Shown here one piece after another: positions 1-64,000 of a DNA stretch of 64,000 nt. Below the pieces are notes generated by a model. It saw only the letters and a list, made by a program, of their open reading frames with translations. It searched no databases and had not been told where the DNA came from. The position numbers were made by a program, and so were the translations under genes. Every line of letters begins with the position of its first letter. Positions within the stretch are counted from its first letter, which is position 1. Source of the stretch: Eutreptiella sp. 'Long Island Sound 2002' (taxonomy: Eukaryota; Protista; Euglenida); the NCBI GenBank assembly GCA_964036045.1, contig OZ038378.1, positions 163,308,001 to 163,372,000 of the forward strand, in the 5' to 3' direction.

Positions 1-971
1 GGTTGGTTTTGTATGTACTTGCGGAGGGTGTCAAACCACTTCCCCACAAAACCGATGCGCTTCGTGGGGCGAGTTTCACTCTTAACGCTGATAACCAAAC
101 CTGCTTGTCTAAGCTTGCGGACAACCGCCCTTCGGCCAATGTTGAGTGAGCGCCTGCTTTTTGCATCCAGAAGGACATCGTCCAGATACACTTTGTTGCC
201 CACCGGAACTTTGGCAGCAGAGATGGCCGAGGCAACTAACCGCTTGACAAGTGTTTGGCAAATTGAGGGTGAATAACGCCATCCAAAAGGCAGTCGAGTA
301 TACTTGTAGCAATGTTGTCTTGCCTGGACCACAAAAACCCTGTGCCACGAGCGCGGCAGCTTTATGCTCCAATAGCAGTTTTGCAGACTGATTTTGCAGA
401 GCCATCTGCCAGATTTGGAGCCTTTGATGGTGTGAGCCAGGTGGCTGAGGGTTGGCAGGCGTACCGCTTTAGGAGCCCTGTGGTCACTCGCATTTATGCG
501 GACCGCATTGAGGAGCAGCCTACACTTTTCAGCATTTTTGTAACGCAAGAAAACAGAGGACGAAACCCTGGCTTTGGTGTGTCTCATACCTCTGGTATCC
601 ACACGGACGGACTCCAGCATGCGCCCAACCGTGTGCTGAGAGTGGGGAGCAAAATGGGGCTGCTGCGCCTCCCGCGTGCACTTAGTGTACTGCTTGCGCG
701 GGTTGGAGGGCACAAGGCGGCGCCAGATGCTGTGTGCGATGTGCACTGCGCCCGCCTCCCCCAGGCCTTTGCCGGCAATGTCTTCAGTGACACGGGCATG
801 GTGACCAGGCTCACGGCCCTGACGCAGATAGTCATAGTAGCCATCAGACTCACAGAAAAGTCCAGACTGTAAAATAGTGTTTAACACATTACGCAGTAGG
901 GCGAGCGCCCTTGCTGACCCACGCAACCCAAGAACAACGAGCGCCATGTGCTGCAATGCCGCAACGACCAT
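1..971 (-). CDS. DIRS-type reverse transcriptase of element A, open to the window edge and absent from the ORF track
   Basis: Manual translation from ATG at 971 gives ...KNAEKCRLLLNAVRIN...RLPTL...WLCKISLQNCYWSIKLP...YTRLPFGWRYSPSICQ...KVYLDDVLL...GLVISVKSETRPTKRIGFVGKWFD. LPFG is at 282-293 and YLDD at 177-188. The first catalytic Asp appears replaced by Ser (KISLQN). Confidence 0.9.
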   Translation of the reverse strand, partial: MVVAALQHMALVVLGLRGSARALALLRNVLNTILQSGLFCESDGYYDYLRQGREPGHHARVTEDIAGKGLGEAGAVHIAHSIWRRLVPSNPRKQYTKCTREAQQPHFAPHSQHTVGRMLESVRVDTRGMRHTKARVSSSVFLRYKNAEKCRLLLNAVRINASDHRAPKAVRLPTLSHLAHTIKGSKSGRWLCKISLQNCYWSIKLPRSWHRVFVVQARQHCYKYTRLPFGWRYSPSICQTLVKRLVASAISAAKVPVGNKVYLDDVLLDAKSRRSLNIGRRAVVRKLRQAGLVISVKSETRPTKRIGFVGKWFDTLRKYIQNQ

Positions 972-1032
972 GGGCCGCCTAGGCGGGCGAATGGTTGGAA
1001 GCTGGGCTATAGAATGAAAGAGATGCAGAAAA

Positions 1033-2032
1033 TCATGGAGCAAACCCCTGTGTAGTGATGCTGTTCCTGCGAGGCCTATTTGGGGCCTGCGAACGCGAGC
1101 TGAGCCGAGCAGATCTGCCGTTGGGGGGGGCCGTTGGCAATGCTGCGCGGACCCACTCGTTGAAGACGGCCGTGGAAGGCCAGGGAACTTCGTACCACCC
1201 TGGCTGGTTGTTTTGCCACTTTGGCCCCGGCATGGGCCCTCCTTTGACAAACGTCCAGCTGGAGGGGGGTGTGGTGTACATCCTTGCCACCGTGGGCGAT
1301 TTCCTTCCCCCCCCAGATCTGCACCAGGTGGAGTGGCAGCCCGAGCGCCTGAAGCTGGGCCGCCCCAAATTTGCGCTAGCTGTGCCAGCGAATAGTTTTA
1401 CATGTGCACCCTGGCGACTGCACAAGCTCGAGGAATGCTGCCGCCAAGTGTGCCTTGGATGTGAAAAATGCGGGTCTGTGCGGATGATGTCCCGAGAGGG
1501 CGCGCAATCGTGCGAGGAAATCACCCCATTTGCGGGCCCATGGACCCATTTTTGGCCTGTGCAAGCCGGCTCTGCCCTTAGGGCCCCGGAAGCGGAGCTC
1601 TGCTTCGTCGGGGGCCGCCGTCGCTGCCTCTGAGATGCGCTGCCCGAAGGCGATGGAGAGTGCCGATAGCGCGACCACTTCCCAGTCCAGCTTGGTCTTG
1701 GCCGCTTGGCGGAGTTGTCTGAGACAGTGCATTGTTGCCCAGTGCTTGGATCGCCCCTCTTGTTTGCGCTTTGGCACCTTTTGAATTGCGTCGATGAATA
1801 GCCAGTCGGCTGGGACGATGGTGGGCTGCACCCAGTTGAACTTCTCCAGTAGCTGTACCCCTGACAACAACCTTTTGCTGTTTGACTCTGTGTGCTGCTG
1901 TTGGACCTCCCCAAGGAGCTGCTCGTCGATTGCTGTACACAACGATTCACCCGGATGTCCGGCGAGCCTGTAGCGCACTCTGCGGAGCTGTTGCAGGTAC
2001 CCCTTGACCAATGCGATGCCGAGCCCGCGCAC
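1033..2032 (-). pseudogene. Tyrosine recombinase of element A, disrupted
   Basis: Catalytic motifs present: FGQRISEA (R), GPKG (K), RWHS*RKFG (HxxR, with in-frame TAG at 1376-1378) and, after a frameshift in the G run near 1306-1313, ARMYT (Y). Confidence 0.85.
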
Positions 2033-2152
2033 TACTGTTGCCGCATAGGAACTTGCATAGTCGCCTGCAACTGCTGCCTCCGGCTGGTCGACTGCCCAGA
2101 GGAATTTCCGGGCACCACGTCCCCACCGACCAGCTCTCTTGGTGCGAGGTAG

Positions 2153-2805
2153 TCATTTGGACTTTGGCCCCGGGCATCCGTAGGCCGGGCCTTCCCAGAA
2201 CCAATGATGGGCCTTGCAAAACCGGCACTTTGTTTGGGGCGGACGGGAACAGTCTATCAGGTTGTTGCTCGTCTTTCCGCGGAAGTGCTCCTTACCGTCA
2301 ATGATGACCATTGTGGGCTTTGGTGGCGACCAGGAAGATGATGCGCTGGCGCTGCGCGACGTACCTTTGCGTGGAGTCTCCCCTGATGACGACGAGGATG
2401 ACGAGTCGCTGGAGCTGGTGCTTGACTCCTCTTCGGAACCAGACGAGTCGGACAGGCGCCGTCGGGACCCACGGCTCTTGCCTTTGCTTTTCTTGTGGTG
2501 CTCCCTTTTTGGTTTCTCCTTCTTCTTTTTGTGTTTGTCCGCTGACTTCAGTGCCTTTTTCCCCGGGTCATCACAGTCCACAATGATGGACCACACATCA
2601 GCCGCAAGCTCCTCACCAATTTGCACTTGCATTTCCAGCGCCGGTTGTCCTGGGGTGCTCCGGCAGTTCACGCTGTGCCTTCAGATAATGTTCCAGGGCC
2701 TTGGCGAGCTTCTGGGTCCATATGGTTGCCCCTGTGCACTTGCGAATGGTCTTAGCATTTTTTATAGTCAGGGCATCGTAACGCACCTTTTGCGATTTGT
2801 CAGGG
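2153..2805 (-). pseudogene. Gag-like ORF of element A, C-terminal half (Lys- and Ser-rich tract, terminal zinc knuckle)
   Basis: PDKSQKVRYDAL... then a frameshift near 2630-2670 into the tracked ORF, ending CSRPPQTKCRFCKAHHWFWEG (CX2CX3HX4C with the last Cys changed to Gly). Lies directly upstream of YR. Confidence 0.7.
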
Positions 2806-2858
2806 GTTTACCACAGGCAAGAAGCAAAAAGCAAATCTGGCAGACAGACATCTCGTGG
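2806..2858 (-). repeat. Split direct repeat B2 (3' terminus of element B)
   Basis: 51/53 identical to 3201-3253. Confidence 0.92.
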
Positions 2859-3131
2859 CAGTAACTCATGTGACATACAACGCTCGCCATGTCCGGAGCA
2901 CGACCCACCAAACCCGCGGTCAGGCTTGGACCTTTCCCTCCCGTCGATGCTGGACAAAGCCGCGTAGCGCACGGTCGCCGCCACGAGTAAGGCAGGCCAG
3001 CGGCTACCATAGTCACTCATAATCTCGGCACACGGCTGCCGGGCGACAACCCTCCAACACTGGCACAGGGGCACCACCTAGGTTGGGACACGACTGGCCC
3101 GCCCTCCACCGCAAGTGGGTGGGTGGGCGGG

Positions 3132-3204
3132 CAGAAAGTAAAAACACGTTGCCTGAGAGGGGAAGAGGGGGAGGTAAACCAACGGTGACAAGCACCGTGA
3201 GTTT
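3132..3204 (-). repeat. Split direct repeat A2
   Basis: 71/73 identical to 17526-17598; overlaps B1 by the 4-bp core. Confidence 0.92.
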
Positions 3205-3253
3205 ACCAAAGGCAAGAAGCAAAAAGCAAATCTGGAAGACAGACATCTCGTGG
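3201..3253 (-). repeat. Split direct repeat B1
   Basis: 51/53 identical to 2806-2858. Confidence 0.92.
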
Positions 3254-3598
3254 TTTATCTTTCTTCAGTAAAAGCGCCAGCACCACGCTGCCTCACGCCG
3301 AAATGCTCCCGGGGTGGGAGGGGTTGGGGTGGACAGGATCCGCGCGAGGGGATACACGTGAAAACACACCACTGTCAGGGTTCAGGCTGTCGTGGGGCGG
3401 GTGATACCCTGATCATCATAACAATACTGCACCCCCCGACAATCGCACAGGCCAAATCCGGCCCTCACCGAAGACCGGCGCAGGTACACCGCGCCGTACC
3501 CTCACCGGCGTACTGCACAGCCCCAGAGCGCACTCACGTGGCGCAAGGCGCTACGCAGCGGACAGCCACGGCACCCCAGCGCCACTGGTGGACCTCCC

Positions 3599-4090
3599 TC
3601 ATGCTAAGGCCGTAAACATATATGCCACCCGGCGCACCAAAAACAGGCCCCCTTGGATCCACAAATACGGGCGGTCACCGCCCACTTTTTTATGCGCAGA
3701 CAGGGACAGGGTCAGTTCGCGCACTCCCAGCCGCAACCGCCATCTGTGGCGGCACAAGTGTCGGCCCCTCTCGTGCTTGACATCGGGACTGCCCGCGGAG
3801 GTGAACATCTGGCGCGCAGTCCCACCAAGACGCGACGCTAAGTCCGTCACGGCGTCGCGCAGCAAGCCCGGCGCCTCCGCGGGTGCGCAAGGCCGGTCGA
3901 AGATGAGGCGTGCCTGGGTCCCCAGCCACACCCTGCGAACCGACCGACGCGCCACATGGCGGGCCAACACGTACTGCGCCTGCCGTTGTGCCCGCAGCCG
4001 CCGCCGCCCCCCCGCCTCAACTGAGCGGCGATGTCGCACGCCTCCCCGGTGCTGGCGCGGGCGCCGGTGGTGTCGGTTACGCCGAGGCAT
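3599..4090 (-). CDS. ORF4 of element B: Arg-rich basic protein of 163 aa, unknown function
   Basis: ATG at 4090 (MPRRNRHHRRPRQHRGG...) is preceded by TGTTTTTATACAAG|GT. The ORF lies between the RNase H end and repeat B1. Confidence 0.55.
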   Translation of the reverse strand: MPRRNRHHRRPRQHRGGVRHRRSVEAGGRRRLRAQRQAQYVLARHVARRSVRRVWLGTQARLIFDRPCAPAEAPGLLRDAVTDLASRLGGTARQMFTSAGSPDVKHERGRHLCRHRWRLRLGVRELTLSLSAHKKVGGDRPYLWIQGGLFLVRRVAYMFTALA

Positions 4091-4215
4091 ACCTTGTATA
4101 AAAACAGTGCAGTACATAGCACAGGAGCAAAGCTCACCCGCCGTAAACCACACTACAGCACCACGCCGCCCACAAACCGGCACTTGTGCAACGAACGCAG
4201 CAGCTCTCCCCACCG

Positions 4216-5913
4216 TCACTGGGGCGCTACCTCCGCCCGAGCAAGATGACCGTGGAAATTTGACTGCATCCTACTCAAAGGATCACCGGGTTGCAAATGG
4301 GATGGGCACCACACGACATAAACCTGCAGGCTGGAAACACATAACCGGCGCGACACCGAACGCAACATTGCATGCTGGATCTTTAACCACGTGGATGCCT
4401 TCAGCTGAACAAGCTGGGCAAACGCCACCTCACTGTCTGTCACTAACAGCAAACAATCCCACCGCAAACGTAAGGCGAGCCGCACCGCCCAGCATAACCC
4501 CGCCAACTCCGCCGTCTGTTGCGTATGACGCGCTACGGGCACCACCCAAGATCGGGCTCCCACCTGCGGCGAAAACCCCCCCACCCTGTACGAAAACAGG
4601 TCCCACGCCGCGTCCACGCACCAGCACCATGGCCTCAGGCGTTGAAAAAGCTCAGGTACAGGGGAGCGGGAAAGCGAAACAAACTGCCGCGCCCTCTCCC
4701 AAGGCAAAGCCCTATAAGGTTCAGCACACAAGCACAAAGTAGAGGCCAACGCATGCAGGATCTTTACAGGCACGTTCCTGTCATGGTCCCCCCACCGGAC
4801 CCAACAATACGCGCCCGCCAGCAAGGGCGCAGAGGTCAACCGCGGCCGGATGTGCCACTGGAGAGAGCCCAGCAATTTCTCCATCAGCTTGGGCCCTGGC
4901 ATGGGGGATACCGCCAACCTTAACCACGCAGCCAAAATCTGCAACCACGCGCGTCTGTGGCTATAAACCATACGGCGCCGTAAGTCCAAAAACTTTCCCA
5001 GCACAAACAGATGTTGCACCGGTTCCAAAGTGGACTTATCAGAGACGATAAACCTATTCTCAACCAGCAAACGTACACACTCCTTGGTGGTGCCGTGTAG
5101 CAGGGGACGATCGGCCGAAACTAGGACGAAGTCGTCCAAGTAATGCAGTAACTCCACACTCCGTGGGATGTGTAGTCGCAACAAGTCCCCCAGGATGCGC
5201 TGGCAGAGGTATGGCGAACACTTCCGGCCAAAAGGCAATCGCGTTGCCCCCACCACCGGTCCTCCCGGCCGTATCCTAGCCCGGAAAGCCGTGTCTACGC
5301 CCTCCGGCAGGACAAAACTCCAAAAGGCGTTGGTCAGGTCTATATGTGTGGCATATAGCCGCCGCCCGGGCGGTGTCTGGTTTAACAGTCGGCAAATACC
5401 CTCCTAGGAGGGTAAGGCAAAATGGGGGGGATCCGGGGACTCCTCATTTAATCCCACGCAAGACAGTATAAGGCTGACCTTGCGGGACGACTTAGGGATA
5501 ATGAAAGGAAAAACCGACGGTGTAGTACCCTCAGGGACCTCCCTGAAAATGCCCAAATGCTCAACAGCGGCAAAAAACTGACCGACCAACCCCGACACCT
5601 GACCCGCCCCGCCCGGCGGATCTCGCTCCACGTCGTAACCCGCCGCGGACTCCAAGAAGTCAGCCGGCACGACCTCCCTCCACAAACCATCCGGGATCCG
5701 GTACGACCCCACGGCCCCCAGCCCGCGCTGGACCACCTCCGGGACCACCGCCGCGAGCGACGGCTTGGGCGACGTATTCAAGTGAAGCAACGCCTCCCAT
5801 GCCGGTTCGGCAAACTCGCACAGTGCCAGACAAATCACATCCAGTGCAGAACCCAGGGCGAAGTCCTCAGCCACCCGGAAAACCCTATCCACAAACAACT
5901 CAATCCGCTGCAA
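4216..5913 (-). pseudogene. RT-RNase H of element B with one in-frame nonsense codon
   Basis: The tracked ORFs 5404-5913 and 4216-5256 are one frame joined through TAG at 5404-5406: ALPS*EG...THIDLTNAFWS...RLPFGRKCSP...HYLDDFVLV...GKFLD. RNase H motifs: CVDAAWD, QQTAEL, VTDSEV, PGDPLSR. The frame may extend upstream to 6561 through another stop. Confidence 0.93.
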
Positions 5914-6040
5914 AAGTAAAGGCCCTGGCGCTCACAACTTGCGCTGCAGCCAGCACGCTAACCCCGATAGGGCGAGCACCCGGGCATACAGGGGCAGTGC
6001 AATCAGGAACCGCGGGACAACCGGCGGATCGCCGCCGTCC

Positions 6041-6832
6041 CTAGGGAACTCCGGGCCCGGTAGGCTGGGGGGGGGAGCCGCCCACCAACCCCTCCCCGCC
6101 CCCCACACCCGCCCCCTCCACGGACCTCGCGGGTGGCACGGGCACATCATGAAGATCCGGCGCCAACGCCCCCCCCCCCCCCCCGCTCCCACCGGAGGTG
6201 GCGGAAATCCCACGACTGGGGGCAAGACCCTGACCAAACGCGGGCCGCTTACGGGGCGGACACTCCGTAACCTCGCGACCCCGCCTCCTGGGTACAAGGC
6301 GCTGCGGCCTAACGGTCGGGGTAACCGCATCGGAGCCACCCACCCGGGACGGGGAAGGCACACGGTACTGCCGGACAGGGGGAGGGGGGGGCGCGTACTG
6401 TTGTCGCCGTGATCCCGGATCCCGCGGTCGTTTGCGTGACCCCAACCCCCCAGCACCGGGCGCGCCAACCCTGAAGGCATCCGCCGGAGCAGCGACGCTC
6501 CCCATGTTCGGCACACACTCCTTAACTCTACGAACTCCCGATCCATCTCCAACATCCGCATCCGAGTCAGAGTCGGACAGGACGATAACTTCAGGGGGCA
6601 GTATAGGAGAAGCGGACTGGGCGCAAGCCGGGGAAGGGGAAGTTGGTCGTGGCTCCGATGGAGGTCCTGGGACAGCTAGGGATGAGCACGGCTGGGGGTC
6701 GTCGACGGTAGCGGCACCGACGCTATGCTCTTCCCGAATGTCCTCCACCAGAGTACTTCCAGTAGGCCCAAGAAGAGGCGGTCCATTGGAGGCTCCGCAA
6801 ACCGTGAGAGGTCGTACATAGCCATACCCCAC
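6041..6832 (-). CDS. Pro/Gly/Ser-rich linker ORF, probably the frameshifted C-terminal tail of the element B recombinase
   Basis: Overlaps the YR C-terminus in another frame and has low-complexity disordered composition; the assignment is inference. Confidence 0.4.
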   Translation of the reverse strand: MGYGYVRPLTVCGASNGPPLLGPTGSTLVEDIREEHSVGAATVDDPQPCSSLAVPGPPSEPRPTSPSPACAQSASPILPPEVIVLSDSDSDADVGDGSGVRRVKECVPNMGSVAAPADAFRVGAPGAGGLGSRKRPRDPGSRRQQYAPPPPPVRQYRVPSPSRVGGSDAVTPTVRPQRLVPRRRGREVTECPPRKRPAFGQGLAPSRGISATSGGSGGGGGALAPDLHDVPVPPARSVEGAGVGGGEGLVGGSPPQPTGPGVP

Positions 6833-7800
6833 AGAGCCGCAGGTAGCACCGTACCGCGTGGGCCCAGACCCACAGCCTCGTTAACATGCGGCAGCACCAG
6901 ATCGCCCACCACCTCCGGATCTCGAAACCCCAGGGCGTAACCCATGGCAGTACGCAAGCCAGCCCACCGCCCCAGGAAGGGAAAGTACTGGGCGGCGGGC
7001 TTGCGTACCCAGCATGCCGCGGAACCTCCCCTTCTGAGGGCATGCCAGCGAGCATCAGCCCACTTGGTGTCGCGGAGCAGGCGGCCGATGGTGTCCTCGA
7101 GGAAGGGGGCCCCTCCCTCGAAAACGGGCTCTTCAGGTTGCTTCCCCTTAGCTTGGCAGTAGACTCGGAGGAATTCCATCCAGGATCTTGCGTAAGCTGC
7201 GGCCGGTCGACAGACCCATCCGGGCTCTCCCACCTTGGTGCTGTAGAACCGGAGGCCCTCCTTGCGGTCAAGGTCACAGCACCGGATGGAGGCGGCCTCT
7301 CCAACCCGGAGCCACATCGTCCACGACAGGGCCGCCAGCGCCGCGACCGCCCGATCATCCGGCGCGGTGGCCGCATTCCAGATGTGCACAAGGGCTCGAG
7401 GCGACACGTACGCCTGCGGGCCGGGGCCTCTTCCCGACTTTGCAATGCGCCAGTGGAGGGCCGCCACAACCCGGGGGACCAATGCCAAATCCTCCGCCGC
7501 GCGGACGGCAGACGCCAGTCCGCGCAACCCGGATGCAGAGTGGCCATCGGCTGCACGCTCCGCCATGCAGAGGGAGAGGATTTCTGGCAGGGGCCTGGCC
7601 GGGATGCATGCTTCGGACTCCGCCAGCTGGTGTATAGCCGACCCATACCGCTGCCTCGTGCGCTGCTTCCAGGAATGCATGGCCGCCACTCTAGGGTAGG
7701 CCCGCTCGTCCGATTTCGCCAATCGCTCCCAGGCAGATGCCAAGCCTGCAAAGATGGCAACAAACCCGGACGCAACCTCCGAGGCAACCGCCGCGGGCAC
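6676..7800 (-). CDS. Tyrosine recombinase of element B
   Basis: All catalytic motifs are in one frame: WLRVGEA (R), STK (K), WHALRRGG (HxxR), GRW (W), AMGYA (Y). Confidence 0.93.
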   Translation of the reverse strand: MPAAVASEVASGFVAIFAGLASAWERLAKSDERAYPRVAAMHSWKQRTRQRYGSAIHQLAESEACIPARPLPEILSLCMAERAADGHSASGLRGLASAVRAAEDLALVPRVVAALHWRIAKSGRGPGPQAYVSPRALVHIWNAATAPDDRAVAALAALSWTMWLRVGEAASIRCCDLDRKEGLRFYSTKVGEPGWVCRPAAAYARSWMEFLRVYCQAKGKQPEEPVFEGGAPFLEDTIGRLLRDTKWADARWHALRRGGSAACWVRKPAAQYFPFLGRWAGLRTAMGYALGFRDPEVVGDLVLPHVNEAVGLGPRGTVLPAALWGMAMYDLSRFAEPPMDRLFLGLLEVLWWRTFGKSIASVPLPSTTPSRAHP

Positions 7801-7860
7801 TGCCCGTGAGCAGAAGGCCGCCCGCCGACCGCCCCACCCACCCCCAGCAGGGTCGTCCAG

Positions 7861-7915
7861 TCAGGCCCAGTGTGGGCACTGAAAGTGCCAGTGCTTGGGG
7901 GCAGTGGTCTTGGGG
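7861..7915 (-). CDS. C-terminal remnant of the element B gag (end of zinc knuckle)
   Basis: Reads PKTTAPKHWHFQCPHWA*, completing CRRCKAHSPET from 16883-16920. Confidence 0.8.
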
Positions 7916-8368
7916 GATCAATGGTCGGTTCCGATAGACTGAATGTCCCCGCCATAGACAATTCCAGCCATTAGTCCAGCAGTACTGTGTAGCTCAATCA
8001 ATGCACGTGTCCCCTTCTTGGTTGGGGTGCTCCACTATGTAAGGTACAGTGAGGCGTTTCTTGCGGTTGGCTCTGTGGGTCACGTGTGTGCTTGTCCTGT
8101 CTGCCGACTCTAGTGAACAACCAGGATCAATAAAAAAGCAGTCGTCCTTAAGGTGTGGAGTGCATTCACTTGTTTACGTGCGAACTGACTGGGCTGCAAA
8201 GCATGGCACTCACTCGGCCTTTCCCTGTCAGTTGCTGTTTAGTTTCAGGAAGTGCAGGGGGTAACATACAGATTCAGCAAGGGGGGGGGGTACATACAGA
8301 AGAAGAAGTATAAGAACAAATGTGAACTGTGGGCCGTGTGCAATCTGTACTGTAAGAAGGGTGTGGCG

Positions 8369-8845
8369 TCATGTGTTAAGGTCCTCGTCCACAAAGGCCT
8401 GCACCACATGCTGGTAAGCTAAGACCAGACGGGGCAGCCCCATGCACCACAGCCGCATTGTACCCTTGGGAACACCAGCAATGCGTTGTGTTGTGATGCC
8501 GGTTTTCAACAACCTATTGGTGTCCACGTCTGTGATGACAACCGTTCGTTCCATGGAGTGTACTCCGGCGTGTCTTTTCGACTCTGGCTGGCGACTCACA
8601 GGGTGCGGGACGTGCCGTTCGAGCCCCTGAGCCAATGCGGCAAGGAGACTGAATTGCTTTTGATCTGGTATAGATGGGACAAGCGTCCATGTTCGGTAAC
8701 TGCTGGATGCTGCTGCCAGATGCTCCGTGACGGTCACATCGTGGATCAGATTGTGGTCCTGCCTTCTCCGCTTTTGTTCTGTCCGTTCAGGATCAGACGA
8801 CCTGCGTCCCCGCTTCCTCTTGCGGGAGGAATCGCCAGGTTCCAT
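8369..8845 (-). CDS. ORF3 of the LINE, 158 aa, basic NLS-like N-terminus, unknown function
   Basis: ATG-to-stop ORF inside the TSD-bounded insert (RKRKRGRR, KRRR). Preceded by a long pyrimidine tract and AG at 8872-8873, 26 nt upstream of the ATG. Confidence 0.6.
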   Translation of the reverse strand: MEPGDSSRKRKRGRRSSDPERTEQKRRRQDHNLIHDVTVTEHLAAASSSYRTWTLVPSIPDQKQFSLLAALAQGLERHVPHPVSRQPESKRHAGVHSMERTVVITDVDTNRLLKTGITTQRIAGVPKGTMRLWCMGLPRLVLAYQHVVQAFVDEDLNT

Positions 8846-8947
8846 TGTGGCCGCAGCAATGCAGAGGTAGGCTAATCAGAAAAAAGGGGGAGGGTTCGGG
8901 GGGGTAGGGCGGGGGAACGCTTGTCTACCTCGAGGGCTTGGTGACGT

Positions 8948-8989
8948 CCACGCGTTGCCCTTGCGGCCGCTGTGGGGGTCTCCCGGCGC
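8948..8989 (-). promoter_or_regulatory. 42-nt stem-loop motif, copy upstream of LINE ORF3
   Basis: 38/42 identical to 16544-16585. Confidence 0.6.
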
Positions 8990-9231
8990 TTTGGAGGGGG
9001 GGCACCCGGTGGATCCAACCGGGCTTAGCGGCTAGCCTCCGTGGAGCACGACCGCACGCTTGGCTGGCTGGACGCTTCCACGGAGGTGTTCCATGTGCCC
9101 GTATCACTATCACTGTTGGAAGGGGTGCTCACACCCCCGTCAGAGAGAAGTGTGAGGTTAAGAGCTGTGAGTAGGTGATGCCCTTCCGCAGAGGTTGCCC
9201 GAAGAGGTGACTCGTGCAGGGGAAAATCCAG

Positions 9232-10176
9232 TCATTTAACAACAGGCGAAGTTGCTTCCAGTGAGAAGAGTTTGACTCTTTTGGGCGCCGCCGGGGTGCC
9301 CGTGTGGCAGAGTTGTAGCTGTGGCGTGCGGGGGTGTGGGTAGCGGGGATGGAGCTGCCTGCCTTGATCGGCCAGGCGGTGTGCCTCATTGTTGCCCTCG
9401 ATGGTCACATGCGAGGGGACCTTGATCCAGTGTACGGTGCGTGAATTGTTGTCAAGTTCCATTAGCAGTTGTTCCCACAAGGGGACATTGGAAACTGGTC
9501 CCGACGAGCCGACCCACCCCCGCAGTCGCCAGCGGCGGGCGGCCCCGGATGCTCCCAAAATGACGTATTGTGAATCCGTGCATAGTGCAATGTCACCTGT
9601 GTGAAAGATTTTAAGTGCTCTAATGACCGCCAGGAGCTCGGCGGAATTGTTGGTTTGCCGGTACTCATCCGGGACATATGCAGCGATGCTGGTGTGATGC
9701 TCACAGAAAATGCCATACCCTGCTAGCCTGCCTGCCGGCCCCTCAACAGCGGAGGAACCGTCGGTATAGACTTGCGGGATGCCTTGGTCCTGTAGGTCCT
9801 GCAGGACTTCCTGCAGCTCCTCTGCTTTTTCAAGTTTGCGCATTTGTCGTGCTGTGGCGCGCGCCTTTGCTCTGGCGGGTGGGGGGGTTGGGGGGTTATT
9901 GGGGAATGAGGGGACCGGGTCCGGTTGCTCTGCCATGGGCTGTGCGGTGGTGCACGAGCGGGACGATCGTCGCAGCTTGGTGAGGAACCAGGTGTGGATC
10001 GTATCCGGGATGGGTAGGTAGCGTGGGCACGAGGACCAGAGGTTTAGGACGTGATACCAGTGGTCACAGAATTTGTCCCACGTGACCCTGAAAAATGGCT
10101 GGTGTTTTTTGGTGCATCGTAGCGACCAGTTGGTGATAACGGCGGACCGGCCCACAAGGCCTGCTGGGGTGCTCAA
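9232..10176 (-). CDS. C-terminal part of LINE ORF2 with an RNase HI domain
   Basis: VYTDGS, QTNNSAELLAV, CTDSQYV, WRLRGWVGSSGPVSNVPLW, WIKVPSH, GNNEAHRLA (last catalytic Asp appears as His). Joins the RT ORF by a frameshift in the A6/T6 runs near 10261-10273. Confidence 0.9.
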   Translation of the reverse strand: MSTPAGLVGRSAVITNWSLRCTKKHQPFFRVTWDKFCDHWYHVLNLWSSCPRYLPIPDTIHTWFLTKLRRSSRSCTTAQPMAEQPDPVPSFPNNPPTPPPARAKARATARQMRKLEKAEELQEVLQDLQDQGIPQVYTDGSSAVEGPAGRLAGYGIFCEHHTSIAAYVPDEYRQTNNSAELLAVIRALKIFHTGDIALCTDSQYVILGASGAARRWRLRGWVGSSGPVSNVPLWEQLLMELDNNSRTVHWIKVPSHVTIEGNNEAHRLADQGRQLHPRYPHPRTPQLQLCHTGTPAAPKRVKLFSLEATSPVVK

Positions 10177-13100
10177 GGAGGCCGCAGGGTCCTCTTGCAG
10201 AAGTTGGGAAACGTTAAAAGGTTGGAAGCCCTCTGGCCTGAAGACCTGATTAATGAATGCAAAAAAGTTTTTTGAACAAATTGGCAGTGATACAGTGTAT
10301 GTGCGACGGTTTCTAGTTCCTGATCAACAGGGCACCACACCTCTAGCGGTTTCCATCTCTGCTGTCGTTGGCCTACAGGGAGCCTGGACCATAATGCCTT
10401 ATGAATAAAATCCTTGTGCCGCGGTGGAAGGTTGCAGCGGTGGAAGGCTTCCCAGACCGAGTCTGGCTGGCGTGGTTTCGGGGAGTATGGTTGTGAAAGA
10501 AGCTCTGCCACTGGTGCTCGTGTCCATGCATACCAAAAGGTAAGGTCCGGAGGGGGTTGGGGGGGCAGTGCAAAAGTGGGCAGGAGAGAGGCGGGGAGCA
10601 GTGGTTGATCCACCTGGAGGCGGTGCCGATAGACGGGTTCCCAGGTGGGAGCAAGCATGGAAAAATAAGTAGGTTGTTCAAGCAATTGTCCAATTGTTAA
10701 AACTCCTTGGCGGATGAGGCGGGGCGCGAAGTAGGTGTGGCAGTGTTCATTCAAGAAAAAGGTCGAGTGCCACGCTGGGGCATCACCGGGTAGCTGGGCG
10801 GGGTGTTCAAAGTGCACATCTTTTTTAACCAGTGAGAAAGCGCGTGCACACCACCCCAGGAAAGGCATAGTCTGTTTAACAACATTTGGTCCTAGCTGAA
10901 AGAAAGGCAGTGATGTCGGGCTTAGGATAATACCCAGGTCGGCAGCAAATGGCTGGAATGATGTGTGTAAAATACTGGGAACGCTCAGTGGGTCTTTAAC
11001 GTAAGCCACAAGTGCTGACGCATGCTGCCAATACAGGAAGGTTTCCGGTGCGGCCAGATTGTATCCTCCCTTGTGCAGAGGGTGGGAGAGAATGTCCAGC
11101 GTGATGGACCAGGAGTTGAGCTTTAATGCAACCTGGTAGACCGTGCGCAGTGCGCTCACCACAGGGTCCGAGGGGAAAACCACTCTCGCTGGATAAATCA
11201 GGAGAGGGAGAATCCAGAGTTTCAGCAGGAGGACCCTTTCAGCTAGCGACAGATCCCATGACTGCATTGCAAAGGCCCGACCAATGGCCTTTTGCAGTGC
11301 ATGGGAGTATGCCACTTCTGGCGTGACATGGCCAAACTCAATCCCCAGGTATTTGTAGCTGTCTTGGAACTGCAGACCGGTCGAGAGTAGCTGGACTTTC
11401 AAACTCTCTGTCCAGTGTCCCTTCAGGAGGATGGCTGACTTTTTGTGGTTAACCATCACTCCTGAGTATTTAGAAAAGGCTTTGAGTGAGCCCCAGACTA
11501 TTAGGAAAACAAAGACAGCTTGCGCTGGTTCCCCGGTCACGATGATGAGCAGATCATCCGCATAGAGCAGAATTTGTACCGTGTCAGAGACACAGGTCAG
11601 CTTCTGAGCCAGTGGTGAAATCAGCATAGCGAATATAGAAGGAGAAAGGGGGCAGCCCTGCCGCACACCCGAGGCAGGGGAGAATCTGTGCTGGGGCATT
11701 ACTCCTCCTCTTACCAGTAAACAAATTGGAGCAGCAAAGATATTCATGAGCAGATTAACTATCGGTAGCGGAATACACATGTCGACGAAAAAGGTCTTGG
11801 CAAAAACGTGAGAAACCGAGTCAAAGGCTTTGCTGAAATCCACTGGGCAGAAAATACCTTGCGGCGTTTCCGCAAACGTACCAAAGGCCTGCCAGAGATT
11901 ATCGAAGATATAGCGGCCTTTAATGAAACCTTTTTGTTGAATCGGGGTGATGGCTGCAATGAAGTCCTGCAGCTGCAGCGCCACAATGTTCGCTACCCAT
12001 TTGTTGCAAATGTTTTGGAGCACCAGGGGTCTGAGGTCCTGCACAGCGGGCAGACCTGCCGTTTTTGGAATAGGATTCAGCATGGCCATGGACCAGGTTT
12101 CAGGCAGGGTAGGATTATCCAACAGTGATTGATAAATTTGGTGCATCAAAGGAACAAAGTGTCCCGAGAAACACTTATAAATAGCTCCTGTAAAACCGTC
12201 AATGCCCGGAGAGGAGGTCGCACTTAGGGCGTCAAGCGCCGCGTGCACCAGGTCAGCTGATGCTGGGCGAATGAGTAACTTGGCCATGTCAGCCAGAGGT
12301 TTACCCTTAAAGAAAGAGCGTAAGTACTCCGTGACCTGAGGGGAGGAGAGCCCTGAGACGGACATTTTGTCAGACCAGAAACCCAGCAGCTCTTGTGCTA
12401 TCGACTCGGGGTCGGGGAGAACCTGGCCTGTTTTGCTGCGGAGCGTGTGCAGTTGCCGTTTCACCTGTAGCTGGCGGGTGAGGCGCCAGATTTCTTGCTT
12501 CCGCCGCCAGGGTTGTGAGGCCCATGGGTCGGATATCGTGGTCTTCAACTTGTCTAGCACCAACTGGCCTGTCTGGTCCTCGTCAGCCTTTTCAGCCAGG
12601 GCGGCAAGGACGCGATAAGCCACATGAGGGTCGGGAATATCATATCCTTTAGCCAAAAGAAAATCGTGGCCTCCGGGGGCTAGCTTATGTGATGTGGATT
12701 CCCTCAATAGAATTTGTACTTCGGTATAGCCCGTGCAGCAATGAGTCCTCTCATATGCGAGGGCTTGTCGGCGGATCAGATCCTGGGAGTCCGCCCATTG
12801 GGCGAGACCTGTAGTTTGCAAACTGGAGAGTTGTGCCTGTATGTCGTCTACAGTCTCTTGGGACTGCAGAAAGGAGACAGGACATCTTTTGCGACGCTGC
12901 TGGTCGCAGGAGGCAGATAAGAGCGAAAAAACTACAGCCTTGTGGTCAGAGGAAGCCAAAAAACATGGATAGCATTCACGTAAAACAGAGACAAAGTTGT
13001 GCGGTACCAGGACGCGGTCAATCCGGCGTCTTCTGTCTGTGCTGATGTCCGTCATGTCCGCTTCGTGCTGACTGACGTCCGGTGGAGGGGCGTCCTTGGG

Positions 13101-13839
13101 GCATAAAGATGGGAAACCCCATGTCCACCCTTCCAGGGGGAAATCTTCAGTGCGGCAGGAGTGTAGCGTAGCAAAGGCGTCCACTAAATCGTGCTGGGCA
13201 ATGAATGATATCTCGCACTCTCTCGCCTCGAGGACATCCTTCTGTTCAGGGGAGGTTCTCAAGGAGGAGACATCTCGGGAGGGCAGGATAACAGAATTGT
13301 GGTCAGACAGAAAAATGGTATCAGAAGGAATGAGATGACGGAGCGATGCTAACTTTTTCCACTGGTGAGTTCTGATGGTGGCATCATGATGGAAATGGCA
13401 GACAGCGAAGGAAAGTTCGATGCCGTCTGGGTCCTGAAGCCTGACGAATAGGAAGCGGCTGGTCCAGGTCCAGCTGTGGACGTGCGTCCATGTGGTGGGG
13501 TATAGGATCGCTACCCCCCCCCCGTCCTTTCGGGGACAGGTTGGTGAGTAACTTGATGTCCCGTTTGGAAAATTGTTCATGCAAGTTGAGCAGGGTTTAC
13601 TCATCCGGAATGTGAGGCTCCTGGAGCCCCATGACATGGAGTTTTGAGCGATGGAAAAATTTCATAATTTGTGTGTACCTGTGCTCGTGGCCTGTGCCGT
13701 TCGGGACCAGGGTGGACAAGCCGTTGGCGTTGAAGGTGCACGCCTTGAGGGAGGCTGCCACAAAATTGGGGGGGGACAGACGTGGATTCTGGTGACCCCC
13801 ATGGGTGGGTAGTATCTTGGTAGCGCAAGTCTTACTCAT
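10173..13839 (-). pseudogene. LINE ORF2: AP endonuclease, reverse transcriptase and CCHC zinc finger
   Basis: APE: TFNANGL, MGLQEPH, GGVAIL, SDHNSV, RIDRVL, SDHKAV. RT: SPGIDG, LRPLVL, QKGFIKGR, VDFSKAFDSV, GVRQGCPLSP, LYADDLL, YKYLG. Zinc finger: CPVDQELETVAHTLYHC. There is a TAA at 13597-13599 and a frameshift in the G run near 13515-13524. Confidence 0.95.
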
Positions 13840-15017
13840 TTGTCATTGCGGGTTGCTCTGGCATACGTGGTTTTGCCAGCTGGTTGCTGGCGTTTCCGAG
13901 CCTCCATAGAGTCTCTCTTTAGGACGTTAAATTCGTTCAGCGGTATGATGGGGATTGATGTATTTTTCTGAGCATCATGCAGGATGACACTGGTCTGGGG
14001 CAGGTGCGGCCCTTGCAGCTTCCATGCCGCGGTGCTCATGCGCCCTGGGTTCCAAGTGGATCTGGTTAATGTGTCAACAACAAAGCCATTCGAAGACAGG
14101 AAATCGCGCACTGCGGTGTCGCGTAGCGAGATAGGTACATTATACGCTACTAGGGCCTGGGGGGGGCTGGTGCCTTCTCCTTGTCCTGACGCGGACGACC
14201 TGGTCGAGCAGACGGAGCTGGCGTCAGACTGGGGGTCAGGATTGAACCAGTCTCGTTGTTTCTCGTCTTTAAAAAGGAGCCCGTTGGCTTGGAGTTGGAC
14301 GTACGGTCCTTGTACAAAAGAGTAGAGATCCTCTGGAGCCTTGAGCCCCAGGCGAACTTTATTGGGTCCTGCGATTTGCAAGGACCACGAGGCCGGATCA
14401 AGCAGTGAGTCTGTCAGAATGGCGTGCAGGGTGAGCCATAGGTTCTTACTATACTGCTCTTTGTGGGGTTTTTTGTAGAAAACCTCCAGTACGGCCTCTT
14501 GATCATGGAAAGCGGAGCCATCGAACTCTCCCAGTGACATAGCTGAAAAGTGATCCTTCTTTTTGTGTGCGTCAATAAACTTGGACCTCTCCTGAGCGTT
14601 GAGGTCGAGCAAGAATATCTTAGTGTGTAATGGTTTGTTGGGAGGGCGGAGATTCATGGGTCCGGCCACATTAAAACACTGGGCTCCAGATAGGCCCATG
14701 TGTAGCATGGTCTGGGACATGTCGTTCTCGGTCATGTGAATCGCAAAAGTTGAAGTGGGGGGAGGTGGTAAGGTGGCATCCTTACTCTCTAGGGTCGAGC
14801 CCTGCGAGAGAAGCCTCACCGTGTTGTAGACCGGTTTGAGTCTCTGCGAGACGGACTGCGGGGTAAAACTGATTACCCAGAAATCCATTGTGCCTCCCGT
14901 CGCCAGGTGGACACGGCGTGTCAATCTGGAGAAAGACTCTGGCGTGGCGGACATCTTCTGTAGTGTCTGATCGCACCACTGGCTGAAAGGAACCTGTGTG
15001 GTGACAGCAATCAACAT
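13836..15017 (-). CDS. LINE ORF1, distal part (ORF1b)
   Basis: 393-codon ORF whose TGA overlaps the ORF2 ATG (ATGA, 13836-13839); the frame stays open upstream to about 15085. Confidence 0.7.
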   Translation of the reverse strand: MLIAVTTQVPFSQWCDQTLQKMSATPESFSRLTRRVHLATGGTMDFWVISFTPQSVSQRLKPVYNTVRLLSQGSTLESKDATLPPPPTSTFAIHMTENDMSQTMLHMGLSGAQCFNVAGPMNLRPPNKPLHTKIFLLDLNAQERSKFIDAHKKKDHFSAMSLGEFDGSAFHDQEAVLEVFYKKPHKEQYSKNLWLTLHAILTDSLLDPASWSLQIAGPNKVRLGLKAPEDLYSFVQGPYVQLQANGLLFKDEKQRDWFNPDPQSDASSVCSTRSSASGQGEGTSPPQALVAYNVPISLRDTAVRDFLSSNGFVVDTLTRSTWNPGRMSTAAWKLQGPHLPQTSVILHDAQKNTSIPIIPLNEFNVLKRDSMEARKRQQPAGKTTYARATRNDK

Positions 15018-15075
15018 ATCGAGACGATTAGGGGGCCATGAGGCAACGGAAACTGGGCTCGCATACGCCCCCGTG

Positions 15076-16458
15076 TCACAGGCGCATGGTCATAACCACA
15101 TTGTTCAGACGATTAGGGGGCAGGTCTCTGTTGAGCCGGTGTTGCAATTCAATACATTGCGAAATTTCAGTGTCCTGGAGCACAAGGACCACGTTTGAGG
15201 ACTCTTTTGGAAAGACGGTTGACAGCTCATCAGTACCTGGTTTGTCCAGGCCTTGCCAGTTTCGGGCCTCGCCGTCCGTGTCGAAGAACTGACAGGACTG
15301 GAGACAAGTGAAATCCTTGTCCCAACGAAGCTGTAACATCAGTTGTTGCTGCTCCGCGGTGTGTAGGGGGGTAGATGCTTTCGGAGTGGGTAGTTTCGCC
15401 ATGCGCTCACGCATGGCGGTGACAGCAGCGACATTGTCCTGGGAGAACCCACAGCGAACAGTGCCCATTGCGGGGGGTGCGGTGCTTGGAGGGGGGGGTA
15501 TTATGTTGGGGGGTGTATCGGGGACTCTGTTTGGGTAGAACCCTTTATCCTTCTTTTTGGCGGGCGAGACCCCTATGGCCACGGCCAGGCGCCGATCCAT
15601 AGATGCTCGTTGGTCGACCAGCACTTGCTGTTGTCGGAGAACCTCTTCTTGCTGTGCTTTGATGGTGATGTCAAGATTGCTGTCTGGGCTCTGTAGCAAG
15701 TTGTAGATGTTCGTCTCCGTTTGCGCCATTTGCTGGTTAACGTGCGTCCATTGGTCGTGTAACTTCTTGCGGGCGGGCTCATCGTTGCCTTCGATCATTT
15801 GGAGCTGCTCCTCACATTCTTTGCTTTGTGCAATTAGGAGGAAAAACGTTTTCCTCGCCTCATACAGTGGTGAGCCGTCCTCGAGCTTGTACTGCTGTAA
15901 CGAGAGCCTGATCGCGGCGGCCAGGTCCTCCAACGCGGCTGTGAGCATCGCTCTGTGTTTGATTGGTTGTTGATCCTGTGGTGGGCCAGCCGCCGTTAGG
16001 ATGTCCAGATGCGCACTGATGGCGGATCGTTTGTGCGTAAGATCGATGATATTTTGCGCTGCCGAGAGGGTCAGGGCCCTCATTATTTGGTCTGGTCCAT
16101 TGGAGTGCTGGGCCACTTCTTCCATCACAGTGTCTGTGTTGGCTTCGGAGGCTCGTTCCATGACCTTTGTGAAGTAGGCTTGTAGGGTCTGTTGACTCTG
16201 TTGCGATAGTATTTCTTTGAAGTGCTGCTTGTCTGGATCCCATTGATGCGGACCCAGAGCCGGGTTTAGGAGGGTTCCCAGAACCACATTGGCTTGGAGT
16301 TGTTTTTGGAGGAGGATGGTCATATCTTCCAGATCTTCCTTCCTGGAGATGTCAAGCAATTGCTGTGCGACCGGCAGGTCCACGAGCGGGATAGGGATCA
16401 TGTTCAAGTCACCCGAGAGGATGGTGTTCGTAGATGTTGCTCCACTGGAACTCGCCAT
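15076..16458 (-). CDS. LINE ORF1, proximal part (ORF1a), coiled-coil rich
   Basis: 460-aa ORF from ATG at 16458, Gln/Leu heptad-like helices, located between the 5' UTR and ORF1b. Confidence 0.8.
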   Translation of the reverse strand: MASSSGATSTNTILSGDLNMIPIPLVDLPVAQQLLDISRKEDLEDMTILLQKQLQANVVLGTLLNPALGPHQWDPDKQHFKEILSQQSQQTLQAYFTKVMERASEANTDTVMEEVAQHSNGPDQIMRALTLSAAQNIIDLTHKRSAISAHLDILTAAGPPQDQQPIKHRAMLTAALEDLAAAIRLSLQQYKLEDGSPLYEARKTFFLLIAQSKECEEQLQMIEGNDEPARKKLHDQWTHVNQQMAQTETNIYNLLQSPDSNLDITIKAQQEEVLRQQQVLVDQRASMDRRLAVAIGVSPAKKKDKGFYPNRVPDTPPNIIPPPPSTAPPAMGTVRCGFSQDNVAAVTAMRERMAKLPTPKASTPLHTAEQQQLMLQLRWDKDFTCLQSCQFFDTDGEARNWQGLDKPGTDELSTVFPKESSNVVLVLQDTEISQCIELQHRLNRDLPPNRLNNVVMTMRL

Positions 16459-16543
16459 ACTCAGGAAGGGGTGTCCGCCCTTTCACCGGTAAGCGGTTGC
16501 GACTGGGGGGGAGCTCAGTCACACCACCAGGACCGGGAGATGA

Positions 16544-16585
16544 CCACGCGTTGCCCTTGCGGCCGCGGTGGAGGTCTCTAGGCGC
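16544..16585 (-). promoter_or_regulatory. 42-nt stem-loop motif, copy in the LINE 5' UTR
   Basis: 38/42 identical to 8948-8989; CCACnGCG pairs with CGCGTGG around a GCAA tetraloop hairpin. Confidence 0.6.
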
Positions 16586-16843
16586 CTGGGGGTGCAGGAG
16601 AGGACCCGGGCCCAGAGGCTCAGTGTGCAAAGAGGCGACCGGTGTTCGGCAGACCTTCAAAAGCGCTGAGTACAGCAGGTCGTTCGTCCACTGTTGCGTA
16701 CTTGTGGAGCAGTGGTGCTTCTGTTGCGGCTGGGAGGCGCTTGGGACGGCTGAGACTTCGTCTCCGTGGTACTCCTCGTAGTAGCAGATGCTTTAGTTGT
16801 GCCTAGGGGCATGATCCCCGGTAGGCAGTCCATGAAAAGACAT

Positions 16844-16859
16844 CGAAAAAAAATAGACA
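16844..16859 (-). other. Relict SL (nt 11-26, TGTCTATTTTTTTTCG) immediately downstream of the full SL
   Basis: Begins exactly after the internal AG of the SL (ACTTTCTGAG|TGTCT). Confidence 0.93.
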
Positions 16860-16885
16860 CGAAAAAAAATAGACACTCAGAAAGT
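16860..16885 (-). other. Complete euglenid spliced-leader exon copied into DNA: ACTTTCTGAGTGTCTATTTTTTTTCG
   Basis: Exact match to the 26-nt Euglena SL as I recall it. It is not followed by a GT intron and sits at the LINE 5' junction. Confidence 0.93.
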
Positions 16886-17514
16886 GGTCTCGGGGCTGTG
16901 GGCCTTGCAGCGGCGGCATTCCCCCGGCGCAGGGGCGGACACAGGGACTTTCCGTCCCGAGGCATTAACCCGTTTGAGGACGCCTCCCTCACGCACGAAC
17001 CAAACCCCTCGCCACCGAAACGAATCCGTCGGGTGGGCGGAGGCCTGAGACCACTGGAGGGCATCCAGCTGCTTGCCCTCGGCTGATTCGGCATCTTCGC
17101 GGGCTCGTTGTCGTCCTTCGTACGCCTTGTGGCTGTCCCATAGGGTGTCCCAGACACGGTTCGCCAGAACCTCCCCGGGAGTCAGGTCCTCGGTGCCCTC
17201 CATGTCCGCTCTAGGCACCTGCTGCACGTACTGCTCCAGGGACTCCGCGGTTTGCTTCATCCACCCGGCCAGGCGCTCACGGCCACGGAACTCCGCCAAG
17301 GCCTCCGTCGTAAGCCGTGGCGTCTTGGGTGAGGCCAGCTCCGCCTTCTCGAGCCTCCTGCGAAGGCCCTCCAATTCTGCTGCCTGTTGCCGGACCAAGG
17401 CCTCCAGTCGGGATTCGTGTGCGAAGAAGGGGATGGTCCAACCGACGGCTCCACGCCGCGATTGTCCGAATCCTTCGGGGGGCTGGCCGACTTGTTGGGG
17501 GTGAAAAGGTTCAT
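16883..17514 (-). pseudogene. Gag-like ORF of element B, split by the LINE insertion
   Basis: ATG at 17514 (MNLFTPNK...), an apparent frameshift into the tracked frame, coiled-coil-like RLEALVRQQAAELEGLRRRLEK, then VSAPAPGECRRCKAH, which resembles the C-terminus of the element A gag. Confidence 0.75.
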
Positions 17515-17525
17515 GGTACAAAAAA

Positions 17526-17598
17526 CAGAAAGTAAAAACACAGTGCCTGAGAGGGGAAGAGGGGGAGGTAAACCAACGGTGACAAGCACCGTGAGTTT
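17526..17598 (-). repeat. Split direct repeat A1 (5' terminus of element B), containing a polypyrimidine tract and AG
   Basis: 71/73 identical to 3132-3204. Minus strand reads TTTACCTCCCCCTCTTCCCCTCTCAG (AG at 17547-17548), 32 nt before the gag ATG at 17514. Confidence 0.9.
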
Positions 17599-18106
17599 GC
17601 TCCCCGGCCTCTGTGAACTCTTGTCCCCCGTCTGTCGCCATGGGCGTCTGGGTTGCTGACGGCGGAGGCCTCACAGCCAGCCGTTGAGCCAAAGCAAAAG
17701 CAGCAGCCGACTATTCGGTGGTGAGGTCGAAGGATTGAACTTCCAGTCTCCAGTTTAGCATCATACCAAACAGCAGCGCGTCTCGGTAGTAGGAGAAGGA
17801 GGTGTTCACCATTGTGACTCCAAGCTGGTCAAAAAAGATGCGGGCAATAGAGGTCCTGTTTACCCTGTTGGAGGAGGCCCACGTGGCTCAGCTGGCCAGT
17901 AAGACTATCGCCCGATGTTCAGCTGGAATCTTCATCGCCAATTTGGGCTGGGCCACGAGTGCCGACCAGGCTGCGTCCAGAATGTCGTGTTGCTCTGAGA
18001 TCAACCGCTCCCAAGACCAGTCTACATCCGTCGACGCTGCCGTCGCATGCTTGAACCGACTAATGGCACCAAAGACAGAAGGCAACTTAAATAGCCTATA
18101 ATACAC
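17599..18106 (-). pseudogene. Gag-like ORF of element A, N-terminal half
   Basis: One reading frame MYYRLFKLP...EAGEQ with two in-frame stops (17888-17890, 17711-17713). It continues in frame into 2805 (EQ-T-PDKSQK) after excising element B. Confidence 0.65.
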
Positions 18107-18504
18107 ACAAGCTGGGGAGAACGGGGCTACAGCAGAACTTTCGTTATTTGAAAACTACAGTTTTATTGGGCAAAATAATGATTTTACAAGGGGTTGGACA
18201 TCCAACATCATGCCTTGGGGTATGCTACGTGAATGACCCCCCAAAGGGGGGGGGGGTATACGACGCACGCGCCTACGCTTGATCTAACAACCTCTCTTCA
18301 AGGTGATTTCAAGTCTCATTCTGCTCTGGGCAGATAGATAGATAGATACTAGTATCATGGGTTATGAGCGCACCAGGATGCCCCTAGGGAAGATGATGGC
18401 AATGATGGCTGGTGTTTCGAGGTGGTAATGCTTTTGATGGGTATGTAACATGGGTTGGAGCAATAAATGTGCATGCAGCACGCACACAAGGCATGTGCAT
18501 AATT

Positions 18505-18592
18505 GTCACCTCATACTCACTCTCACTCTCACTCTCACTCTCACACTCGCATTCACGCACACACACACACACACACACACACATGTGTGTGC
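18505..18592. repeat. Compound microsatellite (CTCACT)n and (CA)n
   Basis: Direct reading of the sequence. Confidence 0.85.
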
Positions 18593-19365
18593 ACACTGAG
18601 GCACATTTTGGCGACTAGGCAACCCTGGTCCGACATTGCTACTCCACCATAGAACCGCATTACCTCCTACCCTGCATGGAACCCTACACATCAGTTCACG
18701 ACCTCCCGGCCCTGGTGATCCTCCAAAGAACTGTAGTGGCCATCGATGCGGGTACATCTTTGGTAGGAGTGGCAATGGTGGGGTTGGTGGATGCTACAAT
18801 GCCAAGGAGGCATCGGAAGTGGGCACCTCATTGGATGGGGAGACCCTCTTGCTCCTCCTCTGTGCCCAGTAGCTTTCTGCACAAGGGGCCATGGAAATTG
18901 GAAAGATTCCCCTTCCTCTTTGCTCATTTTCATCAATCCTTGTCACCTTTCGGTGTGAATAATGGCTCACGTCACCGATTTGGTGCCTAAATTGCCTATG
19001 CCAGCGCAGAGCGTTTTGGCATTTTTGGGGAAGTTTTGCAATTTCCGCTTCAATTTGCGGAAGTAACCCCCCCCCCTATTTTGAGGGTGGGGAACTCAAA
19101 AAAAAAGTTTTGGAAGGTATCTAGATGGGTAGGGTGGGTTTTTGGGGGGGGGGGGTAGTAGGGGGGTTGGAAGGTCTAAAAATAGGGCATTACATCATCC
19201 AACGCAGATTGCTGAAAACACAGAACGGATGTCCCCAAGAGATATATGTCCAATCTTGATCCCATCTGTTGAAACTTGCTGTGGTTGCAGTGGTTGATGT
19301 CCATCAAAGCAAACGAGCCAATGCATGATACAATCATGCTGCAGTCTTCTTGTTGCCCTGTGAAC

Positions 19366-19950
19366 AAGAACCCCCCCCCCCCTTGTATAAGCTACGCCAA
19401 AGTCCCAAATTAATACGGTCCCCACGCCCACTGTAGCTTGGACACGGGCCTAGCTTGCGCGCGACACATACAACTACCAACACCGGGCACCCAGGTTCAA
19501 AAAAAGAGGTTTGGCTGATTCTCTGGATCCTCCCTGCCCTCAGGACACGGGCACAGTTTAATTCGAACAACCATCTGACGGGCGGGAGCGCGCGGCCCCG
19601 CCCGCCCGGAGCTTGGACACGGGCCTAGCTTGCGCGCGACACATACAACTACCAACACCGGGCACCCAGGTTCAAAAAAAGAGGATTGCATGGTGAGCTG
19701 GTGCAAGAAAGGGGCATATAATGCACAAACATCCCCAAAATCAGAGCTATCTGGGTTCAAGTGGGCAAACACTCACAACAAATGTGTCCATGACTCTATG
19801 TGACTGGCAAATCCGTCACCAAACCCATGTCTTATGTGGCTGCACTACGTTTGGTACCGAATTAAAATTAGGTCCCAAATTAATACGGTCCCTACGCCTA
19901 CTGTAGCTTGGACAAGGGCGTAGCATATACAAGGGGGGGGGACGGTTCTT
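19366..19950. mobile_element. MITE-like element with ~33-bp imperfect terminal inverted repeats and internal direct repeats
   Basis: AAGAAC(C)nTTGTATAAGCTACGCC at 19366-19398 versus GGCGTAGCATATACAA(G)nACGGTTCTT at 19917-19950. About 76-bp direct repeats at 19434-19510 and 19609-19684; about 46-bp direct repeats near 19402 and 19872. No TSD resolved. Confidence 0.65.
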
Positions 19951-20900
19951 TTGTGCCTAGAAGCCAGCTACTCAAGGGGTTGTCAACAGGCATGCAGCCC
20001 CCCCCCCCCCCATTCCTTTATGTCTCATGTACAAGCTTTCCAGCTTGACAGTTCCCCACCCCCACCCCCTTCCCCTTCCCTTGTTTGGCACAGCCACCTA
20101 CCAAGAGCTACTGGATTGCAACCACTCAAAAGCACATAGCTTCAAAAGGAGCAGGAAAGAAAGAGATGCAAATTGGTGCGAGAAAACGAAACCCACTTTC
20201 ACAGCGAGAACCTACTGCAGCTATGCAGGGGGTTCAAAAATCGAAAAATTTGACCCCACACTTTTTGACCCTAAAATCATACTTATTGTTGGACCTTTTT
20301 TATTTTGGGCCGCAAAAAACACCCCGGACAGTTTGTTCAATCAAAATCACGCAGGTCCTCATGTATGGGAAAACGTCATATATCCCCCTTGTTGGGCCCA
20401 TTCGCATACCCTACCTCAAGGGGCTTGAATCGTTCGTTTCATCCCATGTAAAATCATTATTTTGTCCTATGAAAATATCCCCCAATGAGTTGTTGGTCAT
20501 GATCCCCAAACACCGCCCACCTGAAACCCACCTTTTCAGGCAGATGTTTCTTGCAGAAACAGAGGTTTTGGGGGGCACAAACGGCGTCACGGGGTGTGTG
20601 CGTGAGTTTGCCTTGTGTCTTTTGTATTGTCTGCAGAGGGTTGTTGGATCAATCACAGGCAACAGCGCCATAAACTCTTCCATTTTGAGGGGTATTCACG
20701 CAGCACATGCAGGTATGAAAATGGAGGTTTAACTCCTTGCAGGTACATTGTGGCTCGAACTATTAGAAATGCCCGGCAAGAATGGGATCGGTACAGGAAT
20801 GAGCAGGACAATTGGAAGTAGAAATAGCAGCGATCGCTTGCTAAACCTGTTGCAAAGCAAGTGATTGCCGGAAGCTTCTGCGTGCTTACTGTTGATTCGT

Positions 20901-22131
20901 TTCTGGATGCATACTGTCACGTGCTGCATGCTTCTGGATGCATACTGTTACGTGCTGCATGCTTCTGGATGCATACTGTCACGTGCTGCATGCTTCTGGA
21001 TGCATACTGTTACGTGCTGCATGCTTCTGGATGCATACTGTTACGTGCTGCATGCTTCTGGATGCATACTGCTACGTGCTGCATGCTTCTGGATGCATAC
21101 TGTTACGTGCTGCATGCTTCTGGATGCATACTGTCACGTGCTGCATGCTTCTGGATGCATACTGTTACGTGCTGCATGCTTCTGGATGCATACTGTTACG
21201 TGCTGCATGCTTCTGGATGCATACTGCTACGTGCTGCATGCTTCTGGATGCATACTGCTACGTGCTGCATGCTTCTGGATGCATACTGCTACGTGCTGCA
21301 TGCTTCTGGATGCATACTGTTACGTGCTGCATGCTTCTGGATGCATACTGTTACGTGCTGCATGCTTCTGGATGCATACTGTTACGTGCTGCATGCTTCT
21401 GGATGCATACTGTCACGTGCTGCATGCTTCTGGATGCATACTGTTACGTGCTGCATGCTTCTGGATGCATACTGTCACGTGCTGCATGCTTCTGGATGCA
21501 TACTGTTACGTGCTGCATGCTTCTGGATGCATACTGCTACGTGCTGCATGCTTCTGGATGCATACTGTTACGTGCTGCATGCTTCTGGATGCATACTGTT
21601 ACGTGCTGCATGCTTCTGGATGCATACTGTTACGTGCTGCATGCTTCTGGATGCATACTGTTATGTGCTGCATGCTTCTGGATGCATACTGTTACGTGCT
21701 GCATGCTTCTGGATGCATACTGTTACGTGCTGCATGCTTCTGGATGCATACTGCTACGTGCTGCATGCTTCTGGATGCATACTGTTACGTGCTGCATGCT
21801 TCTGGATGCATACTGCTACGTGCTGCATGCTTCTGGATGCATACTGTCACGTGCTGCATGCTTCTGGATGCATACTGTTACGTGCTGCATGCTTCTGGAT
21901 GCATACTGTTACGTGCTGCATGCTTCTGGATGCATACTGCTACGTGCTGCATGCTTCTGGATGCATACTGTTATGTGCTGCATGCTTCTGGATGCATACT
22001 GTTACGTGCTGCATGCTTCTGGATGCATACTGTTACGTGCTGCATGCTTCTGGATGCGCTGCATGCTTCTGGATGCATACTGTTACGTGCTGCATGCTTC
22101 TGGATGCATACTGCCACTTGCTGTATGCTTC
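20901..22131. repeat. 31-bp minisatellite, about 40 copies, unit TTCTGGATGCATACTGTTACGTGCTGCATGC
   Basis: Head-to-tail units with no spacers; the tracked ORFs repeat every 31 aa (3 units). Confidence 0.97.
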
Positions 22132-24315
22132 TTGCTGGCTGCCCTCCAGCTTGTGGTACCTACTTTTCTTGCTGGGTGTGAACATGCTGGGCTCAAATGT
22201 GGGGGACCAACAACAGTGGCCATATCCTGCGGCCCAGGCTCTGGGAGTTGTACCAAAACGGCGTCACCTTCAGAACACGTGATGTGTCTGCTTAAGGGAG
22301 ACAACACAACATAAATACGACATGAAATGGCACATGTGCTAGAAAATGCAGACACAGAAAATTGCTCAATCAGAATTTATTGGACTCCTTAAAACACTCT
22401 CGAAATTGAATGCAACCTTTTTGGGTAAACAAGTGCAATAGAGAGTGCCCTCTGGTGTGAGGGGCACTGTTCAAGGGCCAGGGGAGCCGTTTTGCAGCCC
22501 CAAAATGCCAGGTTCACATGGCTTGGGAAAGCGAATCACCAGCAGGGTACAGGTCTGTGATGTTGGGACAGCACCGTGATGGTGGCATGCGTTCGGACAC
22601 ATTTTCTGACCTGTAGCTGTGTGGGGAGCCAGCAGTAGCCCTGCTGAAAGCCCTGGAACTGCTCCATACAGCACCCCTTTTGCTGAAACATAGAATGTCT
22701 CTCGGGACATGGGCATTCATACCATCACTCACACCCAACCCTTCCCCTGGGGTCACCGTTCGTGAGATCTTTTGCATCCGTCCATCTTGCTCCCTTAAAC
22801 GTATCCTTGATCTGCAGTGATGATGCGACCGAAAATGCAACTCTGTGCATGTTCGGTCGCCAACCTGAAGGAATCAGCCTGTGACGGTGCAGTTTTATGT
22901 TAAGGAAGCGGGAGCATCTGACCATTGCAGAAGGGCGAGGAGACAAAAGCAGGGTTTGAGGAGCCGTAGCAAAAGCGGTTAGTTGCAGTCAGATAAGTAA
23001 CAATGGGCGGTGGTGAAGGCGACTGCCGAGCAGGTTGGTTGGGATATGACTGAATCAAAGGAATGGATCGATCCTTAACTGCACGACACTTCGTCTCGGG
23101 TCATTCATAGCCATGGCGAGCTGATCGGCCGGACTGCCAGCCCCCCGTACCCCCCCCCCCCTGAGCACACACCTCGACGCAAGTCTGGTTGGCACCAGCA
23201 TACCTGGAATAGGCTGATATGGACAACGAAGCTTTTATTGACATGTATTCACAGGGTCAGGTTTTCACATCTACTGGAGACAGAGTCATCTAGCTGAACC
23301 TGGGCTGGAGCCTGAAGGCAGGACAGTCTCGAGGGCTTGGCTGGGTGTGCAAATTTGATTGGCTCTCCACTCTGTTCTAATCCGAGTTCAAAAATACAAA
23401 CGTTGACAGGCACACCGTCCAGGGCTTTTTCAGCGTCAATCATAGTGCACCAACAATGCAAAGCCCGATACCTACCTGCCCCCCCGACCCCTGGCCCCAC
23501 CAATGGTGGTTACAATTACGACTACGACTGCGATACCGGTCTGGCACAACACCAGCGGCCGACAGTAAACATCATACTGTCACCCAAACACCAGCTTGGC
23601 GAAACGGTTCACCAGTGCCACGACAATATTGTTTTTCGTCATTTCGCAGCCCCCCTCTGCCTCTTTCTCCCAGCCCCATCAAAATCATCACGTCAATCTT
23701 GTATCACCGAAACCCACACTCATATGCAGGGAACACAAGCTTAAATGCAGTGGGATACCATGAGGCGCTACAACCACGCCTGAACACAAACCAGTGCAAA
23801 CAAATACGTTCATAAACCTGAACACCCATAAATGCAACAAAGAGTGTGTTTGGAGTCCAGACTGTTTCCCCCTTGCAGAAAGACACCAACAAAACCACAA
23901 CATCGCCACATGAAGACGGTTTTGGAACAGCCCGTGTTGGAACGATGGCCTCGTCCCCACCACACAACTTTGTGCACACATCCAACACAAATGCCAGGAG
24001 CAGTACCGTCTGACACGTGAATGCTACTGCACCTCCAAATCGACCACCACCGGCCCTTTGAAAGGTGGCAATCCCGGCATCACTCCATTACCAACACCAA
24101 GTCTTGATCAGGGGATGCTCATACCCTGTTCCTGTCTGGCGTGACGTCATCCATCTTGTCTTCTGGGCAACGTGAAAGGCTGCACCATGTAGGGACTCAA
24201 CTCCTGTTGTACACCTCCCTGGCGGTTCCCCGTCTCCATCCAGCCAAGCGGGTCTAAACACTCAAATGGAACCCAATGTTACGTGAAGCGATAGCACAGC
24301 TACCTTCATTTACAA

Positions 24316-27300
24316 TCAATCGGTCCGTAAGCCCTGGTGAGGCACCCAAGTTAATATGTGGCCTCCAGGAACATCAGAGGGAACGGCGGTCAGTGGTGAT
24401 GTTTCTGGTTGTGGCTGTGGCTGTGGTTGTGGCCAGGCTTGTGAAGGGCTTGGCGCCACTTTCGATTTGTGGAGAAGGACACCCTCGGGCCCTACGGACG
24501 AAAGGAAGAGGCAGGGCAAAGAGTGCTCTAATGCCAGGCCCACGGTTTGCGATTGGATGGGCAGAAAGAAGCCCTGGGCAGAAATCAGTGGATGGGGAAG
24601 TGCAGACAGACAGAGCCAGAAACGTTCCATCCACAATAGTACCACCACAGGTGGTACCACTATTTCTATGCCATACCATTCGAAACAATATGCTCATCTG
24701 CGATATAGTACATCATCAATGCTACACAGTGTGCTGTGTGCTGTAATTTGTATGCGGTTTGGTGCATGCTGTGCCAGGGTGCACCAAGCTAAACTGTGCC
24801 ATTCTATGCAGCTCCAGTTGACAACCAAAAGCAGCACCCAATGTGCTGAAGCAAGAGTCATGCGGCTGCACCCGCGTTTCCCCTCCCTCTTAAAAAATCA
24901 ACAACCAAACCCCGGACAAAACAAACACTCGGGTAAACTGACTCTTCCTTTGGTTCAGGGGGGTTAATCTGATGCACTCTCTCTTCGTGACAACACCGCC
25001 TCAATACCAGTCGCTTGTTGATCTCGGTGTGTGACATTGTGTTCAGGGCCACAAGCCAAGCAACACAATCGAACATCGGATCCGATGTGTCCTGCAAGTA
25101 GTGTGATGGCGCTAGCTACTCCAAAGAGGTACATGGGCATACTCTGACACTGGAAGGGAAACGGTGCCTTTTCTCACCGCAAATCAACCGTGGCTCAACG
25201 GTGCTCGTGCGATTGCTACACGAGGCTGAATATGCATCCTCACAGCCACCACCTTCACCACCACCACAACCACAACCACCACCACAACAGCAATATCAAC
25301 CACAAAGGTAAAGCACAATACAATACCGCAAATACCACACACTCATGGCCCACCTGCGTGCCCTCGGCGGCGTAATGCGCCGGTCCTGCCTGCCCTGCGA
25401 GTCAATATGTGCGCCGATACCGGAATCCCTCGTTCGTATTCCACCGCAACTTCGATTGAGGGAGTAAGCCACGTGGGCAACACAGTAGCGCCAGCGTCGA
25501 CCACCCGCCCGATAGACAGGTGGTTTCGCTTGTCGTATGGGTTCGTTGGTGCTGATTTTGCTGTGAGCGTGCGCCACCTGCGCCGTTTTTGCGCTGCTGC
25601 TGGAGCGAACACTGATAAAATGTCACCTCATTGGTGGACCGGCAGTCGTCCTTCGATGGACTTGGCTCCCAATCCACTTACGGGGGCCGCCCCAGGCCCA
25701 GCCCCCGATGCTGCCCACGCTGATGACATCGTCAAACCTGTGCCCCAGCCGCTGCCTGTCGACTGCGGACGTACATGTCCACCAGCCCCGCGAGCACCTG
25801 CTCCATGGACTGCTGCCCAGGGGAGGCAGCAGGTTCGCCGGACCCTTTGTGCCCCTGCAATCGGGAGAGGGACAGCATGCGACTCGGGGTGTGGGGCTCC
25901 GCGCCAGAGGGCAGGCCGGGCCCCAGGCTCAGGGACAGACCGGAGGCAGGGGTCTTCGCGTGGGCATGGGTGGTGAGCCGGCTCAGAGGGCTATCCGGAC
26001 ATGTCGACACATGATCTTGGAGGGCGTTGAGGGGGGCACAGTGCTGGCCGTTGTACGGGCACGGGACCGGGTCTGAATAGTGAATGGAGTGGTCTGCCTG
26101 GGATGGCTGGGGCTGTGCGAGACCTGGTTGGGGCTGGGAGGGGCGTTCTTGGGGCTGGGTGAGGCCAGGCTGGGGCTGGGAGATGTCTGGCTGGGGCTGC
26201 GGAGGGTCGATGCCCTGGTTCAGACTCAAATCTGAAGGCAGTCCCTTGGTACCAAGCGCCCAGGCTCTCTTCGGACTTCTCAAGCCACCTCTCGGAGCAT
26301 CGCCCTGGGAACGGGACCGCAGGCGGGTTTTCGAGGGGACCGCGGGGCGTCGGTTGGGGTGCACCTGCGAATACAGGAGTTGAAAAAGAGAGGAAACGAT
26401 GCGGGAACTTGTGGGCTGGGGAGGCTTCTTTGGGCAGATGGCAAAGTTTCTCCAGTCCCCATGATCCACCTGCCCTCAGCGCATTCCTTGTTTCGGGCTG
26501 CTTCGTGCTGGCTTGGTAGCATCCTTGCGAAGGGAATGCCATTGCCTCCGGCGAGTCCGCATTGCCCAGAATTGCTCATAACAACGGATCAAAAAGTGGA
26601 CCCTGTCATTTGCTGGGTCTTGACAACCGAAGCGTTCTCCTTGCTAGCACAAACACCACGTATTCAAAGAGCACGAATGTTGCTGCAGATGTTAGCATGC
26701 TGCACAGGCCGGCACATGGTAAAAAGGCTGTTTTGCTTGATGCGTGTTGTGCCTGTGAAAATCGAATTCACCTCCTAACCCCAGCAAAACAGAACAACAA
26801 TTCAAACTCGAAGCCAGACCCTCCCACCGGATTCCATGAAAAAACAAAGTATCAATTCGGCACGTTTTCACACGACGTACTGGCTGCACCTCGGCGGCAA
26901 GGGAATGGGAAATGGTGGCGACATGGGAGAAGGTGAATGAGGAATGGCAGCACTCCGGACCGTTTCTGCTCATTTCTCCTCGAACACCCCAGGATCCCAT
27001 TTCCTCTCGCGTTTCCTCGGGCACTCGCCACAGCCATCCCAGTCTAAAATGGGGCTGCACTCTACAGTCCCAAGCCTGTCATCAAAGAAGCGCCCGCAAT
27101 ACCCAGGGCCCGGAGGAAATGACCTGGTGTCCGCTGTTGGACCTGAGGCTGGCCGCCCAAGTACTTGTGACGGATGCAAATGTCATGTGCCTGGGATCGG
27201 GTTCATGGGAGCGGCTCCGCCGGTGCGTCTTTATCGTTCGATCTGGTCTGCACGAAGAACTGAAACCGATGGTGCTGGCGTCCAAGCTTACGGTCACCTG

Positions 27301-30300
27301 CCGTTTGTTGTATTGGCTGGGCAAGTGGACGTACGGCACCTGACTGGCCTGTGAAGGGATGCAGATTTCTGTGAGGGGCCGTGTGCACAAGCGACAGATG
27401 CACTGTGCCATCTGCTTCTAAAGCCCTCCACAACCCCCTCCAACCCTCTGCAACCCTCTGCATCCCTCTGCATCCCTATGGAGCTCCTAGAAAACACAGG
27501 CAAGCACAGGCTTTGGGCAGCGGTTGTGGCCTCCCTCCCCCCCCTTCAAGCTTCACAATATGACAGCGAGGTCGTTGAGGGTTGTCTGAGAGTTACAGAG
27601 CGACTGGAAAAGGAAGTGGGAGGGTGTGCATTGGAGCTGGCTGATGTGTTGCTGTGCAAAAGCAAATTGAACACACCCATCTTCCCCAATACACATGACA
27701 ACTTGTTTGTGTCGGGCCCCACCCCCCGTAAAACCACCCTGGGGGTCTGATGGATCTGGGATATCTCGGGTCCACAGGGGGGGGGGGGGGTTATCATGGG
27801 GGGAAGGGGGTTGTTACGCTCAGATGGTAAAATTACCCCCTGTAACTTGCTCCTCAGGCTGTTGAGGAGCCCAGAAATGAGCCCCCAGCCAAGCGCATGA
27901 AGCCAGACTCCATTGCTGGATTTTCCCAGAGCTTCTGCCAGCTCCAGCTCTGGCCCCTCCTCTTCCTACGGGAGCTGACTTTCAAATGACTGTGTGTCAG
28001 TTGGTTGTGAAACCTCCATCCCGCGCAGTGCTTGTTCTGTGTGTTAAATTCTGAGGCACAAGGGGGATGGTTTCATGATCTGAAATTTCTGGGGCCCTGG
28101 AGGGGGGGGTTTGGTTTACTGGCTGACTGTCGGCGAACCCCAGCCGGTAACCATTGCCCAAGCCCATCCTCATTGGTCCACCCCGGTGAAGCTCCAAATG
28201 CCGTTGCCAACAGCCATTAGTGACCATGCAACCGTCCTTGGTTGATGGCTGTCCTGTCCTTTGCATACTGTGCCTTCAGGTCCCTAATGTACTGCACAGC
28301 CACAGTATTGTTGTGTAAGTTACAAAAGCGGTCTCGATTGCACCACACATACATATGAAGACGTGGGCTTTGAGATAGCGGGCATCAATGTCTACCTCTT
28401 GTGCTGACACGAGGTTTGCTTGCTTGTTGATGCTTGCTTGTTGAGCCTGCCCTCTCGTTGGTGACGAATATCACTGATACTGTGCCTACCCGGTCTCGGA
28501 GTCAGCGGTGGATGGTCGTGGGCCTATGTTCTGCCTGTTTTGTGCCATACGCTGGTTTGTGAAACCCTATTGGACCGTGTGCGTGCGTAGAATGGGACGA
28601 ATACCCGTGTCCATAAACAAAGGTGTCCCGCAAGACAAGGCCGTACTTGTGCACGGCACGTGAGGCGACATGCAAGGGGTCGTAAATGACTGTCGTCAAT
28701 TGACCCGGTTTGACCGTTGACCCGCGCTCAACCGTCAGCCGCCAGCAGTAACCGCCAGACGGCCGACCCGGGCTCCTACGCTTCTATTGACCAAAAGCAC
28801 AATCGTGTCCCTCTAGGAAACCTGAGATACAGAAAAAATGGGGATGCGCCGACAATCCGGACCCCCCCGCACCCCCGCCGCTCACCGCAATACCTGACGC
28901 AGTGCACTCATGTGGTAGCTTCGGCTTTTCACGCGGCCCACCAGCGCGGGTGCAGGAAGGACGTCGGGGGCCAATGCCCTGCCTCCCGGCACGAAATCGT
29001 GCACGTGGCCGTACTCCCTCACAGCCCTCGCCGATGGGGAGATGTGGGTGCCGTTGAGGGTCGGGGAGTGCGCGCTCTGCACGGAGCCCTGCACGCTTCC
29101 CGGGACCGGCGAGAGCGACCGGTGCGAGGCCAGTGCGGGGGCGGCAGGGCGCCAGGCTGCGGCGGTTGAGGCCCGGCAGTCCGCAGGCATCACGGCGCCG
29201 GTGTGCAGCTTGGGCTTCAGCCGGGGTCTGCTCATCCGCGGCGAGGTTGCGGAGGACCGTGGACTGGGCTCCCCTTGAGGGCCAGGGTTTGCGCTGGGGT
29301 CAGGGGCAGACGCGGGGCCTTGGTAAGGATCGGGGCGCGGATACGGCTGGGGGCCGGGGCCCGGATGTGGGGACGGATCAGCGTCCTCACTCCCACGCCT
29401 TGCGCCCCCGCCAGGGCCTGTGGCGGCAGAGGCGGCCTGCCGGAGCACCTGCAGGACCACGCCATACGCTGTGTCCAGGCTCAGGCCGGACTCCATGGCA
29501 CCGTGCAGGGCGGCCGTCAGCATGGCCTTTGCCGAGGCCTCACACATGGCGCCGGGCTGCGGCGGGTCACTGGAGGTGGTCTGGCGGGCAGTGTGAGTGG
29601 CAATAGACTGGGCCGCTGGGGCACAGGGCAGCGGTGGGGTACAGCGCTGCAAATGGTCGCTGTCAAAGTTTGGCTCGGGGGTGGGTCTGGGCCTTGCGTG
29701 TACGGCTGCATGGCTCTGCTGAGAGTCGTGGTGCGCGTTCAGACCAGGGGTGGGGTCGGCGTTGCAGCTGCTGGTCAACTTGGGGCACAGTGCGGGGCCG
29801 TTGGCCCCAGCATGGCTTCCATTGAGCCCGGCTCGGATGCCCCAGGCCACTTGTTCCCGGCGTTGCGCTCCCATCACAGACCTTGTGGCCCTTAAAGGGC
29901 GCGGGGGTTTGGCAGGCTGTTGGGGCCCTGACTGCAGCGCACTGTCCGCAGCAGTGGTTTGGGACTGGAATGAGGACACGGAGATGCGTGAGGCGGGTGG
30001 GCTGTGGCTACGGCTGGGGTCATGGCAGTGGCCCCATGCATCGCTCTGGTTCGAGTTGAGGCTGTGGATATGGCTGTGGGGTCTATCTGCTTGTTTTGCT
30101 CGCTGCAGTTCCTGTAATGTATGGAGGAGGCCAGACAAGTACTTCACAGATCCGGAGGCGTCAGTTGCGTCAGAGAAATGGGAGGCATCTGTAGACGAGG
30201 AAAGAAGGAAAAGGGGCCTTAGCGGAGCACAGCACAAAGCAACGGGGATGCCACTGGGTGGTTTGGACGATCCATCTTTTGAGCCAGCAAATCTCCTCGC

Positions 30301-33300
30301 CTATCATTACAGCGCGGGGTTGCTTGAGGGCAAGAGGGTGCTTGTTAGGTCCAGGCATGGGGCACTATGATACCAACAGTGCACGTGTTTTGGAAGCATT
30401 GCCAAAAGACAATTGGCCCCATTTTATGGTTCTTTTTTTCACTCACTGGAAAGGGGACACCACCCTGCCCTGGGCAACCTTAGCACCAAGCAGAGCCCTT
30501 ACAATCGACTGACCCATATTCAACGGCTGTTGGTATGGAAGCCTGCTCCACTCCAGTCCTCAACCACTCAGGCCAGCAGCAGGCCTCTGCAAGCCTCTGC
30601 AGGCCTCTGCCCATCACCGCGTCTTCAACCATTGTCAAGGAGCAGATAATTGTGGTATCATCCTCGCTACATCAGATTTGCAAGAGAGGCATCTGCATGC
30701 AGTAAAAGAACCGCACTCACAGGTTTGCTGCTTGCCTCCCTTCACCGATCAGTGTCAACGAAGCTTGCCTCTTGAATGAATTCCATGTAATCGTACAGAG
30801 CAGCGAAAAAGGTGCGAAAGCCTTTAAGCCTGGCGAGCCGTGTGCAGGTCCACATACCAATGTCTGCAGAATCACTCACGGTTGGCACAATGCTTCGAGC
30901 CTGAGCCCCATCGAAACCCTTGGTTGCTTCTTCTGAAGATCTGGCATGGGGCTCTGCAATCGGAACGCAACCTATCATGGCTGCTGTGTCGGTCAGGGCC
31001 TGGGTCCTGTTGTCCGCCGAGGTAATCTGCGTGTCGGCAAAGGAAGAATAGGACGACGCAGAATGGTACATCCGGGTCAGCAAAGGGCTAGTCTGCCTCT
31101 CTGGAGAATCCCTGGGGAGAGCAGTTGACAGCACATTGGATGAATGTCTGGCAGCAGCTGTCACTCGAAAGTCCGGAAATGGGGCGCTGTTTTTCCACAG
31201 AAATTAGTGGGGCACGATCAACAATGCCCGGCATTTTGAACCAACCCCGCAAGCATTTGTTTCGCTGCCTTCAACATTGGCACATCGCTCCCACCACGGC
31301 CCAAGGAGCACATGGAGCCGCCACTCCCTCGCCTGCACCTGTACCCGTCGCACCGTTTGTCCGTGTCGCGCCCTTGCCCTTGCTCTGCGCCTGGGACAAC
31401 AACCAGAACGAGATAAATGAGCGACAGGATGCAATAAGATGAAGGAACACAAATGGAAAAAAAAATCAAGGGTGCGCATACACAAGGGTGATGGTGGGGA
31501 AGGAGACAAAAGGGTGCAAATGACAAAAGAGTACGAGAGGAAATGCAAACGCTAAGGTAGCGAGAACAGTGAAAATGGATATGACGGGGCAGGAGCGGGA
31601 CTATTCAAGGGGTCCGACGGTTTGTGGGAAAGATATTGCAGACCAAGGTTGATGGTTTGGCAGGCCAATAAAGGTTCTAGACCGGCACTTTAGCTAAATG
31701 GGAGAACGCATGAGTCGTGGGTTCCAACCTCAGCTCTGTCGGTCACACGGACACGCGAATACTAGGCAAGAGTGAAAATGCAAAAACTGGAGAGAGAAAG
31801 GGAGGGAGGGAGGGAGGGAGCGACAGACAGAGAGAGAGAGAGAGTGTGTGTGTGTGTGAGTGAGTGTGTCTATGTGTGTGCCCATGCCGGCGCTGATGCA
31901 CGGGATTTTGTGTGTCATGAGCCATTTTGATTTGACGTATCTGCCGAACTTCCTTTATATTTCACGTGCCCAACTTGAGGCTATTTTGGTTGCTTAAATC
32001 ACTGCAACATTTCCAAGACCAAGACAGAACCCCGCCGAATTTCACCCGGTGACAACCCAAAATTTAATTGTTGATTTCCGCATTCTTGGCCCTTGCTGAA
32101 AAAGTCTTGCTTTTTGCATCGCTGTACTGTGTGCGCGCGCGCGCACCTGTGTAAATGTGTGCAGATACGGTGCAAGTAGAATTCTATCATTTTTGGTTGG
32201 CGTGAAAAATCCCGTAGGGTGTTGTATTTGGTGAAACGTGTTGGCACACACCGCCGACTCGACAAGAACTGCGCACACAATCAAGCGGAGTAGGCAAGCC
32301 AAGGCACTGCAGCTATAAAATGGCAGTTGAGGGAGAAAGAGTCATGGACTCACGTACACGTACACGTGTAGCTCAACATGCCACACCACACCACGCGGCA
32401 AACATACGTGGTGGCCCGGTTGGTTTCCTCGCTAGCTTGAATTGGGGATGAAGCACGATATCCAAACTTCTTACCCTATCAAGTGAGGTAGCAGGTTACA
32501 AGGGTGGCTGTTGGGGCCAAACCAAGGGCCCCGTGTTCAAGCGACGCCACTGGGCAACAAGCACAAAACAAAAACCATCCGGCCCAACCTCCACCACCAT
32601 GAGTGCAAGACCTCTTTGCACAATCCGAGGGAGGAGGGAAGGGCAAGAAGGTCATGCAAAACGTCGTATGCAGAGGGGAGGGTGGTTATGCAAAAGTTCG
32701 TCTTCCGAATCGAAGAACAACATCCAAGGGGGGAGGGGAGAAGAAAAGTGAAGGTTAGTATGCCGAATGGTTCTTCATCCCCACCCTTAACGTAACCCTA
32801 ATCCAAATCAACAAGCAACTCCTCAGCCATCACAGCAACAATTCTTCATAGCCGTACGCCATTTGGGGGACCTTGCAAAATACAACTTGAGCAGAATTCA
32901 TGCTATAGGGCGCACAAACACCGCAAGAGCAAAAATGTACAAAGGCACGCAAATGGCACGCATGCTCCTCTTGGCCTCAGGCATTGGCTAATACACTGTA
33001 CAATAATCTTTCTTTTCGAACACACGCGGACTTGCCTAGGCGGGGGTATAAGCCGCCACAGAATGAATGAATGAAGGAATAACACCGAATTACACCACAT
33101 GCCAAACTATGTATAAACCAAAAAAAAGTTTCGGCCTCTCTATATGATTGTGGAGCGAGAATCTACGGTGCCCCAGCTTAAGCCCCACACCGCCACAGCG
33201 CTCAACCATTCTATATCCCCAGTCCTATCGACGTATGTGAATTTGCCGAGCAAAGATGCCAACAAATTCGCACAATTTCTCTTGCCGAATAAATGCCTCC

Positions 33301-34407
33301 ACTAGGGCAGCTCCATGCACATGAACAAAAAAGATGCGAACCGGAGTTTGATGCTATGCAACACTATGCTATGGTGTACAAACAAAGTTTATGTCACAAA
33401 AAAAGAATTTTGCAAGAAAAACTTTGTGGCAGAAAAAATTCTTTAGTACAAAATGGATGGTACTTGGGGCAAGTTTGGTTGGCCCTTGGGCATCACCCAA
33501 CCGAGCCCCGAGCACCACTGGCGCTCCATCAATTTGTTTGGACAACAAGAATTTGTGGTTCAAATGTTGCCTTGTTCTTGCATGCCACACCACCATCCAT
33601 CTTCTAAAAATTAATTGTCGAAGCACACCTTGCAGCACGGAGCCACAAGGCGACAATTGATCCATTCTTCCACGCACTTTTGGAAATAAAAGTGTTCAAA
33701 TGACCCAAATTGGTGTTCCGAAATTGGTTCAATGAATTGAAAAGGTCATGGAAGAAGTGGGCCAACAAACACAAACAATATTCACCATGAATTTCCACAT
33801 AGAAAACCGATGCAAAATTTTTGTTCCGACATGTTGATCCACAAATGTGCCAAGAAAACTGACAACAACCTACAGAAGAACTCCACACACCCCCATCCCC
33901 TATGCGGGTCCGTGACGTCACCTTTGCATGAGGTTGTCCTTGAGAAGCGGCTTGGGCACACTCTTGCTCACATATTCCCGTCTCACTCTGGAATTGTTCC
34001 AACTTCGACTTCATGATGGCAAGCTCCCGTTCCATGGTATGTTGACGCTCCATCAAGTACGCACGTTCATATTCCCATCCGTCTTTCCCCATCTCTTGCC
34101 CCGCGGAGCCATGCGCCATATCCGAGAAGTTGTGAGTGAGGTCCACGCCGGCGTGGACACTAGAAATATCTTCTAGTGAGTGTGAAAGCACACTTGCACG
34201 GCTATCTTTCCAAACGTCCTTAGCCGCTTGACAACCAACCGTAGAGCTCGCGAAGCACGAATCTTGACGGGGGCTACCATTTGTTTGCAATTCAAAGGCT
34301 AGTTTCGTTGATGTAACACCGGTTTGGCCTTGTTGAGGGTTCACATCAAAGGTTCCTTTGCACGCTTCCAATTTTGGGCACTCCTTCAAACTCTCGCTTG
34401 TTTCCAT
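24316..34407 (-). CDS. Multi-exon host gene, large low-complexity protein of unknown function; 3' end uncertain
   Basis: GT-AG-bounded open exons with matching phases: 34407-33922, ~31390-31280 (weak), 31111-~30745, 30188-29023, 27965-27837, 26364-25775, 25737-25682, 25611-25354, 24491-~24346. The chain from 30188 to 24491 is phase-consistent at every junction checked; the 30745/30188 junction is not resolved. Confidence 0.6.
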
Positions 34408-37400
34408 CGTTTGAGTTCACGATTGAAGGCATGCACGGTTTTCCAACCGCCGCCGGCTGCAAAATAAAGTATCACACGAAACAAAGGAGCGATAATACGA
34501 GCGTGAGGTGTAGTTTGCGTCCTTCCCCCATCAAGGAAGTGTCATCGACCCTCCACGATTCTTGGTCGTATCTTGGGCTAACCCCCTACCCCCCTCCTTC
34601 GCAAAATTGGAGAAAATTAATTTGACCCGCTATTCACTCTAAGAGGGAATCGGTTGATTGGCCGACGTGCGTTTTGAGCCGCGAGTGACTTACCTCATTT
34701 GTATGACACCTTAGTGGGATGTGTACTATGCAATCAACACAATGGTCCTTCATTTCATGTAATTTTCTTATTACCTACTATTGAAGCATGTTCGAGTGTT
34801 ACGGGTAGTATGATAGTGAGAAATGGCTTCGACGTTCATGATCGGTAGTGAGCTGGTGAGTCGTACACAAACAGCCACCACCCCGTGCCCAAACTTCAAG
34901 GGATAATTATTCTTACCCGCTATGTTGCCTATGAGGGGCTGAATTATACAAAATTGGCAGGTAGCCCAAGATACGACGAGTGCCGGTGCATTTGTTTTTT
35001 AGCTCGGAATTCGGTGATTCTAGACTTTGCATGTTGAAACTCCAAACACCACTCATCATACATTCACTTGGCATCGGGAGCCTCCAATGGTAATGTAGGT
35101 CAAGGACACGTGTGGCCCAATTGGCGGGAACTTGTGTCTTCGGTTGGAAACAACACAAAACGGCAACAAGGCGTGCACAATCGCTTGTTCGCAAGCAAGA
35201 CAAAAGGCTCTTCCGTGGAGTTGCATAACACAACTGACAAGGTGCGCTTTCACCACCTTGTCACATCGTCTCATTGTCTCACCCAAAACTAAAACTCGTG
35301 AATCGCTTGAGGCTGCCGACAACCTCTCATAAGGGAATATTTCACAGTATTCTGCGTCACACCGTCCCCCAACTCCCAACTCCCTAACCCCCCTCCTCCG
35401 TGGCTGGGCTTGTGGACAAGGAAAACACAGCTGTCGCTAAATCACATGAAGGAAATGAACTTGAGCAAAAATGCGTAAAAAGTGTTACTCAGGTGATGGA
35501 TGGTCTTGACCCCCGGCCCCCCCATGTTACCCGAGAAACATAAGGTGTTGCGAAACATTCCCGGGAGATCACTTGTGGCGAAGCATATCAGGACAGCCTT
35601 AAGCATCAATGCGCACAAGCAACAACAATGCCACCAATTAGGTGTCAACCTATGGGGTTCAAACATCTTGCCCAACGAAAAGCCGCCCAACAAAGTCAGC
35701 TCATTCGATTCATCTTTGTGAAGGGCAGGGACCGGAGCACCAAGAGCTTGAAGACACATTCTCTTTGGTCCGCGAGGTCGATCCATTTAGCGTGAAATTC
35801 AGGGAGTGTGCCGTTTCATTCCCTTCCCTTACATATAAAATCTTCCATTGCCGTGAAGCACCACTTCGCAACTGACGGCCACGAAAGTGCTAGAAATTTA
35901 GCATCGATCGATCCGCATCAATACTCTCTACATAAACATATGCTCAGATCGTGCATAAACCCGAATCTACTTTATATCCAGGTGATGAATTTGGCGAGTG
36001 CCCAGCAAGAAGAGTACAGATGAGTTACTCATGGGACTTTGCGGTCCCGCCGTTGGCACCAAACGCTTCAACTGCACGCCAGGGGTGACAGTGTACGCCG
36101 GGGACACAACAGTAAATTCCTTAGAGCGCGCGGCGTTCCAGCCCCTGCGCACAGCAAAACGGTCGGTCAGCTCCGTGGATTCAGCTCATTGATGCCACTG
36201 CGTGTCTCGTTTTGCACGGTTTTGATGCCCTTACATGTCTTGCGTAGATCACAGCTCAGCGCCTTCACATAGCCTCGTGTAGGGTGTTGGGTATGGGGAC
36301 CCGGCTCGGTGCATCCTGCTGTGTGTTCTGTGCCTTATGATGCGATGGGTCAGCAGGGCCGGTCCAAGCACTGATCTGGTGTGCAGGGGTCGCTCAGGCC
36401 CCACATCCCAGCTCCCGGAGTTGCCCTGGGCCACCAACCAACCAACCAACCAGATGAGTTACTCAGAAGGCTAAGGGCGTGCAAGAAGTGTAAAGAATGG
36501 GGGCCCTGGTCGTCCACCTGTCCAGGTGGCCAGAACCCTTCAGATACTCCGTGGAACACAAGAATCCGGCTTTGCCCCCCTACACCGCTGTACGCGGCTT
36601 TGGTATCCAGTACTGACCTTCATTAGTTGCTGCCACGGGTAGACTCGCAACACAATGTTTCGGTACCCACAGGCGGCACAGTAACCCATCTCATATGTAC
36701 TACTTGCAAGTGGTGGTTTTCAAAAACGTTAAGAGCGGTTACACGTGCTTACACCATGGTGGAAAACAGTAGAAAACAGTAGAAAACAGTATGACTGTAG
36801 TATACACTAAGAATACCATACACTGTAGTGAATAGACTGCAGTGAGTAAAGGCGCAGTCTGCATGCCTTTATCTGTATACTCCAGCTTTTGTAATTCATG
36901 TCCACTGTTGTGCTCCGTGGCCCGCTTTGATTGATTCATTGACCACTCCAACCTTCAGCGCTCATCACCATCCAAAAAATAAAAACGAGTGATCAATGTA
37001 ACTACTCATTGATTTCGATTTGGTGGTTCCTTGGAGGAGTGAGTTGCTTGCGTGCCTTTGTTTGTCTCTTGCGTGCAATTTGGAGACTTGCATGTCCTTT
37101 CACATAGTTCAGCACCCTCTCGATTGCGGGAGGGGTGGAAGTGCATAATTTCCCACCAATGGGGAGGTTGACGAACAGTTGACGAAGAGTTTGTTCTTGC
37201 GCCGCCGTGCATCGCCTATTACATTAATTGACGCTTCGAGGCACAGCGTGCACCATACTTTGACTCGACTAGATTTGTATTTGCTTGACATGTGATGCGA
37301 GTCTCAAGGCCCAGTTGATAGTTGTTTGTCTTCGGGCGATTCGTAGTAAAGACATAGACGCGTAGAGGGAGACGTATCACACGATGATGGTATGTTCATG

Positions 37401-40400
37401 CTTAGGGCCGTGCGTGCCTCGTGTGAGGCCACTTTTGACATTGGGGGACCACGGGATCAACATAGGAACATGGGGTAGAGGGGGGTGCAGGACGGGGTGT
37501 TGGGGTATGTCGGGGCTGCCCACATGACGTGGTTGCCCGCCAGAGCTGTGTGGACGCTGTGCAGTAATCTTTGCAGTGTCTGTTGGGCGCGTAGGCAGCC
37601 GGAGGTGCTGGTTAGCTGGCGCATGAGGGCTGCTTGGTCGGCTCAGGTGACCTGGGGGGCTCTCTGCGCATGGGGTGTGACTTGTCTACGTACTCGACGT
37701 CTGAAGCCGGTCCCACGCAAACCTAAGATGGAACCAAATGTATGCTATTCGTGACGTTTTCACAACTCCCTCGGCCCCCCGAGCCCCCGTGTTTGTGGAC
37801 CCACGAGCAAAAGACACATTTTTGTGGCCCAAATGTAGAAAATGAGTGACCATTTTCCCAAAAAGTCGCCTCTTTTTTTCGGGCACGCGCGCTCATTGTC
37901 TTCTTGGTGTTTGGTGTGACATTTACGACAAAATGTAAGACATCATGCCTGATGTTAGTCGTTGGGCCCCATGCACTAGCTGGCGCCCGTACCAAAGAAA
38001 ATGTGCTTACCGGACCCTCACTTGGGATTCCCCACAATAGGCACTTGCAAACCCCAAGCCCGAGTAGTCGGTACTTCCATTAAAGTAAGTCAACGCTATG
38101 ATATTCGTATTCCATGGGGAACGCACCAGCCACGATCGCATGTGGCGACGGTTGAGGTGCACGCGCACACCGAAATATCCATCAGACTGTCACGGGGAGA
38201 CGGCCAATCGCCATGCGCACGCGATCACGGGTCCCCAGACACCGAGGCCCACAAGCCACGCGCCAATGCACCATGCATACGGTCACGCACACCCAGCCAC
38301 AAAACATCACAACGCCATACGGATGGTACCAAACCCACTAGAGGACACTGAGCCCAAGCCCAAATTGCCAACCAACCCCAAACCCAAACCTAGTGCAACC
38401 ACCCCGCAGAGAGCGCTCCAATCGGATCCGCACAACGGTGTCACCATGGAACACATCGAGTCACAGGTGTCCGGCGTTATGGTTATACGACATTATGGTC
38501 ATATGGACGTGCTAACAGCACCCAGCTCAGTATACGTGCATGCTACACGTGCGTTGCATACGCACATCTTGTGCATACATGCCAACAAGCGGAAAGCCAA
38601 GGGACAAAGCCACACTTGTGTTAGGTCAACCTATTGCAGGTTGTGCGCATTTGATCGGTCTTCTTTCTGCTGTTACATTGCGAAACCGGCCGCCGTATTG
38701 CGTCTTTGTTGCAGAACGTAGCTTGAGCGACGTTACATGGACTCTACGCAAGATTTCGTTCGGTGTGTACTTGTTCATTGCCAACCAATGATATCCCTAT
38801 TTGACTAGGCACGGACGGAGGTCTAAATGCGTGTTATTGCCGTGGCGTGACGAGGAACACAGTCTAAGATATTCGTTGCTTGCGGGGGGGAAGGAGTTTC
38901 GCATTATACGTGCCCTCAGAGAATCTAATAGACGATGAAGTGCCTTTGCATTGCACATAGGAAGGGGGTTGTCAAATTTTGATGTTTGTTGCATGCTGGT
39001 TTCCATTGACGGACGTTAAGTACGGGACAGTGGGTGGGTGGGGGATTAAATTGGCCACCAGTGGGGCAGGGCTCACTAGTTATGGACCGTTCCATATCGT
39101 TGCGGAACAAGAGCTCGGGTCCGTTGCTGGAACAATTTGCAATGCACTGCTTGGAGGAGTGCTACATGCGCCCTGCATGTGGTGAAACTTTTGTTGACAC
39201 AAGTTTTTGCCGCAAAGAAATATTGACAAGGGTGAAATTTATTTGCCTTGTTTGCATCTTTGCATTACAAGTTAACACGTGCAAGATGGACTTTGAATTC
39301 AAAGCAGTTCTTGGATTGTCCACCATGTTGTGTTTGCATGGAATAACACCTTAGGTGCCGGGTTTGACCCAGTTTTAAATTGGAGATTGTTGCTTAAGCC
39401 CCCTTTTTCCCGGCGCGTGTGTCTCTAGGTGGGCTTTGACGTTTGGCTCTTGGTTTTTTTCCAAAAGATGAACATGGTTTGCACACTGCAATGCAGAAGG
39501 AAAGACCACTCTTCAGGGGGGGCACAATTGCAGGAGGGAGGGGTTAGATTAGTCCAGTGCTATTCCTTGCACATAGTTCCACGGAATAGGACATCGCGAT
39601 GAGCTAGTGGTGTGTGGTACGTGGTGGGGCAACAGTGCTACGTTGCAAGTCATGACTCAAAACATGTTGCATGTTTGGCAAGAGCCAATGATTACTAGGG
39701 TCACCAATGCCAGCACTCCGACAACCACGGTGCATTGCTCCCATGTTTCATTCTGAAAGCCATTAGGGTGATGACATGAGACCACATTGAAGACCCAAGT
39801 CAACGTTGCGTTATCATGCTTGAATATTGTGATGGCTTTGCGATGGAGAGAAGGATTGGTGGAAAGGCAATGGAGGGGGGGGGGGGAGGCACGCAACCAT
39901 CGTGCATGCGTGCATGTGTGGGATGGCAAAAAGATGGCGTTGCGTATTGGTACATGGGTGGAGGTGAGCAAGCAATATTTGACCTCTCCCAAGTGCACAC
40001 CGTACGTGTATTTATTGTCATCACTGCAAAAACTACTCCAGCTTAGCCCAGCCACACTGAAGGAAATGGGAAGACGTAGCAACAGTACCAAAGTGACATA
40101 GGGTGGCAACAAGGCGATGTGGTGATGATGTGTAAGGCCGAAGTGACAAATGGTCGCCGTCGAGAAGTTTAAACCGAAGTGCCATGGGGTACCACCGTAC
40201 CACAATCTCCGAAAATTGTAAGGTTCAAGGATAGTATCTTGTTTGTATATCCCCTTAGACACCCGAAGAAAACCTTCTTTACTAGTGCAATTTAGAATTG
40301 GACCTCAAGGAGTTGGGAACAAGGCTCACATTCTTAAAGACAGAGGTCTAGTGCTAAGGAAATTCGGTGTTATGGGTCTAAAGACAAGGTTGACGACGAA

Positions 40401-40658
40401 ACAAACCCGTAGACATGCAGAATCCCATCCCCATCCGACCCCCATGCCCCACACTTGGTGCGGGGACGAGCAATTATTTGCTTGGTGTGGTCTGCACCCA
40501 TGCTTGCGACCCATGCGGGAGTGGGGTATGCAGCTTGGGGTGAGGCTACAACATGTGCTCCTTCGTATCTTCGGACCTCTTTTTCCACAAGGCTTGAGGC
40601 CTTTTTTGCAGTGTAGCTTTGGAGTCGGGAGCATCATTGATCGATTGGAGTACGTCTT

Positions 40659-41245
40659 GGGGGGGGGGGGGGTGAATGGTCTGTGCCGTGCCGTGCCGTG
40701 CCGTGCCGCCTATAAGGGGAGGGGGGTAAACGGTCTGTGCCGTGCTGTGCCAAAGTGTACATACCAAATAAAGGCCACTCATGGAAGCGAGTAAGGACTC
40801 ACTTGGTGTGTTGCTTCTGGCCATGCCCTTTTTGTATGCTTGCCTCATCTGCAACTTCATGATGGTTTTGGGTGATTTAAATTACTAGTTATGAATGAAT
40901 TTGTGCAATGATTAGTTTGAATCTATTGGTTGTTTCATGCTTCCACGCCATGTCATGGCTGAATTTGCTGAACTACATGTTATGAAATTTAATTTGGAAC
41001 GCCGGACTCAATGTGCTTGATGAAGAATCTTTCCAAGAAGTGTGTGTTGATGATTTACTAGCCATTAAGGAATTCAATAATGAGTTTGAATCAATTGGTT
41101 CCTTCATGCTTTTGCACCATTTCATGGTTGACTTGTGCTATACATGTTATAAAATTTCCCAACTATTTCAACGGGGGTACGTCTGGGGGGGGGGGGGGGG
41201 TAAACGGCCTGTGCCGTGCCGTGCCGTGCTGTGCCGGGGGGGGGG
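40659..41245. repeat. Dispersed repeat bounded by G-run plus (GTGCC)n blocks, with an internal diverged ~80-bp duplication
   Basis: G-run, TAAACGG(T/C)CT and (GTGCC)n at 40659-40750 and 41186-41245; similar segments near 40905-40990 and 41078-41160. Confidence 0.55.
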
Positions 41246-41334
41246 GTCAAAGGGGTTGTGCCATGGAAGACGTAGTGCACAAGGGATCATTTACTGACAC
41301 TATTTGTTGTTGCCTCAAGCAGGGATGTATTGGA

Positions 41335-41445
41335 ATGGCTGACAACCATAGGAGGAGCCCCCCCCCCCCCTGGACCCCCCTCCCGCCCCCTAGACCTCCC
41401 CCCGCCTCCTCCCCTTCCAATGTTTGAGGCCAACAATAGGGATGC
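41335..41445 (+). repeat. Short dispersed repeat family with ACCATAGGAGGAG core and C-rich tract; other copies near 41845-41915 and 49996-50065
   Basis: GAA(T/C)GGCTGACAACCATAGGAGGAG is shared between 41333 and 49996. Confidence 0.6.
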
Positions 41446-41588
41446 CTTCCCACTTTTGCTTCCATGCCTTTGGCGCAAGAGTTCCCCTGTTTCCTTTCTA
41501 TTGCAGATGTGCCTTCAAATTAGGCCTACTCTTTCCTTTACCTATGTGAGTGTCAGTTGTTGTGTGCTGTGTATTGTACATTGCGTAT

Positions 41589-41800
41589 GGTACACCAGCA
41601 GGGGCCAACAGGTGCAGAAATTGGGACCCTGGGAGCCATGGAAAAAGCATCAGACTAAAAATTACAAAGTACATCAGCAGGGGCCAACAGGTGCAGAAAT
41701 TGGGACACTGGGAGATGTGGAAAGCATCGGACTAAAAAGAGAAGATACCTGGTACACCAGCAGGGGCCCCTAAGGACAGAAATTGGGATCCTGGGACCTC
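41589..41800 (+). repeat. Three diverged copies of a ~48-bp unit at ~80-bp spacing
   Basis: GTACA(C/T)CAGCAGGGG...CAGAAATTGGGA near 41590, 41669 and 41751. Confidence 0.7.
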
Positions 41801-42189
41801 CAACAGACATCAAAATTTTTTTGGTACCATTCAGCTGGGGGGACCATAGGAGGAGGGGGGGTCCGGCCAAACCCCCCCCTCCCAAACCCCCGACCCCCCT
41901 CCTCTCTTCCAATATATCCTTGGCCTCAAGGATTCCATTGCCCTCGATCACATTGTAGCTATTTAGGGCAATTTGTAATTTAGGGCAGTTTTGGGGCACT
42001 CTGGCTTATTCTGGTTTTTGGTTGTCCCTCGTGAACTCTTGATCATTGACAAGTATGCATGTGTGCGCCCATGCAACATTGACTCGTGATTTTGCCTTTG
42101 CGGGTTTGTTTGTAATCTGCCTTGGGATTCACCCCCTGTTTATCAGCCCCCAACAATGTTTGCAAGTGACACGTTCTTGTGGATTGCAG

Positions 42190-42244
42190 ACCGTTGGCAC
42201 CATGTTCCAAGTGCGGCCGTACTTTTGTAGCAAGCAGTCTACCG
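42190..42244 (+). CDS. Candidate exon encoding a CxxC zinc-finger half (PLAPCSKCGRTFVASSLP)
   Basis: TTGCAG acceptor and GT donor; resembles C2HC-type finger spacing; no second line of support. Confidence 0.4.
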
Positions 42245-43559
42245 GTGTGAATCCTGTTGCCTTCTGGACCTGGGGAACTGGGCAATTGTCGCGTTTTGTT
42301 TGCCAGACAGAACAATTTGCAGCCGAAGCTGCAAATGGAGCAGCACCCAGCCATGATCACGTTTCCGTTCCTCGTCATCTAGTGTTTCCTTTCTGTTATT
42401 CGGTTTACATCACCTCATCTCGGTCTCATGCCCATTTCATTTCTCTCTCCGGTTTGTTATCTCTTGGTTATTCCATATTGATTTGCATTTCGAGTGTTTT
42501 GTTTGTTGTGCTGGCTTTGGCGGGCCACATAAGGTTGGAACTGAGCGTGAGGTTGACACTGAGGATGACCTTTTTGGTAGTGGTGGTTGAACTGTGTTGC
42601 AGGTCCACGAAAAGTTCTGTCAAGTGCAGAGTGGTTCTACAACGCAACCGGCACGAAGTCGCAAAGCCGAATCTCGTTCAAGCAGCACTGGTGTCATTCT
42701 CCTTCAAGCGTGTGCAGTGTGGATGATGTGTCGCATGGTGCGTGGTGCCGGTGCAAAGGATACAAGGAAAGGTTGCACCATGTGTGGCACATGCTTCTTC
42801 CAGATGTTCCAGAGGTTCCTTGTGGCGCTTTTGCTGTGTCGAGCAGGTCCACCTGACGACGATTGGGCGCATCGTATCGATTGCTTCGCGTGGTTGTTTT
42901 GTGCATAGTCAGCTATGACTGACGCGGGCAGGATGCGGGAACAGGACACGGGAGACCCGAGGGAGAGAACGGAACGGGGGCATTTCCTGCAGTCATGTAT
43001 GTAGTTGTTTGGGAGCTTTCCCGGAATCACATGTCCCTTTCAAGTACTCATCACAAGTGACATGATGGGCCTTTGGTGTACAAAGTTGGACGATCATGGC
43101 CCAATGGCAGATGGTGCAACCTGTATGTCACCCAAGGCGCCCCACGGCGACTGGCGTAGGCACCCAATAGCACATAAATGCAACATGAGCAAAACCTTGT
43201 AACATCCGCATGGTACACTGGGGTGCAATGGGAAGGGTTGCAACCGGCGGGAGAGATGCATCATTTTGTGCGTTACCAAAATTTCCACCAACTTCCAGAC
43301 TCTCTGCTATCTTGTTCGTCTGCACTATCCACAGGGTGCTCTTACTATCGTTTTCATCTGCACTATCGCTCTTGGAAAAAAGAATGAAACAAACAAACAT
43401 GGAAAAACATATGATATGGCAACAAAATGTGCACATGGTGGTTGCAAAAAGAAAAATGTTGGGCTTACCAAAGTACGCTGCATTGGCACCCATGCACGTA
43501 TCTGTATTGCTGGCCGAGTCCGTGTTCCGACGGCCCACCATTGGCTGTTGATGCTTTAG

Positions 43560-43620
43560 GCAATGGACTTGTACGCTGTCCTCATTGCGGATCTGATATC
43601 CCTCGATCGGAAGTGCGGGA
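43560..43620 (+). CDS. Candidate exon encoding a CxxC motif (NGLVRCPHCGSDIPRSEVR)
   Basis: CTTTAG acceptor and a strong GTATGT donor. Confidence 0.5.
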
Positions 43621-46600
43621 GTATGTACTGATTCTTGCCCACTGTTTTCCCTTTTCATGCCCGACTGTTTGCCTCCTCGCCAGAGAATACATTTGATGCT
43701 GAGTATGTTGGCAGTCGATGTGTATGCTTTCCAAGCTTTGGGGTATTGTGCATTCGTGTTGCTGCCTCAGCGGTGGATACCTCACTGTTGGCACTCACTG
43801 GTGGCATCCACCAGCGGGCATCCACCCATTCTCAGTCAACCCACCCCCCCTTTTTTGCGATCTACATCACTGACAGCTGGCGCAAACAGCCAGGGCTCTG
43901 GAAAGGGGACCCCCCCCCCCGCGACGAATAAAGATGCACTTATACCTTACTGTGGAGTGCATTACCTCTGGTTTGCATTTGTCTGTTTTTTAATTAGGGC
44001 TCAGCCCCCCCCCCCCCCACCCCTGCCACGCGCTCTTCAGCAAATCGCTGGTGGTATTGTGCACTGGCTAGGGCTAGAGCGTCATCAGGACAGGTGTGTT
44101 CAATGATAGTAACAAGTATTGCAATGCACTGTCTCACGGACCTCCTGTATGGCCCTTCCCATGATGGCGAGCGCCGGGCTCTGCTATTTTCTTGCAGTGA
44201 CCCGCGCGGCCCTGTGTGTTTGGCTTGCTGGGGCTAGTGGTAGCGGCCGGCTGGCGAAAGCTTCAAAGTCCAGGGCAAGCTCCGCGAAGCACACCTGCCA
44301 GTGTCCCCTCGGGACCCATGCGTCCTCTGGCTGCGTCTCAATCCACTCTAGCGCCGCCAGCCACCGTAGGAGGAGGGTAGGAGATCAGCTCCTCACCTCC
44401 AGTCCCCAAGAGGGAGCGAATGGCCGGCCACTCTTCACCAAGTCCCAGGATAGGAGGGTGAAGTGGTGAGGAAGCGCTTGGGAAAAGGAGAGGCAAGGAG
44501 ATCAACGCAGCATTTTGCCGTGGTTTTCTATGCAGACCAGACGCGGCCCAGTGCCACAAGGGAAGACCTACCTCATGCGTGAGCCACAAATGGAACCGTA
44601 TTCTCCCCCACACAAGGCCCCAAGAGAACACACAAGCTGGAAGTTCAAAAGCGGCTTAGGTGCACGTGGACCTGGGGCATACACACCTGGCTGGAGTGCG
44701 CGGCGTGTGTAGCGGTGGGACACAGAGTCCAGCACAACAGCGCTACTGCCGGAGAGGACATACCGGTCATCCGCAGGAAGTGCCTCTGGGGTGCGTTGCC
44801 GCACGATGCAAGCTTGTCAGCTGCAGGACACCAGGGCATATGCCGGCAGCCAAGAGGAGACTACCCGGGACTCTGCCACAGTGGGCCTTTGGTGGGCGGG
44901 AAGCCGCCAGAAAATATGCGGCAAGGCAGTCTATCCTGGGGGCCAAAGCAACCGCTCAAGTGGTGATAGAGGACTGCAGTGGATGCAATTACAGCGTGGC
45001 ATGTAACGTCAGGATAGAGGCCACTGAATCCTCCACTCAAGGCGGTTCCCACCAAGGTGAGGGGCCAAGTCTAGATTTGAGCCTCCTAGTAGACTAGCTG
45101 TTGGGCACAATATGGCTGTCTTACTGACCTTGCTGAGCGATACTGGTGTATCTCCATACTATGGCCGCCCCCCACACAATTGCTCACACCCACCCGCCCA
45201 CCCACACCCACCCACACCCAACCACACACACACCTTCTCTCTCTCTCTCTCACACTCTCTGTGAGAGGGAGGGTATATACAACCTGTTGCAAGTGTGGGA
45301 GGGTGATTTCACCTGGTCCATGTCAATGGGCACATAGAAATGGCGTTATTGAGGAGGTAGACAGGCTAACAAAGGAGGGCACCAAAAAGTCAAAGGTGCA
45401 AGAGGTGCCGAGGAGAGGCAGCATGTCGCCTGCTGAAGAACAGAGGCAGACAGCCCACAGGGGTAGAGGGCTAAAGTGACACGCATGCATCTACGATTAG
45501 AAACAGACAGTCAATCACAAGGAAGCAACCAAAAAGGAAGAGGAAAGGGCCACCAGAACGGCTAGACCTAGAGGTGGATTAGACCACAGGCCGAGGCAAG
45601 GTACTTGAAGGCGGAACCCACAACCCAGAACTGCCGTCCACAATGATGAACGGCCATGGGTATCAAAGAACTGCCACAGCACGAACTGAGACGAACGAAA
45701 ATGATACCTGCGGCAGGGCAATTGGCAATTGGTGTGTATGCGTGCACACACAAACCATTTTTGCGATGGGTGTGCCTAAAGTCACAATTACGGGATGATA
45801 CAAACCCTAGTTCTTCTAAAGTTTTGTTCCAAGATGGACCCCCTAACCAATGGCAGGGTTCCAGGTTCTATCTCTGGGTACCCCTAATCGTTCCTCCTTT
45901 GGGGCCTTACCAGTCAGAACATAGCGCTGCCATTTTCAACCCTGCATGGGTTGGCTCAAAAATTCTAATTTTTGGGCGACCCGCAATGACTGGTTTTGAT
46001 AGCATCGGGCCAAGGTTGGGTCATCACTTGGTGACAATGGAAGAACATGTAAACCCATGGGGAGCCATGTGGCACCAATAAGGCCCTACCCGCTAGCCAC
46101 TAACAGCGCCGCTTTGGGCTGTTTTGGTTGGCTCATAGCAGTCACTGATGCGTCAATGGAGACCCAGGTCCCATTGATTTTTCCCCTTCTTTGTGGAACA
46201 AACCCCAATCAATGGTGGGGGTGACCTGACCATCTCCAAGATGAATTGAGGAATGCAAGGAGTAAGTGATGCTGTGCACTTGACACCACTCTTCTCATGG
46301 TCATGCAATTGAGGCAAAGCTCGGCACCTTGGCTCTCTGATGATTCTATCTGTCAGCTGCATTAAAAGGTGCATTGGACTTCATGAAATCAAGACACAAA
46401 AAACAATTGATTGTTTAGGCTTGACAAAGTGTTTGACAAAGGAGACCAGTGTTTGCAGTGCATTGTTGTGCACAATGTCTGCTTCTAGGTGTACGTATTT
46501 TGGCTCTAGTTTCTCATCAGTGTGTGCCTTCTCCCCCCCCGGCTCCTGCACTCCCAACACGCACACTGGCAACTACCAAACCACACTGAACCCTTTGTGG

Positions 46601-47415
46601 GTACTGGCAGGCGCACAGTTAGTATGCAAATTTCTTGTCAAGCCACATACATTCAGGACAGAAAAACTCACCTAGTGCAGCAACACAAAAAACACAGGGC
46701 GCCCAAGGCACTGGAAATTTTTGTGTCCATTTTGTCCAAAATCACCAAATGCAAGGCACAATGCTTTTCCTTGACCATCTCGTTGTGCCTTTTCCCAAAT
46801 ACCATTTTTGCTTCTTCTCAAAATTTCCTTCCCTGCCCTGGGTACATTTTATCACTGTCGAGTTGTACCCTGTCCTTGCACCGTCTACTGTTCCATTCCT
46901 GTTGCCTTTTTGCCGTTGTAGATTTTCGAAAAAGTATTGGATCCCTGTTGTGTGACCGGGACCAGGGGAGCCCCCGCTGCCCCTCCCCCTTGTATGGAAC
47001 ATGCCCCCTTCTTTGACCCACATCCCGTGATAGTAGAATTCTCGCTGCATGTGCTCATGCCCCACTGTGGCGACTGGTTTTGTGCTCAGTATCCGTAATG
47101 CTGTGGTCTGTTGTGCGTGTGTGTGACCATCCATCCATCTCCAAAGGCACATCAACGTGTGCAACTCTCACACCGCCAGCCGCTATTCCGATGCATTTCG
47201 AAGTCGATCTGACGTCCAGCGCAGGGTCGCCCCTGACCTGCTCGCGGGTTCGGCCTATGGGAATGCGATGGATGCAGAGGGGACAACAAGGTATGACAAC
47301 AGGACAGGGAGAGAGAAGAACTGAGGTTGATGCATCACAAGCTACATTACAGGCTCCAGATGCCATGTTTCATAGCTGAGAAACCAACGACCACAGCAAA
47401 GCCCCCGCATGCTCT

Positions 47416-47690
47416 GTGTGTGGTGCAGTGTGTGGTGCAGTGTGTGGTGCAGTGTGTGGTGCAGTGTGTGGTGCAGTGTGTGGTGCAGTGTGTGGTGCAG
47501 TGTGTGGTGCAGTGTGTGGTGCAGTGTGTGGTGCAGTGTGTGGTGCAGTGTGTGGTGTAGTGTGTGGTGCAGTGTGTGGTGCAGTGTGTGGTGCAGTGTG
47601 TGGTGCAGTGTGTGGTGCAGTGTGTGGTGCAGTGTGTGGTGTACTGTGTGGTGTAGTGTGTGGTGCAGTGTGTGGTGTAGTGTGTGGTGC
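47416..47690. repeat. 12-bp minisatellite (GTGTGTGGTGCA)n, about 23 copies
   Basis: Direct reading; explains the CGAV, VQCV and HTL repeat ORFs. Confidence 0.97.
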
Positions 47691-48084
47691 CGGGCGCAGT
47701 ACAGCGTGTGGTGCACCGCGTGGCACATCGTGCGACGCAGCGTGTTGTGCAATGCCCTTACGGCGTGTGGTGCAGCGTTGGGGGCAGTGTGTGATGTAAG
47801 ATGTGGTGAGGCATGTGTGTAGGGTGTGCAGCTGTACGTTGTCCAGGGGTGGGGATGTGTGGTGCAGTGGGTGTCAAGTGCACAATCAGCTGCGGACTGC
47901 CACTGGGGACGTCTGTCTTTCAAATGGAGGGTAGTAGAGCCCCCAAAAACTGTGGAGGGGGGTGCGGGCTGTTGTGATCTGGCCTGTTGTGGACCCACAA
48001 GAAGAAGGTGCGGAAGGTGCTGGATATGGTTTTCCGGGGGATGGCAGAGGCTCAGTTGCCTGGGCCCCTTTGCCCCCCAATCCT

Positions 48085-48160
48085 CCCTCCCTCCCTCCCT
48101 CCCCTCCCTCCCTCCCTCCCTTCCTCCCTCCCTCCCTCCCTCCCTCCCTCCCTCCCTCCT
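48085..48160. repeat. (CTCC)n microsatellite
   Basis: Direct reading of the sequence. Confidence 0.9.
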
Positions 48161-48232
48161 CCCCGCCCAGGTGGGCCGCAGATAGTGAGATTGTCTGTAG
48201 GGGGGGTATAGAGAAACTTGTTTTTTTGATAT

Positions 48233-48612
48233 CATGACCACTCACAATGACCATCCAAGCTATGTAAAGCTTGTTTAGGCAGTATTTATGTGTTGGGGCA
48301 TTGGGTGTGTGTGGGGGGGGGGGTTCTCCCAAGGGATTGGTACACATCCTGCTTATGCCGTTTTTCACCCTGGGCAGCTCAGAAATCGAAGTTTCCAAAC
48401 CTCTTCTTTTTTTTCTATGGTGACCACTCACAATGACCGCCCAAGCTATGTAAAGCATGTTTTAGGCACTATTGACGTGACTTTTATGGGTATTGGGTGC
48501 GTGTGTGTGTGTGGGGGGGGTGCCTTCCAAAGGATTGGTACCCAACCTGCTTATGCAGTTCTTCCCCCTGGGCAGCTCAAAAATGGAAGTTTCCAAACCT
48601 CCATTTCTTTTT
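48233..48612. repeat. Diverged tandem duplication of a ~187-bp unit
   Basis: TGACCACTCACAATGACC...CCAAGCTATGTAAAGC...GGATTGGTAC...CTGGGCAGCTCA...GAAGTTTCCAAACCTC occurs at about 48235 and 48422. Confidence 0.85.
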
Positions 48613-48838
48613 GGATATTGTGACCCCCAGGCCCCCGATTTAATATGTTTCCGGAGATTCTCTGCGGTGGCCTGGCCAGTGCCCCTTAATCCCTGGCAGT
48701 CAGGGGGTGCTATTGGCCCCTCACAGTAATTCGATTGGTTGGTGACTCAACATCCGCCACATCGGGCGGCCGAGTTTTGCGGGACGACTTGTGCCCGCAA
48801 TGGGGCCGGTAGTAGGAGACGTGCAGAGGGTAGTGTAG

Positions 48839-49000
48839 GTGTGGCATCCGCCCCCGCCTGAGGCTACCCCTCACGGTCTCAGGGAGCAGAGGCCCCCATC
48901 ACGCCCCAAAAGCACCGTCCAGCGCCGCACTGAAGAGCGTGCTCGGCAGCAATACGCTGTGGATTGCCGCAACGCTCATCACTCGGGCCCGTCCGGATAC
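48839..49000 (+). CDS. Candidate exon of a plus-strand gene (Pro/Arg-rich)
   Basis: 54 open codons between AG and a GTGAGC donor; acceptor lacks a good pyrimidine tract. Confidence 0.4.
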
Positions 49001-50280
49001 GTGAGCCACGGGCCAGAGCCCCCGGCATCGCGGCACGATGCACCAGGTGCCTGTGCCCATGCCCATGGGGGGTTTGCCACGAGGAACATGTTGCGGTGGA
49101 CAGGGATGCAGCACAGCACCAGTGTGCGTCCCCTGTGTTCACTGCTCTGGGCAACTGATGTCTGGGTGCCAAGTCCAGTGGCCGCGGCTGTGCTGCAGTG
49201 TGCAACGGCCTCCCCACCCCAAAGCGCCCCCGGGGACAGGGATGCATCCTGATTGGAATAGCACCAAGTGCCAGTGCATGGCCCCACTCTACTGCCGCAC
49301 AAGCACGCAACACGTGCCCACGCGTCTCTCCATCCACCGATGCCTCGTCTATGATGGCTCTCAGCCACTGCTCAACAATGCCAAGTGGACACTAATGTTT
49401 TCCCGTTGAGGCCGCATACACCGCCAGCACGCAGGGATGTGCCCAACCACCGGTGATTGCCCGCTGGCAAAGGCATGCCCGATCACGGGGGTGCCCAGCT
49501 GCAGCCCTTGACGCCGAAACAATTATGAGATGATTAGTAAAGTTGCATTGGGGGTGAAAAGGCTGGGAGGTGCCTGTAGGGGGTGGGTGGGTGTGGATGT
49601 TACCTGGACACCACGGTTGCTCACGGGTGGTTTTTTGATCCAACCCCCCCCCCCCCCCCTCCCTCCCCCTCCCAACCCCCTGCAGGGGGGCAGAATGTTT
49701 ACGGGGTGTCGACGTCAAGCGCTACACTTGGGCACCCCCCATGTGCCCAAGTGTGGTTTTCAGCGCGAAATGCAAGTAATTGCTCCAACATGGCCCCTTC
49801 CACCAGCACGTTCTACAGTTGCCTCTCTGGCCACTACTGCCGACCCACAAACACCGCATGCCATATACATCTCCTGCCCACAGGAGATGCACAAGCGGAT
49901 TGCCATCGGCCCCATCCCCCCTTCACCTATTTTGGCCCATGCTGCTTCCCACTGGCAACCCCTCCCGGCCTCAGGTGCCATGAACGGGTTTCTTAGAACG
50001 GCTGACAACCATAGGAGGAGGGGACCCCCTCCCTGGACCCCCCCCTCCTCTTCTAATGCATGATCCAGATCAGAAATGTCGCGGACACTGGTGTGATGTT
50101 GTTTGTTGTTCCCAGGGTGTTCCAAGGGCTTCTTTAGATTCTCTGCCTGCAGACGTGTAGGGTCACGCAAGCCGTCTCCGTCAAGGTGAAGCCTGCGAGG
50201 TGGCCACCTTTGCTACAGCTCCAGTGCACGTCCCTTGCCTCATTCCTGCGCCTCGCCTGCCCCCGTGGATGTCTGCCCAG

Positions 50281-50776
50281 GTTATGAGCCGCCACAACGC
50301 GCACCTTTCCAGCCAGATCTCGCGCCTCCGAAAACCCTTCGGAGCACACGCTCCCTGTCGGACCGAGACCCAAAGGCGCACACCTCGACACCCAATACAA
50401 CCTTCATAGAGTCCGATCACCCGTCGACACGCCGTCCCCGATACGACAGCGGTGCCTACCCTGATGCTGCAGAATGGGACATTCCTGTCTACCGGGGTCC
50501 GGATTCACAGAGTTGCAATGGATCAGGTCGTGAGAGACCCGGTGGTAGGCCCCCAGAAGTGGATTATCCACCGCAGCAGGAGCGAGATCGCAGAGACTCG
50601 GAGGCGCATGTTTATGGGGGTGGGGAAGGTGCACGCCGCCCACGCCGAGGTCTGTCGAGCGATGGGCTGAGAGGAGCCACTCCGCTCTCACAACAAGAGG
50701 AGCCACAACAGCAGCTGCAGCCCCTTGTGGTGGATGAAGAGGAGTATGCGAAGAGGGAGGGCAGTTGGATCAGGGG
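50281..50776 (+). CDS. Candidate large exon of a plus-strand gene (low complexity); 3' end uncertain
   Basis: Open frame of about 165 codons after a pyrimidine-rich CCCAG acceptor; composition resembles the disordered host exons. Confidence 0.45.
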
Positions 50777-51329
50777 AACAGCGTACCAGAGGACAGGGAT
50801 TTGGGGGGCGTATGGAACACTTGCCCTCATGGCCAGTGGCACATTAGGTTTTGGGAGTGGACGGAGGCCAGAGTTTTGCTCCACAACTCAGCATCCCCTT
50901 GGGGGGGGGGGTGTCACACAGGGGGGGTCCTAACACCCCCCCCCCCCCTCGGACCCGGAGTTCATCGTGGGAAAAAATGAAATTTACAAAAGGAAATATT
51001 GATTTGGGCTACTTTCGGTACACAAACTTTTGTACTTTTGGGTTCCAGGACCCCCCCCCCCACCTGCCGAACATTGCTGCATATGCATGCCAGGACGTGT
51101 ATGTGCAGAGCGCTTCTTGACCTGCGTGCGCCCCCCCCCCCCCAGCCCCACCCCTTAAGCACAACTCTGGAGGAGGCTCACCAACAGCGGCGTGGGTCAC
51201 CTGCCATGTACGTTGTAGGCACTCCAGGGGTACCTACCTGCCTTCGGCCACATATTCTGCTTCCGTTTGATGGGCTCCCAGCCTTCTGAGGCCGATTGCC
51301 TCACCACACGATCCAAGAGTCCAAGTACC

Positions 51330-51590
51330 TGTCACAGGACTTCATGCCGGGGCTCTTGTGGGCAAAATGGTGGCTGGCTGCCACGTAACGGTGATTGGGA
51401 TGATGGCGCATGTTCCAGGGCGGTTGACTCCGACGCATTGGGGATTGAGGGTGTTGAATACCACGTGACGGTGCTGGAGGCCAGGAGGCATGTATCCTCG
51501 CTGGACCGGGCACCGGCAGACCGTGCTGGGCAGTTCACCTTCCTTTGGAGGGGGGCCCCAGCCAGTGCGTTTTTGTGAATGAAACCTGCA
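51330..51590 (-). pseudogene. Degenerate LINE C-terminal zinc-finger fragment
   Basis: Frameshifted FIHK..W...CRCPVQ...VFNTL resembles FIHKALW...CPVDQELET of the 9-kb LINE; by eye only. Confidence 0.3.
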
Positions 51591-54555
51591 CAGTGCTGGA
51601 TGAGGGTGACCTGGGTGAGGGTGACCGAATACACGTATTGTTGATTGAGGCGATTGAGTACTACACGATGGCAATGCGGGGGGATTACGGGTCATGGACC
51701 CTTTAGAGCATGGAACCGTTCATCTCAGGCTGAATCGGCCACGAAGTACAATCAAGTCGTTTGGACGCAAAGAAATCGGGTATCGCCTCCTGTGTTCCGA
51801 GATCTGCCTGTGGGAGGCGAGGGGAGGCGGCAACGGCGACGGTGACGGATAGGCCTGCCAAATCAAGTGGGCGCGTTATTGCTGTAGATGCAAATGACGG
51901 TCCGAAATGTGTGACAAGATGATTGTACTCAGAACTATTATCTGTCGACAGGTGCTGCTGCACAATACCACAAACCTGGATGCTTTAGGCGTAGAAGTGG
52001 TGCAAGTCAGTCATCCTCAGCCCTATCCACATCCGCGCTCCTCTCCACGCCCCTTGCCCCCCCTCGCCACCCTGCCCTCCTCGGGGGACAGGGGTGGGGG
52101 CAGGGATGGGGGCAAAATTAGGGGAGTGGGTGGGACGCGGGAACTGGGGGGGGGGGGAGTGCCCGAGAGGTGGAAGAAAAAAAGAGAGGGTAAAAGGGAG
52201 GACCAAGGGATTGGAAAGGGATCCCTGTGTCCTTGTATAAACCTCCTCCTCCCTCCCTTCCCCATCTTCGGAGGGGGGGGGGGGGGGGGGGCTGTTCAGT
52301 TCAGTTCAATTCCGGACCCCAACCCCCCAGGGCATGGGCAGGGGGATCAGAGGGGGACGAGGGGGGGGGTTTTCGGGGTTTGAGGGGCATTTTCGAAGTC
52401 CCTGTTTCATCATTCTAAGCATTTTGAATATACACAACTGGGGCAATATCCCCTTTTACTATTCACCACAAATGAAAAATAGTGAGGCATCCCAGCACAC
52501 GGGCAACTGAACAAAGCTCAGGCAGCCGGCGAGCAATGTAAGACACATGACAATTGAACATGATGTATTGTGTCCATTCCAGAGTTTTGCCATTGTTCCA
52601 AGCGCACTCCACCATTCCATCCACCATTCATAGAAACAATGTCCTTGAGGTATTGTGGTGGCGAAGCACTGCTTGGCTGAAGCACTGTTGTGCAGAGGCG
52701 CTGCTGTACCAGGGCAAAAGTGTGCAAAGGCACGACTGAGGCCCTCGGGGGCCTTTGTGCACAGCGCGCTCACAGCGCACATTTTAGAGGGAGGAATGCG
52801 GAATTTTTAGGGCCATTAGCAATGTTCTTGCGAATAAAAGCCATACCACGCCCCACAACCCCATCCGCGCCCCACGACTCTCCGCAATGCTCCCTGCACC
52901 AGCACGGGCGGCACACCCACACAGCCGGCACCACAGGTTTGACCGCCCGAGAGGCCCTCTTCCTGTATGTGGTACACACAAGTGCCACCATCATGCTGAT
53001 ACCGCCTGCCAACCACAAAGCATACTGCTGTACGCGTAGCGGAGAGAGGGACGTGAAGGGGGATCTAGGACAACGAGCCCCTCATCCCGCCTGCCCCCGC
53101 GCTTCCAATTCTCTCATCCCACCTCCCTGCCAACGCTCTTTTGCGATCCCGTGCCACTCAGTGCCTTGTCCGCCAAGGCGTCAAATTTTGTCTGTTGTGG
53201 AGGTCCCCAGCGCACCAAAGAAGTGTGTTGGCCACCCACAAACAGTTGCCACCAAGCTGATGGTTCGCCAGCGGGTAATGTGTAGGCTTACTGATCCCTT
53301 GCATCATTGTGTCACCTTCGTATGTAGGCGTTGCATGAAGCTTGATGCTCAGGCCCGCAAGCCCCAGCAAAAGCGATACACAAATTACTCTGAAATCCCA
53401 GTTTACGTTCCCGACAATGCCACCGCGTATGTGCGTTTGCTGTTATCGATCTTGCTACTTCAAGCCCCCATCCACGTCCCCATCCACAAAATTCCTAGTG
53501 AACCAGTGTGCAACTGTCAAACGATTGTCTCTAGCGAGGGCGTGCATGAGGAGAAGAAGAGGAGGTAGACGAAAAGGGTTCAAATCCAATCGTCTGCAGT
53601 TTTTACGCTTGAACAGGTCGTCACCTGGAATGGGCCTTCACCTGCGGTTGACATGGATGTTTTTACTGTTTGGAAATTTCGTCAGATGTGGAGGATAGTT
53701 CCTTGACAGACCCTGTCAATTTCAGCGCCTCATCGTAGACTACTTGGGCACTACTTAAACGCACGGTAACAGGCACCTAGGTAGCCAGGGTGCGGCAGGC
53801 AATGTGCATGTGCATGTTTCCATTAGTACTCTACAGTTATGTTAGGGCACTCTGCTTTTGGATGCCCAAGGCCCCATGTTCGGGTACCTTGCACCCCCTT
53901 TTGGTCTGATGTGCCCAAGGGCCTGTTTTCTGGCAAACAATGGATATGATTGCATCCGTATTGCTGCAGATCATATCTTCAGGAGGATGTGGATGGCAAA
54001 CAGGTCTCGGGCCACTGCGCCACCGCACGGTCCACCGTGGGCCCTTGCTGCTGCCGCAGCCGGCAAGTGTAGGGGAGTAAAGCAACTAGCTTGCCCCCAG
54101 GTGCCGTTGCACGAGCTGCATGGCCTGGCGCAGCACCTGTGCTTGCTCTCCCAGCAGGAGCCACGTGCCCTGCAGTCTGTGTGGGGGTGCCAGCTGCGTT
54201 TGACCCAAGTATAGTTCGTACTTGAGGGCCACGTGCCAGCTCCTAAAGCAATCACGGGGACCCCTCGGCCTGGGGTGGAGGGGCGGCGCTGGCGGCACAT
54301 GAGCAGGGGCCCAAAGAGGTCCTGTCACGGGTACGCCCCCGTACGCCCCTGTACCTCCTTGGCGCAGTTTCCACAGGAACGGGGCGTCTCCCGGACCCCG
54401 CTAATCCGTCTGGCCAGCGACCATGCATGTAGATGGTAAGGCATGTGTTTTTTCCTGTGGTAAAGTGCAAGTACCAAAATACATCATACATTGATGTATT
54501 TTGTTTTTTGCAGTAAACGGCAAAACCAAATAATTATGTTGGTGAGTTCGGCAAA

Positions 54556-54745
54556 ACCGACTATTCGTGTTTACCGCAACAAAAATTACACTGTGGGGGA
54601 TTTTTGTACTCGCGTTTACCAGCACAAAAGTACATGACATGTGATTTTTTGGTATTTACGTTTACCGCAAAAAAAATTACACAACATACGATTTTTTTGG
54701 TATTCGGTGTACAGCAAAAAAGGAATAACACAAAATACAATATTT
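54556..54745. repeat. Four degenerate ~45-bp units (GTTTACCGC-A-rich-TACAC...GATTTTT)
   Basis: Direct reading of the sequence. Confidence 0.6.
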
Positions 54746-54879
54746 TGTAGGTACTCACGATTGCTACAAGCAACATGAGCGATGTGTCTCCATGTTGGCG
54801 ACCCTCCTCCCGGGGCTCGCCGGTGGGAGCATGACACATCTCCGCTCCCTGCCAGACGGCCCGTTAGACTAGCCCCCGG

Positions 54880-57060
54880 ACCTCCTCCGCGAGGTCAACC
54901 AAGTGGGTTGCTGGCCCGTCCTACTGGCTGAGGGGTGCACGGCGTTGATCCCCAAAGAGGGGCTGCCAAGGCCACTGGACATGCGTCCCTTGATGGTCCT
55001 CTCCATGATGTACAGCCTGTGGGCGGGCATCCACTTGGTGGATGCCATCCAACCGCAGGAGGCTTGGGCGCACCCATGCACCTTCAGTTTCCGCCGAGTG
55101 CGTAGTGCGCCAGATGGTGTGGTAGTGACGCAAGTTTTGTTGGAACTCTGCCGCGTGAAGGGATGGGCGGTAGCAGGGACAAGCATCGACGTTTCGACCT
55201 CATCCCCAAGGTTGTCATCCTTGCCCTCGCGTTGCCGAGTGAGGAGGGTCATTGGCGGCGAAGGACTTGTCCTTGAGTGAGGAGGGTCATCGGCAGCGAA
55301 CCACTTGTCCTTCAGACACTGGTAGACTACTCCTTGGTTGGATGCCTAGCCCTCGTCTAGCTAGGCCCGCCAAGCCGAGACTTGGTGCGGTCTGCCCGGT
55401 GCTGCCCGGCGGTGCACTATGCTGACTGTGCCCTAAAGGGTCGTGCACGGCCGGCACAGGGACGACCTTGTGATAGATATCCTCCACTGTGGCAGGAGCG
55501 GCTATGGCAAGTTGCCCCTTGGGCTCAAAGGCCTCCATGCTTCGCTTAGAGGAGGCATCCTTGCCCTCCTATGAGGTGGGGGTGGCTTGAACACTGTCTT
55601 GGGTCTCGAAAAATGCACCCCGCACTTGGGCGCTTGGGGATGAGGTAAGGGGGGGTTTGAAGCTCAATTAGACCTTCCAAATTGTCACAAGGCCCCTAAA
55701 TGATGTGGATAGAGCGATCAGCATTCGCAATGCTCAATGCCTAGCCCACAAAGCCCGGGGGCATTGGGGTGAGACGGACATCCGCAAAGGAACCCCGGTG
55801 TTCATCCACCAAGTTTGTTGTCTCAGGGGTCTCCTACGCCCAACACGGGGAGAAAATCAGAAGTGGCTACTTCACCCTTGCCGTCTCGGGCTCACAACAA
55901 AATGGGTACATGATCCTTGCTGTCTTGGGGGTCCCCAAAGCAACGGCGAAATTAGAATTGGCTAGTGGCCACTTTTTTTTTTTTGCCGTTGTGTAAGTGC
56001 GAGCAAACACGCGTACAAATTCATTTTTCGGCGCATAAATGCCATATGGTCGGCTGTGGCCAATCTGCATATTTTCGGTTTATCGCTTGCCAAGCATCTT
56101 GCCGGAGCCCATCCATCTCCGACAAGTCTGCTGTTGGCGTGCCATCTTGGAGCTCGGCATGGGCCCACGACCAGCGAGGGACCGTGTATGAATAGCTCCG
56201 CCGGGCCTTCAAGGTGGCAAGCAGCCCGGGCACCTAGTGGTAGGCCACCAATGGGATTCTGCAGGGCTGCCCACTTTCTGTCATGTTGGTGAGCGTCCTC
56301 ACCACAATCCGGAAGTGGGAGGCCGGCTCCCGACAGTTGTAGGTGTGTGCGGCGACCTAGTCACCCCAGCCCGCGGTGGCAGCGGTTGACCCTGCGGACT
56401 ACGCCCCAAGGAAGCTGCCCCCCATTTGAGGACCAAGGACCAGGGTATGTCACTCTGGGGTCTTCGGTATGCGGACGATACCCAAGCGGTCACCCCGACC
56501 GCATGGTGCGCTCTAGCGGACCACGCCCACGACCGAGGAGTGGCTGCTAGTCACAAGGCAGAACGTCTGCGTCTGCGTAGGGCAGTCCGCGTGGACAAGT
56601 CTTGCTCCTAGGCACAAGGGGAGGGAGGGTCCCTGGCAGTGCTGCTCCACATCTAGCACCGAGTGCGAGACAGCTTGCGCTACTATGCGAGGCGAAGATT
56701 GGAGGCCCAGTGCCCAGCCACCTTCGGGGGCCTAGGGGATGGTGTGGACAGGAAGGCTTGCCACAGAGCATTCCCGGCGGCCACCTCCGAAGGTGCGGCT
56801 TTGCTACTGCGGGGCCTGCTGGCAAGGGCCGTGTGGACAGCGGTTTGCGTGCAAGGCCATTGCCTGCGGAAAATGGCCAATTGTCTACACTATGGCACTG
56901 CCCATGAGGATGAGGCCCAGATCCTTTGGGATTGCCCAAAGTGGGAGGCCGCGTGGGCCGAGTGGGAAATGGATGCTGCCGTAGCTGTGGCCCCCAGATT
57001 AGTGGTCGGCGTCTTTGCGGTGCGCCGAACGGGAGAAACGGGAGCCACTGGATGATTTCC
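54880..57060 (+). pseudogene. Degenerate, internally deleted non-LTR retrotransposon remnant
   Basis: EGCTALIPKEG..RPLDMRPL..LSMMYSLWAG (54930-55030), YADD at 56468-56479, and C-terminal C..YG.AHEDEAQILWDCPKW (about 56880-56945). Confidence 0.75.
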
Positions 57061-59582
57061 TGCACCGCCTGTACAGCGCGTTCTTGACGGTACTTGCCGA
57101 GCGCATGGTCGGTGAAAAATGTAACTCATGTGAAAAAAATTGTCACTACTTGTAGTTTTTTCTTTGTAAGGTTGTTTAATTTTTTGTTGCAGCAAGGTCC
57201 TGTAATTTGTCGTGCGGTAATTCTTTAAAAATGGGACACTCAAAAAGCCGTACTGTATGCAATTTTTTGCATTGCAAAGGTGTGTACAGAGTGGTTTTGG
57301 CCTTTTTTGCAATGTGTACAATTGCTGGTTCCATACAGCACCCCATAGCGACCTTAGCGATGGGACGCCACGTCCACAAACCACAAAGTACTCTGGGTGG
57401 CCACCAATTACTTGGGGCTCAGCCAATTAAAGAATATGGAGGCTTGATGGAGGTGATGTGCATACGAGTGTCAAAATGGTTTTTTGGGACACGGAAGAAG
57501 TCAGTGACCTATCTTGGTTGCAGAGGAAGAAAATGAAGATGTCTCGTTGCTCCCATGTTTGTTTGTGGATTGGTTGGTAGGCCACCGAGGAAGTGTGGTA
57601 GATCAGTCCTACTGCAAGACACCGAGGAATCTCAGCCCCAGGGCTCCTGGCAGCTCCTGAATGTGAGATTCCTCCTGGCCATTGGCATTTTGGCCAACAG
57701 TGCAACTCATGCTGAGCTTAATCTCTTTCTCAGGCATATTACAATGGAGGTAGTAATCGTCCTCCCATTCCTGTGTGGGGGCGCTCGCTGGGAGGGCCAC
57801 CATGTAGGCTGATCCATGGAGTCCCGGTCCCGTGATGTCCGGGAGTTCTTGTATCGGTGACTGGCGGTATTCCCATGGGCCCTTGCTGGCTTCATGGGTG
57901 TAGTGGCGGCGTAGGGCGTTTGCCAGGTGCTGGAAAGGTGCGCCCATTGGGGGTGGGGGTTGTGGGAGGTCGCATGCGACGTCAATGGACGTGGGGGGCC
58001 GCGTGTTCTCCGGGTCCATCAGGGGTGCTGGAAAGGGGGGGGGGTCATATAAACCCCCACTCCGGGAAGAGGAGTTGAAAGGGGGGCTCATGTGGCAAAG
58101 CACATTTACAAGGGTGGTATCAGGACCAGTGATGGCTAAGAAATCACAGTGCAACAGCCTAGTCCTTCAAAGTGGTCCAACTGCAGTTTCCTATGCCACC
58201 CCCACGTCGTGAATCAGTGGGAGTATGTGTATCACATGTTGCTTTGGGCGCCAGATATCAATCTCCGCACTGGTAGAGTCCTACTGATCCGTGCACTTGG
58301 TGATCATTTGAGGTGTATATATACTCACACCTGAACCCCCTCATGGGCCCTGTAGAGGTGTCTGTCACAGGAAACCCGCGGGGCGGGGGGGGGGGGGGGG
58401 CTTCACAGGAGTCTCCAATTGCACCCCCCCATCACCGACAGCCGTTGTTTCGTTGAATAGCAGCAGCAGCAGCAGCAGCAGCATTGCCTTTGCAGATCAG
58501 GATTTGGAATCAGCTTCAGAGATTGAATGGGGTTGAGGGAGAAGGGAGCATTGCCACGATTCTCTTGCTGATGTGTTTACTGGTCCTTTAGAGCAGAAGC
58601 TGAGGTGTTTGCCAGATTGGGGGCTATGGATCAACATGCAGAAGATGATGATGTTGATAACAGGTGCTCTGCCCCCAAGTGCAAAGTCCTGTTTCAAGCG
58701 ACTGCTTCGGATGCAAAGAAAGACCCGAGTGAGTGACAGCAGTGTTCATGTCGTCCAACCCACAGCACATGCACATGTCATCGAAATGCCCTGTTCATGC
58801 TGATGCGACCGGGGGGCACGGCACTGCCGTGGTAGATACAGACCAGCACAGCGGACAACATGACACCGAAGTGGCTGAACACCGCTGAAGACAGTCATCC
58901 GACTGTCAACAACCGGCAACCACCGCTGGCCCCATTTCTTGCCAATGTTGCGCAGCTGGAAGGAAGTCAAAGCATGCGTTGCAACACGAAGGCAGGCCCT
59001 GGCTGCCAGCCTGTTCCCGTCTATGGTTCCACGTATTTGCCCCAGCCTAGCACCATGGACTGATGATGGGGGCGGGGGGGGGCGGGAGGATGATTTTCGA
59101 TCGCGGACAGGGGTAGCCAAAGGGGGTTAGAGGCTAGTGGTGGTTGTCCGTGGTTCCTGTACTGTGCCGGTACTGTGCCGGTCATCTGCAGAATTGTTGC
59201 GGGATCTTCAGCAGAGGAATGCACTACTTGACTCAACCTGACAATGGATTGGTCATTCAGTGTTATTCATCGGTTCACATTATCCGTCGCTTTCTACAAT
59301 CTCATTTTGGTTGCAACGACTGATCATATAAGTCGGGGCCACAGGGAGGCTGTGTACTGGTCTGGTATAGGGTAGGCCGCAGTGCACTTCCCCCACGGAT
59401 TTGCTTGAAGGGGAGAGGGGCTATGGGGGCAATTTCAGAACAGCGACAGAGCGGTCACAGGGGACAGTGAAAGTGGTTCGGGGCGGTTACTGGCGGCTAG
59501 AAATGCGGGTGGGGCCCTTGTTGGGGTATGGGCATGCCTTTGGGGTAGAGTCAGGGCAGGAGGCTTGCCGGGTGGGGGGGGG

Positions 59583-61880
59583 GTCATCCACGCAAAGCAC
59601 AATACTAGCAGCACAGCACACAAAACAATTACAGACCACACTACGGCAAGCACACATAGCCCGCGTAAACCGAGATTTTGCCAGGGCAGCAATACCGAAC
59701 CGGGACGTACACCGCATCGCATCGCAGCTCAATATTCCATTCTACCGCCCTGTAAATGTGACAGTGCCATACATCACTCCCACGCAGCGCTCACAGGTCA
59801 CACAACTCATCAGCACAATGGTGCGAGCTACCAACTTGACGTCTTGGGAACGAAAAGCAGCACGTACACACACGTGTAGTGGCCTCCACTCCATTGAATA
59901 CCCGCCGTGCCTTTGAGCGACACGCAAACAAACACGCGAAAGCACACACTCGCCCAGCATGCGCCTGCACACCAGCACATCTCCACATCTGGCAGCAAGG
60001 TGGTCCTGTCTCCCTGGTACAAGGACATTACGCCCTCCTCCCCCTCACAGTCACACACGGCAAATCTATCATCAGAGCCACAGACCCCCTCCCATGCTCT
60101 GGCTCACGCTCCCACAAACATGCCATCCAAAGTCTTAGCCAATTGGCTGCCACACTCAAAGTTCAGAGCCGATTTTCCAAGTCAGTGCTATCGAAAGCAC
60201 TACCGCAGTCAGACTGGGACCGCCTCCCCACCCTCCGGCAGCACGTACAGAATGTGGCTGAACAACTGAGCACAGTGGCCTGCATCAGAGTCGCCGATAA
60301 AAGTTCCACCATGCTCTTTGGTTTCTGCCGGCAATGGGTATGGGATGAAACCCACCGCTTTTTCAGGGGCGAAGGTCACGAGTCCCAGGCAATACACACC
60401 AGTCCAGGCATCATGCAAGCACCGCGCTGCATCATACAACAGAACAAGTGGCCTGTTAACTCCTCCCGCACCCTACCACTGCTGTACTTGCTGGGCAAAG
60501 CCAAATCCTTAATCAAGCAATGTATCCTATGGCGGCCGATCGCAGCCGTTGTTGAGCCACAAATACAACGCTTTTTGTTATGCACAACAGCACGCGCGTT
60601 CACCTTACTCCTCAAACTGCTTGTTCAAGAGATCAAGGCTTCCTTTTTAGTCCTGCGCATTACCGACCTCCAGCCCTGGATTCATGGCCTTCCGGAATGG
60701 GGTTGCACGGTAGTAGGTGAATGTGACTGCTCGGGTCAATTTAACAACGTTACACCCCAGTCCGTAATGTCAGGCCTCGCTGAATCGGTCAAATGGCTGG
60801 CCAAGAAACGTCGATGGAACGCACAGGAACTGGTATGGAGCATCCACCGCGACAATAAGTCACTTGACAGAGCAGGTATGGGCACATCCAGCAGATTCAC
60901 ACACCTCCTGCACCAAGACCTCGAAAACCTGGTTTACTTCTCACTTTTAACAGACACATACACACAAGCCTCAGGTCACGTATGGTCACGGATAGGAGCA
61001 ATCCCAATGGGAGGCCCGTTTAGCGCCCAGAGTGCAGACTTGAGATCCATATGGGGTGCCAAGAAACACACAGATTTAATGCGAAAAATAGGCCAGCTTC
61101 ACTTCTCTCCAAGAGGACACCCACTATGGACCACACCACGAGGCAACACGGTGTCCTTCGCACAATTCAGGGACAACATCTTGGTCGGGGCCCGGGGACC
61201 GTCCCCGACACATGAAATGCAATCCGTGTGTGACACTCTATCTGAGGTATGGAACTTACCGGTTCTATGTGACTGCATGACAGAGGAGCAACGGGTATGC
61301 CAGCGCACATGCACTTCCCCCTCTCTCACTGCCATGGGTTTCACCGTACACCTCTGGAACGACTGTCCCCCCCTGATTTACGCCCAACCATCGGGTTTGA
61401 CAACCAGTTGGCGCCTGAAGTACACGGTAACCCTCCAGTCACCATCAGCACAAGCCCATAAACACGTTTCCAATATCCTGGTCAGTGCAGTTCTCAATGT
61501 ACAGCCCTTCTTGCATACATGGGCTTCGTGTTTGCTAAGTATCACGTCCTCGGCACAAGTTGCAATACTCTCTGGCTATTCCCGACCCACAGTCTTGCGC
61601 GCGTTGCACTCCACAGTGCCTCGCATTGTCGCCCGCACGACATGGGACGAAGACTAGACACTTATATGGTGCGAACATATCACTTATAAACTGCCTTCCA
61701 CCCGGGAGACAGTCTTTTTTCACCTTCATCGTTGGCTTCAATGCCATGCTATATGGTCAGACAGTGCGTATGCATCATGGCACATGCCACATGCAGGACC
61801 CTGCAGCGCGCACTGTGCAGACTGGTGCCACGATTTTCCTATTTTATCAGCGCTAACGCCGCTTTTAAACCCCTCGACAC
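59583..61880 (+). mobile_element. Penelope-like element (PLE) reverse transcriptase, probably 5'-truncated, no endonuclease seen
   Basis: CxC (PACAC), VADKSS, LGKAK, WRPIAA, CDCSGQFNNV, GAIPMGGPFSA and AQFRDNILV fit PLE RT motif order. There is a frameshift near 59870, then a stop at 61655-61657 and a frameshift in the C-terminal tail. Confidence 0.75.
59879..61657 (+). CDS. Main open segment (592 aa) of the Penelope-like RT
   Basis: Motifs as listed for the element; the catalytic site reads FRDN at 61166-61177. Confidence 0.8.
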   Translation: MASTPLNTRRAFERHANKHAKAHTRPACACTPAHLHIWQQGGPVSLVQGHYALLPLTVTHGKSIIRATDPLPCSGSRSHKHAIQSLSQLAATLKVQSRFSKSVLSKALPQSDWDRLPTLRQHVQNVAEQLSTVACIRVADKSSTMLFGFCRQWVWDETHRFFRGEGHESQAIHTSPGIMQAPRCIIQQNKWPVNSSRTLPLLYLLGKAKSLIKQCILWRPIAAVVEPQIQRFLLCTTARAFTLLLKLLVQEIKASFLVLRITDLQPWIHGLPEWGCTVVGECDCSGQFNNVTPQSVMSGLAESVKWLAKKRRWNAQELVWSIHRDNKSLDRAGMGTSSRFTHLLHQDLENLVYFSLLTDTYTQASGHVWSRIGAIPMGGPFSAQSADLRSIWGAKKHTDLMRKIGQLHFSPRGHPLWTTPRGNTVSFAQFRDNILVGARGPSPTHEMQSVCDTLSEVWNLPVLCDCMTEEQRVCQRTCTSPSLTAMGFTVHLWNDCPPLIYAQPSGLTTSWRLKYTVTLQSPSAQAHKHVSNILVSAVLNVQPFLHTWASCLLSITSSAQVAILSGYSRPTVLRALHSTVPRIVARTTWDED

Positions 61881-64000
61881 GAATTCCGTTGGGGCTAAGC
61901 CCCCGGGGGGAGGGCCCATCTCCATTTCCTATCTTATGAACTCAGAAGCCAGGTCGAATTTACAAGTCCAGTGGGTGAAGCTTAGCGTCGGCCACTGGCG
62001 TACCGCTGCACACCCACTGCTTTGCATCTCTGTGGCCCACCCACAGGCATCTTCGTGTCTCTTCTGCGACAGAAAGGTACCTATGGTCTTATAGGCCACT
62101 GACGAGCCCATTTTCTTTCTGCGCTTTGTGCTGTTTGCCGCCAGTGCACACGTGACATAGCCCAGAGTTCCTTCGGGGGGGTCTCCCCCCGCCCCTTCAA
62201 GCGATTCCCCCCCACGCTCCGGGTACATTTCGGTGGTTTGGACGCTCAAATATGGAGGTGTCGTATGCCTCATCCACGCAGTGGCTGTAATCTCCCCCAA
62301 CGAAATCTGTCTTTGGTTTCATTTTCCTGCCACGTTACCCGTGCGTGCCTCGCCGATTTGGATGCGGCCACCAGCACATGCAATCGTAGTGAGTGCCGCG
62401 TCGTGGCCGGGGACAGCGCCTCAGCAGAGCGGCAAACTGGAGTGCAATGTCGGCACAATTTTGGCACTGCCAAGTGCACACCAAAACCCCAATCCGGCCC
62501 CAAACCATCCGTGTTTCTCCTCTGCAGACCAACGATCGCTACGGCCAGAGGACGAGGCGGCCACCCTGATGCGTATCCGGACTCCTGCAGGCCCCTGCCC
62601 CCGCGCTCGGGCCACGGCTGTGCAGGGGAACTTCGCGCCGATGCCTGGGGTCGCCCAGAGCCTCGGCAGGCCGAACCGTATGAGCGGCGCCCCGACGCAG
62701 ACTCCTGGTTTTCTGACCCATGGTCTCATCCCACGAACTGTGATACCCGGAGGGAGTGTAAGTTTGGGTCGTGCAGCATTTCTTAACGATATGCCCCGCC
62801 CGCCCCCCCCCCCCCAACTGTGATTTGGGCATGGTCTGCCGGGTGCACGGATCGCTGTACGTTTGGGTTGTCTGAACGGGTGTGATACGCCGCAACACTC
62901 CCCCGTCGTGTCATTGTTGGTGGCAGGGTCCTGAGCATGTGTGTCATAAGATTGCTCATGAGCAGGGGCTTTGTCCAAACGACGCGTTGCTGGACACTTC
63001 AACTGATGGATGCCGCGGCTCTGCCGCGATGATACGTGTCGTGCTGTTGAGAATGCCAGAGTGAAATCTGGAGGGTGACGACCATCGTCGTGCTATGGCC
63101 AAACACCGCGTTGTTTGCGCGTGGGCGGTGGGGGGCCGTACCCCTGGCCACGATGTCTTGTTGGCACGCAGGCAACCGACAGTGAAATGCTGTCTTTCCC
63201 GAGCAGACCGCTGAAGAATAATACTCCAAGCCAAGCACCGTTCCCCACTTTGCGGCGATGGCCGGCCTGTCGCCGCCACGTAAACCCGTTTTAGCAACAG
63301 TTTTTTTTGGCATCGCATCGCGGCGTGACGCACTTCTTTAACGTTTGGCAAATCCCGAGCTGGGCCCTGAAGACCTGATTTTGGTGAAAAAAAAACGTCT
63401 TGCGTGTCCCGTCAAAGTGGCCCAAAGCCTTCCAGTGTTTCGGATTTCAGCGTTGCTGACCTGTTTGGAGGCTTTGGTCACCCAACATCTTGCAGAAGTG
63501 AATTTTTGTGAACGACCAATCCAGCCCCGAAAGAGCTACAGTGGCTGCCGAGATCCACACGAATTGGGCCGTTGCGGCCAATCAGATCCGCCCCACCTGA
63601 TCTTCCGGGCCACTGGGTCACCCAGGGTCCAAACCAGGCCTTTGCTTAGTGGCTGGTTGATACTATACCGGGGGGGGGGGGTGGGTGGGTGGGTGGGTCT
63701 GAGGCTGGGTGGGTGGGTTTGTCTGGGTTTTCCCTGATCTTGGGAAAAATGCACATACCCCCCAGGGGGGGGTGTCCGCTTTGTTGGGTGGGTGGGTGGG
63801 TTGCTGAGCTTGGTAGACCGCCAATGTTGTTCATGGGCCAAGGCACATTGTGACACATAGGGGTGCTGCCACTTTGTGCAGACCTGTTTTGCTTTGCACT
63901 TTTGTACATGGTCCTTGAGCTAAACCTGTCAGAGTGTGTCAGTGATCCAGTGGTTATAGCAGAGGTTCTGCAAAATAAAGGCGTGGGTTCAAACCCAGCT

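Follow-up and report, generated by a model that had tools for sequence, protein, structure and literature searches.

In silico analysis of a 64-kb stretch of DNA from Eutreptiella sp. 'Long Island Sound 2002' (contig OZ038378.1; hereafter the window) identified a complete retroelement on the minus strand, the features of which are listed in Table 1. The element is a full-length L1-like non-LTR retrotransposon (LINE) of approximately 8.97 kb, this length following from a 3′ end at 7917 as defined by 30 other copies. As in the L1-clade LINEs of the APE type, ORF2 combines a reverse transcriptase (RT), for which human LINE-1 ORF2p is the best solved relative (E 5e-30; PDB 8uw3/8sxt/8c8j), with a zinc-finger tail; the Exo_endo_phos match in the same ORF is weak (E 0.006, 16.7 bits, below cut-off) and consists of the last motif alone (aa 198–232). 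Further L1-like traits are target site duplications (TSDs) of approximately 8–14 bp, microhomology at the 5′ junction and massive 5′ truncation. In contrast to L1, the element has a host spliced leader (SL) as its 5′ end rather than an element-encoded promoter region, a short oligo-C tail rather than poly(A), an RNase H ORF and two further ORFs. A homologue search with ORF1 returned three genomic proteins and no transcripts, and the second ORF displays distant similarity (23% identity) to the ORF behind the SL in another SL-headed family. Additionally, a 68-nt repeat with one copy in the 5′ UTR (16523–16590) recurs at 8927–8994.

Table 1. Features of the SL-headed LINE, with positions in the 64-kb window.
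Feature	Position	Strand	Remarks
5′ TSD copy, CCCCGAGACCACT	16883..16895	(-)	last 3–4 nt, (C)ACT, common with SL start (microhomology)
Complete SL exon in DNA	16860..16886	(-)	26 nt from 16885 (A), 27 nt if C 16886 is counted
16-nt SL relic (SL nt 11–26)	16844..16859	(-)	abuts 3′ end of the full SL and the LINE body directly
LINE 5′ UTR	16459..16843	(-)	starts ATGTCTTTTC, a 16-codon uORF
ORF1, 460 aa	15076..16458	(-)	no Pfam family
Second ORF, 393 aa	13836..15017	(-)	no Pfam family
ORF2, 1154 aa	10173..13637	(-)	RVT_1 (E 6e-23), zf-RVT, weak APE-type endonuclease motif
RNase H ORF	9232..10176	(-)	RNase_H (E 4e-25); overlaps ORF2 end by 4 nt, in another frame
Extra 158-aa ORF in 3′ part of element	8369..8845	(-)	kept as DNA in other copies
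LINE 3′ end and oligo-C tail	7912..7920	(-)	...TGAT ends at 7917; five C at 7916–7912
3′ TSD copy, CCCCAAGACCACT	7903..7915	(-)	one mismatch to the 5′ copy

At the 3′ end, 30 family copies read ...GGAACCGACCATTGAT, followed by C1–C9 and then unique flank. An A-rich or poly(A) tail was thus absent from these copies, and since non-A tails occur in other LINE clades too, the C tail is compatible with LINE membership. An initial search returned 669 family candidates for the 3′ end versus 150 for the 5′ end, of which approximately 40 represent real full-length 5′ ends; this surplus of 3′ ends reflects the 5′ truncation typical of LINEs. The window copy is inserted in another retroelement of the same strand (RT at 4216–5256), within which its flanks are continuous. 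Contigs of four public sequencing runs from three studies (examined as Logan k-mer contigs, library type not given) join the 3′ flank straight to 16883 and onward without the LINE, and this empty site is either allelic or belongs to a paralogue of the host repeat. The alignment of these contigs begins at 16883, which shows that (C)ACT is part of both target and SL and that microhomology was used in the 5′ join. The TSD pair and the empty site bear out the earlier observation that the element starts directly at its TSD, and TSDs of 11–14 nt also pair in three other family copies (L033/L068, L034/L078 and L041/L084).

The 5′ end of the element is composed of a complete SL exon followed by part of a second one, the minus strand reading ...CACAG CCCCGAGACC ACTTTCTGAG TGTCTATTTTTTTTCG TGTCTATTTTTTTTCG ATG. 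The sole AG of the SL lies at 16877–16876, SL nucleotides 11–26 of the complete unit occupy 16875–16860, and the ATG behind the relic corresponds to 16843–16841. The relic, of which there is one at this locus and which is a perfect copy, therefore starts right behind the only AG of the SL and joins the complete exon exactly at its 3′ end. The 16-mer is present at two places only in the window, both within the tandem, and no match was obtained in 100 shuffles. The order of SL, second unit and ATG, as well as the start of the second unit exactly after the SL-internal AG, had been noted in a first-pass annotation of this DNA and are as described there; the span that it gave (16841–16895) is correct at the ATG end, while the SL begins at 16885/16886 instead of 16895, positions 16895–16886 being flank that forms part of the TSD. 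Its further statement that no SL intron follows the tandem also holds, and the intron of the SL RNA genes, GTATATAC, is absent from the window.

The leader had been recognised as the euglenid SL exon, an identification confirmed by SL RNA genes in this genome and by environmental euglenid contigs with the same exon. In the genuine SL RNA genes of the genome the exon ends in CG and is followed by GTATATACTCGCTCC, i.e. a GTATA intron, and seven environmental euglenid contigs carry the same normal exon, a GTATA intron and an Sm-like site, AATTTTTGG. In one further environmental contig (L096), sequence other than the intron stands behind the SL. The exon followed by G occurs at approximately 1000 genomic sites with several intron variants, SL RNA genes among them, from which it follows that the SL RNA genes are heterogeneous. 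A C precedes the SL (position -1) in 23 of 25 retro-copies, and these sequences indicate that the true SL would be 27 nt in length, with C as its first nucleotide.

Comparison of the 5′ ends of the LINE family revealed that the SL is a constant feature. In each of the 30 best full-length 5′ ends the SL stands directly before ATGTCTTTTCATGRAC, at the same position of the body, and the upstream flanks show no relationship either among themselves or with SL genes. An exact-pattern census identified 28 full-length 5′ ends, every one with an SL: four possess the 16-nt relic (the window copy, C8:52023600, C10:67177475 and C21:12790535), three possess an 18-nt relic that retains the AG (CG/AGTGTC..., the slash marking the junction), seven sit within a larger repeated unit, and the remainder are without relic. 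Expressed as independent full-length copies, the family thus comprises approximately 13 relic-less copies versus four with the 16-nt and three with the 18-nt relic. Tabulation of 5′ ends, a check put forward in the first-pass annotation, yields an SL on every full-length copy found; the alternative outcome that it had named, i.e. sister copies with an internal-promoter 5′ UTR in place of the SL, was not encountered. The exact-pattern searches of the assembly retrieved neither an SL-less full-length copy of the family nor an SL-less master with AG/ATG; since family members diverge by 3.7–5%, a decayed master could evade such searches. One candidate master, at C8:67645002 (AG/ATGTCTTTTCATGAAC), proved to be a chance match, as its body does not go on as the LINE. 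This match aside, just two family copies have a dinucleotide other than CG before the ATG, both of them mutated SLs, and in one family copy a CG-to-AG mutation following the T-run would provide a true acceptor.

Shared substitutions over 1.8 kb group the window copy with the relic-less copies L040 and L041, and the relic-bearing L034 with the relic-less L035–L038, L048 being far more divergent. By subgroup, the copies with a 16-nt relic are distributed as L031 with L040/L041, L034 with L035–L038, and the divergent L048, from which it follows that this relic arose independently at least three times within the family. Additionally, L039 and L042 are sister copies with different flanks and the same 18-nt-relic 5′ end, so that one source yielded the same 5′ end twice.

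The arrangement is not confined to this family. Across the 2.28-Gb genome, two 16-nt units in tandem (SL plus relic, at most one mismatch) gave 80 matches at approximately 75 loci, and a reversed-pattern control gave none. Three units (two relics) were present at five loci and four units at none. The SL followed by a base other than G gave 761 matches in the searched half of the pattern space, which suggests a total of perhaps 1400–1500 such sites, in many repeated families. The series for zero, one, two and three relics is thus estimated at roughly 1400–1500 : 70 : 5 : 0, an approximately 15–20-fold fall for each added relic. Neither these figures nor those of the family agree with the earlier suggestion that 16 nt are gained in each generation, which is not the rule. 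Inspection covered 27 distinct tandem loci, drawn from 30 of the 80 matches, and three of the five three-unit loci. These 27 loci form at least 14 sequence clusters, an ORF follows soon after the leader at each of them, and an SL intron was found behind the tandem at none. Tandem loci are dispersed singletons and do not form arrays, and a metagenome scan for the tandem gave no matches. At one locus (L008) the ORF right behind the SL and relic encodes a 2OG-Fe(II) oxygenase, and this ORF is probably part of a LINE rather than a host retrogene. Another locus (L044; SL, 30 nt, SL) was considered as a 5′ transduction of flanking sequence, an interpretation that was withdrawn as the spacer resembles the start of an abundant SL-headed family, GTGTCTTTTTGTCCAT, and a nested insertion is as likely.

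Several tandem loci are layered. In a family other than that of the window, L005 has one relic and L014 two; L012 and L016 display a perfect relic above a common decayed inner stump; and at L024 a relic of 16 nt lies outside one of 18 nt. Near-full inner SLs are present at L030, L055 and L056. L020 and L030 have an odd 5′ part of the outer SL in common. With regard to the register, the first 100 matches listed include 35 tandem junctions, of which 27 lie right after the AG, the other eight lie two nucleotides earlier and none lies elsewhere. The AG is retained at approximately one quarter of tandem junctions (CG/AGTGTC), which would need a UG acceptor, and a GAGAG variant of the SL, as a source of the 18-nt register, was found in none of approximately 55 DNA-encoded SLs inspected. 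Tandems with one mismatch carry the mutation in the inner unit in ten cases and in the outer unit in nine, and T-run length variants (T7 and T9) were seen beside T8.

The best explanation for the tandem, and in our judgement a quite probable one that comparative genomics supports well, is that an upstream-initiated transcript of a DNA-encoded SL would have been trans-spliced again and then retrotransposed. According to this scheme, the RNA copied into the window would have carried the host SL and, behind it, the 16-nt remnant of an older leader, inherited from a parental copy in the genome whose DNA already included an SL. The parent would have been transcribed from somewhere upstream as a read-through precursor, and the sole AG within the DNA-encoded SL (CUUUCUGAG/U) may then have served the spliceosome as acceptor for trans-splicing, an event that would have removed the flank and the first ten SL nucleotides and added a fresh SL. 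Finally, target-primed reverse transcription would have inserted a copy of the re-leadered RNA in another retroelement. The AG at the junction is preceded by CUUUCU, and irrespective of the body behind it, the new unit always runs to the very last nucleotide of the exon. It is established that 8–9 nt ahead of an acceptor AG are too few for a branch point. As a mature mRNA would offer only these 8–9 nt before the AG, the precursor should have begun upstream of the genomic SL, which implies a passage through DNA between the addition of the two leaders. The same argument from too little sequence before the AG forms part of the account given for dinoflagellates.

Since the relic lacks the AG, every further round would add exactly one unit, as at the three-unit loci, and the two-relic loci together with the decayed inner relics show that such rounds were probably repeated. 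The first-pass annotation had regarded the 5′ end as a record of repeated trans-splicing and retrotransposition; this is upheld as to recurrence, which is seen throughout the genome and across many families, with independent cases inside the family of this LINE, and as to the layering of relics, with the read-through precursor and the splicing event as presumed intermediates.

A tandem leader could in principle be generated in a single step if a minor SL RNA isoform had an exon of 42 nt in which 16 nt are duplicated internally, such that SL and relic were added in one trans-splicing reaction and no second round through DNA was involved. The heterogeneity of the SL RNA genes, with their several intron variants, would accommodate such an isoform. 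However, the inspected tandem loci lack the SL intron that its genes would have, they are dispersed rather than arrayed, and the seven environmental SL RNA genes have the normal exon; furthermore, the shared decayed inner relics, the near-full inner SLs and the 18-nt register would be left unexplained, and we therefore consider this origin improbable. Still less is to be expected of a second unit acquired without splicing, whether by slippage of the RT, by its jumping from one SL-bearing RNA to another or to a free SL exon, or by replication slippage of the DNA copy. LINE RTs are known to jump templates, as exemplified by U6/L1 chimeras (10.1101/2025.02.02.635956), and the T8 run is slippery, as its length variants attest. 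Slippage would nevertheless scatter the registers, of which only two were seen, one of them right after the AG, and the duplication, whichever body it precedes, invariably stops precisely where the SL exon stops; a template jump onto an mRNA would bring body sequence along, and one onto SL RNA would bring the intron, neither of which was found at the inspected tandem loci. Such events appear very improbable as the source of the tandem. An assembly chimera or cDNA contamination would be in keeping with the fact that contigs of the public runs break at the repeat, so that the tandem is not seen in reads; the TSD and the empty-site contigs, the approximately 75 loci with different flanks, and the completeness of an 8.97-kb element whose flanks run on in the host retroelement argue against it, and the likelihood of an artefact is negligible.

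A distinct question is how the relic-less majority is produced. A relic-less copy cannot be made from an SL-bearing copy via the internal AG, and another route must therefore dominate; such copies could stem from a master with a real acceptor, or from precise initiation at the DNA-encoded SL. The approximately 1500 letter-perfect SLs across diverged families favour renewal from SL RNA, whereas the absence of a master favours inheritance. It is thus conceivable, at something short of an even chance, that the element propagates mainly as an ordinary LINE, with an SL inherited as its first nucleotides and an internal promoter that directs transcription to start precisely there. Use of the internal AG for trans-splicing would then be an occasional side event on read-through transcripts. 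The predominance of relic-less copies and the failure to find a master with a true acceptor speak for such a LINE, as do the sister copies L039 and L042 with their identical 5′ ends behind different flanks and the odd 5′ part of the outer SL common to L020 and L030. In nematodes, the SL is an intragenic promoter element. For dinoflagellates, a promoter role of the retroposed SL is debated (PMC6050394). On the other side, sisters with the same 5′ end may equally be the progeny of a single master, and across many diverged families the 19 nt of the SL that were tested show no deviation, which comes free with renewal from SL RNA and would require strong selection if the SL were inherited.

The more far-reaching proposal, which we put forward as tentative and rather doubtful, is that euglenid LINEs may lack a promoter of their own and live off SL trans-splicing. 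A retro-copied SL would then be a portable 3′ splice site, consisting of a pyrimidine stretch and an AG; any copy lying in transcribed DNA could be excised, re-leadered, re-capped and able to jump again, and the count of stumps would give the number of rounds. Promoter independence, and with it a likeness to the 5′ ribozymes of R2 or ingi/L1Tc, had already been suggested for this element; both are conjectural. HDV-like ribozymes define the 5′ end in R2 and L1Tc. The functional analogy would possibly consist in obtaining a precise 5′ end from a longer transcript independently of a promoter at the insertion site; in contrast to R2 and L1Tc, the proposed agent here is the host spliceosome, and an Rfam scan of 7800–17300 (E<=1) matched no known ribozyme family, the only hit being a chance match to a CRISPR repeat; a novel ribozyme could escape such a scan. 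L1Tc/ingi, although Euglenozoan relatives, are reported to represent the opposite solution, as their Pr77 promoter yields unspliced transcripts (PMC1874656, PMC8190864).

The closest parallel to the re-trans-splicing that we favour for the tandem is the recycling of dinoflagellate mRNAs with relict DinoSL (Slamovits & Keeling 2008, as recounted in PMC6050394, PMC5585692 and PMC3942190). In both cases retro-copies begin with an SL exon that is part of the DNA, truncated relict SLs stand directly behind a full SL, and the number of SLs reflects the number of rounds, a counter of retroposition that has already been applied to dinoflagellate retrogenes (PMC6050394). Three genomic features of dinoflagellate-type relict SLs were found here, namely an intron-less full SL at a 5′ end bounded by a TSD, a relic cut at the AG, and multiple relics of which the inner is older (the five two-relic loci; L012/L016). 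The dilemma is also the same, an upstream promoter with re-splicing versus the SL as promoter (PMC6050394). Unlike in dinoflagellates, the lineage is euglenid with another SL, a second, non-AG junction register exists, the recycled RNA is that of the autonomous LINE itself, the likely source of RT, in many families, and the evidence comes from the genome and includes TSDs and an empty site.

A physical tie between a LINE and SL sequence in a trans-splicing organism is shared with the SL-gene-specific LINEs CZAR, CRE and NeSL-1, which have a fixed insertion site in SL RNA genes. SLACS is a LINE of the same specificity (PMC10161547). Contrary to these elements, the SL described here is without intron, the flanks of 30 copies resemble neither one another nor SL genes, and the TSD derives from a non-SL target, the host being another retroelement. 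In Schistosoma mansoni, retrotransposons that 'might bear the SL' have been interpreted as trans-spliced and retro-transcribed elements on the basis of six cases, with possible assembly chimeras acknowledged (PMC5832876); that report, in contrast to the present case, is without TSDs, relics or a family-wide pattern. In the literature we found nothing on SL-headed LINEs or SL relics in euglenids, nor on SL relics heading LINEs.

LINEs must remake an exact 5′ end in each generation, and the known solutions to this problem are internal promoters and 5′ ribozymes. The present case provides genomic evidence for what may be a third route, in which the host SL trans-splicing machinery is used and a countable scar is left behind. 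The recycling of mRNAs with relict SLs, for which dinoflagellate genes are the sole published case, is thereby extended to another trans-splicing lineage, unrelated to the first, as well as to autonomous retrotransposons. In practical terms, the SL constitutes a sequence tag by which every full-length retro-copy in a 2.3-Gb genome may be found, the number of relics sets a lower bound on the rounds through DNA, and the retro-copies map the true 5′ end of the SL. If the reading of these elements as promoter-less LINEs is true, trans-splicing would be the central control point of genome expansion in this 2.3-Gb genome, given that SL-tagged retrogenes, too, likely owe their RT to the LINEs.

The spliced leader (SL) exon had been quoted in the first-pass annotation as 26 nt in length, and the form that is reverse transcribed seems to be one nucleotide longer. 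In 23 of 25 distinct SLs carried by retro-copies (loci L001-L093), a C is located directly before ACTTTCTGAG, with the C of the window at 16886, and position -2 relative to ACTTTCTGAG varies among the 25. Additionally, SL RNA genes on environmental contigs read ..TA CACTTTCTGAG, and these observations together point to an SL of 27 nt that starts with C.

Tandem SL junctions were shown to adopt a second discrete register, in which the full SL is followed by AGTGTCTATTTTTTTTCG, a relic of 18 nt in which the AG is retained. This register accounts for 8 of the 35 tandem junctions sampled in the register census (a tally of where the second SL unit starts), and its acceptor would be UG. Among the matches listed in the same census, approximately 40% of rows correspond to a high-copy sequence, TTTTTTTTCG TTG(T/C)CAC TTTTTTT CG, which resembles two SL 3' parts in tandem, now worn and fixed within a family of repeats; this sequence was sought in all inspected loci and was found in none of them. 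Furthermore, contigs of two public runs (X2 and X4) carry a full SL, a 17-nt spacer with TTTCTGAG and a second full SL including the leading C.

Coordinates of features in the window, in the genome assembly (G000) and on a metagenome contig
Feature	Sequence	Position	Strand
First letters of LINE body	window	16834-16843	
68-nt direct repeat, 5' copy	window	16523-16590	
68-nt direct repeat, 3' copy	window	8927-8994	
Oligo-C tail of LINE	window	7912-7916	
Host retroelement	window	2800-7900 and 16896-17700	minus
Host retroelement, RT	window	4216-5256	minus
18-nt register, examples	G000	C5:38783248, C15:15074422, C21:31606904	
18-nt register, example	locus L024		
TTTTTTTTCG high-copy sequence (many sites, examples)	G000	C3:829744, C4:37321183	
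SL with terminal AG (copy L052)	G000	C2:8945432-8945457	
SL without intron (L096)	JACCDR010719729.1	810-830	minus

A mutated SL (TGTCTATCCTTTTTCG) is present in eight copies of the LINE family (L049, L051-L054 and L058-L060, on contigs C25, C2, C1 and C14), and the sequence upstream of it is near-identical among these copies, ending at differing points: at -85 in L054, at -826 in L049, where an A15 run comes before the end, and past -1500 in the remaining copies. Two origins fit the eight copies: they derive by retrotransposition from a read-through transcript, with 5' truncation to varying extents, or the LINE lies inside a larger repeat. In one of them (L052), the terminal CG of the DNA-encoded SL is changed to AG (..CCTTTTTAG, followed directly by ATGTC), which places a pyrimidine tract and AG precisely at the start of the body; a site of this type could be a source of SL progeny that lack a relic.

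The first letters of the LINE body in the window (A-TGTCT-TTTC) are similar to a worn SL relic (TGTCTATTTTTTTTCG), and several other families begin ATGYYTTT.., GTGTCTTTTTGTCC.. or GTGCTATTTCTTCG..; the 5' UTRs may thus conceal the remains of rounds that are older still. ORF1 and the 158-aa 3' ORF are each preceded by one copy of a 68-nt direct repeat (79% identity). An internal SL was sought in 30 copies of the 3' part of the LINE and was detected in none (0/30), and there is thus no sign of internal trans-splicing at the 3' copy of this repeat.

A second retroelement, oriented the same way, hosts the window LINE, and depth and empty-site contigs show this host to be itself repeated in the genome. 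The 3' end of the LINE family is closed by a short oligo-C tail (C1-C9) rather than poly(A), as observed in the window and in L061-L090 (the 30 copies of the 3' part), and a C-run of 10-14 nt is located immediately 5' of the SL in many SL-headed insertions of other families; this combination suggests that G-runs serve for priming and C-runs as target sites.

Finally, a metagenome contig of another euglenid, an AT-rich one (L096), carries an SL that is followed, in place of the intron, by ATCAAGC...ATG and an open frame, with approximately 420 nt of unrelated DNA upstream of the SL, which suggests that SL-headed retro-copies may also occur outside this Eutreptiella species.
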